Origin: Vezdaea acicularis
Lineage: Eukaryota
DNA length: 20,000 bases
Reading direction: 5' to 3'
Assembly: GCA_026025075.1 (NCBI GenBank)
Contig: JAPEUI010000083.1
Span: 57,873-77,872 of the forward strand
The first letter of the stretch is position 1, and every line of letters begins with the position of its first letter. Below, one piece after another: positions 1 through 20,000 of this stretch. Made by a program: the position numbers and the translations under genes. Below the pieces are notes generated by a model. It had not been told where the DNA came from, made no database searches, and saw only the letters and a list, made by a program, of their open reading frames with translations.

Positions 1-2
1 CC

Positions 3-1820
3 GGCACGAAGCAATTTATGGAAGCTCTCACAGCTGGTGCTGACATTTCTATGATTGGCCAGTTTGGTGTTGGGTTCTACTCTGCCTACCTCGTTGCCGA
101 CAAGGTCACTGTTATTTCCAAGCACAATGACGATGAGCAGTACGTTTGGGAGTCAAGTGCGGGCGGCACATTTACCCTCACTCCAGACACTGAGGGAGAG
201 CAGCTCGGACGTGGTACAAAGATGATTCTTCACCTTAAAGATGAGCAGACTGACTATCTAAACGAGTCCAAGATCAAGGAGGTTGTCAAGAAGCATTCCG
301 AGTTCATTTCTTACCCGATCTACCTGCATGTTCTTAAGGAGACCGAGAAGGAAGTTCCCGACGAAGATGCAGAAGAGAAAGAGGCCGAGGAGGATGAAGA
401 CAAGAAACCGAAGGTTGAAGAAGTGGACGATGACGAAGAAGACAAAAAAGAGAAGAAGACGAAGAAGGTTAAGGAGTCAAAGATCGAAGAGGAAGAGCTT
501 AATAAGACAAAGCCTATCTGGACAAGAAATCCCTCTGACATATCGGCGGAGGAGTATGGCAGTTTCTACAAGTCTCTTTCGAACGACTGGGAGGATCATT
601 TGGCGGTCAAGCATTTCTCAGTCGAAGGTCAACTTGAGTTCCGTGCCATCCTCTTCGTCCCGAAACGAGCTCCATTCGACCTTTTCGAGACCAAGAAGAC
701 CAAGAATAACATCAAGCTGTACGTGCGTCGTGTCTTTATCACAGACGATGCCACTGATCTCATTCCTGAGTGGCTGAGCTTCATCAAGGGTGTGGTCGAC
801 TCAGAAGATCTTCCTCTCAACTTGTCTCGTGAGACTCTTCAACAGAACAAGATTATGAAAGTCATCAAGAAGAACATCGTCAAGAAGACCTTGGAGCTGT
901 TCAACGAGATCGCCGAAGACCGTGAGCAGTTCGATAAGTTCTACACGGCATTCTCCAAGAACATCAAGCTTGGCATCCACGAGGACTCTCAGAACCGACA
1001 GTCACTAGCAAAACTTCTTCGATATAATTCAACAAAGTCGGGTGATGAACAGACCTCATTGACTGACTACATCACGCGCATGAAGGAACACCAAAAGAAC
1101 ATGTACTATATCACCGGCGAATCTCTCAAGGCTGTCCAGAAGTCACCTTTCCTCGACTCTCTGAAGCAAAAAGAGTTCGAAGTCTTGTTCCTTGTTGACC
1201 CGATTGACGAGTATGCCATGACTCAACTCAAGGAGTTTGAGGGTAAGAAGCTAGTTGACATCACTAAGGACTTTGAATTGGAGGAGACTGAAGAGGAGAA
1301 AAAGGAGCGTGAAGCCGAAGAGAAGGAGTTTGAGGGACTGGCAAAAGCTCTCAAGGAGGTTCTTGGTGACAAGGTTGAGAAGGTCGTCGTTTCCCACAAG
1401 CTTGTTGGCTCTCCATGTGCTATTCGAACTGGTCAATTCGGTTGGTCCGCCAATATGGAACGTATCATGAAGGCCCAAGCTTTGCGTGATACTTCAATGT
1501 CTTCTTACATGTCTTCGAAGAAGACCTTTGAGATCTCTCCAAAGTCACCCATTATCAAGGAGCTTAAGAAGAAGGTTGAGGCAGATGGCACAAGCGATCG
1601 TACCGTGAAGTCAATCACTCAGCTCCTCTTCGAGACTTCTCTCCTAGTTTCTGGATTCACCATCGAGGAGCCGGCAGGGTTTGCAGAGCGTATTCACAAG
1701 CTTGTCTCACTCGGCTTGAATGTGGATGAAGATACCGAGCTGCCCGACGAGAAGCCAGAGGAAACAACGACGAAGGAGGGTGAAGTTGTTGGGGAGAGCG
1801 CCATGGAGGAGGTGGATTAG
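3..1820 (+). CDS. HSP90: Heat shock protein 90 (cytosolic), 5'-partial; the N-terminus lies upstream of the window
   Basis: The frame is open from position 3 (GTKQFMEAL...). It shows the Hsp90 motif [10 protein letters not shown], the charged linker, [29 protein letters not shown] and the C-terminal MEEVD. Stop TAG at 1818-1820. Confidence 0.99.
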
Positions 1821-3514
1821 ACGTTGATCATGGATATACCTGGAACGACGATGCATGATTGAAGTAGTATGACGGGCATTTTCTTGTTTCTTTGGCCTCC
1901 AAGCTTTAATGCTCTGTAGCGTTCAATCAAATCTTTGGGCCTAATCACTGCATATTCGCGGCAAGCTAGTGGTTGAGCTCAATGATTCTGACTGACGTTC
2001 AGTTCACATCTGTATTTTCTAGACTTGCACGGGCACAGATGGCTTAAGATGGATAAAAGCATTGAATGAGAATCAATCCAAAGACCTTTCAGATTTGATT
2101 AGTTGCGCTGGTAGGGGAAGGTGACTTGTCCGTTCTCACAAAATCGTGACGCCCAAGACCATTCCTGCCCCCTGCCCTGCATACAGCTGGTTTCACCTAT
2201 AATGCAACAAATGAGGCCACAGTATTTTGCTATAAGCTTGTTCCTTTCTCTCCATTTCCTCTGGTTGCAATGGTATTATACTTGCTTGCCAACTTGCTCT
2301 TCGGTATCATCACATCCTGCGCCAACAAATTGACGCTACACTATCAGGGGCAATTTCCTCATTTTCTTCGCCCATCCGGAGCTCGAGTAATGCGCCTCCG
2401 GGTGGGGAGTATATTCCTACCAACCCTATACATCTCTGATTGCCCTTTCCTCCGCATAGCATCGAGTGGCCTCAATTATAGAGAACTACACCCTAGGTCA
2501 CACCCCAGAACCAACGACTTTTCTATGTGCTGCGTCTTCTTCTGTGATCGAGATAATGTGCCGAAGTCCTCATTGCAGGCGGGTATCGCCCTTGCCTTTC
2601 TTCCACATTCTAGATTTCTCTTTGGTTGAGTATTTTTGCAGTTCCAAGTCTGATGTCTACTCTATGTACCCGACACCGGGCCGCCTCGGCTCTGCCGAGG
2701 AGATGAAGCAGGTCAGGTTCGGCAGAGACATGGCAATCGCCAATGCCGAAGGCCTAGGTGGCACACACTTGGAATGCAAAATGGTGCTGTTGATGGCAAT
2801 TCGAGATCTCCCATGACGTGAAAAAAGTAAAAGAAATGCATTGAGCTCTGTGGTCTGTAGCTGTACAGACGGTCAAACGAGCCGTTACGTTGAACAGTTC
2901 TCCCGGGGGGGAAAGGCAGACTGCAATGGCAATACGCCCGCGCTCCGATCACGCACTACTCATCCAAGTTCTAGAGTGGCGGCGAGGGAGGGCCGGAAGT
3001 TGTGTCAAGGTGGGGGTTTAAGGGCGCAGAGTTGACGCTAAACCGAGCCATATCTATGTGGTTGGCTCGCTCCCCCGATATGATGGGGGGTCTCCCGTCC
3101 TGCGAGCTGCAACCCCAATCCGACCTTCCCTCTGTGTACCGCCTTCGACCGACCATTCAGAAGCTGCCCTCACGCACCTCATCCTGCTCCTCTCCTTCCA
3201 TCGATCGTGGAATACGGCCGGAGAATGCGCTGAAGAGTCGATGAAAGATTGCCGACGACCGAAATACTTCGACCCATCGTTCCAACATCCTCGACGACGA
3301 TCGCCGTTCACCATAGAGTGGATTTCGCCCAGCGTCCGTAGGCCACCTGCGGCCCCCATGACTGCGTCAATCTCAATCATTGACGACCATCTCGTTTTTT
3401 ATCAACGCTCTGGTACCGTTGATTGATCGTCAGGGCCAAAGCTGAGAATATAGATACAATCCGCCTTGAAGTAAATTGCGACTTTCCACAAGATATAGGT
3501 GTCGGGTCCTTGAT

Positions 3515-5640
3515 ATGAATCAAATGTCCACACCCTCCTGGTCGCATTCGGCACATCACGATCCTATGGTTTCGGCCCCAACCGAGGATTTTGCCAGCTT
3601 TCTCGACTTGAGTGACTTTTCCATTGACTTCGGCGATTTCGAAGCTCCCGGGCAAACCGAACAGGATCTTCAACATGATGTCTCCAACGCGATGGATACC
3701 AGCCTTGACGGGCTGGATACAACTGCTGTGGAAAGTGGGCTTCAAGACCCATCTCAGCCGATAGAAAATATGCCCAATAAGACTCGACAGTCTCTGAGAA
3801 TTGCAAATAGCGGTAATATTTCCGGTCCAACTAGTATGAGTGTTCGATCGCAACCTTTCCAAGACCAGCAAATATACGATCCATCATTTAGGCACACGGC
3901 CATACCGCCAACTCCAAATAGCATCGAACTGCAGGGCGCAGCAGCTCAATACTATCATCATCAGCTTGATCAGCAGACGAGTGCGCAGATATTACTTGAG
4001 CGCTATCAGCGGATGAGAGAGGACCAGGTGAGAAATGAGATCATCATCTAAATCTTGGCCAAAGCTTATCAGAATAGAATATGAACTTCACTCCACTTGT
4101 CTCCCCCGCAGTCACTCCTCTTGAGACACAGTTTATTCCCGAATTCACTATTCCGGGAACTGACTTTAGTCCCTTGACTTCTCCAGCTCTTGAAGCTCAA
4201 CATCAAGCCGCTCAACGTTCGGTTTACAACAGCGGTCGAAGTTCTGATAACTCTATCGGGACTTCGCCGATTGATGCCCATGTGGACGCGGCCCACAATG
4301 ATTCTGCTACCGATGGTGGTCCTGCAAGGAAGACACGACGTAAAATGCCCACTCCTAGAAACCCATCTCGGGCTGTGCGGCAGTCTCCTGCAACTCGGGG
4401 TCAACGGCGCAAACCGCCGCCCAGTGGCATCATACCTCCGAAAGAAGTCACCGAGGTGATTGAGGATGCCCAAAGATCAGCTGGCCTCCAGTTTCACAAT
4501 GGCGTGAATCAGCATAATCGCGGTCACGAAAGCTCTGGTACAGAATCCATTTCTCCAGAGCCGATCTCCGAATCTCTTATGGGGCCACCACCCGCTCCAC
4601 GTCATTCGATGGAGAGATCTCCTTTCCTAGCCGCAAAATCAAGTAAGAGCCCGCGCACATCTGCCCAGGGACTGGCTTCGAGCGGACTATCCCCCGCTAC
4701 TCCTGCTTCCTTGATGCGCCTACAGAAACAACCATCGCAACCTCAAATAACAAGCAACACTTCTTCGCCAAGACAGACACGATTCCTGCCTGGCCTTGAA
4801 CAGCCCATGGAAGATATGAGGCTTCCGGAGGCGGCGACCGCTACTCGCCCTACCCTCTCCCGTTTAAGCACCCAGATAGCTGATGGTCAGAGCACACCGA
4901 CGCCTTCTGCAAGGACTCCAGTCTCCAGTCGTAACGGCTCCACTTCCGTTGCAACACCACTGAGTGCGTCTGAGAGCCCGCAAGTCGGCGCCATTGCCTC
5001 CCCAACAGGCTCGACGAGTTATCGAAAGCCGGATGCTAAGCAGAACGCCCGGAACAGCAAGAAACGGAATAGTTCTTCATCGGTCCATGTCTCCCCTGCA
5101 CTCAGGCCTAAGGTCTCGCCCAGTATTAAGCCCCTCCTACCGGAAGGCGGTAAGTCAATCATTTCTTGCCTCTTACTCCACCACTGACAAACATCTATAG
5201 TGACTATCTCTGCGGAAACCTCTGCCCTTCTCCTTGCTACAAAGTCAAACTATCAGAACATCCTTGAAGGCACTCACCTCCCTGGCGTCGTCTACCACTC
5301 CGATCTCGCAACGAATTTGTCCTACAAACGTACTTCCCATAAGCTGGCCGAGCAAGGCCGTCGCGACCGCATCAACACTGCCATCGAGACCATTAAGAAG
5401 ATGCTACCCTCAAACGGCAAGGATGACGTCGAACACGGCAACGGCGGTTCAAGCAATAGCGTTAGCGGGACTACGAACAGCTCCAAGGCGAGCACGGTCG
5501 AAATGGCAATCGAGTACCTCAAAGACATGCAAGTAGCCGTCAAAGACGCGAACGATCGTGCGGAGAAGGCAGAGCAACGAGCGAGGCTCGCTGAACAGAA
5601 AATTGAGGCTCTCGAGCGCGAGCGGAGGAGCAGCGCTTGA
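3515..5640 (+). CDS. PHO4: bHLH phosphate-acquisition transcription factor (Pho4/NUC-1/PalcA family); exons 3515-4027, 4078-5149, 5201-5640
   Basis: Three ORF-track segments join in frame through intron 4028-4077 (GTGAGA..TAG) and intron 5150-5200 (GTAAGT..CTGAC..TAG). Motifs: acidic N-terminus (EDFASFLDL), FTPLVSPAVTP, FSPLTSPAL, SPALRPKVSPSIKPLL, LLATKSNYQNILEG, basic region KRTSHKLAEQGRRDRIN, helix 2 SKASTVEMAIEYL, then a coiled coil. The start could alternatively be ATG 3524. Confidence 0.9.
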
Positions 5641-6128
5641 AAGCTGGGCCGAGAAAGCAATTTATGACATGATGGATGAGCTACACATGGTGCGCAAAAA
5701 CCTCTTGGGTGGCCTAACTGCTTTTTCTTTGGGGATTGGCGTTTCGCGGCTATGTCCCACTTATTGTGCATCTACTAGTTATTTAGGGCATAGAGTACAC
5801 GACCAGACATGAGCTCGGATTACTTCCCCTTATTTCCTCATCTTCCTCCGACTCCTCACGCTTTGCTTGACGTGGCGTTTCAGGGAACAAGTAATGGCTA
5901 TGGACTAATGCCATTTGACGTAGACCTGTTAGAGAGTGTAGATACTAGGGCTTAGGTCTAAAACACATGAATACTTGCAGTCGCCGCTCGTGTCGTTGGG
6001 GCTGAATTCGTGCATGAATGCGTAAGTAGGAGATTTTTCTTGGGTATCTACCATTGTATTGGCCGTAGGGGACAATACGATTCATTGAGTTTCACTTGTT
6101 GAGGAACCCCCTGTTACTTCATACGTGC

Positions 6129-6412
6129 CTATTGTCATATTGAAATGTGTGAACTGTATAATACTAGGTAGCAGGACAAGTTTGAGCCCCTCTCGGAGTC
6201 GCTAGACCGTTTCCCTCTTATTGAGTGTCGACAATGCTATTGTCTGCTCCCTGCTATTGAACACATTCGTTCGTTAGCGCTGTTCAAAGTGTTTCATGCC
6301 TTTTGTGGAGCCTCGACACGCGTGTTGAGAGAAAACATCGTCATACTATTGTCCAGGCTCAATAGACCTTCCTCTTCTACGTGCCTATTGTGCATGCCAC
6401 TATATATATATA
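6129..6412 (+). promoter_or_regulatory. Putative promoter of the orphan gene: cluster of CTATTG (MAT alpha-box/HMG-like) motifs plus TATA box
   Basis: CTATTG starts at 6129, 6237, 6254, 6346 and 6385, and occurs on the minus strand at 6360-6365 (CTCAATAG 6358-6365 = CTATTGAG). (TA)6 at 6401-6412 is followed by a pyrimidine-rich then CA-rich leader. Confidence 0.55.
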
Positions 6413-6667
6413 GACCTTCCCCCCACTGACTTGATCTTTCCCTTTCATCATCCTTTCCATCACTCTTGAAGACATCTTCCACTCCAAATCCCCTTCTATA
6501 ACCAACTCAAAACATTAAGTAAGAAACAAAAATTGTCTATAATCATGAAGAACAGAGCTTCGGCGAGAGGCAGGACCTCCTAAGACTACGACGCCGACTG
6601 CGAGCACTCTTTCGGCAACGCTAGAGATCTCTGGAGAGGGTCCAGAAAGAGGTCTCCCAAACTCGAG

Positions 6668-8299
6668 ATGAGCAGGTATGTAATCATCCGCAGATTTCTT
6701 CGGAGCTTTCAGCTTCATTGCACTCGTCAAACTTTTCACCGTTCTCATATCACTTGCTAATGCCAGTTTCAAATAGCAACATGCTACAGCGGCGCTCTAC
6801 TCGCCCCGTTGGACGCCAGTCTCGTCGAGGCCAGAAATACAGAGAGCGGAAGCGGTAAGTCCAATTCATATCAGTGTCAGAAATCAGAATCTAACGATCT
6901 CCATAGAGCCAAAAGCCCGAACAGAATCGTCCATTGGGATGAACAGACCCGCGAGGATGCCGCAAACCAGTGGCTTCGGGAGATGGGCATGCCCCACGGC
7001 GGGGACTTCGGAGCCGGCAGCAGAGATGGCGATTTTGATGACGAGCCGATCGGAGACAACTATTATGGCTACGACGTCGAAGACGACGCTGTCACGGTGG
7101 CCAAGCTCAAGGTCAACCTTCGGACGAATGACCTTTTCCTCAAAAATGAGAAAAAGGTCAATGTCGTTCTCGGCCGGAGACCAGATCTCAATCCTGCCTC
7201 TGCGGAAGAGTGGGAAGCAGCCGAGGACCGCCTCGAGCATGAAAGAGCCGAGGTGAATGAAAGAGCTGAGATGGAAGGTTTTTATGAGCACTTGGAGTCT
7301 GCTCACGGCGCTGGCAGTTGGCAACCAGAGGTATGGACACAAGATGCTTTTCACTTACACTTTACTGACAGCTCTAAGGTACTCGCTGAAGAAGTCTCGG
7401 TTTGTGACAACTGTCGACGAGACCGGTCCGCGAGCCCAAGCTCCGTACTAATAAAACGTGAGGCCGATTCACCTCAACCCGACCCAAGGGCGATATCCTA
7501 TCGACCCAGCCTTCCACCTTCTCCGCTCTTTCCGCCCGCCGATAACTCCGAGCCGCTTTCTCCTGACTACGCCCCGAAGTCAGAACCCTCCGAGCAAGCT
7601 CTGGCCTTTCCTCTCGATAGCAACGTTCGAAGGTCTCGCGGTGAGCGTCCGACCTCTCCTCCCCATAACCACGGCCTAAACCCACCCAAGGCCTCTCGTC
7701 TTCCGTCTTGGGTTGGCTCTCGCAGTCCCCGAACTTACGGTTTGGTGGCTCCCGACTTCCCACCTCTACCATCTCAGATGGCTCCTCCTTCTCGTGGACG
7801 CAGCAGCCACGCAAAACGACCCGAGTCCCCAGGCTCCCCGTTCCGAGGCCTCAGAACAAGCAGCAAGCTGACTGAGCGCCGCCAAAACCCGTCTCCTCGC
7901 ATTCGAAAGCGCCGTGGCCGGTACAATCGGACCATGTCGGCAGCTGGTACCATCATGGCTGCAGCCACCGGCACCGCAACGCAGGCCGTGCGAGCCTCCA
8001 TAGCAGCTCGCTCCGACTACAGCCGGACTATGAGATCGGTCCTGAATCGAGAGAGACCGGTGACAGACCTGATCAATATCAGCGATCTGATTGCCATCCA
8101 GGCTTGGAGAAGGAGGGGGGACTCTTATGCGCGTCAGGAGCGTATAGAGAGTCGGGAACATATGGAGAGGCGGGAGGAATTAGAGAGGCGGGAGGGGTTC
8201 GAGAGGCGGGAGGGGTTCGAGAGGCGGGAGGGTTTAGATTGGGAGCGGGAGTGTTTAGACTGGGAACTGTTGGTGCTCGCTGGCGGGCCGGACTTTTAG
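6668..8299 (+). CDS. Hypothetical/orphan protein (about 500 aa; acidic N-half, Pro/Ser/Arg-rich disordered C-half, ERREG repeats); 5' structure uncertain
   Basis: A stop-free frame runs 6761-8299. A good donor GTATGT at 6676 and branch CTAAT at 6757 are present. The only ATG-initiated in-frame model I find is exon 6668-6675 plus exon 6790-8299 (intron 6676-6789). No recognisable domain; a CxxC (CDNC) lies near 7404. Confidence 0.55.
8147..8236 (+). repeat. Coding 18-bp tandem repeat (about 5 units, GAGAGGCGGGAGGGGTTC-like) encoding ERREG(F/L)-type hexapeptides
   Basis: Units read directly: gagagtcgggaacatatg / gagaggcgggaggaatta / gagaggcgggaggggttc x2 / gagaggcgggagggttta. Confidence 0.9.
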
Positions 8300-8464
8300 A
8301 TTGCGTTGCTTTCCTTTAAAAAATAAAAGCCTCCATTCTCATAAATGTCACGTACGTCATAAATGTGAAGTCTCACAATATCCGTATGAAAGAAAAAAGC
8401 TGCGAAGCGTACATCGCAACTTCCTCCATAAACCCCAATCCACCACAACCCCACCTTAACCACC

Positions 8465-9352
8465 ATGCCCACCTCCGACCCCCACCCCAACGAGACACCT
8501 CCCTCAATAAAAACGTCCTCCCTCACCTACGCCTTTGCTGACGGCTCCCCCGGCCTCCAAGACGTGACCCTCGACCTCCCCGCTGGCAGCCGAACACTCT
8601 TAATTGGCGCCAACGGAGCCGGAAAGACCACTCTCCTTCGCCTGCTCTCCGGCAAGCGCCTCGCCCCTCCGAACAGCGTATCCATCAGCGGGGTCGACCC
8701 CTTCACCCACGGCCTCGAAGGCGTGACCTACCTCGGGCTAGAATGGGTACTCAACCCCATCGTCCGGACCGACATCGACGTCCCAACGCTACTGAGCAGC
8801 GTCGGCGGCGACTACTACACGGAGCGGAGAGACGAGCTCGTGCGGATCTTGGACGTCGATCTGAGCTGGCGGCTGCATGCGGTGAGCGATGGGGAGCGGA
8901 GGAGAGTGCAGCTTGCGATGGGCTTACTGAGGCCGTGGAAGGTGCTCTTGCTGGATGAGATCACGGTCGATCTGGATCTGCTCAGCCGTAGCGAGTTTCT
9001 GGGGTGGCTGAAGGCGGAGAGTGAGACCCGTGCTTGTACGATCGTGTATGCGACGCATATCCTGGATAATCTGGCGGAGTGGCCGTCGCATCTCGTGCAT
9101 ATGGCGCAGGGTCGAGTGAAGGAGTGGGGCGAGCTGGGGAGGTGGGATATTGGTGGTGTGCAGCAGAGGAGGAGTGGGAATAGTTTGCTGGGTGAGTTGG
9201 TGTTGGGTTGGTTGAGGGAGGACTTGAGGGAGAGGGGCCCGAGGAGGGGGAAGGGTGAGGGGAAGACTTATGAGAGTTTGGAGGGGAGGGGCGGGTATGG
9301 GAATGAGAAAAATAGGAGTAAGGAGGAGGAGGAGGCTGATAAAAGGTCTTAG
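8465..9352 (+). CDS. CAF16: CCR4-NOT-associated soluble ABC ATPase Caf16 (single NBD, no transmembrane domain), intronless
   Basis: Walker A GANGAGKTT, deviant signature VSDGERRRVQL, Walker B LLLDEITVDLD, H-loop YATHI, and family-typical TYLGLEW. 295 aa; CACCATG start context. Confidence 0.9.
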   Translation: MPTSDPHPNETPPSIKTSSLTYAFADGSPGLQDVTLDLPAGSRTLLIGANGAGKTTLLRLLSGKRLAPPNSVSISGVDPFTHGLEGVTYLGLEWVLNPIVRTDIDVPTLLSSVGGDYYTERRDELVRILDVDLSWRLHAVSDGERRRVQLAMGLLRPWKVLLLDEITVDLDLLSRSEFLGWLKAESETRACTIVYATHILDNLAEWPSHLVHMAQGRVKEWGELGRWDIGGVQQRRSGNSLLGELVLGWLREDLRERGPRRGKGEGKTYESLEGRGGYGNEKNRSKEEEEADKRS

Positions 9353-9488
9353 AGAAGCATGCATGGTTGGGGGCCGTGATCAACTTGACTGGTACTTTAA
9401 CTGTTATTTTGCGGCTTTGATATTCAACATAGCATTTGCAGGAAAAGCGTTGGTTGTATAAAGAGGCATAGCTTTTTTAGAGGCAGCA

Positions 9489-12095
9489 TTAGAGGGCTAT
9501 AGAATATAAACGCAAGGTCGAATCTTCACTAGCTACAGCAAGCTCATGCAGCATCCCTTTAGAACTCGAGGGCGTATAGGTTGATGTGTGCGGTGAAGAA
9601 TCTCGTTCCGAGGGCCTCCAAGCAATCTGCGTGACTGGCCTGCTTGGGCAGATGCTACTCTGAAGTGAGTTTCACAAGAACTGCTGTGGAGTCTAAGAGG
9701 GGCAAACCTTATATCAAGAGAATACTTCTCCACCTCGGATGAACTTTGCAAAGCCAATGTGCCAATGGTAAGAGATCCGTCCTCGCATCCAATAGCCAGG
9801 ATATGGCATTCGTCAACGGGAGAGGGCAGAAAGTCAATTGCTGTGACTGGCATATCCATGGGTACTGTATTCCGAAGTATGAAACCTTCCGCCGAGTGAA
9901 TCCAAATCTTCACAGTTTTGTCCCTGCTCGCAGTAGCAAACATCCTCCCCCAGAAGTCCGGAGCCCACGCTGCATCAAGGATCATTCTCGAATGCGCTTT
10001 CTCTTTAATTTTGACCACCTTATAGGTCTCGGAGTGTGCTGCATCCCTTTCGAAGAGGGCCCACTGGCGATCACGACCAACGCTTAGGAGGTACTGGTCG
10101 TCTTGCGTAAACCTTAGCCTAGTCACGGTCAAGGAGTGAGCAGTTAGGGGGGGCTTGACCTCAAGCCATTCTGTTGTGTCGTATAGCCTGATTACTGCGT
10201 GACCTATCGAGCTTGCACGGCACGCTGTAGCTATGACTTTCCCATCGTGAGAGGCTGCTAGAGCTGATATTTCATACCCGTGCCCGTAAAGCTTCTCAAG
10301 CTCGGGCCAAAGGGTATAGCGAGAAAGGTGGTCTTCTAATGGAGGCATATTGATACCAAAGAGAGGATTTTCTGCATGAGATGCTCCACTGCCTGCTTCT
10401 TGACTAGGTTCTGGAGGAATAGGGGCTGTGACCTCCTGGCTTGGTGTTTCTACAACCTTATTAGATAAGCCTAGGGCTGGTATACTAGCAGCTTCGGGCA
10501 AAGACTCGTTTGAACCTTCTTCGAGGCCACATAACCGTTGGAGCATTGTGGAAACTGCTCTGGGCTTATCAAAGACTCGCAGAAGTTTTTCGTCTGCACC
10601 GGAAACAAATCGATCTGGGCCAAGTGAGTCAACGCAATTTAGATCATAACCATGAATTTGCGGCCTAGAGAATTCGTGCCAAGATTTGCTCTTCAACTGT
10701 GAATGCAGTCTGGTCGTTTGATCGGAGCTATGGGAAGTCAGCACCGCACGTAATCGTGTTTTTATTGACTGCATACCTTGTAGAGAGAAGATAGCCGCCA
10801 TCTTTCGACCATGAAATACCCGTGACACTTTTGAGGTGCCCTGAGATCCCTGGCCGTTGGACCCACTGGCCGTTCTCCCGATCAAATACCCAGAGCCTCC
10901 AGCTACCGGTTCTTCCCAGGCTTACGATCATGTCCTCTGTAGGACACCACAGACCGTTCCAAAACCCCCCAGTGCTGCCAGTTGCTGTAGTTGAGCCTTT
11001 CTGTACGCTGATTTCTCCTAGTCTTATCACGGAGATCCATACCCCTGACGTCGGGTCCGACTCCCAGATTGACATTGAATTATCGGAAGATGCTGAGAGG
11101 AGTTGTAACTTTCCGAGTCTGAATACCCATGAAGCCGTATAGACCCAGTCCTCGTGCCCGAGGAGTAGTGCTTCGAACTGAGCTGAATATACTCGCCCGT
11201 ACGCTTCGAAGCGATGTGCTTTGTTCGAAAGCAGCTTTCCGAAGGAGCCTCCGAGCCGCTTCAATTCCCCCTCGTTCCCTGAAGGCACGACCTCGTCCTG
11301 ATGGATTCGCCATAAGCGTACGTACTTGTCTTGACTCGCCGACGCAAGCAGAATATCACCTCGACCAGTCTCATTTTCAGGAGTGAATGCTAGAGACCGT
11401 ATCCATCCGTCATGTCCGGCCAGAGTTACTTTAAGCTCGAACCTTGGAGTTGACTCGGTAATGTTGGCGGCATAGACCTGGATGATATTCTTTGTTCCTG
11501 CTACAGCGAGAAGACAAGCCCCATCAGATTTGTAAGAAGAACTGAGAGCCAGTGCCAGAGGAAGGAATCGAGGGGCCAAGGTGATCGACTGAATAACTAT
11601 AGCTTCAACCTTCTCCGGCCCATCTGATGTTTTCCATATCTTGAGAACCCCATCAGCTGATCCAGTTACAAATAGATCTAGTTCTGGGGCAACTGCGAGA
11701 ATGTGTATAGTGTTCTCATGATCAGAAAGTGTAGATACGGTCTTGAACTCCGGAGGACAATCATTGCTTTGCTGCCATAGGCGCACCGATCTGTCAACAG
11801 ACCCGCTAATGATGATTCTCCCATGACGGGGACTCCTGAAAAATTTGACAGCATTGACATTATCCGTATGGCCTCTCAGTACCGTTTGTATGCTGCAATG
11901 TCTTTCGCTCTATCGACTTTGTTAGTCACTTGAACCAGGGGGAAAAGACCCCCACACCAGTACCGCTGAATCCCATAGAGCTACGTTTCTGTCACACCCG
12001 AATGCGAGTAAACTGCTGTCGGGGTCGTAATCTGCCGCTGAAGGGTGACCGTTTCCGCCAGCGGCGACGTGGGCTACCTTTACGTTGGTCACCAT
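9489..12095 (-). CDS. ELP2: Elongator complex subunit 2 (WD40), 816 aa; exons 12095-11964, 11909-10777, 10727-9708, 9654-9489
   Basis: Introns 11963-11910, 10776-10728 and 9707-9655 are all GT..TAG and give one continuous frame of 2451 nt. Motifs: AGGNGHP..LAFG, GHDGWIRSLAF, LASASQDKYVRLWRI, FEALLLGHEDWV, STSSDQTTRL, WHEFSRPQIHGYD, SGADEKLLRVF, LWPELEKLYGHGYEI, HSLTVTRLRF, and C-terminal LAVASEDSTLRLYSI. Confidence 0.96.
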
Positions 12096-12237
12096 TCAAT
12101 TCGCTCCTTGAATGGAATTCCCGAGTTTCCCTTTTTCAGATATAGAAGGCCAAATCAACTCTAGCACGAGCGTGCGCCCCAATATTGCCAATATTTGCGG
12201 CTTTCTTTAGCATCTAAGACAGTCTACGGCATATCAA
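12096..12237. promoter_or_regulatory. Compact bidirectional promoter region shared by ELP2 and URM1
   Basis: 142 bp separate the divergent ATGs. It contains a central inverted repeat GCACG-AG-CGTGC (12164-12175) and tandem CCAATATT (12179-12186, 12188-12195). Confidence 0.75.
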
Positions 12238-12717
12238 ATGGCTACTGCTGATAGTCAAGTTCGCAATGACAGGCATGGAGACTCGATTGGAATAATTGTT
12301 GAGTTTGCGTATGCACCTCCTAACATTTGATACTTCCTAGGCAGAAGGTTTGAGAAGCTGACGCTCTGTACAGCGGAGGTTTAGAGATGCTTTTCTCAAA
12401 TGCTCGGCGGTTGGAGATTTCGCTCCCTACTAAGGACGAAAATGGTCATGTCTACAATATAGCTTCCCTCGTACAACATTTGTGCAAGGATATAATGAAG
12501 GACAAACGAAAGGAACTATTCATGTTGGACGGAACAGTGTATGTCTCTCTTGGTACATAAACGTACTTCTTCTACTCTAATGCGCCATGCGTTTCTTAGC
12601 CGCCCAGGTATCCTCGTATTGGTCAACGAGGCCGACTGGGAACTTGAAGGGGGTGATGCTTATGAGTTGAAAAGCGGTGATCACATCCTCTTCGTTTCTA
12701 CGCTTCACGGAGGTTAG
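12238..12717 (+). CDS. URM1: Ubiquitin-related modifier 1 (sulfur carrier for tRNA U34 thiolation), 117 aa; exons 12238-12308, 12374-12538, 12600-12717
   Basis: Manual translation: ...[15 protein letters not shown]...[31 protein letters not shown]...[10 protein letters not shown]. Introns 12309-12373 (GTATGC..CTGAC..CAG) and 12539-12599 (GTATGT..CTAAT..TAG). Not in the supplied ORF track. Confidence 0.97.
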
Positions 12718-13211
12718 CAAAACATAGTCCGCTAGGTTTGGCGGTGACACTCAAATTTCGAGAGGTCCTTCACGAACTTATCAGGCTGAAATATGCAAAT
12801 TTTGAACCTTCTCAGAGTGGTATCTTGTTGATTTTGTACATATTTGACCAGAAGTAGCTCTGTAGAGCCAACCTGAGAAAAGCCGGAAACGCGCCGTTCA
12901 TAGCTTTCCATAAGAAACTACATTTCGAACCCATTTGGAACTTCCTTCAACCGCTCTAACAAAGGAGTCGATGCAGGAAAATTCTATACACAATGATTCT
13001 CTTCACCGCTAATGCAGAAACCCAATGGGAGTTCACGGGCCATGACCCAACGTCAGATGCTCTCATAAGACGGAGATAACTAGCCAGACCTCCCCCGAAT
13101 GCACAAAATAGTAAAACAGCATGAAGAATGTAGATCGAAATCCGATGCATGCCTAGTCGAAAGAGTCGAGGTTCGAGAGAGGTTGAGATGAACCTCAAGG
13201 ACAAATCAAGT

Positions 13212-14451
13212 CTAGAATGGAATCGCAGGAGGAGCGGGCGGTGCACCAGTCCTCTCCTGAATTTCCATCATTTCTTCGCTCGAGGCTTCAATAGAAACCG
13301 CAAGCCCGATTTTCGCTTGGTTCTATCATCACGGTCGAGTCAGCGCCATGTAACATGTTAAGCAGGCATGAAGCAAGCATGATATCTAGAAACACAATAA
13401 AGATCTGCACATACCTTAGAATGATCCATATCTCCGGCGAACGTAACCCTGACGGCAGGAGCAATACTTTTTTCGAGGAGACAACTTATTTTGCCGGTGC
13501 TGTCAACCTGCGCTCGAAAGCTAGACGCACGATAGTCCCACTTTGCACCAAGTGTAGTTACGCCTTCTCTTTGCAGACCGCCACCCATTAAACCTCCCCC
13601 GCGGCTGCCTAACCCAAGGTTCATGTCCACACCAGCTTCTACCTTGTCTGACAGTCGACGCCAGTATGATGTTTTCAAAGCACCTTGAGCTTGAAGATTT
13701 GCACTAGCGATCCAGTCGTTCCCTCTGTACTTGGCACAATAGTTGACTACTGATTCGGGGCCCATATTGACGGCCTGCCGCTGCCAGACAGCTTCTAAAC
13801 CAAGTGCGAGACTCGGAGTGACGGATTGCATGTAACTACCGACTAGGATACCCGTCAACCCTCCTTCAAGTATGGAAGGGTTGAGGGACTTGAGTGAAGC
13901 TGTAAAGTCCTTCCCGGTGTAGTCATTGTCGAGCTGCAACATAGCTTGTGCTGCACCAGGAGCTACCTGGACATTTGTCTTAGTCACAAACGATGGAGTC
14001 CATTTATAATTTGCCCGCGCGCTAAGTGCACCCTCATTATCAATGTTGCCTTGCATGAAAACCTAAGGAAAGATTAGAGTGGCTCGATTCAAAGTTGAAG
14101 TAATGGGACGGCCAAGGCCAACAAGTAGTAGTAGCTTGCCTTTTCAGTTCCATAGAGCCCAGAAAATGTATAAGGCGGAAGACCTTGAGCACCCATTGCA
14201 AAGCCATGCGACACCTGAAAAAGAGGCGTTGCGCTGAATGATTTGGTCAAGTCCGCGCGCAACCCCGTGAACATTGATCGCGACAGGAAAACGCCATCCT
14301 CAACTTCTCTTGCTATACCTTCCGTTGTTCCAGGGTTTGGCAACCCCAATGCTTCTCTCCGAGCTGAGTATGAAGACCAAACATCTCGTAAAGCTCCAAT
14401 TACGGCGTTATTGTACAGAAAGCTACCAGGCGAGGCTTTCTGATCCGCCAT
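13212..14451 (-). CDS. TOM40: Mitochondrial outer membrane translocase channel Tom40, 356 aa; exons 14451-14140, 14062-13415, 13322-13212
   Basis: Motifs: RREALGLPNPGT, FTGLRADLTK, PLFQVSH, VFMQGNID, DYTGKDFTASLK, YMQSVTPSLALGLE, FRAQVDSTGK, QAKIGLAVSIE, and C-terminal IPF. Intron 1 14139-14063 is GC..TAG; intron 2 13414-13323 is GT..TAG. Confidence 0.97.
14063..14139 (-). other. Non-canonical GC-AG intron (TOM40 intron 1)
   Basis: The minus strand reads GAA AAG|GCAAGC...CTAAT CTTTCCTTAG|GTT TTC ATG, which joins YGTEK to VFMQGN in phase 0. Confidence 0.85.
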
Positions 14452-14921
14452 CCTGGACAGGAGATGTTGAATTATTTAAGCAGCTTCCTGTTGCAAGGAA
14501 GTAAACATTAAATTACCAACGAACAGAAATTGAAAAGAGAGGCGAAAAAGAAGTAGAGCGTAGGGCGACCGGTGTTGACTTAACGGAATGAGAATCTCTT
14601 GGGTACGAGGAAACTTATGATGCGTATCAAAAGTTTAGGAGTTGAGCAGAGAATATTTTGTTAGAGACGAATGTTACTCAGAAGTGCGTATATTTCCGCA
14701 TGACTGGCCGGCAGGGCAGTGATAGGGCTCGCGTCCGCGAACAATACTTTTCTGTGTGATGACTCAGCCCTATACGCGAAAATTAACACAACGACTCCTG
14801 ACGATTTCTAGTCGTGTCGAAAACTCAACTCGACTAAGAGGCATATATCACCAACACCCCTCCCGAGCTACGAGGCACCAAGATCAGCTCTAGGCATTCA
14901 TTTTGATTGAACTCATCAAAT
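14452..14921. promoter_or_regulatory. Divergent promoter region between TOM40 and eIF3a with a Gcn4/CpcA/AP-1-type TGACTCA site
   Basis: 470 bp separate the divergent ATGs; TGACTCA is at 14760-14766. Confidence 0.5.
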
Positions 14922-17900
14922 ATGGCGCCTCCACCTCAAACAAGACCCGAGAACATGATGAAGAGGGCGCAGGAGTTAATTGCGGTTGGGCAATCCTCGG
15001 CAGCCCTGGCTTCACTTCACGACTTCGTCACTTCGAAGAGATCAAGGAATAACCCCATCACATCGATGGAACCGGTGATGATGTTGTTTGTGGAACTATG
15101 CGTAGACTTAAGGAAAGGAAAGCAGGCCAAAGATGGTCTATACCAGTACAAGAACACCGCACAAAACACGAACGTTCAAACAATAGAAGTAAGTCATCGG
15201 ATGTACTTTCGTTGGAACAGGAGGTACTGACGTTTCTGCAGCTTGTATTTGGAAAGTTTATGGAGCTCGCGGAGCAGAAGGTCACTGAGGCCCAAGCTCT
15301 GGCGGACGAGCATCAATCAACGCTTGAGTCGAAAACGCTGTCAAGCAATGTAGATGATTTGGAAGCCCTTGAAACTCCAGAGTCGATTCTTCTCTCGACA
15401 GTATCCGGGGAGCAGTCGCGAGATCGAACTGATCGAGCAATCGTCACACCATGGCTCAAATTTCTTTGGGAGACCTATCGAACTGTTCTCGACATCCTAA
15501 GGAATAACGCTCGTCTTGAGCTCAAGTATATGACTACCGCCTTCCAAGCATTTAAGTTCTGCTCGAAATATCAACGAAAGACAGAATTCCGAAGACTTTG
15601 TGAGTTGCTGCGAAATCATCTGCAGAACGCGGCAAAATACTCGCAACAGAACCATGCTATCAATCTTAGCGAGGTTGATACTCTGCAGCGACATCTAGAC
15701 ACTCGCTTTCAGCAACTAGAAGTTGCCGTAGAACTTGAGCTATGGCAGGAGGCTTTCCGAAGTGTCGAAGACATCCATAATCTCCTAAGCCTCAGCAAAC
15801 GTGGGGCAAAGAACGTTATGATGGCGAATTACTACGAGAAGCTTACAATCATTTTCCTCAAAAGCGAGAATTACCTTTTTCATGCCGCAGCATGGAGCCG
15901 GTACTACAACCTTCTTCGATCTTCAGCAAATTCAATGGCAGCAGGCCTGAGTACTAAGAAAGACAACCCGCCCATCTCTGAAGATATCATGAGCAACGCT
16001 GCCTCTTTCGTCCTTCTTTCGGCTCTGTCTATTCCCGTGATAAGCACATCGCGGTCTCGTGGCGCGCTGGTTGACGTCGACGAAGCCAAGAAGAACAAGA
16101 ACACCCGCCTCACCAACCTCCTTGGCATGTCTCAAGCACCAACCAGAGCTGTTCTTTTCAAGGACGCCATGAGCAAAGGATTACTAAAGCGTGCGAAACC
16201 AGAAATCCGAGAACTTTACGACATTCTTGAAGTCGATTTCCATCCTCTATCCATCTGCAAGAAAATATCTCCTATCTTGATCAAAATCGGCAACGACGAA
16301 GAGATGAAGCGATATGTTGCACCTCTCCAGCAGGTCATCCTCACTCGCCTGTTTCAACAGCTTTCTCAGGTCTATGAATCGGTAGAACTATCCTTCGTCT
16401 ACAAGCTTGCCCAATTCCCCGAGCCTTTCCAAGTCAGTACAGCGACGATCGAGAAGTTCATAATGAATGGCTGCAAGAAAGGAGACCTCTCCATTCGAGT
16501 GGACCACGCAACGGGCCATCTTGCCTTTGACTCTGATGTCTTTTCTTCTGCAAAAGCGCTTCATGCGGGATCAAGCGTAGGATCCGCGGAAAGCGAGACT
16601 AGCTCTATCCAAAAGCTCCAGAGTACGCCTGCTGAGATCGTCAGGTCACAGCTCACTCGTCTAGCTAAGTCGCTGTTCGTAACATGCCAGTATGTAGATC
16701 CTTCTTTCAACGCTGCCCGTTCGAAGGCGAAAGAGGAGGCAATGCAGAGGGCCAGGTTGGGAGCTCAAAAGGAGCATGACGAAGCTTTGGCCAGGAGAGC
16801 TATCATCGAGAAGAAGAAGGAAGCTGCATCATCCGCGCTTGCTCAAAAAGAGCAAGAGGAGGCAAAGGCCAAACGGGTTCGTGCCCAGAAGCTTCAAGAG
16901 GCCGAGTCTCAGCGTCTCAAGGATGAGCAGGCGGAACGTGAGCGAAAACGACTGAAGGCCGAGCAAGACCGCATTCGTCAGAAGGAGCTAGAGAAGCAGT
17001 TGGAAGACCTCAAAGGAGCGGGTGGAATCGACCTTACCGATATCAATACTGAGGATCTCGACAGCGGCCGTCTGCGGGCGATGAAGCTGGCACAACTCGA
17101 AAAGGAGAAGAATGAGCTCAACGAGCGACTACGTGTGACTGGAAAACGGATCGATCATCTTGAACGTGCATTTCGTCGAGAAGAGGCCAAGCTCCTACCA
17201 AAGGATTATGAGGAGCAAAAGAAGCACGACATGGCTGCGTATGAGAAGCAAACTGCTCAAATACTCAGGGACGCCAAGCAGAAGCATGAGGATGATCTGC
17301 TCTTGAAGCACCGTCTAACTAGACTGGTTCCTACCTACGAAAAATTCCGCGACGACATCCGAGAACGACGTCACGAGGAATTCGCGGCCAATCGCAAAGC
17401 TGCCGAGAAGGAGCTCCAAAAGCAGATGGAGAAGCGTCGTGCCGAATTCCGTGCGAAGAAGGCCCGGGCCAAACGTGAGCGTGAGGAGCAAGAGCGGCTG
17501 GCTCAGGAAGAAAAGGAAAGACTAGCTCAGGAAGAAGAAGAGCGGGCTGCGAAGGCCGAAGAAACACGGCGTCAAATGGCCGAACGAAAGGCGCAGAGGG
17601 AGGAAGAAAATAAGTATATACCCTCAAGCCCGCTCCTTATTAAGTGCATTGCTAATCTCTGACATCCATAGGAAACGAGACGAGATCGCCGCCAGGCAAC
17701 GCGAAGCAGAAGAAAGAGCTGAAGCTCGCCTCCGCGCTCAAAAAAGCGAATCCCGACCCGCCGAACGCGCCCCACAACGCATGACCGAACGCACTGACTC
17801 TGGCGAACGCAGGCGCCCAGTCATTGCCCTTGCGGGTAAGGTCCCATCATGGCGCGAACGGGAAGAAGCCAAGAAAGCTGCCGAAGTCACTGGCACCGCA

Positions 17901-18263
17901 CCACCCTCTACAGGCCGCTCCGAATCCCCCGCAACAACAGCAAGCCCAGCACCTGCCAACGGCGCTGCTCCTGTCAGAGCTCCAGGCAAATTCATCCCAC
18001 CGCCCCTCCGCAACGATGGGGCACAACGCGGCCGCAACGAGAACCCCCGGTCGATTCGTGGAGAGAGTCCTGCCTCGGATAGGATAGCACCGCCGCTCAG
18101 AGTTGGTTCGAATCTTGGTTCGAGGATGCGCGATGGCCAGAGCCCCGTTCCGCGGGACGATTCGCCCGCTGCGGCATTCTCGCCTGCGCCGCCTGCCGCG
18201 AGTGAGGGCGGGCCAGCGAAGTATAGGCCGGGAGCGTTTAAACAGAGTAAGGTCCAGCAGTAG
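14922..18263 (+). CDS. TIF32: Eukaryotic translation initiation factor 3 subunit A, 1076 aa; exons 14922-15188, 15242-17613, 17672-18263
   Basis: Motifs: [77 protein letters not shown], a PCI region, a long coiled coil with [12 protein letters not shown], and a low-complexity tail. Introns 15189-15241 (GTAAGT..CTGAC..CAG) and 17614-17671 (GTATAT..TAG) restore the frame. Confidence 0.97.
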
Positions 18264-18868
18264 GTACGCAGGAAGAGGATGAGGAGCAGCAGCAATTTGG
18301 GTGGGGGACTTGGTAGTGGTAGTGGTAGGAAGAGAGGATTTCCTTCTGTGCCATCTCCTTGATCTTGTACTTCAATTATACCGATGAGCCTTCGCTGGGC
18401 ACTGTTTTTTCGCCAGCTGTGGCTTACTAATACAAGGGGTGAAGTAGATGTGGGCTGCTGAGGGAAGAGCGAGTGGAAGAGGGACCAAGCTGGAGAAGGG
18501 AGAGTTTTGCTTTCGATACAAGACATGTTTTCATCAAGAAGAATTTGGCAAAGGGCCCTCTTTTCTCCCGATTTCGTGTCACTTTTCCTTTTTCATTTGC
18601 TTGCCGCTTTACGGATTGTCACCACCATTTCCCTTTCGTTCCCCCTGTTTCTGCTCCCAACGATCCTTCGTCGTGGATTCAGGAGACCGCCCATCTACAC
18701 CCGCCTTTCCCATCTCCTCACCTCGTTGGATTTCTTTTTTTTTTCCCTTGCGCAAGAGATTGTATTCGCCTGCTGTGTCCGCTGTACTTCTAGTTCTCAT
18801 AGCTCTCGGGGGGAAGTGGGATAGGGGCTTGTAATATGCGAAGAACACTATTTTCGTGGATGTGGGTC

Positions 18869-18917
18869 TGTGTGTGTCTCTGCGTGCGTGTGTGTGCATG
18901 TGTCAGAGACAGAGAGA
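18869..18917. repeat. Imperfect (TG)n/(AG)n microsatellite
   Basis: tgtgtgtgtctctgcgtgcgtgtgtgtgcatgtgtcagagacagagaga. Confidence 0.6.
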
Positions 18918-19816
18918 AAGGCTGGATCCAGCAATGTCATGGGCTTGGGCATGGCATTCGAAACAAAAAGTCCTATCTGATCCCTCTCCCCCTCCCACCG
19001 CCACAACGCCAGGGTATATACGTGACGATATGTACTGCATTCTACTCCCGCCAGCTCAATGAATTCGGAGGATTTGTTCATCCAGCCAGCCAGCCGCCGT
19101 ATCATTTGTATGCATGTCAAAGGTTTCACGAGGCGGACTACGCACTAACTACGAAGAGTAATCGAACAACAGTCGAATAACCCGGCTGATGGGAAAGTTA
19201 GACAATTAAAGTATGCACAACGTCAAGGCTCTTGTGGGGGCAGGCGGCGGCGGGTTTCCACGGCTTAGCTCATCTCATCCCATCTCATGTCAAGAAGATG
19301 AATAAGTTCTTCGGTTAGTAGTGTACAAGTACGTAAACCATCCGCGTTTGCGGACGGGAGGGGATGAAGTGGTTGGTCGGTTAGAGCGCGAGAGCCGCTG
19401 GTGAAGGACAAAGAGCCATTGGCGTGGGGGGAGGGATGGGAGAGGAGAGAAGGCTAGATGTGGCGGGTGTGGTGTGGTGGGTTTGGGTAAGCTTTTGGGG
19501 ATCTTCGGATTTTTTTGTTGCTGGTTGCGAGATGTGTGTGTGTGGTGTGAGGAGGGATGGACGACTGGGGGAGCGTGGAAGGAGGGGAGGAAAGAGGGTC
19601 ATGCGTTCTTTCGTCCATCTCTTCTGTCGAGTGTAGTATGAATGCGTGGAAGGGAGGACAGATGTGATATCGCCAAGCCCATCGCCGGCGAGCACTATGT
19701 ATGGGATCAACATGCTCAACTTCGTCCGAGTTCCGAATTTCGAGCCGAAACGCACTCATCCGAACGCCGAATCGAGAACGAAAGCAAGTCCATCACATCA
19801 AGAACATCTGAGTCAC

Positions 19817-19872
19817 CCCTCCCTCCCTCTCTCCCTCCCTCCCTCTCTCCCTCCCTCCCTCTCTCCCTCCCT
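19817..19872. repeat. Pure pyrimidine tandem repeat (CCCTCCCTCCCTCTCT)x3.5
   Basis: Perfect 16-bp units at 19817, 19833 and 19849, plus a half unit at 19865-19872. Confidence 0.95.
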
Positions 19873-20000
19873 TTCGCCGGCGCCCGACACCACATACATC
19901 AACACATCATCGAATACACCATGCATTGGGCGCCGCATCGAAAAAAGTCAAAATGGGAGATGCAGGATAGTCGCCGTTGCAGCGTCGCGCAATGGATGGA

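Follow-up and report, generated by a model that had tools for sequence, protein, structure and literature searches.

URM1 and ELP2, one gene from each arm of wobble-uridine modification, form an ancient head-to-head pair in filamentous ascomycetes

Gene content of the locus

In the window, by which we mean the whole 20,000-nucleotide stretch of DNA analysed, ELP2 and URM1 lie on opposite strands with their 5' ends facing, the start codons standing at 12095 (-) and 12238 (+). ELP2 is the WD40 subunit of Elongator, the maker of the cm5 side chain on the wobble uridine, while URM1 is the sulfur carrier for the 2-thio group; mcm5s2U34 needs both genes. In Saccharomyces cerevisiae, URM1, UBA4, NCS2 and NCS6 constitute the thiolation branch and ELP1-6 Elongator. 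The pair and its flanking genes are arranged as follows.

8465..9352, plus strand: CAF16-like ABC ATPase (Pfam ABC_tran), convergent with ELP2; 136 bp from the end of its frame to the ELP2 stop
9489..9657, minus strand: predicted ELP2 exon 4, including the TAA stop; donor 9707 and acceptor 9658 keep the frame, other acceptors being possible
9708..10727, minus strand: ELP2 exon 3, second WD40 propeller, with Elp2 match; a CTGAC branch-like site precedes the acceptor, which ends at 10728
10777..11909, minus strand: ELP2 exon 2, first WD40 propeller, with Elp2 match and WD40 Pfam matches; donor GTATGC from 10776
11958..12095, minus strand: ELP2 exon 1, ATG at 12095; ends at 11958 (donor GTGTGG) or 11964 (donor GTACTG)
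12096..12237, no strand: spacer from ATG to ATG, 142 bp read off the sequence; putative shared promoter region
12238..12308, plus strand: URM1 exon 1, 23 residues and 2 nt; the next intron is in phase 2
12374..12538, plus strand: URM1 exon 2, Pfam Urm1 (E 4.5e-8, 33.8 bits); acceptor ACAG ends at 12373, donor GTATGT from 12539
12600..12717, plus strand: URM1 exon 3, Pfam Urm1 (E 4.2e-16, 59.6 bits); ends ...LHGG, TAG
13358..14475, minus strand: TOM40, convergent with URM1; Pfam Porin_3, solved Tom40 9i6b_A at E 5e-84

The predicted ELP2 coding sequence, complement(join(9489..9657, 9708..10727, 10777..11909, 11958 or 11964..12095)), comprises four exons and closes with a TAA stop at 9491-9489. 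Its product measures 819 or 817 amino acids, depending on whether exon 1 ends at 11958 or 11964; both versions of that exon are in frame, and each aligns to P0001 beginning at residue 1. Alternatives exist for the predicted donor of intron 1 and for the predicted borders of intron 3. The frame at 9489-9671 encodes ...PSRPVTQIAWRP...LAVASEDSTLRLYSIAL up to the stop, in agreement with the C-terminal consensus of the homologues. As the mark of Elp2 we took a tandem of seven-bladed WD40 propellers, collinear with the solved protein and closer to it than to other WD40 proteins, assessed as matches to half-proteins rather than as counts of blades. Yeast Elp2 (PDB 5m2n_A) is matched over residues 51-404 by the minus-strand frame 10728-11909 (E 1.1e-68, against 1.6e-23 for the best WD40 protein other than Elp2) and over residues 427-735 by the minus-strand frame 9710-10726 (E 1.9e-91, against 4e-41). 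The listed best relatives share 49-57% identity over 88-96% of the query, many of them carrying the name Elongator complex protein 2 and the best standing at 53-57%, and the predicted protein is orthologous to the annotated Elp2 of related fungi.

The coding sequence predicted for URM1, join(12238..12308, 12374..12538, 12600..12717) on the plus strand, specifies 117 amino acids ending in ...STLHGG. That this gene is a mis-prediction, or a pseudogene decaying next to ELP2, might be suspected from its absence from the open reading frame track and from an N-terminus about 10 residues longer than that of the shortest relative. However, each of the three exons is open, both introns begin with GT and end with AG, and exons 2 and 3 each score above the Pfam cut-off for Urm1 (PF09138, 21.8 bits). 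Matches to solved Urm1 chains range from E 2.5e-15, for exon 3 against 6yuc_G, to 8.6e-9. The Gly-Gly that is the site of thiocarboxylation stands intact immediately before the stop (...FVSTLHGG, TAG at 12715-12717). Moreover, of 42 related loci examined, 40 have a phase-2 intron directly behind ..VEF, and 40 share the exon structure. We therefore consider decay or mis-prediction extremely improbable. Judging by its sequence, the protein would be expected to adopt the beta-grasp fold and to act as a sulfur carrier with Uba4.

The sequence-only reading had named both genes and had given the three-exon structure, the two start codons and the 142-bp spacer; the anatomy was correct throughout, and the identities are borne out by the matches to yeast Elp2, Pfam Urm1 and solved Urm1. 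Separately, we observed that at least two gene models in deposited annotation seem to span URM1, fusing its neighbours. Since URM1 is small, has two introns and is apparently bridged by such fused models, surveys based on annotation will miss the linkage. Five DNA runs, four of which are moss metagenomes of a single study, are listed as containing the DNA of the window itself, and no RNA run is.

Conservation of the pair and of its neighbours

With ELP2 alone as bait, we collected 80 fungal metagenome contigs, the best 80 of 269 confirmed ELP2 loci, which form 58 near-species clusters and were placed in groups by an ELP2 tree. The sample is drawn from metagenomes only and contains no contig beyond five classes, Pezizomycetes, Orbiliomycetes, yeasts and basidiomycetes falling outside it. 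Linkage could be assessed in the 43 clusters that had at least 1500 bp upstream of ELP2. In 36 of these (84%) URM1 sits upstream of ELP2 in head-to-head orientation, divergent every time, in or beside Dothideomycetes, Eurotiomycetes, Lecanoromycetes, Leotiomycetes and Sordariomycetes. Thirty-five of the linked clusters were identified by tblastn; the remaining one, L023, is flagged and was scored as linked because URM1 exon 1 and the beginning of exon 2 sit where they would be expected, an inverted ELP2 fragment following the URM1 exons on a contig that looks chimeric. By group, linked clusters number as follows.

Dothideomycetes: 19 of 21
Helotiales: 7 of 7
Eurotiomycetes: 4 of 4
Pleopsidium clade: 2 of 2
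Unplaced lichen-like clade: 2 of 2
Sordariomycetes: 2 of 3
Pseudogymnoascus clade: 0 of 3
L076: 0 of 1

Recurrence in 36 of 43 independent clusters shows that this is more than a chance juxtaposition within a single genome. The idea of a lineage-limited adjacency, created recently by rearrangement in this organism, has nothing in its favour beyond the location of the two genes on different chromosomes in baker's yeast; it is refuted by the spread over five classes, the invariably divergent orientation and the conserved URM1 intron position, and we give it almost no credence. The adjacency thus reaches well beyond the lineage in which it was first noticed, and the pair is at least as old as the common ancestor of Dothideo-, Eurotio-, Lecanoro-, Leotio- and Sordariomycetes. 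Clustering of open reading frame families across 31 long loci, blurred by antisense ELP2 frames and by URM1 exons below the 80-aa limit and used only qualitatively, indicates that in the Dothideomycetes (11 long loci) URM1 is the sole ELP2 neighbour common to other classes, save for one family represented by a single locus.

The link has nevertheless been lost five or six times independently, with a different replacement neighbour each time; the new upstream neighbours include another WD40 protein, WHIM1, a mitochondrial carrier and a PX-domain protein. Having been broken so often, it is evidently dispensable.

The genes on either side serve as comparators. Among the Atlas clusters nearest to the CAF16-like protein, one is named 'putative CCR4-NOT regulatory complex component', and a PDB search with this protein returned no match at E 1e-20; the name CAF16 is our own assignment, and we know of no functional tie between this gene and ELP2. 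The ELP2/CAF16-like pair persists in 15 of 26 clusters. TOM40 remains near URM1-ELP2 in some groups with its orientation changed and another gene between, and its own divergent pairing with eIF3a, the other such pair in the window, occurs in none of the eight clusters with TOM40 in reach, no locus giving an eIF3a match. The sequence-only reading had proposed setting URM1-ELP2 against neighbouring unrelated pairs. Counted by tips it outlasts them, with retention of 84% compared to 58% for the CAF16-like neighbour, 35% for TOM40 and 0/8 for TOM40-eIF3a; counted by events it is not clearly better kept, since five or six changes on 50 scored tips and three changes on 26 are alike.

These comparisons bear on the alternative of packing alone, in which two independent promoters simply abut, a spacer of 100-250 bp offers almost no harmless breakpoints, and the pair is kept with no shared regulation, no benefit from co-expression and a coincidental common pathway. 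The CAF16-like gene lies within 136 bp of ELP2 and is equally stubborn per event, so that the retention of URM1-ELP2 needs no functional reason; the repeated losses, with no sign of replacement, point the same way, and tight packing by itself may explain much of what we see. Against this, the seven Helotiales clusters all keep the pair despite spacers of 283-540 bp, so shortage of room is not the whole reason there, and the TOM40-eIF3a pair has not been kept at all within reach. A chance neighbour from the same small pathway is also improbable: on our own estimate of about 25 pathway genes in a total of some 10,000, such an encounter is unlikely.

Spacer elements and the case for a shared promoter

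The window's spacer contains two ATTGG/CCAAT motifs and a CT-rich block, and is without TAAGCGAG, TATCGATA or CTTATCGATAAG. Elsewhere the median spacer is about 190 bp. TAAGCGAG is present in 16 of 40-41 spacers, compared to 7 for the commonest 8-mer over 50 shuffles, and its density of 1.58 per kb in spacers is roughly 75-fold that in the other 476 kb of the loci (0.021 per kb). CTTATCGATAAG occurs in six spacers, from two groups other than those with TAAGCGAG. CCAAT shows no enrichment in the spacers (15/41, with 15.6 in shuffles), TGACTC and CACGTG stand at chance level there, and TATAAA is found in 3 of 41 spacers against 6.9 in shuffles, making the spacers TATA-poor. A resemblance of the spacer elements to the 'Dde box' and 'Taq box' of Neurospora ribosomal-protein promoters was considered and set aside.

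The placement of TAAGCGAG can be read in two ways. Its distance to the URM1 ATG is about 85-130 bp in most spacers, that to the ELP2 ATG anywhere from 69 to 410 bp, and none of the eight unlinked or doubtful loci has it upstream of ELP2. Tied to URM1 by distance, it may serve URM1 alone, as independent, abutting promoters would predict. On the other hand, the element occurs in two classes in opposite orientation between them, and such independence of orientation is what an element serving both sides would display. Weighing these points together with those from gene order, we regard packing as the sole cause as a serious contender, if one that falls short of even odds.

The account we prefer is that of an ancient divergent pair with a compact shared promoter, kept both through the damage that a break would cause and through a probably useful co-production; we assign it a probability of about 0.55. 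That the pair is real, ancient and functionally suggestive is the firm part of this account, resting on the identities and structure of both genes, the broad retention of their order and orientation, and the conserved elements in the spacers; the positions of the start sites, joint regulation and any gain from co-expression are proposals, and the kept arrangement is probably tied to the switching-on of both genes. The short, TATA-poor spacer is most likely one compact promoter region transcribed both ways, in which a single nucleosome-free region, together with one or more factor sites common to both genes, would couple the expression of URM1 and ELP2. A break within so short a spacer would be expected to harm one or both promoters, and the pair would be kept. 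A probable second cause of retention, we infer, is that the joint making of one part for each arm of mcm5s2U34 is useful; no binding between Urm1 and Elp2 is known.

Two elements of the sequence-only reading went further than the evidence allows. 'One bidirectional promoter' outruns the data, the Helotiales spacers being long and the element keeping its distance to the URM1 ATG and not to that of ELP2, and the proposal that it 'coordinates both branches' overreaches, given that one Elongator subunit of six is linked to URM1. A bolder form of these ideas would make URM1 and ELP2 a dedicated regulatory unit, with a bidirectional promoter since the five-class ancestor and a factor on GCTAAGCGAG-type sites (CTTATCGATAAG-type in Eurotiomycetes and the Pleopsidium clade) setting both halves of mcm5s2U34 synthesis. 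We offer this as a tentative and rather doubtful extension. If true, wobble-uridine modification would be tuned transcriptionally as one trait, for instance to sulfur or nutrient supply.

The side-chain and thiolation branches are interdependent both biochemically and genetically, and the balance between them is little understood. A pair joining one member of each branch amid scrambled gene order provides a concrete and testable handle on this balance, as its one short promoter with a conserved element can be altered by mutation or divided in tractable species that seem to have retained the pair.

Comparison with known systems

Relative to S. cerevisiae the proteins are orthologous, and the linkage is, within the reach of our sample, a feature of filamentous ascomycetes. 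As the sequence-only reading had surmised, the linkage appears to be undescribed: it is mentioned neither in the publications reached by our literature searches nor in the one gene-order survey checked, where the text and six supplementary files contain 0 occurrences of 'urm1' or 'ubiquitin-related modifier 1' (Davila Lopez et al. 2010, PMC2871058). A further study reports that mutants of ELP2, IKI3, NCS2, NCS6 and UBA4 share one phenotype cluster (PMC5922974).

Conserved divergent pairs of functionally related genes are already known as a kind, of which URM1-ELP2 is a new example. The survey includes such genes among its most conserved divergent pairs, the fungal cases being H2A/H2B, H3/H4, SNZ1/SNO1, RAD16/RAD7 and pairs of ribosomal proteins (PMC2871058). 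Like the pairs described there, URM1 and ELP2 are non-homologous, belong to one process, stand head-to-head across a short spacer and are kept across classes of Pezizomycotina; unlike them, their products belong to separate, parallel enzymatic branches that converge on a single nucleoside.

Bidirectional promoters of animals and plants are defined by neighbouring genes that lie on opposite strands and whose start sites are separated by less than 1 kb (PMC2648788, PMC2670823). URM1-ELP2 has this structure, since with ATGs 142 bp apart the start sites must lie within 1 kb of each other, and its putative promoter is TATA-poor. A last comparison is with mesosynteny, described as the keeping of chromosomal gene content with 'randomized orders and orientations' in filamentous ascomycetes, the Dothideomycetes among them (Hane et al. 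2011, PMC3219968). Measured against that description, TOM40 conforms, whereas URM1-ELP2 and, to a lesser degree, the ELP2/CAF16-like pair escape the scrambling.

The pair and its neighbours

ELP2 and URM1 were placed head-to-head across a 142-bp spacer by the sequence-only reading, and our re-derivation of the exon models, ATGs and spacer agrees with it in every coordinate.

Features in window order (ELP2 and URM1 exon models are predicted)
3-1820, plus strand: HSP90
next in order, plus strand: bHLH gene
6761-8299, plus strand: open frame of 512 codons, directly upstream of the CAF16-like gene; a Pfam search gave no match
8465-9352, plus strand: ABC ATPase, which we take to be CAF16-like; among the nearest Atlas clusters is one called 'putative CCR4-NOT regulatory complex component'
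9353-9488: 136 bp between the end of the CAF16-like frame and the ELP2 stop
complement(join(9489..9657, 9708..10727, 10777..11909, 11958 or 11964..12095)), minus strand: ELP2, four exons, 819 or 817 residues
12096-12237: spacer, 142 bp between the ATGs
join(12238..12308, 12374..12538, 12600..12717), plus strand: URM1, 117 residues, ending ...STLHGG before the stop
13358-14475, minus strand: TOM40
next in order, plus strand: eIF3a, forming with TOM40 a second divergent pair (13358-17662)

ELP2 is recognised by WD40 repeats in four minus-strand frames, two of them long (10728-11909 and 9533-10921) and two short. Its first half matches residues 51-404 of the solved yeast Elp2 (E 1.1e-68, against 1.6e-23 for the best non-Elp2 WD40 protein) and its second half residues 427-735 of solved Elp2 (E 1.9e-91, next best 4e-41), while its best database relatives, many named Elongator complex protein 2, share 53-57% identity. 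Alternatives exist to the predicted donor of intron 1 and to the predicted limits of the last intron. Exons 2 and 3 of URM1 exceed the Pfam Urm1 cut-off, and exon 3 matches solved Urm1 chains. The identity of HSP90 to that of lichen-forming Teloschistales, Pyrenula and Onygenales is 87-92%, whereas ELP2 reaches only about 55% with any named relative, which places the organism near Lecanoromycetes and Eurotiomycetes and marks its ELP2 as unusually fast-evolving. On the ELP2 tree the window forms a long branch (0.79). Among the sequencing runs listed, the stretch was matched by DNA runs alone, four of the five being moss metagenomes from one study.

Distribution of the arrangement

The N-terminal half of ELP2 was aligned with 23 relatives and the alignment used to scan JGI metagenome contigs, yielding 378 pattern matches, 269 of which encode a relative. 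The survey comprises the best 80 of these 269 loci, chosen by ELP2 alone and blind to neighbours, and grouped into 58 clusters at at least 97% nucleotide identity over the ELP2 match. Neighbours were sought by tblastn with the window proteins and, as a guard against counting successes only, the main count took in only the 43 clusters whose upstream flank measures 1500 bp or more; in the 15 left out for short flanks, URM1 was visible in seven and not in eight. Clusters were placed on an ELP2 tree built from 377 columns and 92 rows, of which 58 represent clusters, 33 are named relatives and one is the window; the tree search was quick, and branch support is by SH-aLRT alone.

Among these best 80 of 269 loci, 42 of the 58 clusters have URM1 upstream of ELP2 and on the other strand by tblastn, as do 35 of the 43 with sufficient flank, or 36 with locus L023; the orientation is divergent in every linked case. 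In L023 (1-1950) a profile search recovers, where URM1 is expected, its exon 1 and the beginning of exon 2; an inverted ELP2 fragment follows on the same strand, and this palindromic contig is probably chimeric. The pair is not confined to one lineage: linked clusters lie in or beside Dothideomycetes, Eurotiomycetes, Lecanoromycetes, Leotiomycetes and Sordariomycetes. By tree placement it is present in 19/21 Dothideomycete clusters (Pleosporales, Glonium, Venturia-like and others), 7/7 Helotiales and 4/4 Aspergillus-like and Thermoascus-like Eurotiomycetes, as well as both clusters of a clade with the lichen Pleopsidium, both of an unplaced lichen-like clade, and two of three Sordariomycetes, a clade so assigned because the named sequences closest to it, at 61-69% identity, come from Xylariales, Coniochaeta, Colletotrichum and Fusarium.

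The link is missing from three clusters of a Pseudogymnoascus clade and from loci L066, L070, L076 and L077. What lies upstream of ELP2 in them differs throughout (another WD40 protein, a WHIM1 protein, a mitochondrial carrier, a PX-domain protein), so the breaks were separate events. In L076 (4410-6998), where URM1 was sought and not found within 4.6 kb upstream, ELP2 is a single intronless 863-codon frame on a very long branch (1.06) beside Eurotiomycetes. Parsimony on the ELP2 tree requires six changes, or five with L023 linked, among 50 scored tips. The arrangement is no younger than the common ancestor of the five classes that the sample spans, whose age is estimated at several hundred million years.

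Retention and the spacer

Whether the pair is better conserved than neighbouring unrelated pairs, a comparison that the sequence-only reading named, depends on the measure. Counted by tips among the best 80 of 269 loci it is, with URM1 retained in 36/43 clusters, the CAF16-like gene in 15/26 and TOM40 within 10 kb in 8/23; counted per event the advantage disappears, since the CAF16-like adjacency changes three times among 26 tips, no worse than the five to six among 50 for URM1. Outside Dothideomycetes, Sordariomycetes and L076, that adjacency persists in every one of the 15 assessable clusters, and its absence from 9/9 Dothideomycete clusters fits one old event. TOM40, where present, lies in the opposite orientation relative to ELP2 and faces an intervening 6-phosphofructo-2-kinase gene, and its pairing with eIF3a recurs in none of the eight clusters with TOM40 in reach. 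In Dothideomycetes, judged from 11 long loci, no ELP2 neighbour but URM1 is still common to other classes, barring one single-locus family.

We know of no functional tie between ELP2 and the CAF16-like gene. With a gap of 136 bp between them, the 3' ends of both transcripts probably overlap. As both tight neighbours of ELP2 are long-lived, one with no such tie known to us, a serious rival is that two independent promoters merely abut and the pair persists solely through the harm of breaks. We hold this possible, if the less probable account. Two considerations weigh against it. Firstly, by our rough estimate, it is improbable that the one neighbour, out of some 10,000 genes, should fall in a pathway of some 25. 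Secondly, Helotiales retain the pair despite half-kilobase spacers (283-540 bp, median 522). Over 40 loci the ATG-to-ATG distance is 102-540 bp (median 188.5), some values being minima as the ATG nearest to ELP2 was used; medians are 176 bp in Dothideomycetes and about 205 bp in Eurotiomycetes, and the Sordariomycete spacers measure 298 and 323 bp. URM1 exon 1 (M...VEF plus two bases) is followed by a phase-2 intron in 40 of 42 representative loci, as in the window.

The spacers also carry conserved words. TAAGCGAG, the core of a longer element GCTAAGCGAG, is present in 16 of 41 spacers, whereas the commonest 8-mer in 50 mononucleotide shuffles reached seven; the 10,140 bp of spacer contain it at a density of 1.58 per kb and the remaining 475,759 bp of these loci at 0.021 per kb, an enrichment of about 75-fold. 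Its usual position is about 85-130 bp upstream of the URM1 ATG, with exceptions in L064 (360 bp) and L067 (25 bp), and it stands 69-88 bp from the ELP2 ATG in Dothideomycetes or 172-410 bp in Helotiales, its orientation being inverted between the two groups. In Dothideomycetes a second half-copy (..ACTAGCG) directly follows the GCTAAGCGAG element. The corresponding place in all four Eurotiomycete and both Pleopsidium-clade clusters is occupied by CTTATCGATAAG, a perfect palindrome of two abutting inverted GATA-type half-sites, which shares the letters TAAGC with the GCTAAGCGAG element in five of six spacers. Neither TAAGCGAG nor CTTATCGATAAG occurs in the window's own spacer, nor upstream of ELP2 in eight unlinked or doubtful loci. 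CCAAT is at chance level in the spacers and TATAAA is rare.

Spacers carrying conserved words (metagenome loci)
GCTAAGCGAG/TAAGCGAG, nine Dothideomycetes: L006, L015, L019, L028, L047, L048, L053, L058, L067
GCTAAGCGAG/TAAGCGAG, seven Helotiales: L007, L010, L017, L024, L025, L043, L064
CTTATCGATAAG, Eurotiomycetes and Pleopsidium clade: L001, L011, L032, L036, L038, L054

A proposed shared promoter and known divergent pairs

We give somewhat better than even odds (about 0.55) to the spacer being a compact, TATA-poor promoter region serving both genes. With only 142 bp between the ATGs, both start sites would have to fall in a single nucleosome-free region, or else the 5' UTRs would overlap. 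At least one factor site indifferent to orientation, long constrained in relatives, would act on both sides, and Elp2 and Urm1 would be expressed together in housekeeping fashion, perhaps to some advantage. The Elongator and Urm1 branches are functionally tied. In one study, mutants of ELP2, IKI3, NCS2, NCS6 and UBA4 share a phenotype cluster (PMC5922974).

The linkage, which the sequence-only reading did not recall as described, does appear to be new: open-access PubMed Central and bioRxiv gave no report of a URM1-ELP2 bidirectional promoter, synteny or divergent arrangement, and the one paper found that names both genes is not about gene order. This silence likely reflects in part how easily URM1 is missed in annotation. 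6-phosphofructo-2-kinase and ELP2 appear as one fused gene in two deposited models, one from an Aspergillus and one from Sarea resinae. When these are aligned to related loci (P0113 on L032:6784-12262 and L038:5614-10952, P0012 on L001:7257-12379), the join passes over about 1 kb, or about 1.2 kb in the case of P0012, with URM1 in the gap on the other strand; URM1 seems to have been left unannotated and its neighbours merged.

Filamentous ascomycetes otherwise scramble gene order and orientation, according to Hane et al. 2011 (PMC3219968). The conserved divergent pairs that Dávila López et al. 2010 (PMC2871058) describe in Pezizomycotina include histone pairs, SNZ1/SNO1 and RAD16/RAD7; URM1, under that name or as ubiquitin-related modifier 1, occurs neither in the paper nor in its six supplementary files, and URM1-ELP2 is not one of the pairs reported. 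For tRNA-modification biology the gain is a defined promoter to test. The understanding of conserved divergent pairs is left unchanged; such pairs, with genes that are functionally related, are an established kind, to which URM1-ELP2 belongs.
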